From Cyanobacteria bacterium P01_A01_bin.123 (GTDB taxonomy: Bacteria > Cyanobacteriota > Cyanobacteriia > Phormidesmidales > Phormidesmidaceae): DNA of 64,000 nt. Below the pieces are notes generated by a model that did not search any database, was not told the DNA's origin, and saw only the letters and a program-made list of their open reading frames with translations. Location of the stretch: the NCBI GenBank assembly GCA_039815185.1, contig JBCBZT010000005.1:32001-96000 (forward strand), read 5' to 3'. The translations under genes were made by a program, and so were the position numbers. This document shows, piece after piece, positions 1 to 64,000 of this stretch. How positions within the stretch are numbered: the stretch's first letter is position 1; the number at the start of each line of letters is the position of its first letter.

Positions 1-234
1 GGGGATCAAGAAGCCAATCAGCAACCAAGCCCCAATGCGAGCCTTATAGCCCAGCAAGACCGATAAGCTACCCGCAACCAGCACAATAATCGTCGGGAGA
101 AGCAGAACACTAGGAACGCCATTGGATTCCATAAACTGTTGAGTCCCAGCCGAGTTGAGGATTTTGTTCAACGCCGATTGGATAAAAACAGCGGTGAGTA
201 AAATCCTAGCCGCTAAAATGCCAACCATCTCCAT
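1..234 (-). CDS. DoxX family membrane protein (5' part, runs off window start)
   Basis: Manual translation from ATG at 234: MEMVGILAARILLTAVFIQSALNKILNSAGTQQFMESNGVP...LLGYKARIGAWLLIGFLIP; AGGAGG RBS upstream. Not in ORF track. Confidence 0.8.
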   Translation of the reverse strand, partial: MEMVGILAARILLTAVFIQSALNKILNSAGTQQFMESNGVPSVLLLPTIIVLVAGSLSVLLGYKARIGAWLLIGFLIP

Positions 235-380
235 CGCTAACCCTCCTGGGAATCAATACCCACTACCATCGATCCGTCTTGATTATGGCAAAGGTTGCCC
301 GCCAACTGCAGTCGTTACCCATTGGTGGAGCGTGATTGCCAGTTTTTCCATCCCCAATCCTGCAATTAAGCTGACCTAAG

Positions 381-1724
381 ATGACACAGCTCGCTTCGAA
401 GTCAAACAAGCTGCTACCCGAATTTACCCGTCTAGCGATCGCCAACATTATTTCTAACCTGATGGTGCCCCTGGCAGGCATCGTGGATACGGCGTTTCTG
501 GGTCACTTAGCCGATATTCACCACTTGGCTGGGGTCGCCTTGGCGACGGTGATTTTTAACGTGATTTACTGGAGCTTTGGCTTTTTGCGTATGGGTACGA
601 CGGGGATGGCGGCTCAGGCCATCGGTCGCAATGACGAGACTGAGCTATGGTTGATTGCCCTGCGCAATAGTCTGATTGGCCTTGGGTTTGGCTTGTTGTT
701 GTTGCTTGTTCAATGGCCGATCCGGGAGTTGGGATTTACCCTGCTGAGCGCACCTGCTGCAGTTCAGCAGGCGGGGCGGGCTTTTTTTGATGGCCGGATT
801 TGGGGAGCGCCAGCAGTGCTGATCAACTATGTGCTGCTGGGATGGTTTTTGGGCCGGGCTTTGGGCACCCGCGTGATTGTGCTGTCAGTGATCGGCAATG
901 GCGCAAACGTCGTGCTGGACTACCTGTTTATTGTGAAATGGGGTTGGGCCGCGACGGGTTCAGGCGCAGCCACAGCAGCCAGTCAATATTTGATGCTGAT
1001 TGTGGGATTAACCTGGGTTGGCTATGAACTGATTCGCCGTCGATTGTTGTCTCAATTGCGATCGCTGCTGCCGCGTCTTGGCGATCTGGCTGCCCTGAAA
1101 GCCCTCTTTCAGCTCAACCGGGATATTTTGATTCGCACCTTCGCCCTTGTCATCAGCTTTGGGGTCTTCATCCAACTCAGCGCCAGCTTGGGGACACAGA
1201 TTTTGGCCGCTAATACTTTGCTACTTCAGGTGTTTACCCTAGCTGCCTACTTCATTGACGGTATCGCCTTCGCCACCGAAAGTTTTGCTGGGGAAGCCCA
1301 CGGCAGAGACGATCGCGTCCAGTTGCGCTATCTGCTTAAACTTGCAGGCATCACAAGCATCGTGCTGGGCATTGCCTTCGCGCTAGTATTCGTGCTGTTC
1401 CCGCGATCGCTACTGGGTCTGATGACCGATCACCAATCTGTCCTCGATCAGTCCAGTCAGTATGTCCTGTGGCTCCTACCCGTGTTAGGATTCGGCGGCT
1501 TAGCCTTTATGTTAGACGGCTACTTTTTGGGGTTGACTGCCGGTCATGCCCTGCGCAATTCAACCGTGTTTGCCGCTGTTGTGGGATTTTTACCCACCGC
1601 GATCGCCGCTTGGCACTGGCAACAGGCTCATCTCCTATGGTTGGCCCTGACATTGTTTATGATCTTTCGGGCAGGGAGTTTGGGGGTGCTAGTGAGGGAG
1701 GTGCTTGGGGAAGTGAGAAGATGA
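381..1724 (+). CDS. MATE family efflux transporter (DinF-like)
   Basis: 447 aa, ~12 TM; VPLAGIVDTAFLGHL and FGFLRMGTTG motifs. Confidence 0.9.
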   Translation: MTQLASKSNKLLPEFTRLAIANIISNLMVPLAGIVDTAFLGHLADIHHLAGVALATVIFNVIYWSFGFLRMGTTGMAAQAIGRNDETELWLIALRNSLIGLGFGLLLLLVQWPIRELGFTLLSAPAAVQQAGRAFFDGRIWGAPAVLINYVLLGWFLGRALGTRVIVLSVIGNGANVVLDYLFIVKWGWAATGSGAATAASQYLMLIVGLTWVGYELIRRRLLSQLRSLLPRLGDLAALKALFQLNRDILIRTFALVISFGVFIQLSASLGTQILAANTLLLQVFTLAAYFIDGIAFATESFAGEAHGRDDRVQLRYLLKLAGITSIVLGIAFALVFVLFPRSLLGLMTDHQSVLDQSSQYVLWLLPVLGFGGLAFMLDGYFLGLTAGHALRNSTVFAAVVGFLPTAIAAWHWQQAHLLWLALTLFMIFRAGSLGVLVREVLGEVRR

Positions 1725-1834
1725 GGCGCAAGGGAGATGGGGAGATGGACTATCTTGTGCCTGACAACTTCTATTTCCTGACTCCTGGCTCCTCCGTCAA
1801 ATTAACTGAGAAGATAAGTAAACAAGGATTTCAC

Positions 1835-1861
1835 AATCCAAAATCTAAAATTCAAAATTGG
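1835..1861 (+). repeat. Heptamer tandem repeat (STRR-like, AATYYAA x3)
   Basis: aatccaa aatctaa aattcaa aattgg in intergenic region. Confidence 0.7.
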
Positions 1862-1866
1862 GATCA

Positions 1867-3537
1867 ATGCCCCGAAATTGGCTGTCTATATTCAAATTTC
1901 GCCCCAAGTTTAAGCCCGTATCACCGGGTTGGACATCAGCGGTTTTAGCCGTTGTGGCGTTAGTGTCCTTACCAGTACTGGTGGTGTTTAGCAGTGTATT
2001 TTCTGATTCGGGGGAGATTTGGCAACATTTAGCAGAAACCGTACTGCCCACCTATCTGCTCAATTCTTTGTGGTTAATGCTGGGCGTCAGTGTCGGGGTA
2101 TTGGGGATTGGGGTCGGCACGGCTTGGTTAGTTACCCTGTGCCGGTTTCCAGGGAGCCGCATTTTTGAGTGGGCGCTGCTGTTGCCCCTGGCAGCCCCGG
2201 CCTATTTGCTGGCTTACAGCTATGCCGATGTGTTGGACTATTTTGGTTGGGTGCAAACGGCGCTGCGCGCGGTGGCCGGATGGGAACGGGCTACGGATTA
2301 CTGGTTTCCCAATGTGCGATCGCTTTGGGGCGCGATCGCCATGTTTAGCTTCACCCTGTATCCCTACGTCTATATGCTGACCCGAGTGGCCTTTATGGAG
2401 CAGTCTACTGCCACCCTAGAGGCCAGTCGCTCCCTGGGATGTGGCCCCTGGCGCAGTTTTTCTACCGTAGCGTTGCCGTTGGCGCGTCCGGCAATTATGG
2501 CCGGCTTGTCCCTGGCGCTGATGGAAACGCTCAACGATTTTGGCACGGTGCAATATTTTGGGGTGGAGACCTTTACTACAGGCATCTATCGCACCTGGTT
2601 TAGTTTAGGTGAGCGGATCGCAGCTGCCCAGTTGGCCGCAGTATTGATGCTGTTTGTTTTAGGTTTGATTTTGCTAGAGCGCTGGTCACGGCGACAGGCT
2701 CGCTACTATCAAACCAGCGGAAGGATCCAGCATTCCGCGCAGTATCAGTTGGGATTGGGCCACTCGTTGCTGGCAATATTGGCCTGCTTTATCCCGATTG
2801 CGTTGGGTCTACTGGTGCCGGGGGGCTTTTTGCTCAACATGACCCTGCGTCACCTGGATGACACCCTCGATAGAAACTTTTGGCCGTTGGTTCAACACAG
2901 CATTATCTTGGCGACGATTGCAGCGGCGATCGCGGCGGTGATTTCTTTGGTTTTGGCCTATGGAGTGCGATTGCAAAATGGGCCGCTGATGCGGTTTGGG
3001 GTACGGATAGCCTCGATGGGGTATGCCGTTCCAGGGTCGGTGATTGCTGTGGGGATTTTGATTCCGGTAACGCGAGTTGACAACGCGATCGCAACCTGGG
3101 CAGAACAAACCTTGGGTATCTCAGTTGGATTATTGCTCAGCGGTACCATCGTCGCCCTTATCTTTGCTTATTTGGTCAGATTCTTGGCTGTTGCTCTGGG
3201 TGCAGTAGAATCTGGACTCGCCAAAATTCGTCCCAGTTTAGACGACGCGGCCCGCAGTTTGGGTTATGGCCCCACCGATACCCTAAGAGCGGTACATGTC
3301 CCATTGATGGGCAGCAGCTTACTGACTGCCATCATGCTGGTGTTTGTAGACGTGATGAAAGAATTGCCTGCCACGATGGTGATGCGTCCGTTTAATTTCG
3401 ATACTTTAGCGGTGCAAGTACATCAATACGCCTCCGATGAACGCCTAATTGAAGCATCGGCCCCAGCATTAATGATCGTGCTAGTTGGACTAGTCCCGGT
3501 CGTCTTTTTAAGTTGGCAAATTAGGCGATCGCGATAA
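1867..3537 (+). CDS. futB: Fe(III) ABC transporter permease
   Basis: Two EAA-type loops (LEASRSLG, LDDAARSLG), DFGTVQYFG and KELPAT motifs of FbpB/FutB; ATG at 1867. Confidence 0.88.
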   Translation: MPRNWLSIFKFRPKFKPVSPGWTSAVLAVVALVSLPVLVVFSSVFSDSGEIWQHLAETVLPTYLLNSLWLMLGVSVGVLGIGVGTAWLVTLCRFPGSRIFEWALLLPLAAPAYLLAYSYADVLDYFGWVQTALRAVAGWERATDYWFPNVRSLWGAIAMFSFTLYPYVYMLTRVAFMEQSTATLEASRSLGCGPWRSFSTVALPLARPAIMAGLSLALMETLNDFGTVQYFGVETFTTGIYRTWFSLGERIAAAQLAAVLMLFVLGLILLERWSRRQARYYQTSGRIQHSAQYQLGLGHSLLAILACFIPIALGLLVPGGFLLNMTLRHLDDTLDRNFWPLVQHSIILATIAAAIAAVISLVLAYGVRLQNGPLMRFGVRIASMGYAVPGSVIAVGILIPVTRVDNAIATWAEQTLGISVGLLLSGTIVALIFAYLVRFLAVALGAVESGLAKIRPSLDDAARSLGYGPTDTLRAVHVPLMGSSLLTAIMLVFVDVMKELPATMVMRPFNFDTLAVQVHQYASDERLIEASAPALMIVLVGLVPVVFLSWQIRRSR

Positions 3538-3621
3538 GCAGGCCAGAGCAATAGGCGGCAAATAATCTTGATCTAGACAATGGGTAAGGTTCAGCTGTAA
3601 CTACCCAAAATAGAGAGCGTG

Positions 3622-4266
3622 TTAAGAAGACTGGCGATAACGTTGCACCAGGCCAGTTACGATGGCTAACCCAAAGACACCCAACAGCGCGAATCCTAGC
3701 ATTAGCCTGCCACCCTCCAACAACCCTGCCCCTAGGGCCACAATCGGTGGGTTAGACACGGCAATGCTGATGACCAGAGCGGGGGCAAATTTGAACCAAG
3801 GGGCTTTTGTTAGACCCACACCGTAGGACACAAAATCAAAGAAGCCCGTCATCAAAAATCCCGTCATCAAAAAGAAGTTGCGTTCCAGATGACGCTGGCT
3901 CAAGGTATCAATCCGGTGCATAAAGGCTTTCCCTACCAGCCGCTGCACCAAACTGCGACCGTACCGTCGCGAAAGCCAAAAGCTCAAAGAACAAGACATC
4001 AGATCCGCCACGCAGATCACGGCCAGCCCTTGACCGAAGCCTAATAGCGCCCCAGACAAGACAGAATAGGCGGTACCGGGTAAGGCCGGAATCACAACGC
4101 TGGTAAACCGCAGCAGAAAAATAGCGAAGGGAGCCCACAAACCCAGCTGATCGACCTGGGCTCTAAGTTGGGCAACGCCATAACGATTGATTAGCCAAAT
4201 TGCCAATATCAGCAGCAGCGTAATTGTTAGCAATCGTAAGACTTTTATAATGCGACGCTGATTCAT
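3622..4266 (-). CDS. TVP38/TMEM64 (VTT/DedA-like) membrane protein
   Basis: PALPGTAYSVLSGALLG and FDFVSYGVGL motifs. Confidence 0.85.
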   Translation of the reverse strand: MNQRRIIKVLRLLTITLLLILAIWLINRYGVAQLRAQVDQLGLWAPFAIFLLRFTSVVIPALPGTAYSVLSGALLGFGQGLAVICVADLMSCSLSFWLSRRYGRSLVQRLVGKAFMHRIDTLSQRHLERNFFLMTGFLMTGFFDFVSYGVGLTKAPWFKFAPALVISIAVSNPPIVALGAGLLEGGRLMLGFALLGVFGLAIVTGLVQRYRQSS

Positions 4267-4535
4267 CTGAATCCTTTCGGCATGTGTAAATATTTCTAAC
4301 GGTTAGTCAGAAGCTATTGGCAAGAATTTAGTTTTGGAGATTGTGGCATTTTTATAGCAGCTAATGTGTAGCAGCTCAGGATAGTCATCTTTCAATTCAA
4401 AACAGTCAAAATAGTTGCAATCAGCTTCTAGTTTTAAGATTTGACCTGAATTAGCTTGCTCAGAGGCGTAGCAGTATTGTTTAGGAGATGACCCAATCAA
4501 GAGAAGTTATGGGTCATTGCTAAAGGAGATTGATT

Positions 4536-4778
4536 ATGGCTCAAGCAACGGTTCAACGAGTTCCTCCCCTCGCAACAATTCCTCGGGAGGCTGACTGCAC
4601 TGCTTGTCTGACGCGTAACTGCCCCATGGCAGGCACTGTAGATTATCCTGTACAACTCTGCAATAGCTATCGTCAGGCAAATTGCTATTTTTGCAATCAG
4701 TCAAATTGTGCCTTAAATGGCTTCCTAGACTCCCCAGTTATGGTGTGTGATCAATTTGTTCCCCTGGCCATGGCCTAG
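4536..4778 (+). CDS. Small Cys-rich protein with duplicated CX2CX4CX12C motif
   Basis: AAGGAG RBS at 4523-4528, two aligned Cys repeats, downstream terminator. Confidence 0.7.
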   Translation: MAQATVQRVPPLATIPREADCTACLTRNCPMAGTVDYPVQLCNSYRQANCYFCNQSNCALNGFLDSPVMVCDQFVPLAMA

Positions 4779-4815
4779 ACCTAGAGAGAGGCCATAGGTA
4801 AGTAATCTATCGTGG

Positions 4816-4845
4816 AAGCCCGCATAAAGCGGGCTTTTGATTTTT
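4816..4845 (+). terminator. Rho-independent terminator
   Basis: AAGCCCGC-ataaa-GCGGGCTT followed by T-rich tract. Confidence 0.75.
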
Positions 4846-5043
4846 AAAGGAAGTCAGGGCTAACTGATCTCGTTTTGACCTAATCTCAGTAGCGTTCGCA
4901 CTTTGATATTGCTGGCACCATGATAAAACATTCACTCGAAATCCTTCTATTAAAAAATAATGATTGATTACAGCATTTCTTTAAGCAAGGAACAGGTTTC
5001 TTTTACGGGCGAAATACTTTGAATAGTTATCTCTATGCCATCC

Positions 5044-5290
5044 ATTGATAATAAATATTGCTGAGAAAACAATCTAAATTTTGGATTAAGGGCTGCCCAG
5101 AGTCGGGAAAATCGCGCTATTGAAATAGTGTGGCTTGATGAGAATCGATCTTGTTAAAACTCCTGCGTCAAGGTCTGGAAAGACCCTATTTTACAATTGA
5201 GAAATCGACTGTTCTATAGGAATCCTGGCTTATCCTAATCAAGCGAGAGGGATTCCCATCGCCCCACTATCGCTATTGATACTATTCTTC
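5044..5290. promoter_or_regulatory. Possible Fur-box-like AT-rich sites upstream of the feo locus
   Basis: attgataataaatattgc, gatgagaatcgatctt, attgagaaat, tattgatactattct resemble Fur half-sites; iron-uptake context. Confidence 0.35.
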
Positions 5291-5301
5291 GGGAGGCGCA
5301 A

Positions 5302-5990
5302 ATGGAGCCTACCAATGACGGTAGCCTCGATGTTCAGTCTCAGAGCATGACCTTTATCGGCGGCACTGCCGATTTAGATGATCCGCTGATTTTCCAGCCA
5401 GATCTTGCCACTCCCCCTGCGCCTAGTCGGGGTAACTTGCCGTTGGCGATGACATCTGTCGGCGATCGCGTTTGGGTTGTTCGGATCAAAGCAAAACATG
5501 CATTGGTTCGCCGCCTTACCGATGTGGGGAAGCCTTCGCCACCATCCCGGCTAACTTAGCCGAACTCCCGGGTACTCTTTTAGATCCCCTCGGACTCTCT
5601 GTTGGGGATGTCAGTGATGTAGAAACTGCCGCCGAAGAACAGAAGGTTGCCTTTACCACCTTTGGTCAGATGGCCCTCCGCTTCGATGGTCGCGTCGCTG
5701 CCTTTGCCTATTTGTTATTTGTCCTGATGTACTTCCCCTGCGTTGCCGCCATGGGTGCTGTCTACCGAGAAACCAATGCGGGTTGGACCGCCTTCGTTGG
5801 CCTCTGGACGACTGGCCTCGCCTACTGGAGCGCAGTCTTGTATTACCAGGTGATGACTTTTCAGCAACACCCGATTAGCTCAACAGCCTGGGTAATCGGG
5901 CTAGCCCTCGTCTTGATTGCAACCTTTGCAATCATGCGCTATTCACGCCCCGCTCGCCGCAGACGAACGGTGTTGTTAGAGGGGCATTGA
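5302..5990 (+). pseudogene. feoA/feoB: feoA'-'feoB deletion remnant (FeoA N-terminus joined out of frame to FeoB C-terminus)
   Basis: LPLAMTSVGDRVWVVRIK...RRLTDVG (FeoA) switches at ~5525 to EAFATIPANL...AFAYLLFVLMYFPCVAAMGAVYRET (FeoB end); GTPase domain absent. Confidence 0.85.
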
Positions 5991-6079
5991 ACAAGTCTGG
6001 GGGTGAAGCAATCGGGATCTAGTGGTTCTTATTTCTTTGCCCCATTAGCTGTGCCTTATCCCCATATCCCATTTCCAAA

Positions 6080-6328
6080 ATGCTTCGCGATCTCCAAGCC
6101 TACATCGCAACCCATGGCACCGTGTCCATGCAGGATCTCTCCCTGAGGTTCCATACCGATAGCCATACCCTCAAACCTATGCTGCAACGCTTGAATCGCA
6201 AAGGCCGCATCCGCCAAGTGCCGATGCCTGAGAAATGTGATGGCTGTACCTGCTGCGATTTACGCAGTTTGGAATGTTACGAGTGGCTCGATGCGGAATG
6301 TGACCAGTCAGCTTCAAAGCCGATTTAG
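6080..6328 (+). CDS. feoC: FeoC-like winged-helix protein
   Basis: MLRDLQAYIATHGTVS..LSLRF..L.RKGRI..CDGCTCC, directly after the feoB remnant. Confidence 0.85.
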   Translation: MLRDLQAYIATHGTVSMQDLSLRFHTDSHTLKPMLQRLNRKGRIRQVPMPEKCDGCTCCDLRSLECYEWLDAECDQSASKPI

Positions 6329-6804
6329 GACACATCTTGAAACTCATCTTTCGTATACCCATACAAAATCGTAGTTAGCTTACTGGCTACCAAATCTATG
6401 TTTGGATCCGCTTTGAGCGCTTTACTAACCGCATTGACATCGGCACTTTCAAAGCACAAAGCAGTCACTAAGTCTTTTGAAAAATCATCAGTATAGCCCC
6501 TTTCAAATATGTCAAACGCAATTGAAAGTGCAGCTGTAAAAATGTGACTGGATGAAACAGGCACTTCCTGATCTTCAAGGTTTTCGTTGCGCAGAATAAA
6601 AACCGATGGAAACTCTTCAACACCCATCTTCCTCAACAAGGCCCAGCCAAATGCTATGGGAATCAGGTCAAATGCAATATTTGCCTCAAGTTGATTGAGC
6701 CCTTCTCTCACTAACAAATCAACCGTGCTAACTCGATCCATATCATTATGGAAGGCACTATGGGATATAAACCGTACCCGATCTAAAGCTTCTTTGTGAT
6801 TCAT
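6325..6804 (-). CDS. Hypothetical protein (AT-rich)
   Basis: 159-aa ORF, no recognised motif. Confidence 0.6.
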   Translation of the reverse strand: MNHKEALDRVRFISHSAFHNDMDRVSTVDLLVREGLNQLEANIAFDLIPIAFGWALLRKMGVEEFPSVFILRNENLEDQEVPVSSSHIFTAALSIAFDIFERGYTDDFSKDLVTALCFESADVNAVSKALKADPNIDLVASKLTTILYGYTKDEFQDVS

Positions 6805-6944
6805 AATTGAGCTACCTAATGCTTCATTACAATAGCGGTAGATAACCTCCGGCTTTTGATCGATTAAATGACTATTCTCTGTTGCAGTGAGGTTGGATCT
6901 GTTCTTGACGAGTAAAACTAGACCTCAATGCGAGCAAAAATATA

Positions 6945-8198
6945 CTACACTTCTGTCTCTTCCTGTTCTAACTCCTCTAGCTCGAATTTCTGAGCTTGCC
7001 ACACATGTTTTGAAGCAGCCAATAAGATTTTTAACTCATATTGATGTTTTGAAACATAAGCAAAGATTGGCCGCATCTCTTTTTTTATAGATGTTAATGT
7101 AGAGGTCAAACGACGTTTATTTCCTAGATATCTATCTGTTTTACTGAAGTGATAATGATAGACATCACGTGCAGTTAAATCCAACAAGTTGAAAATCTGA
7201 TCGATATTAGCTCCATAAGGCACGATAATCTTTTCAAATAACGGCCTTTTATTTCTTCTGCTTTGAACGGTAATTGAGAGGGTAGGAAGTAACTCTACAA
7301 AGAGCGGTGTCTTAGGATGACTCGTATGCGTCAGAGAGATACTTTTACCATCTGCATTAGTCATCTCCCAAGTTCCGGACTTGCCTTCACCCAGGCGTAT
7401 GAGTTCTCCATGCAAACAGCTTGCAGCAGCATATACTAATACTTCTCGTAACCTTTCGATCAATGGTCCAGTAGAAGGCTTGCCAAAAGTTTTTATCCAT
7501 TCTAAGAGACACCGCAACCGCGTAATTTCCTTATGTTCAGATTGACAATAGAGTGTATTGACAATATCTAAGATATGTTTAGTCCAAGATAGTCTTGTCC
7601 AATAACTATAAGTTTTTTTTGAGGCATCACCATAGTAGATAGGAGCTATTCCATAGACAGTTAAATAGACATACTCTCGAATCTTTACTCGTTTAAATCC
7701 CTTTTCGATAAGCTCATAATACTCTTCAAGTTGTTTAGGATGATTGGATGTAAAAAGCTTGTTTTCAATTGCTAAGAATATACTGTCTTCAGCGTCAAGA
7801 TCAAGGAGGACTATATCACAATATCGCGGTCCCTTTATCGCTCGTCTTCTGATCGGCTTTGCAAGATAAAATTCTCTAATGATGGCAGTATTTTTCAGGC
7901 TTAGCTGTGTTGCAGAAACTCCCTTGCCACCTTTTCCCCACTTTAAGAATGAGCTTTTATGAGTGTATTCTAATTCACCTTCTGTACGAACCTGTGCGAT
8001 GGTTTTTAGTAATTGACTTGAAAATGACACGCCGAGCTTATGTGAACCCTTGGGATTCAGGAGCCAAGAAAGTATATTAGAAAACCAGGCTTCATTGAAG
8101 CATTGCATAAATATGAGATCTTTATCGTTAAGTAATAACGGGTTTTCTGAGAGAAGATCATCAATTTCTCGAAGAATAGTTTGTGCTTTGCCTAACAT
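6945..8198 (-). CDS. PD-(D/E)XK nuclease superfamily protein
   Basis: E..FSNILSWLLNP.GSH.LG, REF, CDIVL, AIENK...QL..Y motifs. Confidence 0.8.
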   Translation of the reverse strand: MLGKAQTILREIDDLLSENPLLLNDKDLIFMQCFNEAWFSNILSWLLNPKGSHKLGVSFSSQLLKTIAQVRTEGELEYTHKSSFLKWGKGGKGVSATQLSLKNTAIIREFYLAKPIRRRAIKGPRYCDIVLLDLDAEDSIFLAIENKLFTSNHPKQLEEYYELIEKGFKRVKIREYVYLTVYGIAPIYYGDASKKTYSYWTRLSWTKHILDIVNTLYCQSEHKEITRLRCLLEWIKTFGKPSTGPLIERLREVLVYAAASCLHGELIRLGEGKSGTWEMTNADGKSISLTHTSHPKTPLFVELLPTLSITVQSRRNKRPLFEKIIVPYGANIDQIFNLLDLTARDVYHYHFSKTDRYLGNKRRLTSTLTSIKKEMRPIFAYVSKHQYELKILLAASKHVWQAQKFELEELEQEETEV

Positions 8199-8270
8199 GA
8201 TTTTCTGTTTTTGTTGGGTTAAACCTAACTCTTAAGTAATGAAAGGCTTGCATAATTTAGGGTTTGACTA

Positions 8271-9500
8271 TTAGGGAAGAAGCTGAACAGTTAGGCTAAC
8301 AGGCACAATCCCATGACGTAATCCTTTTTGATGTTTGAGCCAAGCTTTTTGCGTGAATCGGAATCGACCTAGCACCGTCACTAAGGTTTTGAATTGCATA
8401 TAAGTCAACGGGTTACTCCAGAAGTAGGCAATTCTTTGCCATTCTTCTAGCTGTAGCTGTTGTGCCCCTTCAATTTCCGGCATTCGCTCAGTTTGGGTGG
8501 CTTGTAATGCCGCATCGAGTTGAGCCGGAGACCATACCCCATGAAATAGGGGAACCAAGTGGTTGGCAACTGCGATCGCGTCCCGGAGCGCCATATTGAT
8601 TCCCTGGGCTCGATTCGGAGCCATCGGGTGGGCCGCATCACCCACTAGCAGCAATCCCGGAACAGACCACTGGGGACAACACCCGACAATCACATCTAGA
8701 AACATAGGGCCTTCTAGTTGATGGCGATGTTGACGAAAGTGCGCCGAGAGTGATTCAGGAACTGCCTGGGCAAATTCTTCAATCCAATCCCGATCTTTTA
8801 GGGTTTTAGCCTGCCCTTTTTCAACGATCCAGCCAATTTGTAGCCGTTCATCCCAAGAGGGGTAAAAGGCGAACTGCCGCTGCCACTGGAGACAGGCGGT
8901 AAAGGCAGTTTCTGTTAATAATTCAGGCGGGGCAGGTAGCTTGAACCAGAGCACATCAAACTGGGTTGGGGATTTATTTAGGGTCAAATCCGCCAGCTTT
9001 CGCAACCGTGAATAGCGACCGTCGGCAGCAATCACCAAATCGGCTTGAAAGTCACGGGTTTCTTGTTCACAGGTGGCTTTCACCCCACAAACTCTGGCAC
9101 CTCCCCAGCACAGCTCATTGACCTGCCACCCCGGCAAAAACTCAAAGGTTGGCTGTTGCTGGGCCCGTTCTACCATCAGCTGCAACAGGGCAGGTTGAGC
9201 AATAATTCGAGGCATCAGCGGCCCCAACTCAGCGTGGGGTTCATTCACCCGCATCCGCTGCTGCCGATCAACATAAAAGTCCCAGGCGTCTAGGGTTCTA
9301 GAGGGTATTTGGTCAAAGCAATCGGTTAGCCCCATTTGATACAGGGCATCAACCCCTGACGGCATCAACCCCTCACCCCGAAACACCCGATCAAAGGTGG
9401 GTTCTCGATCGAGGAGGGTAACTTGAATGCCCCGTTGAGATAGTAAGAGCGCGATCGCAGCCCCCGCTGGCCCTGCCCCCACAACAATCACATGGCTCAT
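8271..9500 (-). CDS. FAD-dependent oxidoreductase/monooxygenase
   Basis: GAGPAG, ADGRYS, GDAAH...QGINMALRDA motifs. Confidence 0.9.
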   Translation of the reverse strand: MSHVIVVGAGPAGAAIALLLSQRGIQVTLLDREPTFDRVFRGEGLMPSGVDALYQMGLTDCFDQIPSRTLDAWDFYVDRQQRMRVNEPHAELGPLMPRIIAQPALLQLMVERAQQQPTFEFLPGWQVNELCWGGARVCGVKATCEQETRDFQADLVIAADGRYSRLRKLADLTLNKSPTQFDVLWFKLPAPPELLTETAFTACLQWQRQFAFYPSWDERLQIGWIVEKGQAKTLKDRDWIEEFAQAVPESLSAHFRQHRHQLEGPMFLDVIVGCCPQWSVPGLLLVGDAAHPMAPNRAQGINMALRDAIAVANHLVPLFHGVWSPAQLDAALQATQTERMPEIEGAQQLQLEEWQRIAYFWSNPLTYMQFKTLVTVLGRFRFTQKAWLKHQKGLRHGIVPVSLTVQLLP

Positions 9501-9523
9501 AGTGCCGATTTTCTCAATCTCAT

Positions 9524-9704
9524 CTAAATCTCGTCTGGGTCAATGCCAAGTTCCCGGAGCTTGGCGGCTAAGCGACCTGCCCGCTGTTTTTCTTGCAAGG
9601 CTTTGGGAATGCTCCTGAAAATTTTTCACAAAGGTGCCATCAGACTCTGGCAGTTGCGTGTGGTCTGGTAAGGTTAGTGCTTCCTGGGATTTAGCAAGGG
9701 TCAT
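9524..9704 (-). pseudogene. Uma2-family endonuclease remnant with internal deletion
   Basis: Manual translation: MTLAKSQEALTLPDHTQLPESDGTFVKNFQEHSQ (Uma2 N-terminus), then in another frame KALQEKQRAGRLAAKLRELGIDPDEI* (typical cyanobacterial Uma2 tail). Confidence 0.8.
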
Positions 9705-9904
9705 GGGGCTTTACTGCTGTCCAGAATGGCCTTATTGTAACGCGCTGCTTTTTGTCGAGTCTTGACAATATCGGTTCGCGCCAGACGTAAGAGGTGAGCG
9801 ATCTATTAGCTGAGGATAGCCTGATCAATCAGCATTTGGGCAGCAAATTAGGAACGAACAGGTTAGGGTGTTAGTAGTAGTTGTCCCTGGGTATTTGAAT
9901 CCCT

Positions 9905-10318
9905 TTGACTGATTCTGTTTCTCCGACACATTCAACCCCTGCTAACCAACCTACGCCTGTTCCCCTCAAGCGGCGTTGCGTTATGGTCTGCCAAAACCGT
10001 TCTTGCGAACGCAGTCAATCGGCTGAGGTGTTGGCGGCGTTTCGGCAACATCAGTCGAAAAGTTTATTCATTAGTGCTAGTGAATGTTTAGGCCAGTGTG
10101 GGTCAGGGCCAACGGTGCGGGTCATGCCTGACGATACCTGGTATCGCCAAGTCCGCCCTGAAGATGTGGAAGAAATTTTTGAACAGCATTTGCAAGGTAA
10201 TCAGCCGGTAAAGCGATTATTGCATCCTCGGTTTCATCCGCAGTTTGATGCCCACAGTTTTAATCAGACTGATTTGCCCAATTCATCGCTTGATTCACCC
10301 TCATCTGAGTCATCGTGA
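9905..10318 (+). CDS. Thioredoxin-like [2Fe-2S] ferredoxin
   Basis: VCQNRSC...CLGQCGSGP.V.V.PD.TWY. Confidence 0.88.
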   Translation: MTDSVSPTHSTPANQPTPVPLKRRCVMVCQNRSCERSQSAEVLAAFRQHQSKSLFISASECLGQCGSGPTVRVMPDDTWYRQVRPEDVEEIFEQHLQGNQPVKRLLHPRFHPQFDAHSFNQTDLPNSSLDSPSSESS

Positions 10319-10393
10319 ATCAGTCCAGCTTTGACTTAAAGCAATTGGGGGAAGCGTAAACAAAATCGAAAACTGCCCACCATCTACCCCGCA

Positions 10394-11946
10394 CTAAGCT
10401 AGCTGATCATTTCCTTCAACCAGTGCTCTGAATCGCTCATCTGCTCGAATGCTGACAAAGTCGGTGTCGTTTTTTGCCATATCGCGGTTTTCGGGATCTT
10501 TGGCAATTGCTTCTTGCAGGAATTTAAGGGAATTTTCAATATCGCACTTTAAGCCGTAAGCGCAAGCTTTGTTGTTGAGCGCTTCATGTTGATCCGGTTT
10601 GATTGCTAAGGCGATATCATAGGCGGCGATCGCCTCTTCATATCGCCCTAAGTTACTTAGCGCAATGCCTTTGTTGTTGAGCGCTTCATGTTTATCTGGT
10701 TTGATTGCTAAGGCGATATCATAGGCGGCGATCGCCTCTTCATATCGCCCTAAGTTACTTAGCGCAATGCCTTTGTTGTAGAGCGCTTCATGTTTGTCCG
10801 GTTTGATCGCTAAGGCGGCATCATAGGCGGCGATTTCAGCTTCAAAAAAGCCAGCGTCGTGAAAAGAATTGCCCAATTTATAGACCCATAGATCAGCCAT
10901 AAATTCAGGGGTTTCAAAGGCTGTCAATGGGTTAGCTTGGTTTTTCGCCTGTTGTAGCCACTGTGATTTTTCAACTTCTGCACACCGCCTAGACTTATAC
11001 AAAAGGGCAGCAAACTGAGCCAATCCTTGAAATTGCTTAGGATCCTTCAGGCAAGTTTCTACCGCCTGATCGGTAGCGATTTGGCTAAGACCCAGATTGT
11101 TTTCGTTGTAGGCATAGTCGATGGAATCTGCTTCTAAAACAGCCCAGCTATACTCGATCGCGGGATGAATGCGCTGCAAGAACTGACGCGTACGGTGCCT
11201 GATCAAGGGATGTTCGGACAATTCAAATTCAGCGGCGATCGCCCGAAAGGGAATTCTTATCAGATCATCTTTGCGAAAATATCGGGCTTCTAGCAGACGG
11301 GTAATGAACTCAGTTTGCAGATTGTCTTGGCGAGTGAACAGCAGGTGATAAAGATAGTCTGCCCGTAAACTCAGCCAATCGGGGGTTTCATACGTTTGAG
11401 AGGGTGGGCTTTGGGGCTCAACTTCTCGAGCTGACTGCGCCTGAAAATACTGAGCTAGAGAAGCGTGAATGCGCTCCAGGCTGTCTCGTTCCAGCGATTG
11501 ACGAAAAATGTCTCGGGCGACATCATCTAGCCGCCAGTGCCGACCCACAGGTTCGACAAACGAAAGCTGAGTGAGCCAACCAAAACAATTTTGCCGATCA
11601 TCGGCAGCCGCTGCAAAGTCGAGGTCATGCTGTTCTACCAGGTGGCGGATCAGCTTTGAATCAAACCAGCGACAACACGCAGCCAACTGCACAATGAATC
11701 AACCCTGGGTTCATCAATGCCCTCTGTGAGGCCAAAGGAAACCTCTGCAATCTTGGCAGTGTCTTGATGGGCTGCTTTAACCTTGCGAGTGAGGGTCGAT
11801 TTCCCTACCTCACCAATGCCCCAAACATGAAACACCACAGGATTGTCAGCAGGTGATTTTAGGGCTATGTCAAGGGCGGCGAGAAACTCTTCAGCTTCTG
11901 GACGAGAAACGTAGGGCTGCTGGGGCATGAAATCGTAGGCAAGCAT
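10394..11946 (-). pseudogene. P-loop ATPase-TPR gene split by internal deletion/frameshift; the C-terminal TPR ORF 10394-11692 stays open
   Basis: 11650-11946 carries VWGIGEVGKS (Walker A-like) and ends abruptly; 10394-11692 starts mid-protein and ends in TPRs; same architecture as intact 47093-49699. Confidence 0.7.
10570..10832 (-). repeat. Near-identical 102-bp TPR-coding tandem repeats
   Basis: AIAAYD.ALAIKPD.HEAL.NK repeated three times with near-identical DNA. Confidence 0.8.
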
Positions 11947-11979
11947 GTCCCCACAATTCTAGCCCCAGTATCAAAAGTT

Positions 11980-12279
11980 TTATATCGCCTTGGCTACGTC
12001 AGCATTCTCCAATAATGATCCAATTACATCCCCTTCCCAAAGCGCTTCGAGTCTCCGAATATAAAACGACGCCAGGGTATGATTTTTGCCAAAGCTAGAG
12101 GTAAAAATGTGGAGCCTGAGCATTGCGGTATGCTCCATCAAATCTTCCCCCTTGAGGCCCATCTTTCGCCAGTAGTCTAAAACAGATCTAGTCGCTATAG
12201 CTTTGACTTTTACACTTGTATTTGACTCAGCTAAATCTCTTTTAACAATTCTCAAATATTGGGCTTGTTTGTGTGTCAT
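11980..12279 (-). CDS. Hypothetical protein
   Basis: 99-aa ORF, no motif. Confidence 0.45.
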   Translation of the reverse strand: MTHKQAQYLRIVKRDLAESNTSVKVKAIATRSVLDYWRKMGLKGEDLMEHTAMLRLHIFTSSFGKNHTLASFYIRRLEALWEGDVIGSLLENADVAKAI

Positions 12280-12804
12280 TTCCCTAACCTAAAGTTTTCC
12301 AACCTGGAGTTTTAGTCGCAACGCAATAGGAATGACTATGCCTGATCAGGTCAATAGAGAGACCGTTAAAACTCTTGTCTGACAAAGATTTGAGTTTAGG
12401 ACACGCTTCACTGCAATATAGCCGTTGCCACTTCAGTCAAGATAAGGGGCTTAACCCCTAGTTGATTCCACCCTTTGAAAGCTCTAAACAATCTGGCGGC
12501 TTTTATACTACTTAAAGGCTGTTGGTTAGGATGCACGTCCCCTTAATTATAGATATTGCTAATAGATCTTTGTGGGGACAAAAAGTAGCCTTTTAAGTCA
12601 TCTGCAACCACCACTTAATCACACAAGAAGTATTCGTTTAGAGTCGGGTAGCGATCTATATCAGCCTTATTGGACGCTTCAATCGCTTTCAAGGGGCATA
12701 TATATCACGCTTCTGCAAGACCTCAATCACTCAGTGAAGGCCAGATTCACTGGACTATTAATCGTGTTCACACAAACACCCCACCCTATTCAGGAGCCCC
12801 TACC

Positions 12805-12981
12805 ATGGATTTCATTTATCGTGGCGTTGCTTTTAACGCTGATGTCTCTGGTTCTGCCGCTGAAGAAACTGAGCAAACCGGAACCTTCCTCAGCAAGCGC
12901 TACCAGATGAAGCAAGCTCAAGTTGCTCATCGTCAATCTGTCACTAACCTGACCTATCGCGGCGTGAGTTACACCCGCTAA
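12805..12981 (+). CDS. DUF4278 small protein
   Basis: MDFIYRGVAF...LTYRGVSYTR with two YRGV motifs; AGGAG RBS. Confidence 0.85.
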   Translation: MDFIYRGVAFNADVSGSAAEETEQTGTFLSKRYQMKQAQVAHRQSVTNLTYRGVSYTR

Positions 12982-13027
12982 GCCTCAAACATGACAGTAG
13001 AGACTCCCCCAACGCCTTACAAAACAA

Positions 13028-13057
13028 TTGCCCAGACCGATTAAGACCTGGGCAAAA
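13028..13057. terminator. Hairpin downstream of DUF4278 gene
   Basis: TTGCCCAG-N12-CTGGGCAA. Confidence 0.5.
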
Positions 13058-13347
13058 GCGTTATGGAGTTTCTTGGGATAGATAGAAAACTGGACTCAAG
13101 CTGCAGGGCTAGGGAGCCCCAGTTGGAGGCTTTTGCTAAAAGCCTTAATTTGTACGTAGATTAGCAAAACGCCAGTTAACCCTGTAGACAACTTCGATAC
13201 AGTTTGGGGATTTAATGACTAGGAATAACCGCGTCCTTTCTGCTAACGCCTCCCCCCTCACCTTAAAAATTGTCCTAGAACGTTTCAATACCCGTAACCA
13301 CCTGTGTCAAAATTTGGCATATCTCCTAGCGTAGAGTTGTAGTTGCC

Positions 13348-13926
13348 GTGGTGGAGCCTTCGACCGCCTCCCAAAACTTACCGTTGGCGAATCTGCCCAC
13401 CCCAAGCCAGTTGGACGATATCAAAGCCCAGCTTGATTTGGTATTGCTAGCGTTAGAAGCGCTAGTGGGGATTGGTTCGGAGGCGATTTTAGGTACAGCT
13501 CAGCGCCTCCAGCTAGAGGCGTTGATGGGCGATCGCGTTGGGCTATGGCGGTTGCGGCAGGCTAGCCCTTTGCGTAAGGGGCAAGGCCGCAAAAAGCTAG
13601 ATGTGGATGAAGCCAGGGCGTTAGTGCTGGTAAGTTGTGATTTGGCACAGCAGCATCAGGTTGCAATTCGCAATGCCGTTGCCAAATTAGAAGAACTCAC
13701 AGCCAATGACCAACCGCCCCATCGGGCAGCTGTTTTAGGCGACTACCTGGATAGTTTTAGTAACACCTATCAAGAACGTATGGAAGCTGGGGAAACCGTG
13801 TCGACGGATCAACTGAGTCAACTGGCCATTAGGCTGTTAATCGATTTATTGTTTTACGGGTCGCCTGGCGGTACCCGACGGCTTTGGATCGCGCTGATGG
13901 ATCGCACTCGTCCCCAAGCAACTTGA
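13348..13926 (+). CDS. DUF3038 protein
   Basis: LDLVLLALEAL, RVGLWRLRQASPLR, LLIDLLFY...RLW motifs. Confidence 0.85.
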   Translation: MVEPSTASQNLPLANLPTPSQLDDIKAQLDLVLLALEALVGIGSEAILGTAQRLQLEALMGDRVGLWRLRQASPLRKGQGRKKLDVDEARALVLVSCDLAQQHQVAIRNAVAKLEELTANDQPPHRAAVLGDYLDSFSNTYQERMEAGETVSTDQLSQLAIRLLIDLLFYGSPGGTRRLWIALMDRTRPQAT

Positions 13927-13938
13927 GGTTGCCATCTG

Positions 13939-15402
13939 ATGCCTGAGTCCTCTGACCTGTTGCAACGCTACAGCGCGCCCACTTGCACCTTAGAAGTGGT
14001 AGGAGAACCTTCTGCCTTATCTCGATGGACAGCAGAACCTGTGCTGAAGGGGGTACGATTTCGGCTGTCGATTCAGTCTCTAGCGGCAGAGCCAGATGCT
14101 GACGATCAAGACGCTGAGTCACAGGACACGATTCTGCTGCGGGGCGATCGCCGCCAGTTAGAGTCGCTGATCGCTGCGGTACAGACTTACGTGCAAGGGC
14201 AGTTAGTGGCATCGGGTGGGCCATCTAGCCAGACTGAGGCTACCCGTGGCCCTGAATCAGGGGCATCTCGACAACGTCTTTCTTTGCAACCCCAGGGGCT
14301 AACCCGCCATCGATTGCAGGCAGAGGGGCTGATGGGCGATCGCATTGAACAGACGATTGTACTCACCAGTCTACAACTGGCTGACTTAGCCACAGTGGTA
14401 GATAGTTTTGACACCAACGCGATCGCCCTGCCTGTCTTTGCCTCCCCCCAGCAACGGCGACAGCGCTGGTGGACTGGGCGCATCTCGGTCGGCAGTGCCG
14501 CCGCTGTCGTCATTATGGCTGTGGGGGTGGCCACAGTGTTGCCTCGAGTGCTCAACGACTCCAGCCCCACCTCAGTGAGTAATATCCCCGCACCGATCAG
14601 TGATGGTGACCAGAGTCGTCAAGCTACGCCACTAGCCACCGCCGATAGCCCAGAATCCGATTCGCCAACGAATGGAGAGGAGTCGGCAGCAGACCAGTCC
14701 GAAACAGGCGCGCTCCCCGAATCAGATGGATTGAGTGCCAACAATACCCTGCCTGGCGACATCACGACTCAGGGGACGACGGCCACCCCTGCCACCCCCA
14801 AAGAATCAACGAGCAATACCCAGCGTTCCAGTTCTGCGACTCATGGGCAAAGGGACAATCCATCTCCTCGTCAACCTACCAATCCATCTACCCCCACCCC
14901 ATCAAGCCGCAGTCCCTATCCAGAGAGCGCTACGGCAGCCCAATCAAGACCTCCTCTACCAGATAACAGCTCCCCCGGCGTGGCCTCAACTCCAGCGCCT
15001 AGCAATGCGCCCCCTCCAGTCAACCCTGCTGCCGCTGAATTGTCTGATTCAGTCCTTGGCACAGCCAGCGGGAGTGCCGATGATGCTGGGGCATCCACTG
15101 CTTTAGAAGCTGCTCCTATGGCCCGGTTGCCTCAATCTCCAATTGACGAAGTGCAGCAATTCTTCGCTGACCGCTGGCGACCCCAACCCGATCTGTCAGA
15201 CAGTTTGGTCTACGAGGTCCAGCTCAACCCCGATGGCACCTTGGCCCGCATCACGCCCATGAGCCGCACCGCGATTTTAGAAGGCGACCGGATTGCGCTG
15301 CCAGAACCCGGTCGCGCGATCGCGTCTGCTTCTGCCGCCAATGCCGAGATTTTACTCAGGCTTGAACTCAAACCCAACGGTCAAGTCGTGGTCGAGAACT
15401 AG
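13939..15402 (+). CDS. DUF4335 protein with TM, low-complexity linker and TonB-C-like end
   Basis: RYSAPTCTLEV N-terminus; conserved pairing with DUF3038. Confidence 0.75.
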   Translation: MPESSDLLQRYSAPTCTLEVVGEPSALSRWTAEPVLKGVRFRLSIQSLAAEPDADDQDAESQDTILLRGDRRQLESLIAAVQTYVQGQLVASGGPSSQTEATRGPESGASRQRLSLQPQGLTRHRLQAEGLMGDRIEQTIVLTSLQLADLATVVDSFDTNAIALPVFASPQQRRQRWWTGRISVGSAAAVVIMAVGVATVLPRVLNDSSPTSVSNIPAPISDGDQSRQATPLATADSPESDSPTNGEESAADQSETGALPESDGLSANNTLPGDITTQGTTATPATPKESTSNTQRSSSATHGQRDNPSPRQPTNPSTPTPSSRSPYPESATAAQSRPPLPDNSSPGVASTPAPSNAPPPVNPAAAELSDSVLGTASGSADDAGASTALEAAPMARLPQSPIDEVQQFFADRWRPQPDLSDSLVYEVQLNPDGTLARITPMSRTAILEGDRIALPEPGRAIASASAANAEILLRLELKPNGQVVVEN

Positions 15403-15429
15403 GCGAACCAGGGAGATTGGCACGACTCA

Positions 15430-16662
15430 GTGATGACTGTTCAACTTAAACACAAATGGAAAAACCTGTGGCTGCTGTCTTTGGCTGAATTGCTGGCCAT
15501 GGCACTGTGGTTTTCGGCCTCGGCGGTGATTCCTCAGCTGACTCAGGAATGGGATCTATCTGGCGGTCAACAATCTTGGTTGACCATGAGCGTCCAGATT
15601 GGGTTTGTGGTGGGCGCTTTGATCAGCGCTGCTTTGAACCTTGCCGATCGGGTCGCGATTCAAAAGCTAATTGCACTGAGCGCGATCGCGGGTGGGCTCT
15701 TCAACGCCAGCATTGCCTTATTTGTTCATCACCCCAGCCCGGCCATGGTGCTACGGTTCCTTACCGGGGTGACCCTGGCGGGTGTTTATCCCACGGGCAT
15801 GAAGTTGATGGCGACTTGGTGTAAGCGCGATCGCGGTTTGGGGATTGGTTTACTGGTGGGTGCCTTGACCGTGGGCTCAGCCTTGCCTCACCTGATCAAT
15901 ATTCTGCCGTTTTTTGAGACATCTGGGGGACGTCCCCCGTGGCGGCCTGTGTTGCTGATCGCCACGGTCGCGGCGCTCCTGTCGGCAATCATTATGGCTT
16001 GGTTTGTCCAAGTTGGGCCCTTCCTCACAAAAGCCCCGAAGGTAGACTGGCGCTATGCTGGTGCTGTGTTTACCAATCGCGGCGTGCGGTTGGCAAATTT
16101 TGGCTATCTGGGCCACATGTGGGAGCTGTATGCCATGTGGGCTTGGGTGCCGCTGTTTCTCCTGGAGAGCTATCAGCGAGCTGGCTGGAGCGAAACCACA
16201 GCAAGATTTATGGGGTTTATGGTTGTGGCCATTGGTGGGTTGGGTAGCCTGCTGGCGGGTGTGCTTGCCGATCGCTGGGGACGGACAACCATCACGCTGG
16301 TCAGTCTGATGGTTTCAGGTAGCTGTGCGTTGCTCGTTGGGTTCTTCATGTCATCGCCCGTTGCATTGACGATCTTGTGTCTTGTGTGGGGGTTTGCTGT
16401 TGTGGCAGATAGTGCCCAGTTCAGCACTGCGGTTAGCGAACTCGGCGATCCTCGTTTTGTGGGCACTGCACTGACGATGCAAACGAGTTTGGGCTTTTTG
16501 CTAACGCTGTTCACGATCCGCATGATTCCGCCCTTGGTCGCCAGAGTCGGTTGGGAGTGGGCCTTTTGTGTGCTAGCCCTCGGGCCAGCGTTTGGCATTT
16601 GGAGTATGGTGCGTTTGCGCCAGTTGCCAGAGGCTATGAAAATGGCCTCTGGGAATCGATAG
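15430..16662 (+). CDS. MFS transporter
   Basis: ~12 TM; GYLGHMWELYAMWAW, ADRWGR motifs. Confidence 0.9.
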   Translation: MMTVQLKHKWKNLWLLSLAELLAMALWFSASAVIPQLTQEWDLSGGQQSWLTMSVQIGFVVGALISAALNLADRVAIQKLIALSAIAGGLFNASIALFVHHPSPAMVLRFLTGVTLAGVYPTGMKLMATWCKRDRGLGIGLLVGALTVGSALPHLINILPFFETSGGRPPWRPVLLIATVAALLSAIIMAWFVQVGPFLTKAPKVDWRYAGAVFTNRGVRLANFGYLGHMWELYAMWAWVPLFLLESYQRAGWSETTARFMGFMVVAIGGLGSLLAGVLADRWGRTTITLVSLMVSGSCALLVGFFMSSPVALTILCLVWGFAVVADSAQFSTAVSELGDPRFVGTALTMQTSLGFLLTLFTIRMIPPLVARVGWEWAFCVLALGPAFGIWSMVRLRQLPEAMKMASGNR

Positions 16663-16689
16663 TCGAATTGTTTTCAGATCTTGTCAGCC

Positions 16690-17436
16690 ATGGAAAAAGT
16701 CATCGTTGTGACAGGTGGGAGTCGGGGTATTGGTGCTGCGACCGCACTGCTTGCGGCTAAGAAGGGGTATGCGGTTTGTGTCAACTATCGTCACAATCAA
16801 GAGGCCGCAGCGGGTGTGGTGGATGAGATTAAACAGATGGGTGGCAAGGCGATCGCGATCGCGGCTGATATTGCCTCTGAAACGGAGGTCGTCCATCTCT
16901 TTAAGGCAGTGGATGAGCAGCTCGGGAAAGTCACGGCATTGGTTAACAATGCTGGAACACTGGAACCGCAAATGCGAGTTGAGCAGATGGATGCAGCTCG
17001 CCTGAATCGCACTTTTGCAACCAATATTACCGGGTCATTTTTGTGTGCCCGAGAAGCGATTAAACGGATGTCAACCCAACAAGGGGGCGCAGGTGGGGCG
17101 ATTGTGAATGTCTCATCAGCCGCTGCCCGATTGGGGTCTCCAGGTGAATATGTTGACTATGCGGCATCCAAAGGCGCGATCGATGCGATGACCATCGGGT
17201 TATCTAAAGAAATCGCTAATCAGGGCATTCGCGTGAATGCTGTGCGTCCAGGGTTTATTTACACCGATATTCACGCCAGCGGGGGCGAACCCAATCGAGT
17301 TGATCGGGTCAAAGCATTTGTGCCGATGCAGCGGGGGGGACAGGCGATTGAAGTGGCCCAAGCGATTTTGTGGCTGCTGTCCGATGAGGCTTCTTACACC
17401 ACAGGGTCATTTATCGAGATTGCGGGAGGCAGGTAA
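16690..17436 (+). CDS. SDR family oxidoreductase
   Basis: TGGSRGIG, NNAG, YAASK. Confidence 0.92.
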   Translation: MEKVIVVTGGSRGIGAATALLAAKKGYAVCVNYRHNQEAAAGVVDEIKQMGGKAIAIAADIASETEVVHLFKAVDEQLGKVTALVNNAGTLEPQMRVEQMDAARLNRTFATNITGSFLCAREAIKRMSTQQGGAGGAIVNVSSAAARLGSPGEYVDYAASKGAIDAMTIGLSKEIANQGIRVNAVRPGFIYTDIHASGGEPNRVDRVKAFVPMQRGGQAIEVAQAILWLLSDEASYTTGSFIEIAGGR

Positions 17437-17465
17437 CCCAAGCGACACAGCTATGCAGTGGCCCA

Positions 17466-18332
17466 TCACTCAAGTGGGTTACCCCGTCTCTGGATGCCCC
17501 CAAAGAAAATGCAATAGAAAATGGTCGCCTCTATGATCAATCCAACAAATCCTGCTCTGCTATCAATCGCCTCTAGATAGGTCCATAATGCTGTGGTGGG
17601 AATGACCGAGTCAGGCGTGTTAACCACTAGGGTTGCAAAAAGATTGTTGGCAGCATGACAACCCAATGCCAGTTCGAGACCGTTGTCTTTGAGGGTAATT
17701 GTCGCAAAGAAAACACCCCAGACAAAATAGGTGAGTGCGCCCCAAACAACCCCCCGCTGCATTTCTGGGTTGCCAAAGTGGGGCACGGCAAAAGCAATGC
17801 TAGTCAATAAGGTCAGCACTAGCCGATGCTTGGTCAGCATCGCCAGTCCTTGCATCAAATAGCCTCGAAAGAAAAATTCTTCTGCAGAGGTTTGAATGGG
17901 AATCAAAATGACAGCCAATGGTCCGAGTAGGAACCAGTGCACTAGGTTGAAGCTGAATGAATAATTCTGTGGGTTTAACCAGATATCTGAACCCGAAAAA
18001 ATGACGAGTTGGATGAACCAAACCATAAATCCTAAAAGCACACGCGGTACGTTTACAGCTGCATCAGCATTGATTAGCGTCTGAAACGATCGATGTTGGA
18101 GTTTGGTCACGACCCCAAAAAGAATGGCAATCACGGGTAGAAACGTCGCTGAGGATGCGATGAAATTACCTATTTCAGTCGGACCAAATATCTGAGCGAA
18201 GATGGCCTCAAGACCTAAGAAAATTAGCCCAGCAAATCCCAGCCAATATACTAAGACTGCCAAAATGCCGAGTAAATAATGCCATCCCTGATCATCACCC
18301 TCATCGGCAACCCCTAAGAAATGCTTTGTCAT
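17466..18332 (-). CDS. CPBP (CAAX/Abi) intramembrane metalloprotease
   Basis: EEFFFRG, FAVPH, HAANN motifs. Confidence 0.9.
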   Translation of the reverse strand: MTKHFLGVADEGDDQGWHYLLGILAVLVYWLGFAGLIFLGLEAIFAQIFGPTEIGNFIASSATFLPVIAILFGVVTKLQHRSFQTLINADAAVNVPRVLLGFMVWFIQLVIFSGSDIWLNPQNYSFSFNLVHWFLLGPLAVILIPIQTSAEEFFFRGYLMQGLAMLTKHRLVLTLLTSIAFAVPHFGNPEMQRGVVWGALTYFVWGVFFATITLKDNGLELALGCHAANNLFATLVVNTPDSVIPTTALWTYLEAIDSRAGFVGLIIEATIFYCIFFGGIQRRGNPLE

Positions 18333-18450
18333 ATTGACCCATTCTCAACAGCTCTGTTAGCAGTGTCATCAGAAAAATATGGGGTTTTGCCAAAGGAAAG
18401 ATTCATTTCCTTTGGTCGTAACCAATGATCTCATTGTTTGATGGCGTATT

Positions 18451-18555
18451 TATAGCGCTGGCCAGATTGCTCAATGCACCTAGTATCGCTGGGATGTCCA
18501 ATACACAAGCAATCTGGCTCGCCGTAGCGCACAAAGCTTTGTGGCTACGGCTATA
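18451..18555. repeat. ~104-bp structured dispersed element, copy 1 (MITE/REP-like)
   Basis: TATAGC...GCCAGATTGC...GCAATCTGGC...CACAAAGCTTTGTG...GCTATA. Confidence 0.85.
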
Positions 18556-18595
18556 TTCCCCCAGGCAGTTCACCCGTCATGGTTACACCCATTCA

Positions 18596-20218
18596 TTAGG
18601 ATGAAGGGCGCTGCCAGATTTGAATCTGAGCATCCTGTGAATCGGCGTCACCCGTGATGCCGATGATGTGCTGACCCGCTGGGCTAGCCCAAAGATCACG
18701 CATCAATTCAGTCTCTAGGATGGCTTCTAGCTCACCTGTCTGCAGATTCCAAATTTTGAGACCTGTGGCAGTGCTGGCAATCACGCTATCTTGGTTGACC
18801 GCAATGCGATCGCGGTAACCCCAACTCTCCCGATTCTCAGACAGTAAGATATTAGCCTTTAGATCACCCGTGGCTAAGTCCCAGATTTTGAGATGGTTTT
18901 TCGGCTGAGTGTAAGACGTGGTCACCACAGTTTGACCATCGGGGCTGAGATAGGCCGCGTTCACATGGGTAAACCACTGGTGGGGGAGCACGGTTTGCTG
19001 CTGGGTGAACAAATTCCAAGCCATCAGTTTGTTGTTCAGTTCCACCAAAGCCGTGCTGCCATCGGCACTGATATCGAAGATCCGGAGCGGGGCGGGGCCA
19101 GATTCAAGGGTAACGGGACCGATCTCAATCGGTGCTTTCTCCTCGGGCAAGGTTGCTTTCAGTTCTCCCGTGGTTCGATCCCAAAGTTTGATTTCACGGT
19201 ATCCCCCGCTGACAATTGTGTTGCCATCGGCTGAAACTTCCACTAGGCCAACGTTTTGACTGGTATGCCCCTGGAGCATTTGGGGCGGTTGATCGGTGGT
19301 TAGATCCCAAATGCGCACCATGCGATCGCCGCCGCCACTCACAATAGTTTGGCCATCAGGGGCGATCGCCAAACCCGTTACCACCCCAGAATCACTTTGG
19401 CGCGTTTGCTGTAATTCGCCCGTTTGCAAATCCCAGACTTTAATCGCCTTGTCTCGCCCCCCGCTGACCAAAGTGGTGTTGTCGGGGCTGAGCGCGATCG
19501 CGGTGACGGTAGGATGCTCCGTCAACGTGTGGGTCAGCGAAAAACTACAGTAAGGCGATGGAGACGATTGTTGATCACAGCGCTTGATCTGTTGGGCCTG
19601 GCTTAAACCCTCAGGTGCATTGACGCGTTGATGGTGATTAACAAACCAAATCAGCTGGGCTGCAAAAATGATAGCCAATCCAATCCGCCACAACTTCTGC
19701 CACCCAAACCGCTTGGGCGTAGGCGGTACTAGGGGATTGCCTTGAATGATTTGAATCAGTTCACGCTGACTGCGATTGGCCTCGAACCAAAACGCGCCCC
19801 AGAATATCGAGAATACAATGAGGGGTGCGAGTAAGAATAAACCAATTTCAGGTATGACACCCCCAGAGAACAATCCTGACAGGAAGATAGGGAGGGAAAT
19901 GCCATACCAGAACGAGAGCCAACAAACCAAAAAGACAATAACGACTGGATGCAAACTCAGCGTGATGTGCACCACTGTGCCTCCGGGTGAGGGCTCAAAT
20001 CGTCCGCGGATATTGGGCAAGAAGGAGTTGCGATAGTGGATAATGCGGCGAATCTTAAAACCAGTGTCAGAAAGGGTTCCCGTATAGGGGGCATGATCAC
20101 GAGAAAGCCCCCATCTGAATTTCGGCGGTTCGATATGGGCATCCAATGCCGCAATCACAGCAGGCAGCGTTTGAACCGTTTGAATCGAAAAGTGATTGTA
20201 AGGAAGCAGTTTCATCAT
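18596..20218 (-). CDS. Membrane-anchored WD40-repeat protein
   Basis: N-terminal TM segments; SGGRDKAIKVWD and SGGGDRMVRIWD repeats; start may be 20218 or 20263. Confidence 0.85.
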   Translation of the reverse strand: MMKLLPYNHFSIQTVQTLPAVIAALDAHIEPPKFRWGLSRDHAPYTGTLSDTGFKIRRIIHYRNSFLPNIRGRFEPSPGGTVVHITLSLHPVVIVFLVCWLSFWYGISLPIFLSGLFSGGVIPEIGLFLLAPLIVFSIFWGAFWFEANRSQRELIQIIQGNPLVPPTPKRFGWQKLWRIGLAIIFAAQLIWFVNHHQRVNAPEGLSQAQQIKRCDQQSSPSPYCSFSLTHTLTEHPTVTAIALSPDNTTLVSGGRDKAIKVWDLQTGELQQTRQSDSGVVTGLAIAPDGQTIVSGGGDRMVRIWDLTTDQPPQMLQGHTSQNVGLVEVSADGNTIVSGGYREIKLWDRTTGELKATLPEEKAPIEIGPVTLESGPAPLRIFDISADGSTALVELNNKLMAWNLFTQQQTVLPHQWFTHVNAAYLSPDGQTVVTTSYTQPKNHLKIWDLATGDLKANILLSENRESWGYRDRIAVNQDSVIASTATGLKIWNLQTGELEAILETELMRDLWASPAGQHIIGITGDADSQDAQIQIWQRPSS

Positions 20219-20423
20219 TTGTATGGGGGCAGCATCCGTGACAGTGACGAAGAATTTTGTCACGTTCCTGATAACTACAGATGAAACCTGAGGTTTTCCT
20301 AGGGAGGCTTTGTCTTCTTAGAGAACAAGCTGTTTAGAGAGCAAACTCGATCTGCCCCGGTCGCCCACAAACCTGTAACGATTGATGGCGACCGGAAAAC
20401 ACTGTCTCGTTAAATCGTCAAAC

Positions 20424-20526
20424 TATAGCGCTGGCCAGATTGCTTAATGCACCGAGTATCGCCAGGATGCACTCCACGAGCAATCTGGCTCGCGGTATCG
20501 CACAAAGCTTTGTGGCCACCGCTACA
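20424..20526. repeat. ~104-bp structured dispersed element, copy 2
   Basis: Same sequence family and orientation as 18451-18555. Confidence 0.85.
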
Positions 20527-20536
20527 ACGATGACGT

Positions 20537-23500
20537 CTAACCTGACTGATTGAGATAAGCAGACAAACAGGTAGGGGTTGTTTTAGTCCGCAGCTCGACA
20601 ATCCCGTGAGACAGGGGTGGATCAGAGAACAGCTTTTCTAACTTTTGGCGATCGATTGATCGAGGACGTTCAGCACTTAAGCGTAACAACCCTTTGCAAA
20701 TTAGATCGCTCAGATACGCCCGGTTAGCCGGTGTGGCTAACATCTGCCATTGCGGCTGAAGACGTTGAACCGTCTGCATGAGTTGATAGAGTTCTTCATT
20801 GATCTGATAAGTGGTGAAATAAGGGTTATCGGGCACAAAAAGTTCAATCTTTCGGCCAATGCCATCTATCCCTTCTTCCACACGAAACCGTAATTCTGGT
20901 AAAAGCGAAAGAAAGGATGTTTCGTGAGCGGTCGATTGCAATCGTTTCCGTTGTTGAAAATACTCCCGCACAAACCCATGGATGGGCTGTGTTGGATTAT
21001 GGATGGTTCTACAGAAGTAAGAACTGGTTTGTCCCCCAGGCTGCTGGCTGATCAAGATATAGCCAAAATTAACGGCCCTTAGCCCAGCCTGATGAAAATT
21101 ATCAAGCCATTGCTCAAGTTCACTGTTATACGCCTCAAGGGTTTGAGCAAAGGGAGCATGACTGTGGGGTACCGAAAACAGGATATCGTCACGGTCTGCT
21201 GTGCAGAGAACAAGCTGGTCAGCAGGGCCACCGCCCCACCATTGAGCCAATTTGGTTTCGTAGGTCTTGATATCGACCAGATCAGTGACGATAAAGACAC
21301 ACCCCTCGCTATTGAGATGCGCAGCGCTACCGCGAATGATGGCTGCTAGAATCTCTTCTCCAGTCGTGCCACCATCACGGAAACCAAGATTTTGCTTAGG
21401 GCTAGGCACAAAGGGAGGATTGGCTAAAATCGTGTCAAATTGCTGATCCGCGATCGGCTCATACAAACTTCCCTGGCAAAATTGAATGTTGCGGATATCG
21501 TTTAGCTGGGCGTTAAATCGAGCAAATCGAATTGCCCGTGGGTTGATATCCACTGAGGTGACCTGTTGCGCGTAGCGACTCGCCACCAACCCTTGGATGC
21601 CACCACCGCAACAGAGGTCAAGGACTTGCTTTGCTTGATATCGCGGGGCAGTGTAGACCAAACCCTGACTATCAGCCCCGACGTACATGACTGGATTTTC
21701 AGTGATGGCGTCTTCTGCCAACAGCATGTAGCGGTGATCAGTGGCAATATATAACCCCTCTACACAGAATAGGTCAATGCGTGAAGCCCATTGATCGGCT
21801 CGACAAATGAACACTCCCAACTGAATCAGCAGTTCAACCAGCTGATCACCCAATAATGCGTTAAGCCGTTCTTGGGGTAGCGCAACCCGCAGTAGAAACA
21901 GGCGGATCAGATCGTCAAGATCGCTTTGATCGAGTTTATAGCGATCATAGTAATGTAGATGCGTCGGCTCAATAGCCTGTAAAGCATCCAGGTCTAACCG
22001 CTGACAAATCGTCTCCAGGGTGTAGCCAGCCTGCTGTAGACAAGATCGCAATTGGCCCAACTGGTCTCTCAACGAGAATCGGTCATCCCTGAACGGGGCT
22101 AGGGTTTGGGTGATGCCTGAGGGCAATGGAGAATCTGTTGCTGTTGCGGTGGTAGGTAGGTAGGCCGATTCAACACCATACTGGGTGAATTGTTCTTTGG
22201 CCCAAACTAGCTTTTGTGCCAACTCTGCATGGGTGAGACAACAGTCTAAGCGAATCTTTTCCTGCCAATCTGTTTGGTGTGAGAGCACTGCCATTAGAAG
22301 TTTGACTTCATCAAGACTATAAGCAGCAGCCTGAGCAAGCCCCTGGTTGAGAAATCGACAAGACCGCCTACTATTGACTTTAGCCGTGAGCCTGACCACG
22401 CTACTAAACCCGTGGCTGCTTAAAGGTTTTAGCGCTGTTGCCTCAGGGTTAGCGCGAGTGGCTTGCTTAAGTTCACGGCCTGGCAAAGCTTGAAGCTCTT
22501 TAAACGCAGCATGCCCCTGGGTAGATAAATCCACCAGTGTTGACTTCCCCAGCGGATCGAGCATCCAAACCACATCTTCTGATACTCGCGTTTTGAGGGG
22601 GCCAACAAAGGGCGTTTCGGGAAACAGAACGCTGGTTTCTTTGTAGCGAGCCCCCCGAAAAGAGAGTGACTTTAATTCTGTGTCTGTCCAGGGACAGTTT
22701 TCACGTTCTCCAAAGAACAAGGCGCGATCCAGTTTAGCCATGAGCTCAGTCACCGCCGGCTGGTTAGGTGGCAACCCCTGGGGAATGGGAGTGGGGTTTA
22801 CTTTAGACAAATGTTCTTCATAGTTTTGAACCCGCACATGCCGTTTAGAAATCCAAACGTTTTCAATCGCTAGGTAATCAATATCGGTGTTTAAAAAGGT
22901 TTGAATCGCCTCTGCAGGGGTTTCAACAATGGGCTGTCCAGCGACATTGAAACTTGTATTCAGCAATATCGGTGGGCCTTGGCGCTGTTCTACGAGTCGA
23001 TGACATAGTTGATAAAAGTAAGGGTTGTCATTTGCGGTGACCGTTTGCACACGCCCTGTCCCATCAACATGGGTTACTGCTGGAATCTGATCGCGTAGTT
23101 CCGGCTTAATGGGGGCAACCATGAGCATAAACGGGGAGTCAGCCGTTAACTCGAAAACGTCGGCAACCGACTCCCGGGGGATAACCGGGGCAAAGGGACG
23201 AAAGGCTTCACGGAATTTGACCCGAGCATTCAAAATGTCTCGCATCCGCTGAAAAGTTGGATCAACCATAATAGAGCGATGCCCTAGCGCTCGAGGCCCA
23301 TACTCAGACCCACCCTCAAACCGGGCAACAATATGGCCTTTAGCTAACGCCTGGGCACTCCGATCAAGCATCTCTGCTGGTGTTAACGATTCAAAGTCGA
23401 TTGCCGCTTCAAATTGATGAACTGCTTGCTCAACTTGTGTTGAGCTGTAGGGATGTCCCAGAGTTGCTTGGGTCAGCCGAGGGCGCTTACATCCGCCCTG

Positions 23501-24517
23501 ATGCGCATAGGCCCACAGGGCCGCGCCAGCTGCAATACCACTATCCCCCGCTGCCGGGAAAACAAAAATATCTTCCAACCCTAGATTTTGAAAGAGTTTG
23601 TAGTTGGCGACTGAGTTTAACCCCACGCCACCTGCAATGCAGAGTTTTTTCAGGCCAGTTTGCGCGATCGCGACCTGAATAATATGCTGCAAAGCCTTCT
23701 CAAGCTCGTCTTGAACCTTATAGGCTAAATCAACGAGATAGGGACGGAGGTAAGGCTTGCCTTCGCCAGTATCGTACTTTTTCTCTAGGGCAGCAATTTC
23801 TAAAAAGATATCGTAGGGCGAAATCGAAAGCTCCAAGCTATTTTCTATCGGATTGATCCACGAATGAAAGTTGACCTGCTCACCGCCAAAGGGAGCGAGC
23901 CCCATGAGCTTGCCCGCCTCTGCATGACTAACCTGGGTATTGCCCACTTTGGTTGCAAAGCCAGCTTTGCGGGTGACATATTCGTAGACAAACCCTAACG
24001 TTGATAGCCCAGCCAAATGGGCAGGTACGGTTTCACTGTGAAGCGTTGTCAAAGTTTGCCCATGCCCCTTATACAAGGTGTAGGATTCGGTGCGATGCTC
24101 AACATCGGTGCTGCCTGTCGCATCGGCAACTAATACCAGTGCCTGATCAAATCCAGAGGGCCAATAGGTTGAATAGGCGTGGCCTAGGTGGTGGTTGGGC
24201 AGGGCAATCACCTTGTCAGCGATTTCTGCGGGGAAGACATTGCGCATAATTTCGGGCGCAAAGTCGTACCCTGGCATATTGGCAGTGATCGAAGCAAGCT
24301 CATCCAGGGTAATACCACAACTATCTAAGCAGTACCGAATCGCCTCATGAGGGGGCTGCATTCGAGCGGCAATCCCAGGCGCCTGTAGCATAAAACCAAT
24401 ACTATACTTCTGACGATCTAATCGTTCTTGCTCAATGGCAACGACAATTTTTCCATCTTTGACAAGGGCTGCTGAACGTTCGTGGCCGAGATTAATTCCG
24501 AGATGGTATTGAGACAT
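20537..24517 (-). CDS. Carbamoyltransferase (NodU/CmcH/TobZ family) fused to class I SAM methyltransferase
   Basis: EQERLDR.K, HHLGHA, AGGVGLN, GPRALGHRS, KFRE.FRPFAP, LLNTSFN; C-terminal LDLCCGGG and NPPF. Confidence 0.9.
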   Translation of the reverse strand: MSQYHLGINLGHERSAALVKDGKIVVAIEQERLDRQKYSIGFMLQAPGIAARMQPPHEAIRYCLDSCGITLDELASITANMPGYDFAPEIMRNVFPAEIADKVIALPNHHLGHAYSTYWPSGFDQALVLVADATGSTDVEHRTESYTLYKGHGQTLTTLHSETVPAHLAGLSTLGFVYEYVTRKAGFATKVGNTQVSHAEAGKLMGLAPFGGEQVNFHSWINPIENSLELSISPYDIFLEIAALEKKYDTGEGKPYLRPYLVDLAYKVQDELEKALQHIIQVAIAQTGLKKLCIAGGVGLNSVANYKLFQNLGLEDIFVFPAAGDSGIAAGAALWAYAHQGGCKRPRLTQATLGHPYSSTQVEQAVHQFEAAIDFESLTPAEMLDRSAQALAKGHIVARFEGGSEYGPRALGHRSIMVDPTFQRMRDILNARVKFREAFRPFAPVIPRESVADVFELTADSPFMLMVAPIKPELRDQIPAVTHVDGTGRVQTVTANDNPYFYQLCHRLVEQRQGPPILLNTSFNVAGQPIVETPAEAIQTFLNTDIDYLAIENVWISKRHVRVQNYEEHLSKVNPTPIPQGLPPNQPAVTELMAKLDRALFFGERENCPWTDTELKSLSFRGARYKETSVLFPETPFVGPLKTRVSEDVVWMLDPLGKSTLVDLSTQGHAAFKELQALPGRELKQATRANPEATALKPLSSHGFSSVVRLTAKVNSRRSCRFLNQGLAQAAAYSLDEVKLLMAVLSHQTDWQEKIRLDCCLTHAELAQKLVWAKEQFTQYGVESAYLPTTATATDSPLPSGITQTLAPFRDDRFSLRDQLGQLRSCLQQAGYTLETICQRLDLDALQAIEPTHLHYYDRYKLDQSDLDDLIRLFLLRVALPQERLNALLGDQLVELLIQLGVFICRADQWASRIDLFCVEGLYIATDHRYMLLAEDAITENPVMYVGADSQGLVYTAPRYQAKQVLDLCCGGGIQGLVASRYAQQVTSVDINPRAIRFARFNAQLNDIRNIQFCQGSLYEPIADQQFDTILANPPFVPSPKQNLGFRDGGTTGEEILAAIIRGSAAHLNSEGCVFIVTDLVDIKTYETKLAQWWGGGPADQLVLCTADRDDILFSVPHSHAPFAQTLEAYNSELEQWLDNFHQAGLRAVNFGYILISQQPGGQTSSYFCRTIHNPTQPIHGFVREYFQQRKRLQSTAHETSFLSLLPELRFRVEEGIDGIGRKIELFVPDNPYFTTYQINEELYQLMQTVQRLQPQWQMLATPANRAYLSDLICKGLLRLSAERPRSIDRQKLEKLFSDPPLSHGIVELRTKTTPTCLSAYLNQSG

Positions 24518-25018
24518 TAGGGTAGATAAGGGTAGATGCACTAATCAAAATATGTGAAAAATTCTGGATTTCCTAGGGTAAGGTGAAACCAAAAGTGATC
24601 ATCTGCTTAAGATGGAGCGTTTGAGTCAGGTCAGCATAGACTGTAAGACAGGCACAGCTCTACCGTTGTAAGAAGGCCTGGATTAAGTTGAATTCCAACA
24701 TTCCGACTTCAGATCTCGAGTTCTAGATCTTGAGTTTTAACGTGGAAATAACATCCCAACTCAAACAAACCTCATCCACAGGAACAGCGGTATTATGGGG
24801 CGGTTTTGCTTGTTCTCTGAAATGAGGTGAACTAATAATTAGAGACGATACGGGGGCATTGAACCTAGGCAGTTGAGGGTATTCTAACTGGCGGGTTCTC
24901 TAACGACCATTACTCCCAATGACCCTGGCAATGGGAAAATCAAGGAAGAGAGCTGCAAGGTAGATAGAGCCTATAGTTGTGCCGAGAACGGCCAAGTGGC
25001 AAATTCAGTTTGTCCATT

Positions 25019-25122
25019 TATAGCGCTGGCCAGATTGCTTAATACACCGAGTGTTGCTGGGATGCTCAGCACAACAGCAATCTGGCTCGCAGTAGCCACA
25101 AAGCTTTGTGGCTACTGCCATA
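25019..25122. repeat. ~104-bp structured dispersed element, copy 3
   Basis: Same sequence family and orientation as copies 1 and 2. Confidence 0.85.
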
Positions 25123-25154
25123 CCTAGACCACAATAGACAAAGCGCACCAGCAG

Positions 25155-25982
25155 TTACGCTGCTGATTTCATCACCGGAAACTGAATTTCAGTCACGTAA
25201 TCCGGGTTGTCTTGTTCCGCACCACCTTTGAGATAGAGTTCTCGGTTAGCGCCAACAATCTGATAGCCATGTTCTTCAATCCATTTCACAATTGCCCCAT
25301 AGGCTTGATTGAGGTTGCTGTAAGCGCCCCGGTGAATCACTGATGCCACCAAGTCCAATGCGGGTAAATCGCTAACCTGAACCCGAGCATTTCCCTTGAG
25401 GGCCTTAGGAACCACGACTATGGCTTCTGCATCCACATCTTTCTCCTTATATTCGGGATCATGCCAGATGGCAGCACAGTAGGCCTGCGGCTCCATCTGA
25501 TGCTGCTCCAGATAGGCCATAATCTCATTAAACAGCTGCCCGATTGAGGTATAAGCTGGGATGATTTCTCTAATAGTGGCGACATGATGGATCGGTTCGA
25601 CTGATTTGAGAACCACTTCGTAATTAGGCATTGTTTCTTCCTCTTTGAGGTATTTCAAGTGAGCATCGACAATGGCCAAGCGGTGTTGTGCCTCTATCAG
25701 TTGTCCTTGGAGTTCTACTTGCTTAAGTTGCAACATGGCCTGTATCTGACTCAGCGACAGGTTGTTGTTGAGTAATTGACCAATTTGCTCTAGCGATAAC
25801 CCCATTGCCTTGAGGGCAAGAATGTGGTGCAAACGGGATAATTGCTCAACTTTGTAATAGCGGTAACCCGTATCGACATCGACCTGGGCTGGCTTTAGCA
25901 AGTTACGTTGGTCATATAGCCTCAGGGCTTTGATAGAAACTTGCCCCAAGCGTGAAAAGGCGCTGATTTTGTAGAGGCTCAT
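25155..25982 (-). CDS. MerR family regulator with GyrI-like effector domain
   Basis: KISAFSRL..VSIKALRLYD...TGYRYY; C-terminal HRGAY...RELY...TEIQFP. Confidence 0.92.
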   Translation of the reverse strand: MSLYKISAFSRLGQVSIKALRLYDQRNLLKPAQVDVDTGYRYYKVEQLSRLHHILALKAMGLSLEQIGQLLNNNLSLSQIQAMLQLKQVELQGQLIEAQHRLAIVDAHLKYLKEEETMPNYEVVLKSVEPIHHVATIREIIPAYTSIGQLFNEIMAYLEQHQMEPQAYCAAIWHDPEYKEKDVDAEAIVVVPKALKGNARVQVSDLPALDLVASVIHRGAYSNLNQAYGAIVKWIEEHGYQIVGANRELYLKGGAEQDNPDYVTEIQFPVMKSAA

Positions 25983-26008
25983 AACGCTGTGACACCATCA
26001 ACGATTTG

Positions 26009-26039
26009 AGTAAACACCCTGCCCCAAGGGTAAAGTCAA
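26009..26039 (-). promoter_or_regulatory. MerR-type promoter (19-bp spacer with dyad)
   Basis: Minus strand TTGACT-ttACCCTtggggcAGGGTg-TTTACT: 19-nt spacer holding an ACCCT/AGGGT dyad, just upstream of the MerR gene. Confidence 0.65.
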
Positions 26040-26187
26040 GGGAGATGACAACTAAATTGAATATTGTCATGTTGAGTTTGTACCAAAAGACCACGAGTCC
26101 CTCAGTAGCGTAAGCGTGAACCTGCTGCAAGGATTCAGCTCTTGATAGCGAAAACAACGCTGCCAAATTAAGTTCTGAACATCTTTT

Positions 26188-26775
26188 TTAGACTGCCAAC
26201 TCCTGATGGCGAAAGCAATCTGTGGTGTGGTCATTGACTAAACCAGTCGCCTGCATAAAGGCGTAGCAGATCGTCGGGCCGACGAACTTGAAACCGCGTT
26301 GCTTTAAATCTTTGCTCATGGCACGAGACTCTGGTGTCTCGGTGGGGACATCAGCCAGGGTAGCCCAAGTATTTTGAATCGGTTGCCCACCGACAAAGCC
26401 CCATAGGTAGGTGGCAAAGCTGCCCTCTCTGGCCTGGAGTTCAAGGAACGCTTCGGCATTTTTCACCGCAGCCTGAATCTTGAGCCGATTACGCACGATG
26501 CCTGCATTTTGCATCAACGCAGCGATTTTTTGATCGCCATAAGCTGCCATCAACTGGGGGTTGAAATTGTCGAAGGCAACCCGATAGTTTTCTCGCTTTT
26601 TGAGAATCGTAATCCAGCTCAAGCCCGCCTGAAATCCGTCAAGCAACAGATGCTGAAACAACAGCTCGTCATCACGAACCGGTATTCCCCATTCGCAATC
26701 GTGATACTGAATGTAGAGTTCATCTTGCCCTACCCAGGCGCAGCGATGGGGCGACGATATAGCCGAATTTGACAT
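26188..26775 (-). CDS. tag: DNA-3-methyladenine glycosylase I
   Basis: RCAW, YHDCEWG, QAGLSW.TIL.KR, GFKFVGPT, NDH...C. Confidence 0.93.
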   Translation of the reverse strand: MSNSAISSPHRCAWVGQDELYIQYHDCEWGIPVRDDELLFQHLLLDGFQAGLSWITILKKRENYRVAFDNFNPQLMAAYGDQKIAALMQNAGIVRNRLKIQAAVKNAEAFLELQAREGSFATYLWGFVGGQPIQNTWATLADVPTETPESRAMSKDLKQRGFKFVGPTICYAFMQATGLVNDHTTDCFRHQELAV

Positions 26776-26838
26776 ACCCCTAGCCTAAGCCCATCAGCGA
26801 TTACCGTTCACTCAAAGTAGCCTTCTGCCTAACCCACC

Positions 26839-27897
26839 CTAACGCGACAGGCGACTTACCCGCCAGCCGGTATAGCTCAACAGAGCTGTCGCGCCCATAG
26901 CATAGGCCCATCCACTGGGAATGTCTGCAAAGGCCAAGGCCAAACTGCCTACCCATAGGGTAAGCGCATAGATAAACAAGACCGTCCAACGGTGGGAAAG
27001 CCCTGCTTTGAGGAGGCGGTGGTGCAGGTGGCGCTTATCGGCAGCAAAAGGCGATAGCCCACAGCGCAGACGATCGAAAATGACCGCCGACATATCCAAA
27101 AGCGGGACTGCCAGGATGATGTAAGGCAAGAAAACCGCAGCCGTCGTCACGCTTTTTACTAAGCCAATAACACCAACGCCAGCTAGGGTAAACCCCATAA
27201 AGTAGGCACCCCCATCCCCCATGAAAATTTGAGCCGGGTTGAAGTTGTAGCGCAGAAACCCCAATGCCCCGCCCGCTAAGGCAGCGGCAATTAATGCGGC
27301 TGCAGGCTGGTTCATAAACAGACTCACCACCAGCATAATCACTGCGGCGATGCCAGAGACCCCAGCGGCTAGCCCATCTAAACCGTCAATCCAGTTAATA
27401 GCATTGGCCATACCTACCAACCAAATAATGGTGACGGGTAAACTCACCCACATGGGTAAGGAGACTAATCCGTGCAGCGGGATAGATAGAAAATCAATAC
27501 TGACCCCTACTTTCCAGGCTAAGCCAGCCACAACCGCTTGCATAAATAACCGACTAATGGCGGACAAACTAAACAGGTCGTCTAACAGCCCAATTAAGAA
27601 AAAGGCGAGGCCACCTAAGGTCACGCCCCAAATCTGATATTCCGCAACGGGGGGCAGATGTTGGCCATCTGCTCCAATGAACCCCCCGCTCCCCCAAACA
27701 ATGAGTAGCGCTAATAGGGTGCCTAGGAAAATTGAAATGCCGCCCAGGCGAACCATAGGTTGTTTATGAACTTTGCGTCCTCCTGGCAGATCAAATCGGC
27801 CACTCTTGAGTCCAATCTTTTTGATCAGGGGAGTTGTCAGCAGAACCACAATGGCAGAAACGGCAAAGGCAAGGACGTGATACAGGTTAGAAGGCAT
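26839..27897 (-). CDS. Undecaprenyl-phosphate GlcNAc-1-P transferase (WecA/MraY family)
   Basis: GLLDD, NWIDGLDGL, FMGDGG, HLHHRL motifs. Confidence 0.92.
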   Translation of the reverse strand: MPSNLYHVLAFAVSAIVVLLTTPLIKKIGLKSGRFDLPGGRKVHKQPMVRLGGISIFLGTLLALLIVWGSGGFIGADGQHLPPVAEYQIWGVTLGGLAFFLIGLLDDLFSLSAISRLFMQAVVAGLAWKVGVSIDFLSIPLHGLVSLPMWVSLPVTIIWLVGMANAINWIDGLDGLAAGVSGIAAVIMLVVSLFMNQPAAALIAAALAGGALGFLRYNFNPAQIFMGDGGAYFMGFTLAGVGVIGLVKSVTTAAVFLPYIILAVPLLDMSAVIFDRLRCGLSPFAADKRHLHHRLLKAGLSHRWTVLFIYALTLWVGSLALAFADIPSGWAYAMGATALLSYTGWRVSRLSR

Positions 27898-28369
27898 CTG
27901 GGCTTAAAAAATAAAGTTCAAAGGATAGAGGGATAAGCAACGGATGCACTAAGACAGAACTCGCATGGGATACGGTCGTCGTAGCAGGGTTTAGCTAGAT
28001 GCATTGCCCAAATTCAGAACGGTTAGCTATTCCATGGAATAGCGTCCTGTTTTGCATTGAGCTTAAGTTAAATTGGCACTTTGGGGTACGATAGCGCCGC
28101 TAATTTTGAAACTTAATATGTCAAATTCAAAAAACCCACGCAGATTATGACAGATTCCTAACCCAATGCAACAGGTTAATCTCTATCAAATCGTCATGGG
28201 TTGTAGACTTAACTCAATTTAAAGCCCAACTTTGCTGCCGTTCACAGAGGGCTGAGGCTAGCGGATATGTCAGCCAATCCTGCGATTAATAGGCGGAGAG
28301 ACCCAACACTATGGGTGACTTCCCGCCGTAATCTGAAGCCCTGAAGCGGAATCTATGCAGCTAGCTGTT

Positions 28370-29653
28370 TTAGGCTAAGACTGGCACGGGGATGGAAAGG
28401 TGGGGATAGAGCGGAAAGCGATCGCAGAGAGCAGCTACTCGCTGACGGCAACCTTGGGTTGTGGCGTCATTGTCGGGGTCTAACAAGCGATCGGCAATAA
28501 TGTTAGCGATTTCCACAAATTCATCAGTCCCCATGCCGCGGGTGGTCATGGCTGGGGAGCCCAACCGCAGTCCGCTGGTCACAAAGGGAGACTCTGGATC
28601 AAAAGGCACGGTATTTTTATTGGCGGTGATGTTCACTGCACTGACCAGCTGATCGGCTCGCTTGCCAGTCATGCCAATGGAGCGTAGATCAACCAACACT
28701 AGGTGATTATCTGTTCCGCCAGATACCACTTTAAAGCTGCGGGTTTGCAGTTGTGCTGCTAGGGCCTTGGCATTTTCAATCACTTGGGCCGAATAGGTCT
28801 TGAAGTCGGGTTTGAGGGCTTCACCAAAAGCCACAGCCTTGGCCGCGATTACGTGCTCTAAAGGCCCCCCCTGACTACCGGGGAATACGGCCTTATTAAA
28901 CTTTTTGCCCAATTCGGCATCGCGGGTCAAAATCAGGCCACCGCGGGGACCGCGCAGGGTTTTATGGGTCGTTGTGGTGACCACGTCGCAATAGGGTACG
29001 GGGTTGGGATGCAGCCCAGCGGCGACTAACCCTGCAATATGGGCAATGTCGGCCATCAGATAGGCCCCAACTTCGTCAGCGATCGCGCGGAATTTGTCAA
29101 AGTGAATCGTACGCGGGTAAGCCGAGTAGCCACAGATAATCATCTTCGGACGATGCTGTAAGGCTAGTTCACGAATCTGGTCGTAGTTGAGCTGCTCGGT
29201 CTCGGGGTCAACACCATACTGCTCGACTTTGAACCATTTGCCCGACACATTCACTGGAGAACCATGGGTCAAGTGCCCACCATGGGACAAATCCATGCCC
29301 AAAATCATGTCCCCTGGCTGTAATAGGGCTAAGAACACTGCAAAGTTCGCCTGGGCACCGGAGTGGGGTTGCACATTGGCATGGGCTGCCCCAAATAATT
29401 CTTTGACCCGATCAATGGCCAGTTGTTCAACCTGATCGACAAACTCACAACCCCCGTAGTAACGCTTTCCGGGTAGACCCTCAGCATATTTATTCGTCAG
29501 TGAAGATCCTTGAGCTGCCATCACCGCCGCTGATGTGAAATTCTCGCTAGCGATCAACTCTAAGTGGTCGCGCTGCCGCTGAAGCTCATGGCGAATCATA
29601 TCCGCGATCGCAGGGTCAGCATCAATCAAAAAATCTAGGTTAGTTTGCGGCAC
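28370..29653 (-). CDS. glyA: Serine hydroxymethyltransferase
   Basis: [32 protein letters not shown]. Confidence 0.98.
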
Positions 29654-30027
29654 AGGCTCAAATCTCCCAGGAATGCTTAATTTCGCATCTCAAACAACCC
29701 TCACCCTAGTAAAGGTTTGGTGTTGAGTAACTGATCATAACCTTCAATTTAAGATTTTTGTATCCCACATTTGGACCGCCCCTGACAGACGTAAGCGAAC
29801 CCTTGACCCCATCCAGACTGAATGTTTCCCTTCCGTTAACATTCAAGCTTTCAAACGGGATGGGCGTCATGCTTGTCAAGGCAACTCATTGCTGAAAGTG
29901 CATCTGGAAACCATAGAAAAGCTACGGATTGGCCACTTAAAATCTCAAAATGTAACGCTTTGCAACATATAATGAAAGGGTTACGAAATCAGCAAAATTG
30001 CTGAGTCAGCTTGAGGGGTAAGCGTAA

Positions 30028-30396
30028 ATGCAAGTTGCGATCGCTGGGGCTAGTCTGGTCGGATTATCGAATCTTAAGTCTTGGATTGATGCAGGGTGCA
30101 CACCTACTGTGCTAGAGCGTTTGAATGTGCTGGGGAGCAATACCTGTCGCGAATTTGCCACCCCCGAAGAATCGAATTATGAGGCTACCCCAAGCCAGCC
30201 AGCTTACTGTCTTAGTTTAAAGAGCCCAGATGCCAATTTTTGCTTGACTGGGGACTATGCCATGCCGCGATATCTTGCGAATATGGAAGTAACGGTCTTA
30301 TCAGGTAAGCTAACAGCGCAGGCGATCGCTTATCGCCCTGTATGCTTCCCGGTAGCAGAGGGATCTATCTTTAAACTTGAGCCCCCTGGAGTTTAG
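30028..30396 (+). pseudogene. crtP: Degenerate phytoene desaturase remnant (N- and C-termini joined in frame)
   Basis: MQVAIAGASLVGLS...DAG.TP.VLER..VLG resembles the Pds N-terminus; NF.LTGDY.M.RYLA.ME..VLSGKLTAQAI resembles the Pds C-terminus; only 122 aa; upstream of crtB. Confidence 0.8.
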
Positions 30397-30611
30397 GGGT
30401 CAAACAGCCAAATCTGACGTAGATCTTGGTGCTTTAACCAACATATCTATGGGGTTGACCTTAAATTTGGTTTGAGATTAGGGTTTATCCTTAAGCGGCG
30501 AGTTCAGTTTATCCATCGCTGGCAGCTTACCCCAAGCCCATTGAGTTTGCTTTGATCCAGTGCCCTGTCCTGCTTAACGCTTCCCTGTCCACATGCCAGC
30601 TTGGGATATTG

Positions 30612-31541
30612 ATGCTGCAATTGACTAAATCAGCTCCTACCAAAACTTTCGCCCCCCTTAGCGAATCCTATGAGCGCTGCCGTCAGATTACGGCGAAGTA
30701 CTCTAAAACGTTCTACCTCGGCACATTACTGATGGCAGAGGCCAAACGAAAGGCAATTTGGGCAATTTACGTTTGGTGTCGGCGTACCGATGAACTCGTT
30801 GATGGTCCCCAGGGGCAATTTACGACTGAGGAAACCCTAAAACAGTGGGAGCATCAGCTAGAGTCGATTTTTGCAGGTCAGCCCTTGGATGATTTAGACG
30901 TTGCTTTGGTGGATACCCTAGCCCAATTTCCCCAAGATATTCAGCCCTATCGCGATATGATTGCTGGGCAGCGAATGGATCTGCACCGCTGCCGCTATGA
31001 AACCTTTGATGAACTTAAGCTCTATTGTTATCGCGTTGCAGGCACTGTGGGGCTGATGTCCACGGTGGTGATGGGCTTTGATGATAGCTATAGCAGCGCG
31101 CCTTGGAGTCCGTTCAAATCATCTCCGACCCCCACAGAAGAAGCGATCGCCTTGGGGGTTGCCAACCAGCTTACCAATATTTTGCGCGATGTGGGTGAAG
31201 ATGCCCGTCGGGGTCGTATTTACTTACCCCTAGAAGACTTGGCAACCTTTGGCTACAGCGAAGAAGATTTACTCAACAGCGTTAATGATCACCGCTGGAA
31301 GGCCTTGATGCAGTTTCAAATTCAGCGCGCTAGAGCCTACTACGCCATTGCAGAAAAAGGCATTCGCGTGCTCAGCCCTGATGCCCGTTGGCCGGTGTGG
31401 TCGGCGTTGATGCTCTATCGCAAGATTCTTGATGTAATCGAAGAAAACCAATATGACGTGTTCAGCAAACGCGCCTATGTACCGTCGCTACGCAAATTTG
31501 TGTGTTTACCCATAGCCCTTGTACGCGCCCGCGTATCCTAG
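30612..31541 (+). CDS. crtB: Phytoene synthase
   Basis: WCRRTDELVD, YCYRVAGTVG, NQLTNILRDVGED. Confidence 0.96.
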   Translation: MLQLTKSAPTKTFAPLSESYERCRQITAKYSKTFYLGTLLMAEAKRKAIWAIYVWCRRTDELVDGPQGQFTTEETLKQWEHQLESIFAGQPLDDLDVALVDTLAQFPQDIQPYRDMIAGQRMDLHRCRYETFDELKLYCYRVAGTVGLMSTVVMGFDDSYSSAPWSPFKSSPTPTEEAIALGVANQLTNILRDVGEDARRGRIYLPLEDLATFGYSEEDLLNSVNDHRWKALMQFQIQRARAYYAIAEKGIRVLSPDARWPVWSALMLYRKILDVIEENQYDVFSKRAYVPSLRKFVCLPIALVRARVS

Positions 31542-31573
31542 CGCTAGTGATGACTACCCCAAGGCTTTAGCCT

Positions 31574-32833
31574 TTAGTAATAAGCCTCAATCTCTTTGTG
31601 ATTGAGGGCGAGGGCAATGTTTAAATGCTCTAAGGATTGCACTAACCAAGGAATTTCGCCCTTACGGGTTTGCTCATAGAGGTGAAAGAGAATACCAAAG
31701 CGCTCTTCAAACCAGGGGCGCACCGCCTTACAAAACATCACCACCTTTAATAGCACGCCAACCGTGATCGTATGACCCACATCCTTTAACAAGTTTCGAA
31801 AGTTGACGGTGTTAGGCCGCTTCAAGTTTTCAATCACCAAGAACTCCAAGGCTCGGCGGCAGACTTGGACGATCATTGTTTGGTTGATGGGCATGTCACC
31901 ATCAGCAGCGCTCTCCAGATGCTGACGCAAACGCCGCCCAAAAAGGTTGTTTTGGTAGCGGGGATTTTCACGGCTGAGGGTTTCCAGCAAGTAAGCGGTA
32001 AATTCCCCCTGAAAATCTGCCATGGTTTGCAGCTTTTGACGCTGCTGGGTAAACTCGTTCGCCTGTTGGGAGTAGCTGTTAGAACGCTCTGGGCGATAGT
32101 GGTCAAACGCTAGGAAAAACTCATCCTCTTCAAGTTGGGAGGGGTTTGGCACAAGCAATCCCTGGGGGTTTTGGCGGCTGGCGGCAAATTGGCGACACCG
32201 CTGCTCAAACTGATAGCGGGTCTGGCGCTGGAGTTGAATAATGGTCTCGCGTTGATCGTGGGCCACATCCTTGGTGGTCATCGTTGTTTCATGCAGGTAG
32301 AAGTAGCGCCTCAGGTCTTCCCCCAAGTAGCGATCGCGTTCTGGCGGTATGGCTGTGTCGCCGTCATCTGCAAACAACACCTGCATCTGGCGCTTGAGCG
32401 CGATGTGCTGAGGTGTGCCGACAAACCCCAGTACTAGCTGCTGGAGTTGGCGCACCTGGGGGGTATTGACCCGTTTTTTCGGCAGCTTCTCTAGCTGTGA
32501 GACGAGCTCGCGAATCGCCCCATGGTAGGACACGTCCGTACGCCAGGGGTTGCATAAGATGTAAAAACAGCGATTGAGAACGTAGTGAAATACCTTCTCA
32601 GACTCCGGTTCGGTGGCAATCTGCAACAGCGCTTCCCGCGCCTCCGGTGTGCTTGGGTTCAGCGCTTGAAAGAAAAATTTATAAAACTGATCAATTGCCT
32701 GATCGGTGGGTAACGCGGTAAGACGCCTAGCGAAACCGTAGATCCGGGTTTCCTCAGGGGTATCCGGGCGCAGTGAGAAAAGTTTAGCACCATCTCCTGA
32801 ATGATACATGACAGCCAGCACCTTGCAACACAA
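31574..32833 (-). CDS. Conserved cyanobacterial hypothetical protein
   Basis: 419-aa helical ORF; LNRC.YIL.N.W and LLKVV.FC...P..E.RF.ILF..YE patterns recalled from uncharacterised cyanobacterial proteins. Confidence 0.7.
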   Translation of the reverse strand: MCCKVLAVMYHSGDGAKLFSLRPDTPEETRIYGFARRLTALPTDQAIDQFYKFFFQALNPSTPEAREALLQIATEPESEKVFHYVLNRCFYILCNPWRTDVSYHGAIRELVSQLEKLPKKRVNTPQVRQLQQLVLGFVGTPQHIALKRQMQVLFADDGDTAIPPERDRYLGEDLRRYFYLHETTMTTKDVAHDQRETIIQLQRQTRYQFEQRCRQFAASRQNPQGLLVPNPSQLEEDEFFLAFDHYRPERSNSYSQQANEFTQQRQKLQTMADFQGEFTAYLLETLSRENPRYQNNLFGRRLRQHLESAADGDMPINQTMIVQVCRRALEFLVIENLKRPNTVNFRNLLKDVGHTITVGVLLKVVMFCKAVRPWFEERFGILFHLYEQTRKGEIPWLVQSLEHLNIALALNHKEIEAYY

Positions 32834-33111
32834 CAGAATTCAGTATATTCTAGTAAATTCTTTGTATAAAAAATACGGTCATATTCACAATCGAGATAAT
32901 CAGTACATACACAAGCGTAAAACCTTACTCAAATCAAAAGCTTACCCAGATCGGGTAGCTAAATGAACCCAAAGCAATCAGGCTCAATCCTTGTATCTGG
33001 TTTTGAATGTGATCCACGTCATTCATCTTGTAAGAAAAAGTGGGGAAAAAGCCTTTATGTGCCAGATTACGGACTGTCTTAGTTAGAAAAAAGCATTTTT
33101 AAGCACAATCA

Positions 33112-35973
33112 TTAAATAATGGCCCCTTGTCTAGCCAGTATGCGCTTTTCCACTTCAGAGAGCCCTTGTACCTGCTTGAGATTGAGCCCGGCATAAAAGG
33201 GTTGGTCGGTTTCAGCAGTTGTGATGGGCAAACTGGTGAATTTGCGTAACGGTTTACCACTCAGGGTTTCCCAAAGGGTTATGCCAAACCGAGTCCGGGT
33301 TAGCAGAACCTGCCCATCCCCACTAAAAACCAAGACAGAGGCAGACTGTTCAAATCCTGAAAGCGTTTGTAATGGGGCTTGACCCGGTTGGCTTAAATCC
33401 CAAATTTGAACCGTCCTGTTCTGGCCGCTGCTAGCCAAGAAGCGCCCGTTAGGACTGAAGGCAACGGTTACCACGTAGTCGCCATCGTCGCCTGTGTGGG
33501 ATAACACGCGAGAATCGGCTGGGGTCTGATCAAGACTCTCAATATGAATGCTGCGGTCATTGTACTCAGCCCATAAAACCCGTTCACGGGCGAGACAAAG
33601 GGTGGCTCGAATGGTGTAGTAAGCAGTCGAATGAATGGTTTGAATTGGGCGATCGCGGTCAATGTCCCAGATGAATGTCTTGCTATCGTCCCCACAGCTA
33701 ATCAAGTAGCGTGCTTCTAAATCGGCAGGGCTAAAGGTGAGGTGATGAACGCTGTCGCTGTGGGCACTGAAGACTTGCTTCGGTAGCCCAGTGGCACACT
33801 CCCAGATGACAATGGCACCATCTTGTCGGCCCGCAGCCAGGTAAACCCCATCGGGGCTAACTTGTAGGCAGGTGACGGGGCTGGGGTGATCCATTTCAAA
33901 GGGCATGGGATCAGATGAGCGCAACACATCCCAATAAAACTGAACCTGCCCCTGATCGTTGGCTACGACTAAAGCCCCTGAGTCTGGACAAAAGGCTAAT
34001 GCCTTAACGGGGTGACCATCGCCCGATAAAAAATTGATCAGCGCTAGCCGCTGCTGGGGCGCATATTGCCACACCCACACCCCACCCGTGGCATCACCAA
34101 TGGCCAATGTGCTGCCATCAGCGCTAATCGCGCCACAGATATCACCCCGTAGTCCAGGGGTAAAGATAATATCTTCCAACTGGGCTCGGGCGAAGTTCAC
34201 GCTGCGCACCAAGTTCCGGCGTAAATCAGCTTGGGCAATGTGCAACTCCGTTAACTCCCAATCACGGAGGTCTAGGTTGAGCGCGATCGCCAGGTTAATC
34301 AAGTTGCCTGCCGCATAGCTCCGCTGTTGGGGGTGTTGTCTCAGGTCCTCCAGTAGGGCTTCGAGGGCTTGTTTAAGCACACCTAGATCAGTGCCAATCT
34401 GATATCGTACGGCCCGCACAATTGCCTGCACGATTAGCTTGTTATGGGTTTGACGGGCCTGTTCAGCTGCCGTTGCCAACAAGATGGGATGACTATGGAG
34501 TAATTGAGGACGGCAGTCGAGCACCTCTTGAGAGACAATTGTGGCCAATCGTTCCAAAATCAACGGTCGCAACAGGGGCGGGGTGGGATAAATCAGTGAT
34601 GATGCCGGGTCTTCAATAATCAGATGGCGGCAGGTTAGCGATCGCAATACCCAACCGATAGAAATATTTTGTTCAGTGGTCTTTAACCGCTCCCGCAGCT
34701 TTTGACGGGGTTGAGGAGATAACGCTAACCAATACAAAACGGCTTGCTCGGCTACCAGCAGATCCCGGAAGGGGGACAAGAGCCGATCACTCAATCTCGT
34801 CAGGCTTTCAAGGTTTTCAGGTTTGAGCAGATGCTCTATGTTGCCATTGTGAAAGCGCTGAATTTCATTGACTGTGCCTTGTAGAAGTTCTGGATTGCCT
34901 GCACAAAGCGTGACTAATTCTTGACGGGTTTGGGGTGCCCCTTCTAAGTCAGGGAGGGTTGCCAACCATTGCAGCGCATCGGTTTCTGAAAACCCTGAAA
35001 TGGTCGCTTCAAAATACCGATTATCTGTACCCAATAAATTAGGTCTGACACGGCTAACCCAAATCACACAGCTCCGGTGATAACGCTCTGTCAACGCATC
35101 AAGTAATAGGGGGTAGCCCTGCTTTTCGCGATCGCGTTCACCAGTCCTTAGGGTCAGCACGTCCAGCGGCACGTCGAGTTCTTCAGCTTGATCCAAAACA
35201 ATCAAATACCGTTCTTGCCCCAACTGCCTAATCAATTGATCGACTAAGGCTGGTTCATTCGGCAAGTGTGTTGAGTCAATCGGCACTTGTAGAAACGCCA
35301 TAAACTCTCGATAGAGGTCAGCGACTGTTGCAACTCGATTAGCTCTGCGATAGAACACAGGGCGATCTGCCGGGATATCTCGCAATAGCTTTCCGAGTAA
35401 CCAGGTTTTACCCGAACCGCTGGGGCCATTGAGCACAACTAGCCGATGGTGATTAGCCGTCAAAATCGGTTGCAGTTCTACCAACTCTTGAGTTCGACCG
35501 TAGAAGGCCGGATTGTCGCAGGTGAGTTCTTGAATGTCTCTTTTGGGAGGCGATGGCGTTGCCAAAGGCTGGCTTTCAACGATGGGATTAACCCGCAGCG
35601 TTGACGTCGAAAAAGATGGTTGGCTATTAATCTCGGGGGAGGACCTTGACAATGGCTGTGACTTCTCAAACATCAAAGTCTCAACCGTGCTGCGAAAGGT
35701 ATATTTCGTTAAGCGTTGTTGATTCCAAGCCTTTTTGAGTGATTTCCAAAGCTTTGGTGCGGCATCCCTTTGGAGGGTACCTGGTGAGTAGCTACACTCC
35801 TCAGGACAAAAACCAGGAACATCGTCGTATCTCAAGTCTTTCCAAGCGGCTAACAAGACACAGCGCTCAGTCCGTTTTAGCCCCCTGCCTTCATGCTGTT
35901 GCAGCGTTTCAGCGACATACCGTAGAACGGATTGAAACTCCTCGTTGTCCATAATCTCACGTATCTGACGCAT
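33112..35973 (-). CDS. STAND (NB-ARC-like) ATPase with N-terminal HTH, pentapeptide-like linker and WD40 repeats
   Basis: Walker A GPSGSGKT, LIVLDQAE, YAAGNLINL, WD repeats (ASSGQNRTVQIWD). Confidence 0.85.
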   Translation of the reverse strand: MRQIREIMDNEEFQSVLRYVAETLQQHEGRGLKRTERCVLLAAWKDLRYDDVPGFCPEECSYSPGTLQRDAAPKLWKSLKKAWNQQRLTKYTFRSTVETLMFEKSQPLSRSSPEINSQPSFSTSTLRVNPIVESQPLATPSPPKRDIQELTCDNPAFYGRTQELVELQPILTANHHRLVVLNGPSGSGKTWLLGKLLRDIPADRPVFYRRANRVATVADLYREFMAFLQVPIDSTHLPNEPALVDQLIRQLGQERYLIVLDQAEELDVPLDVLTLRTGERDREKQGYPLLLDALTERYHRSCVIWVSRVRPNLLGTDNRYFEATISGFSETDALQWLATLPDLEGAPQTRQELVTLCAGNPELLQGTVNEIQRFHNGNIEHLLKPENLESLTRLSDRLLSPFRDLLVAEQAVLYWLALSPQPRQKLRERLKTTEQNISIGWVLRSLTCRHLIIEDPASSLIYPTPPLLRPLILERLATIVSQEVLDCRPQLLHSHPILLATAAEQARQTHNKLIVQAIVRAVRYQIGTDLGVLKQALEALLEDLRQHPQQRSYAAGNLINLAIALNLDLRDWELTELHIAQADLRRNLVRSVNFARAQLEDIIFTPGLRGDICGAISADGSTLAIGDATGGVWVWQYAPQQRLALINFLSGDGHPVKALAFCPDSGALVVANDQGQVQFYWDVLRSSDPMPFEMDHPSPVTCLQVSPDGVYLAAGRQDGAIVIWECATGLPKQVFSAHSDSVHHLTFSPADLEARYLISCGDDSKTFIWDIDRDRPIQTIHSTAYYTIRATLCLARERVLWAEYNDRSIHIESLDQTPADSRVLSHTGDDGDYVVTVAFSPNGRFLASSGQNRTVQIWDLSQPGQAPLQTLSGFEQSASVLVFSGDGQVLLTRTRFGITLWETLSGKPLRKFTSLPITTAETDQPFYAGLNLKQVQGLSEVEKRILARQGAII

Positions 35974-36228
35974 ACAGACTCTGACCTAGTAAAGAGTCTA
36001 ACGTGAAGTCACTGACTTTTGCTGACTTTTGAACAACTAACCTCTGCCCAAAACCGATTTTCACCGTCTTCACAACTGACTTTTTGTTAGGAGGTCAGTT
36101 ATTTTATCTGAGGACTTACTGACTCTATGCCCTGATCTCCTTCATGGAGTCATACATTTCCCTGCTTTACTTCTAAAAGAGCAGGGCTCCCTTTTACGCC
36201 TGTTATAAGTATTTTCCCTCAATTTTCT

Positions 36229-36300
36229 TAACTCTCTACTAACTTTCACTGACCTTTTTGATAACTTTCACTGACCTTTTTGTTGACTTTCACTGATGAC
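36229..36300. repeat. 22-bp tandem direct repeats (TAACTTTCACTGACCTTTTTGA, ~2.7 copies)
   Basis: Units at 36240, 36262 and partial at 36284. Confidence 0.85.
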
Positions 36301-36382
36301 GTTTAATGCTGGCAAATGTAGGATGTTAAATGATAGAGGGTTATATTATGGATCTAGAACGTAAACTTCTAATAGTTTATGC

Positions 36383-36424
36383 ATGCAATCAAGGAACATA
36401 TAAATGCAATCAAGGAACATATAA
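36383..36424. repeat. 21-bp perfect tandem duplication
   Basis: ATGCAATCAAGGAACATATAA x2. Confidence 0.9.
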
Positions 36425-36557
36425 GTTCTGATTGGGCAAGAATGTATAGCCCGCAAGCGCTTTTGGCTAAAGGTAGAATCTTGTTTTTTGTAAGGTTCTT
36501 TCTTGATTTGCATTTTACGGAAAGTTGCAGCCACTATTATGTTGTCTTTGAAGTAGA

Positions 36558-36917
36558 ATGATGGCTATTCTCTCTGGTAAGGATAATTTGAACAGTGTTG
36601 ATTACAGTGGCCTTGTTAAGGCTATTGTCACGCTAAATTTAAGAGAGCAACCTTCGTTGTATTTGGACACTGTTAAGCCTACCGATTTTTCTTCCCGATA
36701 CGCTTACAGACAGGCTCTTATTGATAAGCAAAACTTTTATACTGGTGAGTTGATTCAAAAAGTTAGGAAAGAATTGCAGAATATCGTTCCAAAAGTTTTC
36801 GGCGGTTCTTCAAGTTCAGTGTTTGTTATAGAGGGAACCATATCGCAAGTGGCGCAAGTAGAAGCGCTAGAAAGCGTAAAGCGAGTAGTGCTGGATGCAC
36901 CAATCCAGATGCATTGA
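36558..36917 (+). CDS. Standalone 119-aa protein homologous to the N-terminal domain of the neighbouring NACHT protein (propeptide/I9-like)
   Basis: PTDFSSRYAYRQALIDKQ vs PKNYKSRKAYREAAISRQ; GGSSSSVFVIEGTISQ vs GGQTSNVVTARGTVEQ. Confidence 0.75.
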   Translation: MMAILSGKDNLNSVDYSGLVKAIVTLNLREQPSLYLDTVKPTDFSSRYAYRQALIDKQNFYTGELIQKVRKELQNIVPKVFGGSSSSVFVIEGTISQVAQVEALESVKRVVLDAPIQMH

Positions 36918-37294
36918 ATAGTTCAATAAAGAAGTGCTTACCTTCCGCAATGTTGATTTTCCTTGCTAATTAGGAGGACTTCAGATTGTCTACGGGAAAC
37001 TGAATCTTATATCTACGGCGTACTAAGAGGCAGTTAGGGCATTATCCAAATCACTAGTTCATAGTTCATCTTTGATAGGAGTTTTTGCCTCAGTGTCCCT
37101 GGTCTCTTAGAGAGCGATAAGTGTCTGAATCGCTTATACGGCAGGCACCTTGAGTGATTTCGGTAAAACCTCTGGAAGCGCTTACTCCTTAATGCTTTAT
37201 GACTCCTGTCATCCGTTAGCAGATCAGTTGCCAACTCAGAATATCCTAAATGACTTTTTGCGATAGTATATGCTTTTTTGAGCAGATGGTGTGA

Positions 37295-38212
37295 TCATCC
37301 GTACGAGCTGATGCCAAAAGCGATGTAGTTGTATGGAATAAGCTGATCCCGACCGTAGTCTTTAACAATTTGTCCAGTGGTCGCGTCGTAGACCCAGTCT
37401 TTCCAATCCCAAGCGCGCTTCAAAGCCTCGGGAATCTGGACAGCGACATAAACGCCTTGAGCAAGTTGAGCCCCCATTGGGTTATTCCCAAAATCTAAGC
37501 CAATCTGGATATCCTGGACAGCAACATTTTTACGGCGCTTTGCAATTGACTTGGTCAAACCAACAGCCATCTCCGACAAAGGTCTTATAGCTGGTTGAAC
37601 GGTGGTAGCGAGCTGCAACCCTGCTTTGAATGCATCGGATTCGAGAAACTTAATGGCTTGCTCATCTTCTTCATTTTTTACATTGACGGTAAAGCATTTG
37701 AGAATTAGGCCGTCGTTGCCGATATTTATACCGAGAAATATTGGATAGTTTAAGATAGCTGCGCGTTCTCCCTCACGTACTCGATATGTACTGTTGAAAT
37801 GCAAATGCTCCGTGGCTTCGGGAAGAACATTCTGAGCATAAAAATCAAAAAGAATTTGATGGGTTCCACTACCTGGGTAAGACGCAACTCTCAATGCGTT
37901 AAGTGTGACTTTGATCTGGCGACCTTTTAAGGATAAGTCAGATGAAACATTGCTGGCAGAGCTAATAGGTATATCTCGGTTGTCAGCAATATCTGGAGGG
38001 ATATAACCGAACGTATAGGCTGTGTGTTGCCAAAGTCTGTTCTGAAAAGGCCAGGGCCTGCCTAAGCTCAATATTGTTACTTTTTCATCAGTAACTTCTT
38101 CTAGCGCCTCTGCTGAAACTTCGTCGCCCATCTCATATAACTTCGTTGCTGCCTGCTCAGGAGACATATTAGCAATTACGCATAAATCATCAAACCATTG
38201 ACTCGAAATCAT
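37295..38212 (-). CDS. Uncharacterised 305-aa protein, candidate effector of the S8-NACHT locus
   Basis: Co-oriented downstream of NACHT; beta-rich pattern with a central amphipathic helical pair. Confidence 0.8.
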   Translation of the reverse strand: MISSQWFDDLCVIANMSPEQAATKLYEMGDEVSAEALEEVTDEKVTILSLGRPWPFQNRLWQHTAYTFGYIPPDIADNRDIPISSASNVSSDLSLKGRQIKVTLNALRVASYPGSGTHQILFDFYAQNVLPEATEHLHFNSTYRVREGERAAILNYPIFLGINIGNDGLILKCFTVNVKNEEDEQAIKFLESDAFKAGLQLATTVQPAIRPLSEMAVGLTKSIAKRRKNVAVQDIQIGLDFGNNPMGAQLAQGVYVAVQIPEALKRAWDWKDWVYDATTGQIVKDYGRDQLIPYNYIAFGISSYG

Positions 38213-38213
38213 T

Positions 38214-38249
38214 GATTTTATTTTAAGAAACGATTTTATTTTAAGAAAC
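38214..38249. repeat. 18-bp perfect tandem duplication
   Basis: GATTTTATTTTAAGAAAC x2, immediately before the 38212 start codon. Confidence 0.9.
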
Positions 38250-38357
38250 GTTTGAAGGTATTTTATACGGATAGATAGATTCTGTACTCAATTTTCAATC
38301 TACTTCTACGTGTGGTTGCGCTTTGTAATTTTTAGAACACGGCATATCTATTTTAAG

Positions 38358-41051
38358 CTAGCAAACTGTTATCATTTTAGCTCTAACTTCTTCAACAATC
38401 TTAGTTGAGACACGAGAAGCGGCTTTAATACATAGCGACAAGATGTAGTTAGCATAAAAATACTGCTCTATATGTACTGATTCCTCTAAGCTGATTGATG
38501 TAATGTGTTTTGGCAAGTCAAAAAGTTCAATGCAAATTTGCTTCAATGAGTTAGAGGCCATATCAATATATTCAACGAGATGCCTTCTTCTCAATGTCTT
38601 TTCGGATTCAGATACTGGTCTTTGGCTGCTAGGCAAAGTGATGGTCAAATTCTCCAAACCAGGTAAAATATCGTGAAGTTTAGCTTCTCTAAATATAGAA
38701 ATGTGAGTTGATCTTTGAACTTGCTCCTTGGACATGTGATGTATACTCTGCATAGCATTTTTGATCTTTTGATTGCGATGCTGACGCAACTCTTTCTGTA
38801 AGGTTTTGGTTCTATCCAAAGCTAAGCTAAGCGTTCTTTCAATCTCCGATATGCGTGACAAGTGTAGTTTATTGTTGCTTATTCCATCTCTTGCAATTTC
38901 GCTAACAGTTACAAGCAAATCAACGATACTTCTCAAAATCACAAAATCACTAGAAAGTTCTGTTTCATAAGGGAATCTTGCTTCGTATGGCCAATGTTGT
39001 GACCAATAGATTGACGAGTTAATATTCTTTTTTAAATCTTGATTTTTCTCTTCTACTACCAAATAATCTAATGCACATTTCAATAAAAAAGTACGTTCTT
39101 TAAGCCCCGCATAATTCTCTCTACTATGATGGCTACATTTCTCTGATGCCCAAGAAAGAAGACTTGTTAACTTGTCAATCTTAGCTAAGGTCTTTGTTTC
39201 ATCGAGAATGCACCGGATCATCTCATCTGCTCCTGGATTGAATAGCATGAGTCCAGAAACAAGAGGAAACACTGAACGCCAGCGTTTGTTGGTTAGACTA
39301 TCTTTAACTAACTTTTTGAATCCATATGATTCATGCACGAATTTTGCAACTAAGTACTCTTGAAAGGTTAAATGAGAAAATAAATAAATAACTTCCCCTG
39401 ATTCCGTGGAATGTTCTACCAAGATGCCTTGAGTTGTTGTCAATTCCTTCAAAACAGAGTTGCTTGTTAAGTTCAGAGGTGAGTTTCTGTTGCTATCTAT
39501 AAACTCTTGTATTTGGCCATTGAGTGAATTTTTTGTTGCAAAAAGGTGGTTGGATTTAAAGCTTTCAAATGCTATTTCTGCTAAGAGTGTCTCTTCCATA
39601 TGCAGCTCAAGCTTCTTAAAAATTCCTTGTGATTTAGCCGATTTCTCCGCTGGCCATTCCTTTAGGAGGATATGTAGTGCTTGCTTATAGAGAAAAACTC
39701 TGTTTTCGGGGAAATCACGATAGTAATCGTAGATTAAACAGAGATATGTTAGAAACAAGGGTGTCCTTGACAGTTCCCTTGCATTAGCATTCTCGGGCCT
39801 TTGCAAAAGGTTGAAGCAGTTGTCGGCTGTTTTTTCTGAGATATGCTCCTCGGAGTTGAACCATTTTCTAATAAATTTTAAAACCTTTTTATTGTCGAAA
39901 TCAACGATTCTAGCTTTGCTAAAATTATCAATGCATTCTATGTTTTCAACTGCCTGATAAGCTGCGGCCCTGCATGAAATGATTATCCTATTGTGCATGT
40001 AATTTTCGACAAGTTGTCTGATATTATCCTTTACAACTTGCAAATTTGATTCGGAAACTTCATCCAATCCGTCTAGTATGATTATTAATTTTCCAAGCCT
40101 AAGTGCAGCACTAGAAAATTCAAGGGCACAACGAATACCAACTGCTCTAAATTCTTTTGCAATAACTCTGACGATATCTGGTGTATCATTGGAGAGTTTT
40201 TTCAAGTCGAGGAAGAGTGGTACGCTATAGCTATTGTTCTCGTTCAACTTTCTGATGGAGCCTAAAGCAATCATCTTCAGAAAAATGGACTTCCCAGAAC
40301 CAGCATCCCCAAAGATAATCATGTGCTTATTTTCTTTGAAGAAGGAGAAGGCAGAAGTGCTTTCTCCTTCTCCTCGTGGCATTGGCATTCTGTTCAAAAA
40401 TGTATGCGATAATTTCTTGACAGAAGACTTTTGGAGAAAGTTGCCGACGTCGCACACTTCAATATCTGTATAAACGGAGCTTAGAGGTCTTGCGTCAGAC
40501 ATGCCTAAAACGCTTAGGCTTCCATACCTGCTCTCATATGACTCAACGAATTTTTTCGCGCCTCCATGGATAATCTGTTCATCCTCATTCAACCCCTGAA
40601 ATTCTAATAACTCTTGTATGAGATTGCTTAGCCTATCTATTACTTTATGTTGATGAGTTTGATCAATAATTATATCTTCATCAAGTTTGCCTTTGATGAT
40701 GCCAGGTAACGTCAAAACTTTTCTAAATTGTTCAACGGTTCCGCGTGCAGTAACAACATTGCTAGTTTGTCCACCTGCAAGCTCAATTGAAAACTCTTTG
40801 ATCTTATCTTTTGTTTTGCCAATGCTATGGTTAATCAACTCAGTTTGTCTAGAAATCGCAGCTTCTCGATATGCTTTTCTAGACTTGTAATTCTTAGGAT
40901 CTATACTGTCTTTATACTGAACTTCCTGGCTTATATTCCCTGTGTCAAGATGCAGAATAAGTGTCAAAAACCGATTTTTTTTGTCTTGCAAGAGGATTTC
41001 TTTGAGTTCATCATCCACTTTAGAAAGAATTGCCTTACTTATCTTTTGCAT
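38358..41051 (-). CDS. NACHT (NLR-like STAND) ATPase with propeptide-like N-terminal domain and C-terminal helical domain
   Basis: Walker A GDAGSGKS, Walker B IILDGLDE, ISCR, TPLFL, FSHLTFQEYLVA; C-terminal EQYFYAN.IL..C..AA.RVS. Confidence 0.9.
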   Translation of the reverse strand: MQKISKAILSKVDDELKEILLQDKKNRFLTLILHLDTGNISQEVQYKDSIDPKNYKSRKAYREAAISRQTELINHSIGKTKDKIKEFSIELAGGQTSNVVTARGTVEQFRKVLTLPGIIKGKLDEDIIIDQTHQHKVIDRLSNLIQELLEFQGLNEDEQIIHGGAKKFVESYESRYGSLSVLGMSDARPLSSVYTDIEVCDVGNFLQKSSVKKLSHTFLNRMPMPRGEGESTSAFSFFKENKHMIIFGDAGSGKSIFLKMIALGSIRKLNENNSYSVPLFLDLKKLSNDTPDIVRVIAKEFRAVGIRCALEFSSAALRLGKLIIILDGLDEVSESNLQVVKDNIRQLVENYMHNRIIISCRAAAYQAVENIECIDNFSKARIVDFDNKKVLKFIRKWFNSEEHISEKTADNCFNLLQRPENANARELSRTPLFLTYLCLIYDYYRDFPENRVFLYKQALHILLKEWPAEKSAKSQGIFKKLELHMEETLLAEIAFESFKSNHLFATKNSLNGQIQEFIDSNRNSPLNLTSNSVLKELTTTQGILVEHSTESGEVIYLFSHLTFQEYLVAKFVHESYGFKKLVKDSLTNKRWRSVFPLVSGLMLFNPGADEMIRCILDETKTLAKIDKLTSLLSWASEKCSHHSRENYAGLKERTFLLKCALDYLVVEEKNQDLKKNINSSIYWSQHWPYEARFPYETELSSDFVILRSIVDLLVTVSEIARDGISNNKLHLSRISEIERTLSLALDRTKTLQKELRQHRNQKIKNAMQSIHHMSKEQVQRSTHISIFREAKLHDILPGLENLTITLPSSQRPVSESEKTLRRRHLVEYIDMASNSLKQICIELFDLPKHITSISLEESVHIEQYFYANYILSLCIKAASRVSTKIVEEVRAKMITVC

Positions 41052-41054
41052 AAC

Positions 41055-42296
41055 TCACCATGCTTGAACTAGTCCGGAACCTTGTCGTGCCTGATTGTCA
41101 AGAGATTTGCATCTCGAACAAAGCATTTCTTTTAGTTCGTCTAGTTGCAATTGAGGGTTTTCCCCTAATATCAAGGCTGCTATACCGGAAACAATAGCCG
41201 TTGCCATAGATGTTCCCGTCTCGGCTTCATAATTTCCATTTGGAACACAAGAGAAGATTTCAAAGCCAGGAGCAACCAAGGAAGGGATTTCACATCTTCC
41301 GTGATTATCTAAAGTGTACGTGCCGCCGCCGCTGAACCCAGCTACTTTATTTTTTTTGTCGGTTGCACCCACAGAAAGAACTTCAGGATAGATTGCAGGA
41401 CTCTTAATAGTACTTGCACCATCATTTCCTACTGCAGAGACTAAAAGAACACCGGATGCTGCGACGCTCGCTACTATATCTTCCAGCGCCCCGCCATCGT
41501 CCTCAATTTCGATGCCTGCTGATACATTGACGATGCTGACTTCTGGTTTCGTACAAACGTGGTCTAATGCTCGAATCAGTCGCACTAGAGATCCCTTACC
41601 CCTAGGAAGCACAACGCAACTTAGTAACGAAGCATTTTTAGCGATACCAGTTTTACTACCGCAGATTAATCCCGCAATATGTGTGCCATGTTTATGAGTA
41701 TCTCTGGAGTATTTTTGTCGATTGAAATTTAGGCTCTCACCATCAAACTCATACGCTGATATGGTTGTATTGCGAAAGTCTTCATGCCTTGAGTCTATAC
41801 CAGTATCAATGACCGCCACTGTAACATCAGCGCCGAATTGACTGTTTCTATGAAGCCTCAATGTGTCATAGCCAATCTCTCTGAGATGCCATAAATGACT
41901 CTCATCGACTTGTTCTGTATATCGTGGATTTCTGGTCTTTAGCGAGTTAGGGTATATTGCCGCTGACTCTGGAGATATTAGCCTTATAGGCTGGTCGCGG
42001 ACAATTTTCAGCCCCGTTAAATCTTTTTGGATTTTTTCAACTTCGTCTTCTGGTAAGTCGAGGATACTGGCACCAGTAACGCTTGGATCCATTGGGCCTT
42101 TTATTACTTCTAATCTATGCTCTTGCTTAGCTTCCGAAAGCCACGCCTGCAATTCCACCTGATGTGGTTCTTCGCGATTTAGCTGAATAATACGCTCTAC
42201 CTGCTTTCGTCTACTAGTTGGATCCAGTCCAATTGAATCAAAGCTAAGGGGATGGACAGATGAAGCTTCTTCAGGACGAACAATATATATTGCCAC
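41055..42296 (-). CDS. S8 subtilisin-like serine protease, no signal peptide
   Basis: Catalytic triad VAVIDTG, HGTHIAG, GTSMAT and oxyanion AVGN; GTG start. Confidence 0.93.
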   Translation of the reverse strand: MAIYIVRPEEASSVHPLSFDSIGLDPTSRRKQVERIIQLNREEPHQVELQAWLSEAKQEHRLEVIKGPMDPSVTGASILDLPEDEVEKIQKDLTGLKIVRDQPIRLISPESAAIYPNSLKTRNPRYTEQVDESHLWHLREIGYDTLRLHRNSQFGADVTVAVIDTGIDSRHEDFRNTTISAYEFDGESLNFNRQKYSRDTHKHGTHIAGLICGSKTGIAKNASLLSCVVLPRGKGSLVRLIRALDHVCTKPEVSIVNVSAGIEIEDDGGALEDIVASVAASGVLLVSAVGNDGASTIKSPAIYPEVLSVGATDKKNKVAGFSGGGTYTLDNHGRCEIPSLVAPGFEIFSCVPNGNYEAETGTSMATAIVSGIAALILGENPQLQLDELKEMLCSRCKSLDNQARQGSGLVQAW

Positions 42297-42301
42297 GGTA
42301 G

Positions 42302-42347
42302 ATCAGAGAGATAATATACTACAAATCAGAGAGATAACATACTACAA
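42302..42347. repeat. 23-bp tandem duplication (1 mismatch)
   Basis: ATCAGAGAGATAAYATACTACAA x2, immediately before the S8 start codon. Confidence 0.9.
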
Positions 42348-42542
42348 ATCAATATATTGAGATGCATGCCTTTGTCTAGTCCAGTAGATACCTATACATG
42401 CTTTGCGCCAAAAGCATACGCATACCTCTTTACCTGAAAAGATCGAAGACAACCCACAATCTATGAGTTTCCCATATAGTACAGATACTATTTTCAACTT
42501 ACAAGGATATATATTTCAATACATCGTAGAGAACTTTGATTA

Positions 42543-43034
42543 TCAGCATTTTCTCTGCTGGCGAATCCAGCGGGTTAAGTGTAACCCTAAGAAATAACTA
42601 ACAACGGCACAAAATAGCCCCATTACAAAACATCCCAAAAACAGGGTGATGGTAATATCAGCGCCCATGCTCATCCAAGATTTCAGGGCATCTACATCTT
42701 CAAAAGCATTAGCTTGAGCCTGATTGCCCAAGATCAGCCGCCCCACCCGATAATTAAAAAAGTAGATCGGTACATAGGTAAACGGATTGCTGATCCAGGT
42801 GGCGGCAGCAGCCATAATTTTGTTGCCCCGAATCACCGCAGCAATGACAACTCCAATGATGGTTTGCAAACCAAACAGCGGGAAAAGCCCAGCAAAAACG
42901 CCTGCAGCAATGCCCCGGGAAATTTCTTGCGGGCTGCCACGCATCCTGACAAAGCGCAGGTAAAAATAGCGTAAGCGACGCCGCCAGCGCTTTTGGGGAG
43001 AGTAGGATTTAAGATGCTGGCGTGGGTGAGTCAC
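42543..43034 (-). CDS. DUF2062 membrane protein
   Basis: GSPQEISRGIAAGVFAG.FP, WISNPFT..PIY. Confidence 0.88.
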   Translation of the reverse strand: MTHPRQHLKSYSPQKRWRRRLRYFYLRFVRMRGSPQEISRGIAAGVFAGLFPLFGLQTIIGVVIAAVIRGNKIMAAAATWISNPFTYVPIYFFNYRVGRLILGNQAQANAFEDVDALKSWMSMGADITITLFLGCFVMGLFCAVVSYFLGLHLTRWIRQQRKC

Positions 43035-43225
43035 TCAAGGGCTCCCGTAATTGACCAAACTCTATTCTAAAGGGCGACCTCCGCCAGGGTTGGAAAACTC
43101 ATTTAGACTCATTTCAACTGAATCAAGGTTCAGCATCGCTTCACAATAGGTTCACAATGATAAGGGTTGCCTTTGTGTCAACGTTGGCCTGCTAGGCTGG
43201 AAAATCGAGGATTGTTGAGCCGTCC

Positions 43226-44656
43226 GTGACCGTCAATTCTAAAACCGTAAAACTTAAAACGACAAACGCTGCTGCCTCCATTGTGCAGGGCGAAACGATT
43301 GCCGCGATCGCGACCGCAGTGGTTCCCCAACAAGGTAGCGTGGGAATCGTACGGCTTTCTGGCGTAGACGCGATCGCCATTGGTAAAACCCTGTTTCAGG
43401 CACCGGGCAATCAACCCTGGGAGTCCCACCGGATTCTCTATGGCTTTGTGCGTCATCCCCAAACCCAGGCAACGGTTGATGAAGCATTGCTACTCCTAAT
43501 GCGATCGCCCCGGTCTTATACCAAAGAAGATGTGGTGGAGTTCCACTGCCATGGGGGCATCATGGCGGTACAGCAGGTGTTGCAGTTGTGTGTGGCCCAG
43601 GGGGCACGGCTGGCAGAGCCGGGGGAATTTACGCTGCGTGCCTTTCTTAACGGCCGGCTAGATCTGACTCAAGCCGAAGGCATTGCTGATTTGGTCGGGG
43701 CGCGATCGCCCCAAGCCGCCCAAATAGCCCTAGCAGGGGTGCAGGGTAAGTTAGCGGGTGCGATTCGTCATTTTCGGGCCACTTGCTTGGACATTTTGGC
43801 AGAGGTAGAAGCCCGAATCGATTTCGAAGATGACCTACCGCCTTTGGATGAAGCAGCTGTTCAGCACCAGCTCAACGCCGTCTTCGCTCAGGTGAATCAG
43901 ATTCTGGCTACTGCCCATCAGGGGGAACTGCTGCGTGCTGGCATCAAAGTCGCCATTGTGGGGCGTCCCAATGTGGGCAAGTCCAGCTTGTTGAATGCCT
44001 GGAGCCGCAGCGATCGCGCCATTGTCACTGACCTCCCCGGCACCACCCGCGACGTCGTCGAATCTCAGTTGGTCGTGGGCGGGATTCCGGTGCAGGTGCT
44101 TGACACCGCAGGCATTCGTGATGCTACCGACCGGGTGGAAAAGTTAGGGATTGAGCGATCCCAAGCGGCGGCTCAGGCCGCAGATTTGGTGCTGTTGGTG
44201 ACTGATGCTCAAGCAGGCTGGACGGTAGAAGATGGGCTGCTTTATGAGCAGGTGAAGGGGCGTCCGCTGATTCTCGTGCTAAATAAAGTGGATTTAGTTG
44301 CGGGGGATGTCAGTGCAGAGGTTCTGCCTGGAATCGGTCTGCCCATGGTTTACACGGCTGCTGCCCAGAACCAAGGCATAGTGGATTTGGAAGCAACCAT
44401 TTTGCAGACCATCCAAACTGACAATCTCGTTGCCGCCAATACTGATCTAGCCATCAACCAGCGCCAAGCTGCTGCCCTGACTCGCGCCCAAGTCGCCCTG
44501 ACTCAAGTGCAGCAAACTTTGCAAAATTCCTTGCCCCTGGATTTCTGGACGATTGATTTACGTATCGCCATCCAAGCGCTGGGGGAAATCACCGGAGAAG
44601 ATCTGACTGAATCGATGCTGGGACAAATCTTTAGTCGGTTTTGTATTGGGAAATAA
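43226..44656 (+). CDS. mnmE: tRNA modification GTPase MnmE/TrmE
   Basis: [34 protein letters not shown]. Confidence 0.97.
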
Positions 44657-44665
44657 CCCTGCCCC

Positions 44666-46417
44666 ATGAAATTATTGCCCCTCAGAAAATCTGTCTCCGA
44701 CGCCTTGGTGGCGCAACCCTACCATTGGCCCACAGGGCTATTGATGTTCGGTAGCGGTCTGGTCATGGGCCTGGCACCAGCCCCGCTCAATCTTTGGCCC
44801 CTGGCTTGGCTCGCGATCGCGCCCTTGTGGTTCCTCCGCCTGCAAACCCTGCCGTCTTCCAAGCCTTTTGCCTTAAAACCCCTACTCTATCCCTTACTCT
44901 GGGGGCTAGGTTATCACGGCTTTGCCCTGGCTTGGATTACTCACCTCCATCCGCTGATGTGGATGGGCATTCCCTGGTTAGGTAGCATCGCGATCGCGCT
45001 GTTTGCCTGGGTATTTATTACGCTTTGGGGCGCAGCGTTAGTGGTGATTTGGTTTGGGGTATGTGGTTGGGCTTGGGGAATTCAGAGAGGAAGGAAGATA
45101 GAGGAGAGAGGAGAAGAAGTTAAGAGTCAGAATTCAAAATTCAAAATTCAAAATCCAAAATTCAAAATTCAAAATTGGCAAGAAAAAGAAGATTCTGCTC
45201 GGATGACGTACAGCCTTATCTATCGGCTGATCACGGCGATGGCGCTCTGGTGTGCGTTGGAAACGATCTGGAGCTGGGGTCCACTGTATTGGACTTCGAT
45301 TTCTTATACGCAGAGTCCGGGTAATCTGTGGCTGTTGCAGTGGGGCAAGGTGTCTGGGCAGTTTGGGATTAGTGCTGTGTTGATGCTGAGCAATGGATTG
45401 CTGGCGGAAACCTGGGCATTGCGGTGGCGTTTTCCAGGCGACTCTAATATTTGGCGACGCGGGGCGGTCGCACTGGTGGCTTTTTTCATTGCGGCCCACG
45501 GGATTGGGTGGGGAATGCAGCAGGGGGCGATCGCTGATAATCCAGATCAAAAGCTCACCATTGGTTTGATTCAGGGCAACATTCCGACTCGCATTAAGCT
45601 GACGCCAGCAGGGGAGCGGCAAGCGATCGAGCGGTATACCCAGGGCTATGAAACTTTAGCGGATCAAGGCGTAGACGCAGTAGTCACACCAGAAGCGGCG
45701 CTGCCTATTTTGTGGCAGCGGGCTAAGTCCCAAAATCCCCTGTATCGAGCGGTGCGTAATCGGGGGGTGCCGTTGTGGTTAGGGACTTTCGCAATTGCAT
45801 CCGATCAACCCTCAACCTCAAGTTGGTCGCCGCCGTTGACCCAAAGTCTGCTATCGATTGATGGCAATGGAGAGACCATAGGCCGCTATAACAAAGTGAA
45901 GCTGGTGCCTCTGGGGGAATATATCCCCTTTGAGCGTGTTCTGGGAGCGCTGATTCAGCGATTGTCTTCGATGAGCGGCAGCTTAGTGCCGGGTGAGCCG
46001 ACCCAGGTGTTTGCGACCCCTTTGGGTAATGTTGTTGTCGGCATTTGCTATGAATCGGCCTATGGAGAAGTGTTTCGACGACAAACGGCTCAAGGGGGCC
46101 AGTTGATTGTGACCTCGTCTAATAATGATCCGTATCCGCCGTCGATGTTGATGCAACATCACGCTCAGGATGTGATGCGGGCGGTGGAAAGCGATCGCTG
46201 GTCGGTGCGCGTGACGAATACGGGTATTTCAGGGTTGGTGGATGCTCAGGGGCATACGCACTGGCTGGCGCAACCGGATGAGTATGTGACCTATGCGGCT
46301 ACGGTGTATCTTCGTCAAGGTCAAACGCTGTATGTGCGGTGGGGGAATTGGTTGACTTGGGTACTGGTCGCGATCGCGGTTGGTTTTGCTTTAATAACGA
46401 GAGGCTATGCTAGATAA
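44666..46417 (+). CDS. lnt: Apolipoprotein N-acyltransferase (with repeat-derived insertion)
   Basis: QGNIP, PEAA, KVKLVPLGE, ICYES, TNTGISG. Confidence 0.92.
   Translation: MKLLPLRKSVSDALVAQPYHWPTGLLMFGSGLVMGLAPAPLNLWPLAWLAIAPLWFLRLQTLPSSKPFALKPLLYPLLWGLGYHGFALAWITHLHPLMWMGIPWLGSIAIALFAWVFITLWGAALVVIWFGVCGWAWGIQRGRKIEERGEEVKSQNSKFKIQNPKFKIQNWQEKEDSARMTYSLIYRLITAMALWCALETIWSWGPLYWTSISYTQSPGNLWLLQWGKVSGQFGISAVLMLSNGLLAETWALRWRFPGDSNIWRRGAVALVAFFIAAHGIGWGMQQGAIADNPDQKLTIGLIQGNIPTRIKLTPAGERQAIERYTQGYETLADQGVDAVVTPEAALPILWQRAKSQNPLYRAVRNRGVPLWLGTFAIASDQPSTSSWSPPLTQSLLSIDGNGETIGRYNKVKLVPLGEYIPFERVLGALIQRLSSMSGSLVPGEPTQVFATPLGNVVVGICYESAYGEVFRRQTAQGGQLIVTSSNNDPYPPSMLMQHHAQDVMRAVESDRWSVRVTNTGISGLVDAQGHTHWLAQPDEYVTYAATVYLRQGQTLYVRWGNWLTWVLVAIAVGFALITRGYAR
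45131..45178 (+). repeat. Six AATTCAA-type heptamers inside lnt
   Basis: aattcaa x3, aatccaa, aattcaa x2, aattgg; lies within the SQNSKFKIQNPKFKIQNW segment. Confidence 0.9.
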
Positions 46418-46477
46418 GAAAGCGAAAGCACGCATCATCAATGCATTTGATTTCAATTCGGAAACTTCGTGCTAATA

Positions 46478-46879
46478 ATGACTCTTACTTTTGACTCAGC
46501 AGTCTATAACGATTTACTTGTAGAGGTGACTCCAAAGGTTATTGAAACTGAACCAGAGTATGAGCGAACTTTGGCGATTGTGGAGGAGCTAACCTTCAAC
46601 CAGAATCGGACGCCAGAGCAAGTTGCACTACACAAACTATTGGTGATGTTGGTTGAGGCTTATGAAATAGAGAATTATCCAGTAGCACAGCCCTCACCTG
46701 GCGAGATTTTACGCCACATTATGGAGGCTAGTGGAACTCGTCATGTTGATTTGGTGGGAATTCTTGGTTCTAGTGATGTTGTGTCAGATATTGTGGATGG
46801 TAAAAGAGAAGTCAGTGAAACTCAGGCTCAAATTTTAGCTGATTTTTTTAAGACATCACCGAGTTTATTTAGTCGTTAG
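46478..46879 (+). CDS. HigA-like HTH antitoxin/transcriptional regulator
   Basis: PKVIETE.EYE, LLV.LVEAYE, C-terminal HTH ending GKREVS. Confidence 0.8.
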   Translation: MTLTFDSAVYNDLLVEVTPKVIETEPEYERTLAIVEELTFNQNRTPEQVALHKLLVMLVEAYEIENYPVAQPSPGEILRHIMEASGTRHVDLVGILGSSDVVSDIVDGKREVSETQAQILADFFKTSPSLFSR

Positions 46880-47066
46880 ATTTAGATGATATCAATAAGG
46901 AGCTGATATTGACAATCTCGACGCCAATTAGCTTACCAGCTTCATTGAATTCGGCTGTAATGTTAGGGGAAATTTCTACACTCGCGGTTTCGGCTCCATC
47001 AGAGATAGCCAGGTGTAAAATATCTTCTTTCTCAAAATAATTCAGTTTCACATTTTTGCTGGTCAT
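46869..47066 (-). CDS. DUF2283 domain protein
   Basis: Y...EDILHL...SVEISPNITAEFN..G.LIGVEI. Confidence 0.75.
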   Translation of the reverse strand: MTSKNVKLNYFEKEDILHLAISDGAETASVEISPNITAEFNEAGKLIGVEIVNISSLLISSKSND

Positions 47067-47092
47067 CAATGTTGGTGACAAGTTGGTGACAA

Positions 47093-49699
47093 TTAATTGA
47101 TCTGGGGAGGCTGAGGTTTGAGCTGGCGTAGGCTCAAGGCTGACTCTAGGAAGCCCTTCATTTCTTGAGCATGGGGATAGTTAGGGAAAATGGTTAACAG
47201 ATCTTGTAAATCTTGGATGGCTCCTTTGAGAAAAAGGACAGGCGCTTCTCGAGAAAGAGCTTCTTGATAAAAGTGCTTTCCTTTGTCGAGCTTACGCGAG
47301 ACTAAATGATAAAGAGCCAGATTAAATGTATGGCGATGATTATTGGGGACTTTCTCATGATTTTTCTGAGCAATTTGAATGGCTTGAGTTAAATGGGCTT
47401 TGGTGCTTTCTATCTGTTTTAGACCTAGATAAGCTAGGGCTTGTCTGTAGTAGTCCCAATCATTGTTTGTATCCATTGAGGCTTTGAAGTCTAGAAGCGC
47501 TTCATCATATTGGCGTAATAGCAAATAGACCTCGCCGCGATTTGCAGCTGCCCGTTTATACTCAGCATCCAACTCAATAGCTCGATTAAAATCTTGTAGA
47601 GCTTCTTTATAAGACTTTATAGAGTGATAAGTTCGACCACGTCCTGTGATCGCCCACTTATCCTCAGGATCTAGTTCAATGGCACGGTTAAAGTCTTCCA
47701 ATGCCTCCTCGTAGGATTCTAAAAATCGATAGATTGAACCACGTTGTGCAATCGCCCACTTATATTCAGGATCTAGTTCAATAGCACAATTGAGGTCTGT
47801 CAGTGCTTCCTCATAGCGCTCCATAAAACGATAGGTTATACCACGATGTGCGATCGCCCACTTATCTTCAGAATTCAATTCAATAGCTCGACTGAAGTCT
47901 GTCAGTGCTTCCTCATAACGCTCCATAAAACGATAGGTTATACCACGATGTGCGATCGCCCACTGATACTCAGGTTCAAGTCCAACGGCACAATTAAAAT
48001 CTTGAAGTGCTTTTTCATGCGCTGACATTAGCCGATAAACGTTACCCCGCCAAGAATAAATGATTGAATATTTCTCCGCTTTAACAACCTCTGCATTCAA
48101 AAGATCGGTCAACACTGTTACCGTTTCTCCATAGCCATCATCTTCATAAGCTTGAAGCCCCTTCATCAGACGCTTACCCCAATCACATAAGGCTTTAACC
48201 TCGAGCTCTTGACCTGCTTGCAACATCACAGCAGCCCACTGCTGGGCAAAGTCGCTATTTTGTTTCAGCGCATCTAGAAACTGATTGAGTGCAACGGCAA
48301 GTTTCTGTTGGGGGTGACTACATAGCTGATGATATAGCCGTCGCAGCGCATAGCTTTGCCAAGTCGCATCGGCATAGCGAACCTTATCATCCTCTAAATC
48401 AAGCTGTTGAGCGCAGCCGTCATAATACGCCGCCAACACCCCATGCTTCTCAGCCCAACTTTTCGCAGACTCGCGCTGCTGATAACGCAACATCTGAGGC
48501 CGCACCACATCGTGATATGCCCAACCATCACTACGCTCACCTACAAAGGGCATGGTTTTGAGCCAGCCATACAAAGCATCAACATCGGTCTCCTCATCTA
48601 CTAGCTGAGCAACCACATCCCGATTCAAGCTTTGAGGTAAGGCCGCATCCAAAGCCAACTGCCGTTTGGCCGGATCCTCTACCCACTTCAGGAAGCGCTC
48701 CACTGCCGTACCGCTCGCTTCCCCCACCTGCACCGGATCATTTGGCGAACTCTCTGCCAAAATCGCCAGCAGCAAGGGCAACCGCCCCGACACATCCAAA
48801 ATCGTGCTGATCACCTCTGCATTGGTTACCCCTTTACGCTGCAAAAACTGAGTTGCCTCTTCTGCCGTAAACGGTTCCAAGGGAAACTGCACTGGGTCAT
48901 ATCCCGACCAATCATTGGGATTCAAGCGATCGCGTCCGGCAATCACCCAGATGCAGTTGGGCGGCAAAACGCCATGGCGTTCTGCCAAAATATCTAGCAG
49001 CCAGGGCTCGACCACCTCACCCGTGCGCTCATAGGTGTCAAACAGCAACACCATTTGCCGATCGGCAATGGTTTCTAGCCCTTCTAAAAACAGCGGAGTC
49101 AAGACACCAAGTGGTTCATTCACCAATTGAATCTCATCTTTATTCTTCAGCTTTCGGCTGACAAACGTTGCCCATTCCCCAGCCCCCTCCACCAAGCCCT
49201 CTTCATCGACAAAATCCAGGGCGGCACCCGCAATCGGCACTTGCCGTCCTAACTTTAGCCCAACCTTTGTGACCGTTTTGCCCACAAAGGCAGAAAATCC
49301 CTGGGGAGCCTCTGGATCGGTTTCTAACTCCTCACGCTTGTGGCGATAAACCTTATAGCGCTCACTAAACTTGGCTAGCGGCTGTCCCTGATCTGCCAGC
49401 TGTTTGGCAAATGCAGCCATGACCTCTGGCACGGTGGTAATTGCCTCATCAATTCGCGCCACGACATGCTGATGCCCTTTAGCAATTGCTTCAAACTGGC
49501 GTAGCAGGGTTGTTTTACCCACGCCGCCCTGTCCCCAAATATTGAAGAGAAATGCACCGGGATAGGCAAAGCCATCCACTATTTGCAAATGGGTCAGGTT
49601 GTGTTGAAACGTTTCCAACTGCTCAACCCGACCGACAAAGGCCGAACGCTGCTGAGCACGAATCAGATCTTGGCGGCTAGGACGCTTTTTGGGGGGCAT
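47093..49699 (-). CDS. P-loop (STAND-like) ATPase with TPR repeats
   Basis: FVGR, GQGGVGKT, LLFDTYE, IAGR, GRLPL; TPRs AIAHRG.TY...YEEAL.DF..AIEL. Confidence 0.9.
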   Translation of the reverse strand: MPPKKRPSRQDLIRAQQRSAFVGRVEQLETFQHNLTHLQIVDGFAYPGAFLFNIWGQGGVGKTTLLRQFEAIAKGHQHVVARIDEAITTVPEVMAAFAKQLADQGQPLAKFSERYKVYRHKREELETDPEAPQGFSAFVGKTVTKVGLKLGRQVPIAGAALDFVDEEGLVEGAGEWATFVSRKLKNKDEIQLVNEPLGVLTPLFLEGLETIADRQMVLLFDTYERTGEVVEPWLLDILAERHGVLPPNCIWVIAGRDRLNPNDWSGYDPVQFPLEPFTAEEATQFLQRKGVTNAEVISTILDVSGRLPLLLAILAESSPNDPVQVGEASGTAVERFLKWVEDPAKRQLALDAALPQSLNRDVVAQLVDEETDVDALYGWLKTMPFVGERSDGWAYHDVVRPQMLRYQQRESAKSWAEKHGVLAAYYDGCAQQLDLEDDKVRYADATWQSYALRRLYHQLCSHPQQKLAVALNQFLDALKQNSDFAQQWAAVMLQAGQELEVKALCDWGKRLMKGLQAYEDDGYGETVTVLTDLLNAEVVKAEKYSIIYSWRGNVYRLMSAHEKALQDFNCAVGLEPEYQWAIAHRGITYRFMERYEEALTDFSRAIELNSEDKWAIAHRGITYRFMERYEEALTDLNCAIELDPEYKWAIAQRGSIYRFLESYEEALEDFNRAIELDPEDKWAITGRGRTYHSIKSYKEALQDFNRAIELDAEYKRAAANRGEVYLLLRQYDEALLDFKASMDTNNDWDYYRQALAYLGLKQIESTKAHLTQAIQIAQKNHEKVPNNHRHTFNLALYHLVSRKLDKGKHFYQEALSREAPVLFLKGAIQDLQDLLTIFPNYPHAQEMKGFLESALSLRQLKPQPPQIN

Positions 49700-49999
49700 A
49701 CCCAGAGTGAGACGATTTTCTCAGGGAACTTTGCCATATTCTGACAAAGTAATCCGGTTAGGTCACTAGCGTCGCCAATCGGCCCAGGATTTCGTCTATA
49801 TATTGGGATGACCTAGACCAATTTCTTTGGGAAAATTATTGACAATGTGATCTGATTTGATACATTCTTGCTATCTTTCGTTAGAACTATAGCTGGGTGC
49901 GATCGCCGGGTGCGGTCTAATCAAGCAATTTGTGGTGATTTGAGGAACTGCTGTGGTTCGTAGCCATCCCAGTCGGCCCGCAGCTTACGAACAGGTGTC

Positions 50000-52669
50000 A
50001 TGTCAAACCTAGCGCTGGAATACCATCAGGAAGAACGGCCCTCGATTAAACAGGAAGCCGCAGGGGGCAGCTTTCGCGCGATCGCCCTGTGGTTGAATGA
50101 ATATTTAGTGCCCCAACAAATTTTTGCCCAAGTGGGCTCAACTCAGCCCGGTTGTCTACAGGTGATTGTAGAATTTCATCAGCCGCCCCACCGCGATCGC
50201 TTAGTACGGTTTATCTGTCATCGGCTCTGGCACCTCAACTCTGAGCTGATTGAAGGGGCTCACATCATCGCCCGCATCATGGGCCAAACTCGCCCCCTTT
50301 GGCAAGAGAAGGTTCGCATCAGCACCGCGGCTTCCCGTGCCAATCAGACTGCCACGACGATTAAGATCCCTACTCCCAAGTCGATTGCCCAGCCAGAGCT
50401 GCCACCTCAGATTGCCCAGCGGAAAAAAGCTGTCGCAACGCCTCCTTATGCGGCTGTGCTCAATCGCCATTTAAAGGTGGTGCGGGCCTTTTTGATTAGC
50501 GGTTCTGCTGTTGCGGCCTTTTTATTTGGCTGTTTTGCCGAAATCATGGTGTCTAACCCAGGGCCAGCCTTGCCGGTGATTTCCCAAGCTCCCACCACAT
50601 CAGGTGAACAACCCGAGCCGGACGATCAGACAGCCGTCTTACCGGTTAATGATCCTGGGGCAGTGCCTGCCTCGCGAGTGCTGACGCCAGAATCAAATTC
50701 ATTCCAGGAGGAGTCTCGACCCAATCTGGTGAATGCCCCCCTTGAACCCGTGGCGGTGATTCAACACGATCGGGTCATGTATCCTGCTGACCCCAACGTG
50801 ATTTTGCTGTTTGGGGGTGAAATAGACTTAGATGATCTACCCTACGATACCGTCGAGACTGACGCAGAAATTCTAGGGACATTGGCGGATTACCAACAAG
50901 CCGACGTGGCCATGATTGGCTTGGGCGACCCCTTGACTTCAGCCGGGACCCAGCCCAAAGAAGAACTCTACAACCACCAACGCCCTGATGCAGTGCAGGT
51001 CTTAAAGCAAGCTGGGGTTGATATGGTCAATCTCAGTAGCGGTAACTTGCTGGAATTTGGTGAATATGGCCTAGAAGAAACCCTCACGACCTTGGATCGA
51101 GAAGGTCTCTACCGAGTCGGGGCCGGACGAGATGGTCAAGAAGCCCGTCGACCCGAGATTTTAGAGGTTAAAGGCCAACGTATCGCTTACTTAGCCTACA
51201 ACCAAGACGATCTCCACGAAGCTTACAAGGATGTCGCGGGTATCAACGCCCAAGGCAAGCGGCAAGTGATTGAAGACATCCGCACGCTTCGCAGCCAAGT
51301 CGATTGGATTGTAGTCAACTACCGCTGGCAGGAAGAAGTACCCCAGTCTCCTGCGGATTGGCAAACGAATTTGGCTCGGATGGCCATCGATCAAGGGGCT
51401 GATGTGGTTGTGGGTTACCATCCGTCCCAAATACAGGGGGCTGAAATTTATAAAGGACGCCCGATTGCGTATTCTCTGGGTGATTTTGTGTTTGGGAATG
51501 CTGGCCGCGATAATCAAAGGCCAGCCGCTGATTATCGCGAAACGGCTATGCTCAAAATCTCTGTTCGCCCAGAGCAGATGAAAGTTGACTTGCTGCCCGT
51601 TGTGATCGACAACGACCAGCCCCAGTTAGCCACAGGTGTCACCGCAGACGCTATCTTGCGCAAGATTGAAACGGCCTCCATTGACTTTAATCAGCCCATG
51701 CAGGTGGCGGAGGTTCTAGACATCCGCCACCGCTATCAGGCTCCGCCCCAACGCCCGGCCCAACAACCTTCTGACGGCGGTTTTACCAGTCCAGGAGAAA
51801 CACTACCCAGCCAGGATGCGCCCAGTTTCTCTCCGGGTGAGACGATTTCTCCTAGCCCAGCGCCGCTGACGACTCCGGCAGCTCAGCCGCGCCGTGATTC
51901 TCTAGATGATGCACCCGCGCCCGCGTTAGAATCGCCTGTTGCCCCGACCCAGGATTCCGGTCGTCAGGAGACGAATGAAGGCATGACCCAACCCGTCTTC
52001 CCCAGCCCTAACTTCCTAGACGAGAATAAGCCCACCATCACCCCGATTCAATCTCCTGCGGGGGCGACGGGAAGCGATCCTCAATCCCCTCAGCCCACCC
52101 TGATCCCTGATCCGTCAGTTCCCAGAATTAACCAGCCAGTACCGAGTTCCAAAGAGTCTTCGGATCAAGTGCCTTTTGAGTCAGAATTGGAAATTCAACT
52201 TGACGGCGCCCCCTCAGATCTCTTGCCCGAGTGGGGGCCAAAAGAGTCTTCCGACGAAGACTTTGAATCGATCCCCGATGTCCCTCAAAGTCTACCCCTG
52301 CCAGAAACCATGCCTGGCTTAACCCTGGATGACAGCACCTCCGACTCATCGGTCAGCGAAGATTCTTCTGCAACCCAGGCGGCGCCACCCGCTATGCCAA
52401 ATGCTGCGCCTGAATTAGTCCCTCCAGAAAAGGCAGTAGAGGAATCGCCCGAAGCAGAAGAAACCCCTGAGGCACAGTCTCAGCCTGAAGAAAAGGCGAC
52501 TGAAGAAAAGCCGATAGAGGTACAGCCTGAACCCGACGCTGCCTCACCGGATGCCATTGGCCCTTATCATGAACCCCTGGTTGGGCCGCTCAGCTCCGCT
52601 GAAACCGATGCTGTGCCGACTCCAGAGCCCCAACCGATTGCTTTATCTGCTGATGGTGTTGAGCGGTAA
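50000..52669 (+). CDS. CapA family (PGA_cap) protein with long Pro/Glu-rich tail
   Basis: LKQAGVDMVNL, IDQGADVVVG.HP, EIYKGRPIAYSLGDFVF; several metal ligands look degenerate. Confidence 0.8.
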   Translation: MSNLALEYHQEERPSIKQEAAGGSFRAIALWLNEYLVPQQIFAQVGSTQPGCLQVIVEFHQPPHRDRLVRFICHRLWHLNSELIEGAHIIARIMGQTRPLWQEKVRISTAASRANQTATTIKIPTPKSIAQPELPPQIAQRKKAVATPPYAAVLNRHLKVVRAFLISGSAVAAFLFGCFAEIMVSNPGPALPVISQAPTTSGEQPEPDDQTAVLPVNDPGAVPASRVLTPESNSFQEESRPNLVNAPLEPVAVIQHDRVMYPADPNVILLFGGEIDLDDLPYDTVETDAEILGTLADYQQADVAMIGLGDPLTSAGTQPKEELYNHQRPDAVQVLKQAGVDMVNLSSGNLLEFGEYGLEETLTTLDREGLYRVGAGRDGQEARRPEILEVKGQRIAYLAYNQDDLHEAYKDVAGINAQGKRQVIEDIRTLRSQVDWIVVNYRWQEEVPQSPADWQTNLARMAIDQGADVVVGYHPSQIQGAEIYKGRPIAYSLGDFVFGNAGRDNQRPAADYRETAMLKISVRPEQMKVDLLPVVIDNDQPQLATGVTADAILRKIETASIDFNQPMQVAEVLDIRHRYQAPPQRPAQQPSDGGFTSPGETLPSQDAPSFSPGETISPSPAPLTTPAAQPRRDSLDDAPAPALESPVAPTQDSGRQETNEGMTQPVFPSPNFLDENKPTITPIQSPAGATGSDPQSPQPTLIPDPSVPRINQPVPSSKESSDQVPFESELEIQLDGAPSDLLPEWGPKESSDEDFESIPDVPQSLPLPETMPGLTLDDSTSDSSVSEDSSATQAAPPAMPNAAPELVPPEKAVEESPEAEETPEAQSQPEEKATEEKPIEVQPEPDAASPDAIGPYHEPLVGPLSSAETDAVPTPEPQPIALSADGVER

Positions 52670-52846
52670 ACGTATGGGCCAATCTAAGGTGTTGCTAAGG
52701 CAACGCCCTGGCCTCGAAAAGTTGTTATTTTGCCTCTATTTATTGCTCGGTTAACTTTATTGACTCGTAAGGGACTTAAGTTGGCAAACCGCCTTAAATA
52801 GGGAGAGTTGTGACGAATTAGACGTTTCTTGACTGGATAAACGACC

Positions 52847-54052
52847 ATGGCGACTTGGATGAAAGAAACGGATCAGGCGATCTACCTGATGCAGGGAGGC
52901 TACTATATCGACAAAATTGAAAAACGTCCTTATGTCGAAGGGCAAACGCGGCTGACCCTGCTCGATATGAAAGACTGGTTCACCCGTCCTGATCCGCCTG
53001 GTGGTATGGTCGTCGCTTGGGATAGTGATGGGCCAGAACCCCAACCCAAGCCAAAACCTGATGCCACCCTGGAACTCACCCAGGTGCCCCAATCAGTTGA
53101 AATCAAAGAACTCTTCCAGATTCAGGGAAAGATTGCGCCAACCTATGTGGGGCAATCTGTTCAACTCTCCATTGGTGGGCAAGTGGCAACCTCTGCGCCT
53201 AAGGTTCAGCCCGATGGCCGTTGGGTCATCAATTATCGCTTCTTTGGGGCCGGTACCCGCTCTTTGAAGGTGACCATCAGCGATCAAAGTGCTGACTTCA
53301 GCATTAAGGTGGTTGAGCCTGCACCCGAGACGATCGATTTGAGACTCAGTGGCAGTGTTGGTATTTCAGCGGATAACCATGCCGAAGACGTGATTTCAGT
53401 CAAAGAGAGACTTGCTGCGCTAGGATTCAGCTTTTTTCAAGTCTCGCCATCGGTGGATGCCGGGTTAATTCAAGCGATTAAACTGTTTCAGTCGATTATT
53501 TCGGGCAGCACTAAGCTAATTGGGGATGGTCGAGTTGATGTCAATCGCAGAACACAGGAGTTCTTGGAAGCCTCAAATGCGCCTAAGTGGATGCTCATGC
53601 CGATTCGGGGAGAAGGGTTTATCAACTTTGAGCGTGAAGACTTGAAAGATCAGCATGATTATGGGTCAAGCTGGATGGCCGATAGCATCATTGCTGCCGG
53701 TAAACGCTACGAAACTACCTATCGCAAAGGTCGCTCCAATATTTCCTTAATCCCGGTTAATGATGTGAGTTTTCCTAAAGGGGGCAACACGCCGGATCAT
53801 GCAGGCCATGAAGCAGGCAATGCCTGCGATGTTTCGATTCCTAGGACTGGGGGGAGCTACGGAACGACTTGGCAAAGCAGCAATTACGACCGCGATTCGA
53901 CTCGGGCAATTCTGCAGGCGCTGAAAGCGCAACCGTTAGTGACGCGGATTTACTTTAACGATACGAAGTTAATTGGCGAAGGCCTCTGTCAGCGGGCAGG
54001 GGGGCATGACAACCATATTCACTTTGAAGTAGGCGTGCCTAACCCACAGTAG
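52847..54052 (+). CDS. Putative cell-wall metallo-endopeptidase (Ig-like + PG-binding + MepA/LAS-like domain)
   Basis: DV..VKERL..LGF...AIKLFQ (PG-binding); DVS...GG..PDH.GH..G...D and HDNHIH. Confidence 0.7.
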   Translation: MATWMKETDQAIYLMQGGYYIDKIEKRPYVEGQTRLTLLDMKDWFTRPDPPGGMVVAWDSDGPEPQPKPKPDATLELTQVPQSVEIKELFQIQGKIAPTYVGQSVQLSIGGQVATSAPKVQPDGRWVINYRFFGAGTRSLKVTISDQSADFSIKVVEPAPETIDLRLSGSVGISADNHAEDVISVKERLAALGFSFFQVSPSVDAGLIQAIKLFQSIISGSTKLIGDGRVDVNRRTQEFLEASNAPKWMLMPIRGEGFINFEREDLKDQHDYGSSWMADSIIAAGKRYETTYRKGRSNISLIPVNDVSFPKGGNTPDHAGHEAGNACDVSIPRTGGSYGTTWQSSNYDRDSTRAILQALKAQPLVTRIYFNDTKLIGEGLCQRAGGHDNHIHFEVGVPNPQ

Positions 54053-54195
54053 ATTTTGGATGTTGCCTAAGCTTTTGAGGCTCCCCCGCTGTCCCGGGGG
54101 TATGCAAATTGGGTTGGAACTTGCCTCCTTTGAGTTTACATTCCGCGTAACGATCAATTTTGATTCAAAATAGGGAAGCAACACAAATCCTGACC

Positions 54196-54597
54196 ATGAC
54201 CGACTCATCTGACAGCAACGGGATCTCCCGCCTAGACCGCATCGAAAAGCTAGTTGAGGCGAACGCCTTGGCAATCGAAGGGTTGCGAGTGGCTCAGGAA
54301 GCAGAACGTCTACAACTGCGTAGCTCTATCGAAGACTTGGTGGCAATGCTGGCTCAGCAGTCCGAAGAAGCCGCTCAAGAGCGTGCTGAGATGAAGCGAC
54401 AGCAGGAAGAATCAGACCAGCGCTTTGAGACGATGCTGGCCGAAATGAGAGCAGATCGCACGGAAAACCGTCAGAACCTTGAAGTTCTGTTGGCCGAGAT
54501 CAGGGCAGATCGTGAAGAAAGCCGTGTAGAACGCGAGGCAAACCGTCAAGAGCATAAAGAATTTCGACAGGCTATTCGAGCGTTGATAGCGTCATGA
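54196..54597 (+). CDS. Coiled-coil hypothetical protein
   Basis: SRLDRIE.LV..NA, QRFETMLAEMRADR pattern. Confidence 0.7.
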   Translation: MTDSSDSNGISRLDRIEKLVEANALAIEGLRVAQEAERLQLRSSIEDLVAMLAQQSEEAAQERAEMKRQQEESDQRFETMLAEMRADRTENRQNLEVLLAEIRADREESRVEREANRQEHKEFRQAIRALIAS

Positions 54598-54803
54598 CCT
54601 GCAAGGTGTAAAGCGCTACATTCTTTGATCTCCAACAATGCAACTACCCATAACTTCACCCAATAGTGCAAGCTTTCGGAAGCCCGCTAGGCATCCTAAG
54701 CCAGAAGCGCTAGATGCATCTGTGGAAGACGTTGATTGAGTCATCCGTAATATCGACCCAACGGGTTGATGTTCAAAGGGCAGGTCTTGGAAAAAACAGC
54801 GCC

Positions 54804-55391
54804 ATGAAGCCCGTTCTATTCGGTTCTATTCTCGGTATTGTCAGCTTGTCGGCTCTAGTGGGTGGTGCCATTGCCCAGAGTGTGCCGCTGACATCAGAGA
54901 TGACCGCCATGGCCCAGGCAAACGAACCCACTGCTGCACCAGCCCTTGCCAGCGGCTACAATCGCTACACCTCGTCTGGGCAATATTCGATCGAATTCCC
55001 CGATGGTGCCTACCTGCACAACAACAATCAGGGCTATTTGATCATGAGTAACTATGCTCCGCAGGTTGGGGCCTGTTGTTTTGAGGCCGAATCGCTCAAA
55101 ACAGATATCTACGTCACGGCTATTCCCTTCGAGACCGCTAAAGAAAACGCGGTGATTGACGATAGCGGCATGGCGGGTGAGTTGGTTCAACAATCGGTGA
55201 TTAATCTCAACGGACGAGAGGCCATTCGCACCTGGTGGATCAATGGAGACAATGGGTCTGACTCTGTTTCTACGATTGTGCAATTCTCGGAAACCGAATC
55301 TGCCTATATCACTAGCTTTTATGCCACTGGCGATCGCACGATGGACAGTACGATTGAAGCCATTCACAACTCTTTTCAGGCATTGAACTAA
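54804..55391 (+). CDS. Secreted protein, PsbP/DUF1795-like fold possible
   Basis: Signal peptide MKPVLFG...AIAQ; YSIEFPDG, LNGREA, I.NSF pattern. Confidence 0.65.
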   Translation: MKPVLFGSILGIVSLSALVGGAIAQSVPLTSEMTAMAQANEPTAAPALASGYNRYTSSGQYSIEFPDGAYLHNNNQGYLIMSNYAPQVGACCFEAESLKTDIYVTAIPFETAKENAVIDDSGMAGELVQQSVINLNGREAIRTWWINGDNGSDSVSTIVQFSETESAYITSFYATGDRTMDSTIEAIHNSFQALN

Positions 55392-55403
55392 TCTCGAAAG
55401 GTC

Positions 55404-55438
55404 GCAAAGCGGTCTTGCTATTGGCAAGACCGCTTTGC
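55404..55438. terminator. Hairpin between convergent genes
   Basis: GCAAAGCGGTCTTGC-tattg-GCAAGACCGCTTTGC perfect 15-bp stem. Confidence 0.8.
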
Positions 55439-55479
55439 ATAGCACTGCTTTTCAAAAGCAACGATTCAACCCCGGATCG

Positions 55480-58400
55480 CTAAACGACCACAAAATGCGC
55501 GTCGTCAAGCATCGTAGATTGCACACCTTGAAGGAGCACTAAGGTTTCTGCACCCACACTGATCAGGGCATCGTTGCCTTGCTGACGAATGGCCAGTTGA
55601 CCCAAGCTAAGGCCGTCCGCCAACCCAATTAGGTCAATCCCGATTTCAAAGTCGGTGATGGTGTCGGTTCCTTCGCCCATCGCAAATACGAAGGTATCAC
55701 TGCCTTGTCCGCCAGAAGCATCATCTCCGGTTAAGGTGTCGTTGCCGAGACCACCCCGTAGCAGGTCATCACCGTCATCGCCCCAGATTTGGTCGTTCCC
55801 AGCATCTCCAAAGAGGCGGTCATTGCCAGACTTGCCGCCGATGCGATCATTACCGTCACCCCCAAAGATTACGTCATCGCCCCCGGCTTCGCCCGCTTGG
55901 GCACTGCGGACATTGCGATCGCCCCGCAGCACATCATCGCCAGTACCGCCGTAGATAATATCGCCAGCCAGTTCGCCAGCCAGGGTGTCATCACCGCCAA
56001 ACCCGTTGAGGATGTTGGTCACATCATCGCCAACCAGGGTTTCCCCATCGGCGCTGCCACTGATTAGTGCTTGAACTGGATTGCGCGGATCGTAGCTGGT
56101 AGTGTCGATGTCGAGGGGATTGGGGAATGCTTCAGCCACGTTCTCCCAAGGCACCAACTTTAAGTTGGTGCTGTTGTTTTCCAGCTCTTCGTCGTCTTCG
56201 ACCGCATTTTGCGGATCATTGGCCCCGTCCTGGACGACGAGTAAACCGTTGGGAAACGCCGACCCCAGCGATACATTAATCACATCGAGACCATCGCTTT
56301 CGTTGGCCTGATCAATCGGCCCGTTCGCGCCGACGACGAAACTGCCGAGATAGGCGTTATCGCCTTCTCGGTTGAACACGGCGTAGGACGAATCCCCTTG
56401 GCTATTGGCAATCAGGTAACCGCTGCCGTCTGCGCCGTAGTAGATGCTGAGTCCTTCCAGGTCGGGCACCAGATAGTCTTCATCAATGGATTGAATCACC
56501 TGAAAATCATTGCCACCATCGGGTTCAGCCGAGAACTTGAGGATGCCAACTTCATCTTCAAGCGACACGTAGAGGAAGCCCAACTCCTGGTCAACCACGA
56601 TGCCTTCGGATTGGGAATCAGCCGGATCGCCTGTTGGCGTGGGGAGTTCTAACGTGCGAACCACACTGGCGCTGACTTTGCCACTGTCTTCAACTAGCTC
56701 TAGCTGGGCGACCAAGTTACCGTCAGCCTGGGTGACAAAGGCGTAGGACTTGCCGGAAACGGGGCTAGTGTAAGTGCTGAGACCGTAGGCTGTGGCCTCA
56801 CCATCGTCCACACCAAAGATAGTTTCAGGGATGTTGGCCGAGGTGACGTCGGTGATGCCCCCGGTTTCGGGATCGATTTGCAAAATGGTGAGGGTGTCGT
56901 TTTCGCGATCGCTCAAGATCGCCAAATCCGTCGGGCTGCCACCCAAATCAAAACCATAAACCAGGTCCACGTTGTTATAGCGGATGTCGCCAAATTCAGC
57001 GGGGCGAAACGTGGACAGGACATTCCCCTCCAGATCAAAGCTTGCCAGACCACCATCTTTAAGGGTGCCAAACACCACGCTTTTACTCGGATCGGTGGGG
57101 TGCACCCAAATCGCGGGATCGTCAGAATCCCCTTGAAGCGGCGTCGTGCCGTCTTCGTCATCTACCGTCAGAGGCGTTTCCAGTACGGGCAGGGCAGCGG
57201 GTGTGCTCTCCAAATCTAGGGCAAAAGCTAGGAACTGGGTTTTCTGCGTATCGCTGAAGTTGTTGTCACTGACCACAATTAGGGACTGACGACCGTCTTC
57301 TAGCACAGGCCCGAGGGCAATCCCTTCCAGGTTGTCAGGGGCGATGCCTAAGTCTGCTTCGATATCTAGCAGTTCAGTCTTCGTGACTGCCGGATCAATT
57401 TCAAAGGGGCCGGGGGGTAAAATCTCACCATCGTCATCCAGCGGCTCTTCCCGGAACAGGTCGGGGGTGTCGAACACGTCCAGTGCCCCCTGAGCATTCA
57501 CCTGGAACAGCTTGACCGTGTTGCCCACACCGACGGAGAAGCCCCGCTCTAGGGCTAAGAAGGTGCCATTGTTGTCCAGCGCCAACAGCTCAACCAACCC
57601 ATTGGTGGCAAAATCATCAGCGGGTATGGGTTCATCGGGAATCGCATCCACTTCATAAACAAACTCGGCGACGGGTTCGCCCGTGCTGAGGTCGTATTTG
57701 AGGATGCGGCTGAGGCTACCGTTGTCTAACGTGGCCTCTGGCCCATCTTGGAACAGGGCATTCTCGGTGGCGGTGTAAAGGAAGCGTTGATCGGGAGTAA
57801 TAGTTAGGCTCTCAAAGGCAGCGTTGTTGCGAATGCCGCTGGACTGATCCGCCGTGGGCAAGTACTTATCAGGGACAGGGAGTTCGCTGATTTGCTGCCC
57901 AGTGAGCGAAAACTGCCGGACAAAGGGATCGATCAGCTGATTTGCATCCCCTTCAGAAGAAATGTACAGCGTCCCTGTGCCCGTTAGTGCAATCCCTTCG
58001 GGATCAAGGACGCCATCGTCGAAGGGGTTACCTTCAGCATCCAGCAGTAGAGTCGTCTCTTGGAACGTGATGTCGCCGTCATCCAGGCTACCGTCACTGA
58101 GGTCAATACCTAGCGTGTAGAATCGGGCATCGGAGCTGCGATCGTCTGCTAAGGCATAATACAGGCCGCGATCGCTGTCGTAAGCAATGCCCGAGAGCCC
58201 CCCTATTTCGGTGCCGTCCAGTTCAGTCCCAGTGACAAAGGAAACCTCACCCAAGAATTCCACCCCAGCTACAGACTGGCGGTCTTGGCTAGCACCCTGA
58301 CGGGCCACAGCCACATCGGTATAGACCAAGCGATGGTCAGAACTGGGGAAGGGAAAATCGCCGACTAGATCAAAGTTTTCGGCGTCGGCGTCGGGCCAAA

Positions 58401-59451
58401 ATACTGAGGCTTCTGTGATCTCTAGATTGTCGGAGGGCAGCACATAGTCTACCCGCAGGTTACCCGGCCCACCAAAGATCGATTCGCCAAAGTCAGCCGT
58501 ATCGTAGCGGGGGGCGCTGAGGTGATCAAAGTTGTTGTCGCCTTGACGGAGCGTGGCGTCTACACCGCCCTCACTATCTGGTGTCGCCGCCGTATTTACC
58601 CGAGGATGAGCCAGCAACTGCTGAATCGCCCCAGGGATGCTATCGCCATCGAAGGGATCTGAGTTTTGGTCGCCCATCACCACGAAGCGGGCACCGGATT
58701 CCAGACCGCCCGTACCGCCATTGTCGTCATAGATATAGTCGGCCCCGTCAACATAGTCCGCCCAAAAGCGGATCTCATCAAAGTTGCGGGTGCCGTTGCG
58801 ATCTTCGGGGCCATCGAAGACGGGCGGTGTCGGGTGGCTAGCCAATACGTGGATGATTTCACCATCCACTTCGATTGGGATATCCCAATGACTCTTGGAC
58901 GACAGGCGCACCTGCTCTAGTTCTGCCTCGGTGTACCAATTTTCGGTGTCGCCGTTGCCGTCTATATCCTCAGGATCGGTAGGCAACAAGGCATCGGGCA
59001 TATCCTTCCACAAAAAGTTTTGGAACGTGCGGACGTTAGCCGTATCGATGGGATGTTTGGAGTACACCACCATGCCAAATTGACCGGGGAAAAAGCCGAA
59101 TCCATAGGCATCCCCAGGACCGTCTGTCGTACCGTCGTTGTCGAGATCCAGTCCGGAGGGAATACCCGTATTTGAAGGTGCTAGGTAAACATAGGGGTAT
59201 TCAACCGGGTCTACACCGTTTTGACTCACGCCCAAATAGTTTTGCTGGAACAGGGCGGCGGCTTCGCCGTTGGCGTCGTAATCAAACTCATTGACCAGCA
59301 GTACATCCGGGTTAGCCCGCTGAATAATTTCAGCCACGGCTTGGGCTTGAGCATTATCTGGGGTAGATAAATCGCCAATCAACTCGCCTTCGTTGTTGCG
59401 ATTTAAGGAAGCGTTGAATGTCGAAAAACGAACGGTTTCAGAACCAGCCAT
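55480..59451 (-). CDS. Multidomain secreted phosphatase: EEP domain + phytase-like esterase + beta-propeller phytase + RTX Ca-binding tail
   Basis: TFNASL, SSKSHWD, SDHR; GGLSGI, VSDNNF; DSDDPAIW; GGxGxD repeats. Confidence 0.9.
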   Translation of the reverse strand: MAGSETVRFSTFNASLNRNNEGELIGDLSTPDNAQAQAVAEIIQRANPDVLLVNEFDYDANGEAAALFQQNYLGVSQNGVDPVEYPYVYLAPSNTGIPSGLDLDNDGTTDGPGDAYGFGFFPGQFGMVVYSKHPIDTANVRTFQNFLWKDMPDALLPTDPEDIDGNGDTENWYTEAELEQVRLSSKSHWDIPIEVDGEIIHVLASHPTPPVFDGPEDRNGTRNFDEIRFWADYVDGADYIYDDNGGTGGLESGARFVVMGDQNSDPFDGDSIPGAIQQLLAHPRVNTAATPDSEGGVDATLRQGDNNFDHLSAPRYDTADFGESIFGGPGNLRVDYVLPSDNLEITEASVFWPDADAENFDLVGDFPFPSSDHRLVYTDVAVARQGASQDRQSVAGVEFLGEVSFVTGTELDGTEIGGLSGIAYDSDRGLYYALADDRSSDARFYTLGIDLSDGSLDDGDITFQETTLLLDAEGNPFDDGVLDPEGIALTGTGTLYISSEGDANQLIDPFVRQFSLTGQQISELPVPDKYLPTADQSSGIRNNAAFESLTITPDQRFLYTATENALFQDGPEATLDNGSLSRILKYDLSTGEPVAEFVYEVDAIPDEPIPADDFATNGLVELLALDNNGTFLALERGFSVGVGNTVKLFQVNAQGALDVFDTPDLFREEPLDDDGEILPPGPFEIDPAVTKTELLDIEADLGIAPDNLEGIALGPVLEDGRQSLIVVSDNNFSDTQKTQFLAFALDLESTPAALPVLETPLTVDDEDGTTPLQGDSDDPAIWVHPTDPSKSVVFGTLKDGGLASFDLEGNVLSTFRPAEFGDIRYNNVDLVYGFDLGGSPTDLAILSDRENDTLTILQIDPETGGITDVTSANIPETIFGVDDGEATAYGLSTYTSPVSGKSYAFVTQADGNLVAQLELVEDSGKVSASVVRTLELPTPTGDPADSQSEGIVVDQELGFLYVSLEDEVGILKFSAEPDGGNDFQVIQSIDEDYLVPDLEGLSIYYGADGSGYLIANSQGDSSYAVFNREGDNAYLGSFVVGANGPIDQANESDGLDVINVSLGSAFPNGLLVVQDGANDPQNAVEDDEELENNSTNLKLVPWENVAEAFPNPLDIDTTSYDPRNPVQALISGSADGETLVGDDVTNILNGFGGDDTLAGELAGDIIYGGTGDDVLRGDRNVRSAQAGEAGGDDVIFGGDGNDRIGGKSGNDRLFGDAGNDQIWGDDGDDLLRGGLGNDTLTGDDASGGQGSDTFVFAMGEGTDTITDFEIGIDLIGLADGLSLGQLAIRQQGNDALISVGAETLVLLQGVQSTMLDDAHFVVV

Positions 59452-59632
59452 AAGTCCTCAAGGGGTGAAGGAAATATACATGACAAAACGGTGAGATCGC
59501 TCCTATGAGCAATCTCACAATGAGGGTTTCAAATTTGACCAGCACAACCTGAGCTGAACTTAGTAGCTCTGCCCATAGGGGATCTCCGTGCCGGGGTTAA
59601 GCCCTAACAAATCCGTAATGAAATATACCAGC

Positions 59633-59690
59633 ACTGGTTAAAGAAAGGATTATGGCAACGTTATGGCAATGGCAACGACGGTTAAGTATC
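59633..59690 (-). promoter_or_regulatory. Possible SphR Pho-box-like repeats upstream of phytase
   Basis: Minus strand CTTAACC plus roughly 11-bp-spaced cataacg/cataatc/tttaacc. Confidence 0.35.
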
Positions 59691-59849
59691 TTTACGCAGA
59701 GAAGAAGTTTGATGCATTAGTCCTGAAGTATTGAGAGGAATTAGGGCGTGGCGCGATCGCGATTGTTCCTGGGGGTGAGTATCTTGATGTGAAGAGTAAA
59801 ATTTAGACTATTGGAAATCGACGCTTACGAAAATTGATGACAAAGGTTG

Positions 59850-61478
59850 ATGGCAAAGGTTGCACTGCTAATTGGGGTCAGTGAATACGGTGAGGGTTTG
59901 TCAAACTTACCAGGTACTCTGGAAGACCTCCAGGCAATGCAGCGGGTGTTGGAAAATCCTCAAATTGGCGGCTTTGACAAAGTTGAGGTGTTGCCCAACC
60001 CCAATCGGACTGATATGGAGCGGGCGATCGAAACGCTGTTCAACGAAGACCGCCGCCGCGACGATTTGGTTTTACTCTACTTCTCCGGACATGGGGTTCG
60101 AGACGACAACGGCACCCTATACTTCGCCACAAAAATTACCGAGAAAAATTCCCAGGGACGAATCCGCACCAGCACCGCAGTCAGTTCTAGAGCGCTGCAA
60201 GACTACATGACCCCAAGTCGATCTAAGCGGCAAGTATTGATCTTAGACTGTTGCTTTAGCGGAGCCTTCGCCCAGGATATGAAGGCAAAAGCTGACGAAG
60301 CCATTGACGTGAAAACTCAACTGGGTAGTGAAGGCAGGGCAGTCTTAACCTCTTCGACGGCAACCCAAGTGTCTTTTGAAAAAGAAGGAGCCAGCGTTTA
60401 CACTCGCTATCTGGTGCAGGGGCTAGAAACTGGCGCTGCTGACCGGGATGAAAACGGCCAAGTCACTGTGGATGAGCTGCACGAATACGCCAAAGAAAAA
60501 GTGCAAGAAGCAGCCCCCACCATGCAGCCTGAGATTTATGCTGTGAGGGAAGGCTACAAAATCTTGATTGCCCGTGCGACTCAGAGCGATCCAACGCGGG
60601 TGTTTCGTAAGGAAGTAGAAGCACGGGCCAAGCAAAAGCGCGGCAAACTTTCGCCTGTGGATCGGCGAGCATTTCGGTTTCTTTCAAACGAGTTACAGCT
60701 ATCCACTCAAGCAGCAGAACAAATTATTGCCGAGGTTTTGCAACCCTACGAAGCATTTTGGGAGAAAGTAGGGGAATTTGAGCAAGCAGTGAAAGAAACG
60801 CTAGAGTACGATCCGCAGTCGAGCGCGGCTAGCATTGACGATCTACAGTATTTTCAAAGGATGCTGAAGCTACGGGATGAAGATATTGCCCCGGTGCTTA
60901 ATACCTATCAGATTGAGCTGACTTCATCTCCACCCAAAACAGACTCTGGCAAAGCACGAACCAAACCTCAACCTGCGGCAAATCAGGTAACTGAAACGCC
61001 CATATTGCAAAAAATCGAAGAAATCCCTCCGGAAGCAGGGAAGTGCATTGATTACAGCAAGCTGCGAGGTTTTCTAAAGGCTCAGGACTGGAAAGCAGCA
61101 GACAAAGAAACTGCAGCTCAGATGCTAAAAGTAATGAACAAGACAAGCTGGATCAATATAACCCGCGATGACTTATTGCACTTTTCTTACAAGGATTTGA
61201 AGAATATCAATGATCTCTGGGTGCACTACAGTCAAGGTAAATTTGGCTTCAGTGTACAGAAAAAAATATATGTGGATTGCGGTGCAACGCTAGATGGTAA
61301 TTATCCAGGTAATGAGATTTGGAGGAAGTTTTGTGTTCGTGTAGGGTGGCGAGTGAACAACAAATTTGTTTCTTACTCCGAGATTACTTTCAATATTTCT
61401 GCCCAACGAGGACACTTACCTCGTTGGGTGGGACGTGGAGGACGGTCCCCTTATCTTCTCTCTCGCCAGGGCTTATAA
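59850..61478 (+). CDS. Caspase-like (C14) peptidase fused to GUN4 domain
   Basis: KVALLIGV, YFSGHG, ILDCCFSG; DY..LR..L.A.DWK.AD.ET, LW..YS.GKFGFSVQK, GHLP. Confidence 0.9.
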   Translation: MAKVALLIGVSEYGEGLSNLPGTLEDLQAMQRVLENPQIGGFDKVEVLPNPNRTDMERAIETLFNEDRRRDDLVLLYFSGHGVRDDNGTLYFATKITEKNSQGRIRTSTAVSSRALQDYMTPSRSKRQVLILDCCFSGAFAQDMKAKADEAIDVKTQLGSEGRAVLTSSTATQVSFEKEGASVYTRYLVQGLETGAADRDENGQVTVDELHEYAKEKVQEAAPTMQPEIYAVREGYKILIARATQSDPTRVFRKEVEARAKQKRGKLSPVDRRAFRFLSNELQLSTQAAEQIIAEVLQPYEAFWEKVGEFEQAVKETLEYDPQSSAASIDDLQYFQRMLKLRDEDIAPVLNTYQIELTSSPPKTDSGKARTKPQPAANQVTETPILQKIEEIPPEAGKCIDYSKLRGFLKAQDWKAADKETAAQMLKVMNKTSWINITRDDLLHFSYKDLKNINDLWVHYSQGKFGFSVQKKIYVDCGATLDGNYPGNEIWRKFCVRVGWRVNNKFVSYSEITFNISAQRGHLPRWVGRGGRSPYLLSRQGL

Positions 61479-61729
61479 CGATAGTAGATAGCTGCTTCAG
61501 CTCGACCTGGAAGTTTCATTTTAGTTTCCCTATCTCTTGATTGGCATGGCATAAGCGATAGAACTGTTCATCCGTCAGATTGACATGATCGAGGTTTAGC
61601 ACCATCGGCCATCCAGAGACCATACCAGCGTCCTCCCCTTTGGTTCCTTTTAATCCTAAGTATCCTGTTCAACCCAAGATCTCAAGAGTTTTTCCAAAAA
61701 TCCTGGGATCTGGACGTTTCAGTGAACGA

Positions 61730-62038
61730 TTAACGCATCTGCAGAAAACAAAGCCCGTTTAACAGCGCGGTCAAACAAGCCGCGATCACGATTCCCTTGA
61801 CCATGCCTGGGTTTCGCCGTCGTTGCAGCCAAATCACTAATGGAATCACGTACAGCAACTGCCAAAAAAAGAAGCCCGCCGCCCCAATCAATAACACAAC
61901 CAAGCTGGTGTAATAACCCGTAGCGAATTCTTCAGCCAACACCGCGATCGCCAAAATTAACCCGGCCATGACCAGATGCAAACCCAGGGTCAATAAAATG
62001 CCAAGCAAAATACCAAGGGGTTCATTTCTCTCTGTCAT
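61730..62038 (-). CDS. Small membrane protein
   Basis: Three hydrophobic segments; overlaps radical SAM stop (ATGA). Confidence 0.75.
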   Translation of the reverse strand: MTERNEPLGILLGILLTLGLHLVMAGLILAIAVLAEEFATGYYTSLVVLLIGAAGFFFWQLLYVIPLVIWLQRRRNPGMVKGIVIAACLTALLNGLCFLQMR

Positions 62039-63465
62039 GGGGCATTGACCTGCTGGACGTCTTTCAGCTTGGCTTGCCCTGCACTACCCTCTCGATAAAA
62101 CAGGTTATACGTTTCAAACGGAATCAGTCGTCCATCGGGATGCACGATGTGAATACACGATCGCTTTACGGATTTCACATCGAAGTTGTAGGCATCCATA
62201 AATTGCACAATCATGATCCGAAAAATGTTTTCATAATCGAGGGTATCGGGCACAGGCACTAGCGGCAAACAGCACAGCAGTTGCTTGAGTGAGGTCGCCG
62301 CCGATCGGGGGGAATGGCTGGTAGAAAATAGGTCAAACAGCTTTTGCTTGAGCGACTCGTCTTGTTCGTAAAGTACGCTGTTGGGCATCACATTGACAAA
62401 CTCATCCGGATTGATTAATCCCGTGAGGGGAATCATCTTGCCATTGACTTTCAAGGCATAGGCCATGGCTAAGGCATCGGGGTGGCAGGGCACAGGCACG
62501 ATATCTTCGGGTTTGAAGTGGGATGTTTGCTCAAGAATGGCGCGGCGTACGGCGGTTAACGGGTAGCGATCGCGCCTCGCATCATACCCCTCCAACCGTC
62601 CCGCCGCCTGAATCGGCTGAAAAGTGACACCCCGAATGCAGGGTTGCGCTAGAGCGTAGTCGATAATTTTGCCGATTTCGTGATCGTTGAGTCCCTTTTT
62701 TAGCGTCACTACCAGCGTTGTAGACAGGTTGAACTGGTTTAAGTGGGCGATCGCGGCCTCCCTGACCGATCGCAAATCGCTGCCTCGTAATTCCATCAGT
62801 ACCCCAGCTTCAAAGCTATCAAACTGGAGATAAATTTCAATCCCCGGTTTGTATTGGCTCAGCTTTTCCACGAACGCCAAATCTTGGGCGATGCGTATGC
62901 CGTTGGTATTGATCATCAAGTGCTTGATCGGTTTGCGCTTGGTCAGCGCCACAATCTCAAAAAACTGGGGATGAATCGTCGGTTCTCCGCCGCTGAGCTG
63001 CACGACCTGGGCTTCTCCCTCATTGGCTACCACCGCATCGATCAAAAACTCAATTTCTTCTAGGCTACGGTGGCGACGGGGCGTATGGGTGGTGGCTGAA
63101 ACCGCATCCGGGCCAGAATCGGCATAGCAAATGGAGCAGGCCAAATTGCAGCGATCGCTGACTTCAATCAAGCTCAAGCAGCTATGTTGCTCGTGGTCCG
63201 GACAAAGACCGCAGTCGTAGGGGCAGCCATAGCGAATCGGGGTATTGAACGTCAGCGGCATATCCCCCGGTTTGATGTAGCCCTGCATTTTCTGGTAGTA
63301 CTCAATATCGTCGGCAATCAGCACCTCCTCCGCCCCGTGGATCAGGCAGTGTTTAGACAGATAAACTTGGCCATCTCGAAATAGGACTTTCGCCTCAACT
63401 TTGCTCAAACACTGGGAGCAAACACTGTTGGTCAGACCGTAAAACAGGTGGTTGCGAGTCGGCAT
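62035..63465 (-). CDS. Radical SAM protein (MJ0619-like family)
   Basis: CPYDCGLC..H, CNLACSIC, SGGEPT; probable start MPTRNH at 63465. Confidence 0.88.
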   Translation of the reverse strand: MPTRNHLFYGLTNSVCSQCLSKVEAKVLFRDGQVYLSKHCLIHGAEEVLIADDIEYYQKMQGYIKPGDMPLTFNTPIRYGCPYDCGLCPDHEQHSCLSLIEVSDRCNLACSICYADSGPDAVSATTHTPRRHRSLEEIEFLIDAVVANEGEAQVVQLSGGEPTIHPQFFEIVALTKRKPIKHLMINTNGIRIAQDLAFVEKLSQYKPGIEIYLQFDSFEAGVLMELRGSDLRSVREAAIAHLNQFNLSTTLVVTLKKGLNDHEIGKIIDYALAQPCIRGVTFQPIQAAGRLEGYDARRDRYPLTAVRRAILEQTSHFKPEDIVPVPCHPDALAMAYALKVNGKMIPLTGLINPDEFVNVMPNSVLYEQDESLKQKLFDLFSTSHSPRSAATSLKQLLCCLPLVPVPDTLDYENIFRIMIVQFMDAYNFDVKSVKRSCIHIVHPDGRLIPFETYNLFYREGSAGQAKLKDVQQVNAP

Positions 63466-63696
63466 AGGCCAAACGGAATGAAGGGATAGCTTAGGTATAG
63501 GCGATCGCGGCAGGCAATCTGCCATTTCAACCCAAGTCTCTTTAGGAAGCCCCTTGGGGCTTCAATGGGGTTTCAATGACATTTCACTTTGTATTCATAA
63601 AGCTATCGCCAACCCTGACTGACGGGTTATACTCGGTGGAAGAAATTGTGCATGTTATAGTGAAGGGCCGAATAGTTCCTGAAGATGGCGAGTAGC

Positions 63697-64000
63697 ATGT
63701 TGTCAATCCCAACTCATAAAACTAAATCAGAGCACGAACGGTTGGTGTATCTGGCGGAAGAGTATGAGAAGAAAGGCTACCAGGTCAATCTTTACCCAAC
63801 CGATGCAAATCTGCCGGAATCTTTGCGGGGTTTTGTGGTTGGCCTCGTAGCTGAAGCTAAAGGTGAATTAGTGGTCGCGGACGTTAGAAACCGTGAGCAT
63901 TTAACCCGAAACGGTGCAGAGGACTTGCGCGCCCTGGCCCGCAAGTTGGAAATGCTGCCAAACAGTCGTTTTGACTTGGTTGTGTTCAACCCCAGCCTCT
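63697..64000 (+). CDS. Restriction-endonuclease-fold protein, partial (runs off window end)
   Basis: Manual translation MLSIPTHKTKSEHERLVYLAEEYEKKGYQVNLYP...LP..L.GF...LVAE...ELVVADVR...RFDLVVFNP; not in ORF track. Confidence 0.6.
   Translation, partial: MLSIPTHKTKSEHERLVYLAEEYEKKGYQVNLYPTDANLPESLRGFVVGLVAEAKGELVVADVRNREHLTRNGAEDLRALARKLEMLPNSRFDLVVFNPSL

Follow-up and report, generated by a model that had tools for sequence, protein, structure and literature searches.

Gene content and genomic setting

The window (the whole 64,000-nt stretch of DNA analysed) harbours four intact genes in a block of low GC content, and all four open reading frames described by the first-pass annotation were recovered from the ORF list:

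35974-42542, no strand: GC-poor, HIP1-free block with the four genes, flanked by a NACHT-WD40 gene and DUF2062/mnmE
36558-36917, plus strand: gene of a 119-aa protein, convergent with the other three genes
37295-38212, minus strand: gene of a 305-aa protein from an unnamed, widespread family
38213-38357, minus strand: 145-nt spacer between the NACHT and 305-aa genes
38358-41051, minus strand: gene of a NACHT-NCH2 STAND ATPase (897 aa)
41055-42296, minus strand: gene of an S8 subtilase (413 aa, GTG start)

Between the S8 stop codon, whose last base is 41055, and the NACHT ATG at 41051 lies the 3-nt gap reported before. The AT-rich, HIP1-poor character of the block was likewise recovered: GC content is 0.365-0.44 across about 36.0-42.5 kb compared with 0.47-0.58 in the flanks, and the stretch 35974-42542 contains none of the window's 65 HIP1 sites (GCGATCGC), whereas the mean density predicts about 6.7. 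A genome of the same genus retains DUF2062-MnmE-Lnt and, over the 3.86 kb next to DUF2062, lacks all four genes. Judged from sequence, the block is probably accessory and horizontally acquired. A 14,612-nt Logan contig from an independent assembly spans both block edges with 0 differences over 33000-43980; its sequencing run may be the genome's own source sample. In run X2 of the same study, contigs 95-99% alike over the flanks have a depth of 13-36, the cover of the block is 0-3.6 and no joining contig was found. Two other STAND genes adjoin the block. An 18-bp exact tandem duplication (38215-38250) in the spacer ends 2 nt before the ATG of the 305-aa gene. The promoter/terminator scan detected no terminator-like site in this spacer and no excess of either signal in the block (16 and 4 sites compared with 17.4 and 5.2 in shuffles).

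A conserved S8 subtilase-NACHT gene pair

The two largest proteins of the block are organised as follows:

41964-42296, minus strand: S8 residues 1-111, its own propeptide-like N-terminus
41058-41963, minus strand: S8 residues 112-413, catalytic domain with Asp164, His203, Asn291 and Ser363
40647-41051, minus strand: NACHT protein residues 1-135, N-terminal domain with a subtilase-propeptide-like beta-alpha-beta-beta-alpha-beta fold
39852-40322, minus strand: NACHT protein residues 244-400, NACHT NTPase
38370-38654, minus strand: NACHT protein residues 800-894, NCH2 in the helical C-terminal region

The S8 protein is a member of Pfam Peptidase_S8 (PF00082; 157.1 bits, gathering score 21.8, E 8e-46). 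Its catalytic triad and oxyanion Asn are all present and unchanged in nine orthologues, and hydropathy analysis revealed no signal-peptide-like or transmembrane stretch; the protein thus appears as the intact, signal-less S8 enzyme that had been described, and its sequence marks it as a cytoplasmic protease. Its own propeptide-like N-terminus had been overlooked. Atlas places S8 residues 1-115 near I9/CspB-prodomain clusters (scores 0.86-0.88, a lead only), a profile of this N-terminus matched nothing meaningful among PDB sequences, and its hhalign comparison with the NACHT N-terminal domain was not significant (probability 3%, E 0.014, last three secondary-structure elements only). The downstream protein matches Pfam NACHT (49.3 bits, cut-off 26.7) and NCH2 (29.5 bits, cut-off 27) and contains Walker A (residues 248-255) and Walker B (residues 325-331) motifs, as found in NACHT STAND NTPases. 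No repeat-type sensor was found in it, and its score for the NCBIfam model EruA (NF058535) is 47.8 bits at a cut-off of 1000.

The link between the two genes became apparent from 24 cyanobacterial NACHT homologues, each compared with a 1.5-kb flank. All nine homologues with the N-terminal domain are directly preceded on the same strand by a full S8 homologue (E 1e-39 to 1e-84), whereas none of the 15 without this domain has one within the flank. The S8 and NACHT reading frames overlap by 4-29 nt in six of the nine pairs. A profile of the N-terminal domain found it in 11 of 401 cyanobacterial genomes, namely those nine, the window's own and one with a partial match. These neighbourhoods show that the S8 and NACHT genes are a conserved pair whose reading frames usually overlap.

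The N-terminal domain of the NACHT protein as a predicted prodomain

The AF2 model of the N-terminal domain (pLDDT 85.2, pTM 0.72) superposes in VIA onto the propeptide ProN-Tk-SP (3afg_B; Z 10.7, rmsd 2.7, 86 aligned), and subtilisin-type propeptides account for 15 of the 16 highest rows. Pfam Inhibitor_I9 (PF05922) gave no match at E<=0.1 in the NACHT N-terminus or the 119-aa protein, and the profile of the domain family retrieved nothing meaningful from PDB chains; the assignment as a propeptide is a structural one, based on the predicted fold and a predicted docking with the tail in the active site. A complex of the domain with S8 residues 112-413 was predicted with an ipSAE of 0.89 in three of three runs (best of three controls 0.11), a score that may stem from solved subtilisin-propeptide structures memorised by the model and was obtained without S8's own N-terminus, which would compete for the same site. 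Of solved complexes, 116 of 157 attain this ipSAE mark, as do 2 of 215 mismatched pairs. The runs share at least 94% of the contacts, and the pLDDT of the partners is at least 82. In the predicted pose the sheet of the N-terminal domain packs against two surface helices of S8, and its tail (residues 124-132) runs into the cleft lined by His203, Asn291 and Ser363, the contacted S8 residues being 203, 290-291 and 359-363.

The earlier proposal that the N-terminal domain of the NACHT protein engages the subtilase is therefore favoured by the S8 co-occurrence, the propeptide fold and the predicted binding. That the adaptor resembles a protease prodomain had escaped notice. As the domain is predicted to sit on the catalytic domain in the manner of a propeptide, the NLR is predicted to hold its protease by an inhibitor-enzyme contact and not by a like-with-like contact of the CARD or EAD type.

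The 119-aa protein was proposed to be a free copy of the same domain, and BLASTP bears this out, with 30% identity to NACHT residues 46-127 over 82 aa (E 2e-11). Both copies of the domain in the 8.09-Mb genome lie in this block, one being the 119-aa protein and the other the NACHT N-terminus. The family comprises 42 representatives at E<=1e-3, with free forms of about 95-150 aa and NACHT-fused forms of 650-914 aa; the nearest relative of the 119-aa protein is P0124 (57% identical). Like the 305-aa protein, it has no family in Pfam, PADLOC or NCBIfam. We propose that it acts in trans as an inhibitor of S8 or as a decoy.

The 305-aa protein and its family

Three regions can be distinguished in the 305-aa protein:

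Residues 1-42: acidic helical N-terminus (net charge -8 over residues 1-55), from charge and hydropathy
Residues 43-56: variable linker, poorly modelled
Residues about 57-305: C2-like beta-sandwich core with a conserved helical insert (residues 181-225)

The AF2 model (pLDDT 76.9, pTM 0.77) suggests a relationship of the core to C2 domains, which make up nearly all of the top 50 rows in the wide VIA search (about 45 C2 entries, Z 5.7-7.8, a middling range, over residues ~96-305); Pfam C2 has no match in the protein. Hydropathy indicates no membrane segment, and Atlas returned unnamed clusters only. A gasdermin fold was considered and gained no support: gasdermins are absent from the Foldseek PDB rows (none at E<=1e-3) and from the wide VIA rows shown, and neither PADLOC nor Pfam yielded a gasdermin match.

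At E<=1e-3 the protein has 768 relatives, an unnamed, phylum-spanning family found in cyanobacteria, Chloroflexota, Planctomycetota, Acidobacteriota, proteobacterial lineages, Bacteroidota and some archaea. The first-pass annotation had missed this large family and its different usual partner. Among the 64 informative loci, i.e. those with at least 3.5 kb upstream, the family gene lies in 33 directly behind a same-strand gene for a CHAT(caspase-like)-STAND-TPR protein of one orthologous family. Of 14 such partners tested with Pfam, CHAT was detected in 14, AAA_16 in 11 and TPR in 13; PADLOC and NCBIfam gave no system-level match for them. Other proteases beside family members are S8 (L055), TPR-CHAT (L042, L051), CHAT-nSTAND1 (L050) and papain C1 (L064). 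The genome of the window contains a single gene of the family and no orthologue of the CHAT-STAND-TPR protein (best match 18.7 bits). A like-with-like adaptor between the N-termini of the 305-aa and CHAT-STAND-TPR proteins was rejected (hhalign probability 0.5%), as was the nearby 868-aa STAND-TPR gene as a partner in trans, which has no similarity to CHAT-STAND-TPR.

The first-pass annotation had seen in the 305-aa protein a protease-activated effector. Because the family normally stands directly behind CHAT-STAND-TPR protease genes, this role is plausible. The block fits a class defined here as the protease-STAND plus 305-aa-family unit, in which S8 and NACHT are followed after 145 nt by the same-strand 305-aa gene.

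Co-occurrence of the four genes

The first-pass annotation had named the absence of the four-gene combination elsewhere as a refuting outcome, and this is largely what was observed. The S8+NACHT pair occurs alone in nine genomes, and none of 90 other 305-family loci contains S8+NACHT or a free prodomain copy. One other set is indicated: the closest database homologues of the four proteins (identities of 64% for S8, 55% for NACHT, 73% for the 305-aa and 57% for the 119-aa protein) are each recorded on a metagenomic contig of 7,438 nt from the same two sources, and a single contig appears to hold all four, as deduced from the identical length and sources. What stands of the first-pass annotation is a protease-NLR module with an N-terminal adaptor, a free adaptor copy and a plausible effector; a recurring four-gene set is largely unsupported. 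As far as gene neighbourhoods tell, the four-gene combination is rare and the block joins two recurring modules.

The block might bring together two unrelated neighbours. The S8+NACHT pair would be complete, with the subtilase as sole effector degrading host or phage proteins, and the 305-aa protein would be an orphan, deprived of its former CHAT-STAND-TPR partner and either inactive or acting by itself. The 305-family gene is absent from all nine genomes with the pair (each at least 99% complete; the positive control worked), so that the pair is self-sufficient and the 305-aa gene could be a bystander. The closest relatives of the 305-aa protein with readable flanks (61-71% identity; L001, L002, L004, L013, L114-L119) all come with a CHAT-STAND-TPR gene, and about a third of the fully flanked 305-family loci have no protease nearby. 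The CHAT partners abut or overlap the family gene, and 145 nt intervene here; the window's 305-aa protein also deviates at 11 of the 138 columns that are well conserved, equalling the highest count among 30 sequences, which could reflect relaxed selection. However, the open reading frame is unbroken, none of the 67 residues invariant in the family is altered, and a Gln is shared with P0007, a putative syntenic relative, where the other seven close relatives aligned have Arg. The homologues that appear to reside on one contig argue, at 55-73% identity, for a set kept through substantial divergence. Moreover, S8-related genes bracket the 305-aa gene, since the 119-aa prodomain copy lies beyond it. 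On balance we consider chance neighbourhood unlikely.

Relationship to known systems

The block matches no described system in PADLOC or NCBIfam. IetAS (PADLOC IetS; NCBIfam IteS) likewise pairs an S8 protease with an ATPase in defence, but the ATPase of the window is a NACHT STAND protein and not IetA; IteS scores 28.2 bits at a cut-off of 900, the IetS models match partially (best E 9e-10) and IetA gave no match, in keeping with the distinction drawn in the first-pass annotation.

Closer parallels are found among gasdermin systems. In the bacterial gasdermin operons described by Johnson et al. (10.1101/2021.06.07.447441) a protease of the CHAT, C14 or another type, in many cases fused to NACHT, TPR, LRR or WD40, stands beside a latent effector that is cleaved to kill the cell, and the 305-aa family holds the gene position of the gasdermin behind CHAT-STAND-TPR genes. 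In contrast to gasdermin, its core is C2-like, the likely removable piece is N-terminal instead of C-terminal, and the protease in the window is a separate S8 gene. In the fungal HET-Q2/HET-Q1 and S8/NACHT/WD40 NLR-proteases treated by Clave et al. (PMC8851545), a cytoplasmic S8 enzyme that has no signal peptide, and in some cases carries a fused NACHT, triggers a death effector encoded next to it, and one effector family can be switched on by either S8 or CHAT; both protease types, some of them joined to NLR modules, are described as interchangeable activators of adjacent gasdermins (PMC8851545; 10.1101/2021.06.07.447441). There, however, S8 and the NLR form one fused protein, and HET-Q2 is described without an I9 propeptide, whereas in the window the proteins are separate, the predicted link is a propeptide-like domain on the NLR and the proposed effector shows no match to gasdermins. 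The CARD-NLR-protease gasdermin systems reported by Wein et al. (PMC10312443) share the multi-gene arrangement of NLR, protease and swappable effector with a small adaptor domain coupling NLR to protease, and effectors are swapped and adaptor-only proteins interfere in them. They differ by their CARD-like, like-with-like adaptor and trypsin-like proteases, where here a prodomain is predicted to bind the catalytic domain, and by an adaptor-only gene that is phage-encoded instead of locus-encoded.

Subtilisin propeptides and I9 inhibitors (PDB 3afg, 1spb, 2z58; PMC6993865, as far as reported there) share the beta-alpha-beta-beta-alpha-beta fold, the tail-in-active-site pose predicted here and the existence of a free-standing form; the N-terminal domain of the window differs by its fusion to a NACHT ATPase and by having no detectable Pfam Inhibitor_I9 membership. 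Anti-phage bNACHT proteins (Kibby et al., 10.1101/2022.07.19.500537) have a NACHT, an N-terminal effector or adaptor position and a helical C-terminal region in common with the window protein, but the N-terminal peptidases listed for them are caspase, trypsin, transglutaminase-like and SMT4, and the main text names no subtilase or propeptide. A STAND survey (Nature 2026, PMC13581612) mentions no subtilase, CHAT or propeptide in the main text or the supplement files examined. A propeptide-NACHT fusion or the 305-aa family was not found described in the literature searched; bioRxiv supplements (e.g. Kibby Table S1) may list such an architecture.

Proposed mechanism

We consider it about an even chance that the block constitutes a cytoplasmic protease-NLR conflict module, most likely for anti-phage abortive infection, in which a prodomain serves as adaptor and a protease activates the effector. 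In the resting state, every NACHT monomer would bind and block a single mature S8 molecule. On sensing a trigger, the helical C-terminal region would induce ATP-dependent oligomerisation of the NACHT protein, and the gathered S8 molecules might then degrade the blocking domains in trans, in the way subtilisin escapes its propeptide, and produce a burst of active protease. The 305-aa protein would be the latent killing effector; a cut in its variable linker might remove the acidic N-terminal helices and free the C2-like, probably membrane-directed core. S8 would in this lineage take over the role of the CHAT protease, and the prodomain-only 119-aa regulator would mop up stray S8 and so set the firing threshold.

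The sign of the regulation may also be the opposite. The N-terminal domain and the 119-aa protein would then provide a docking or foldase platform, S8 would be a zymogen active only when recruited to the oligomerised NLR, and the 119-aa protein would be a competitive docking decoy. Propeptides also act as folding chaperones, caspases on CARD platforms mature by induced proximity, and S8's own propeptide-like N-terminus could maintain the zymogen state until recruitment. NLR-adaptor-protease recruitment is, moreover, the rule in the CARD systems described (PMC10312443). The predicted pose nevertheless places the tail of the N-terminal domain in the active-site cleft, like the inhibitory, product-like pose of solved propeptide complexes, and from Plasmodium a free protein resembling a propeptide has been reported to inhibit its subtilase potently (PMC6993865), so that we judge an activating platform improbable. 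The block might also have a function outside immunity: regulated intracellular proteolysis could serve a multicellular cyanobacterium in its development, in kin discrimination or in cell death under stress, or S8 could be a processing enzyme accompanied by its chaperone. Such a function would agree with the enrichment of conflict-type STAND/caspase systems in multicellular bacteria, whose roles are described as experimentally open (PMC7159879), and with the lack of a known defence gene inside the block or a PADLOC match, but is less likely still for an accessory, GC-poor, HIP1-free block that is missing from a same-genus genome, is adjoined by two other STAND genes and shares the architecture of NACHT, protease and swappable effector with known defence systems.

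Returning to the conflict module with its inhibitory prodomain, we tentatively extend the proposal beyond this locus, as a possibility to be taken with some reserve: an NLR that holds a subtilase via a built-in prodomain, buffered by a prodomain-only protein, may fire C2-like death effectors, and hundreds of CHAT-STAND-TPR "apoptosome-like" proteins across bacteria and some archaea may have in the 305-aa family their equivalent of gasdermin.

Implications

NLRs and proteases are known to be coupled by fusion, as in fungi and many bacteria, and by like-with-like adaptors such as CARD and EAD. The arrangement proposed here would, if true, add a third coupling, in which the prodomain both docks and silences the enzyme and thereby provides a simple threshold mechanism. 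A replacement of CHAT-STAND-TPR by S8+NACHT would imply that an effector can be retained while its sensors and proteases change, and such a module swap would parallel the S8/CHAT alternation at fungal gasdermins. The 305-aa orphan family, which has no Pfam or NCBIfam model, would gain a likely role, and the theme of a protease releasing a killer would, if the proposal is true, extend beyond gasdermins. The locus appears to wire a bacterial "inflammasome" in a novel manner.

Organization of the block and its surroundings

The four genes lie in a block of accessory DNA (35974-42542) whose GC content of 0.365-0.44 (at ~36.0-42.5 kb) contrasts with 0.47-0.58 outside and which contains none of the 65 HIP1 sites of the window. 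A NACHT-WD40 gene borders the block at one edge, and DUF2062, mnmE and lnt genes follow at the other. In a genome of the same genus (85% complete), DUF2062-MnmE-Lnt are syntenic with the window, and none of the four genes is present in the 3.86 kb beside DUF2062; they were not found in two genomes of the same family either. A Logan contig of 14,612 nt, from a run that may be the source sample of the genome itself, crosses both edges of the block without any difference to the window, and the junctions are thus not the artefact of one assembler.

Rereading of the ORF coordinates placed the four genes where the first-pass annotation had located them.

Genes of the block
41055-42296, minus strand: S8 subtilase gene, 413 aa, GTG start
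38358-41051, minus strand: NACHT gene, 897 aa, start 3 nt past the S8 stop
37295-38212, minus strand: 305-aa gene, separated from the NACHT gene by a 145-nt spacer
36558-36917, plus strand: 119-aa gene, convergent with the other three

Pfam assigns the 413-aa protein to Peptidase_S8 (157 bits) and the 897-aa protein to NACHT (residues 244-400) and NCH2, the NACHT C-terminal helical domain (800-894), while the 305-aa and 119-aa proteins match no family in Pfam, PADLOC or NCBIfam. The S8 catalytic residues Asp164, His203, Asn291 and Ser363 are all intact, as are the Walker A and Walker B motifs of the NACHT protein. Hydropathy analysis indicated no signal-like or membrane-spanning stretch in any of the four proteins.

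The spacer 3' of the NACHT gene carries an exact 18-bp tandem duplication (38215-38250), and 2 nt separate its end from the ATG that starts the 305-aa gene. Two small ORFs without a Pfam match are also present in the block, one of 60 aa (36379-36561, plus), which shares its last 4 nt with the start of the 119-aa gene, and one of 66 aa (37034-37234, minus). The adjoining gene at 33112-35973 (minus) has normal GC content and encodes a 953-aa NACHT/AAA_22 + WD40 STAND protein with an N-terminus of ~175 aa to which no domain is assigned; it is a second NLR-like gene beside the island.

The S8-NACHT cassette

The NACHT protein has matches in 118 of 401 cyanobacterial genomes, and the flanks of the best 24 foreign loci were read. 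Nine of these 24 homologues (33-34% identity) reach the N-terminus of the query, and each of the nine is directly preceded, on the same strand, by a full S8 homologue (E 1e-39 to 1e-84); in six of the nine pairs the overlap between the two ORFs is 4-29 nt. The other 15 homologues begin only at query residue ~130-160, and none has an S8 gene within its 1.5-kb flanks. A profile of the N-terminal domain (residues 1-135, termed N-domain) detects only 11 of the 401 genomes, namely the nine with S8 pairs, that of the window and one with a partial match. The presence of the N-domain therefore tracks that of the protease. Judged by these sequence comparisons, S8 and NACHT form a conserved cassette tied together by the N-domain. 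One pair, at locus L111 (G168:C1:1572000-1589000), is decayed: S8 is split into frames of 284 and 68 aa and NACHT is cut to 604 aa.

The N-domain as a predicted protease prodomain

The AlphaFold2 model of NACHT residues 1-140, calculated from a 36-sequence alignment (pLDDT 85.2), has a beta-alpha-beta-beta-alpha-beta core. A Foldseek search with the N-domain model gave top rows rich in subtilase prodomains, none of them at E<=1e-3. Structural comparison by VIA aligned 86 residues with the N-propeptide of Tk-SP, a subtilisin-like protease of Thermococcus (Z 10.7, rmsd 2.7), and 15 of the top 16 rows are propeptides of subtilisin, CspB or related proteins with Z 6.8-7.8, compared with 6.6-7.2 for the unrelated ferredoxin-like folds NapD and NikR. 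By sequence, the N-domain does not belong to Pfam Inhibitor_I9, and its family profile has no match among PDB sequences. The modelled fold points to a protease prodomain at the N-terminus of the NACHT protein.

This assignment can be set beside the predicted complex between the S8 catalytic domain (residues 112-413, 9-row alignment) and N-domain residues 1-135. The ipSAE was 0.89 in three of three runs versus 0.11 for the best of three controls, a mark reached by 116 of 157 solved complexes and by 2 of 215 mismatched pairs. At least 94% of the contacts are common to the runs, and the partner pLDDT is at least 82. The sheet of the N-domain packs against the S8 helices 233-254 and 266-283, and residues 124-132 run past His203, Asn291 and 359-363 of S8, so that the predicted pose corresponds to the classical one of a propeptide. 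As solved subtilisin-propeptide complexes exist, the high score may partly reflect model memory.

The N-terminal 111 residues of S8 itself, which precede the modelled catalytic domain, have Atlas scores of 0.86-0.88 to I9 and CspB-prodomain clusters and align structurally with the N-termini of I9-bearing S8 proteins, both taken as leads. Together with the conserved pattern, these leads suggest that the segment is probably the protease's own propeptide, which would compete with the N-domain for the same site.

The 119-aa protein had been proposed to be a free copy of the N-domain, and its alignment to NACHT residues 46-127 (30% identity, E 2e-11) bears this out. It and the NACHT N-terminus are the only two copies of the domain in the 8.09-Mb genome. 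An exhaustive HMMER search retrieved 42 representatives at E<=1e-3, which are of two kinds: free forms of ~95-150 aa, and proteins of 650-914 aa with the domain at the N-terminus, named NACHT NTPases by their sources. Of the 401 cyanobacterial genomes, that of the window is the only one in which the free form was detected. Since the free and fused copies are only ~30% identical both in the window and in the closest relatives (database proteins P0124 and P0170), the duplication is old and both copies have been kept.

The 305-aa protein and its usual partners

The AlphaFold2 model of the 305-aa protein (pLDDT 76.9, pTM 0.77) consists of N-terminal helices (12-41), a poorly modelled linker (43-54) whose length varies across the family, and a beta-sandwich into which a conserved helical segment (181-225) is inserted. 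No Foldseek row reached E<=1e-3. VIA, run against all representatives, returned nearly exclusively C2 domains, including that of perforin, over residues ~96-305 (Z 5.7-7.8), a consistent but middling match for the modelled core; gasdermins are absent from these VIA matches. Residues 1-55 carry a net charge of -8, compared with -1 for the remainder.

At E<=1e-3, 768 relatives of the protein were retrieved, here called the 305-family, and identity across phyla amounts to 53-57%. The analysis covered 75 loci of species-representative genomes and a further 16 of metagenomic origin (of which L113 duplicates L013). Neighbour clustering revealed one dominant partner in 35 of the 75 loci, mostly encoded directly upstream on the same strand. 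It is a protein of ~1,100-1,290 aa with CHAT (14 of 14 tested), AAA_16 STAND (11 of 14) and TPR (13 of 14) regions, without a match to a described system in PADLOC or NCBIfam. HMMs built from these CHAT-STAND-TPR proteins detected an orthologue directly upstream on the same strand in 33 of the 64 loci whose upstream sequence extends over at least 3.5 kb, and nearby in another arrangement in six further loci. The relatives most similar to the 305-aa protein (61-71% identity) have this partner in all cases with readable flanks. Other proteases beside 305-family genes are TPR-CHAT (L042, L051), CHAT-nSTAND1 (L050), CHAT-WD40 (L031) and S8 (L055), and roughly a third of the fully flanked loci have no protease nearby. 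The N-terminus of the 305-aa protein has no homology to that of the CHAT partner, which would suit a protease substrate rather than an adaptor-coupled partner.

Several loci deviate from the common arrangement. Two paralogous CHAT-STAND-TPR genes flank some 305-family genes, one on each side (L020 8972-12562; L023 329-3961). In the acidobacterial locus L064 (4015-10990), the 305-family gene follows two Hsp70-like genes, one with TPR, and a papain-like C1 peptidase is encoded two genes on; here the same proposed effector is accompanied by another pairing of NTPase and protease. At L046 (928-8270), the gene lies among those of a TIR protein, an SNF2-like helicase, a short CHAT protein and a MoxR-like AAA_5 ATPase. 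A partial match at L074 (7402-8234) overlaps frames matching the CHAT region and may represent a fusion or a decayed locus. The family reaches archaea, as the sources of two members are named as a Hodarchaeota MAG (P0099) and a Conexivisphaerales archaeon (L054). In the window, ~5 kb from the block, a gene at 47093-49699 (minus) encodes an 868-aa AAA_16 + TPR STAND-like protein, which is unrelated to the CHAT-STAND-TPR partners.

Possible cooperation of the two modules

The first-pass annotation had treated S8, NACHT, the 305-aa protein and the free N-domain copy as one conflict system. The S8-NACHT pair indeed recurs, whereas the four-gene set is absent from the 90 other 305-family loci, none of which has the pair or a free prodomain copy. 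Conversely, none of the nine genomes with the pair has a 305-family gene according to the profile that does find the gene of the window. The two genes therefore make up a full system by themselves, whose effector is presumably the subtilase. In favour of joint working of the modules, the genome of the window has a single 305-family gene and lacks a CHAT-STAND-TPR orthologue, the best match reaching 18.7 bits.

Joint working is also favoured by the intact, co-oriented 305-aa gene, by a spacer in which a terminator scan found no terminator-like site, and by the S8-related genes bracketing the 305-aa gene. The most telling point is a shared database record: for each of the four proteins, the closest database homologue (S8 64%, NACHT 55%, 305-aa 73% and 119-aa 57% identity) is listed with one 7,438-nt contig, and the two sources are the same throughout. 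Such a contig would just hold the four-gene set, and we infer co-location from these records. The 305-aa protein and its relative listed with this contig have Gln at a position occupied by Arg in the seven other close relatives of the alignment. P0239 (S8 homologue, 40% identity) and P0011 (305-family, 70%), for both of which the longest contig listed measures 4,772 nt but whose sources differ, may constitute a further S8 and 305-aa pairing.

Mechanistic implications

Four elements of the following scheme rest on data, namely the S8-NACHT pairing, the N-domain fold, its predicted pose and the association of the 305-family with proteases; the direction of regulation, the cleavage, the trigger and the outcome are what we infer. 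Through the prodomain-like domain at its N-terminus, the NACHT ATPase would keep matured S8 docked and blocked. When the helical C-terminal region senses a trigger, the ATPase might oligomerize in an ATP-dependent manner, upon which the clustered S8 molecules would destroy the blocking domains in trans and yield active protease. In the lineage of the window, S8 might also cut the linker of the 305-aa protein and remove its acidic N-terminal helices, and the freed C2-like, probably membrane-directed core would then kill or arrest the cell. The free 119-aa prodomain might buffer stray protease.

The overall logic of the block is that of the gasdermin-protease operons of bacteria (10.1101/2021.06.07.447441) and of fungi. 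Fungal S8 and CHAT proteases, some of them in S8/NACHT/WD40 fusions, activate adjacent gasdermins, and HET-Q2 is without an I9 propeptide (PMC8851545). In CARD-NLR-protease systems effectors are swappable and adaptor-only antagonists exist (PMC10312443). Comparison with PADLOC and NCBIfam confirmed that the block differs from IetAS. A NACHT protein bearing an adaptor of prodomain fold, a partner gene that encodes a prodomain alone and the 305-family are described neither in the main texts searched nor in seven supplement files of a 2026 STAND survey; bioRxiv supplements, outside the search, may bear on this point. The feature noticed in the first pass is real and its central idea stands; a more fitting description of the system is that of a rare hybrid between two modules that are commoner, and its most novel element is the prodomain adaptor.
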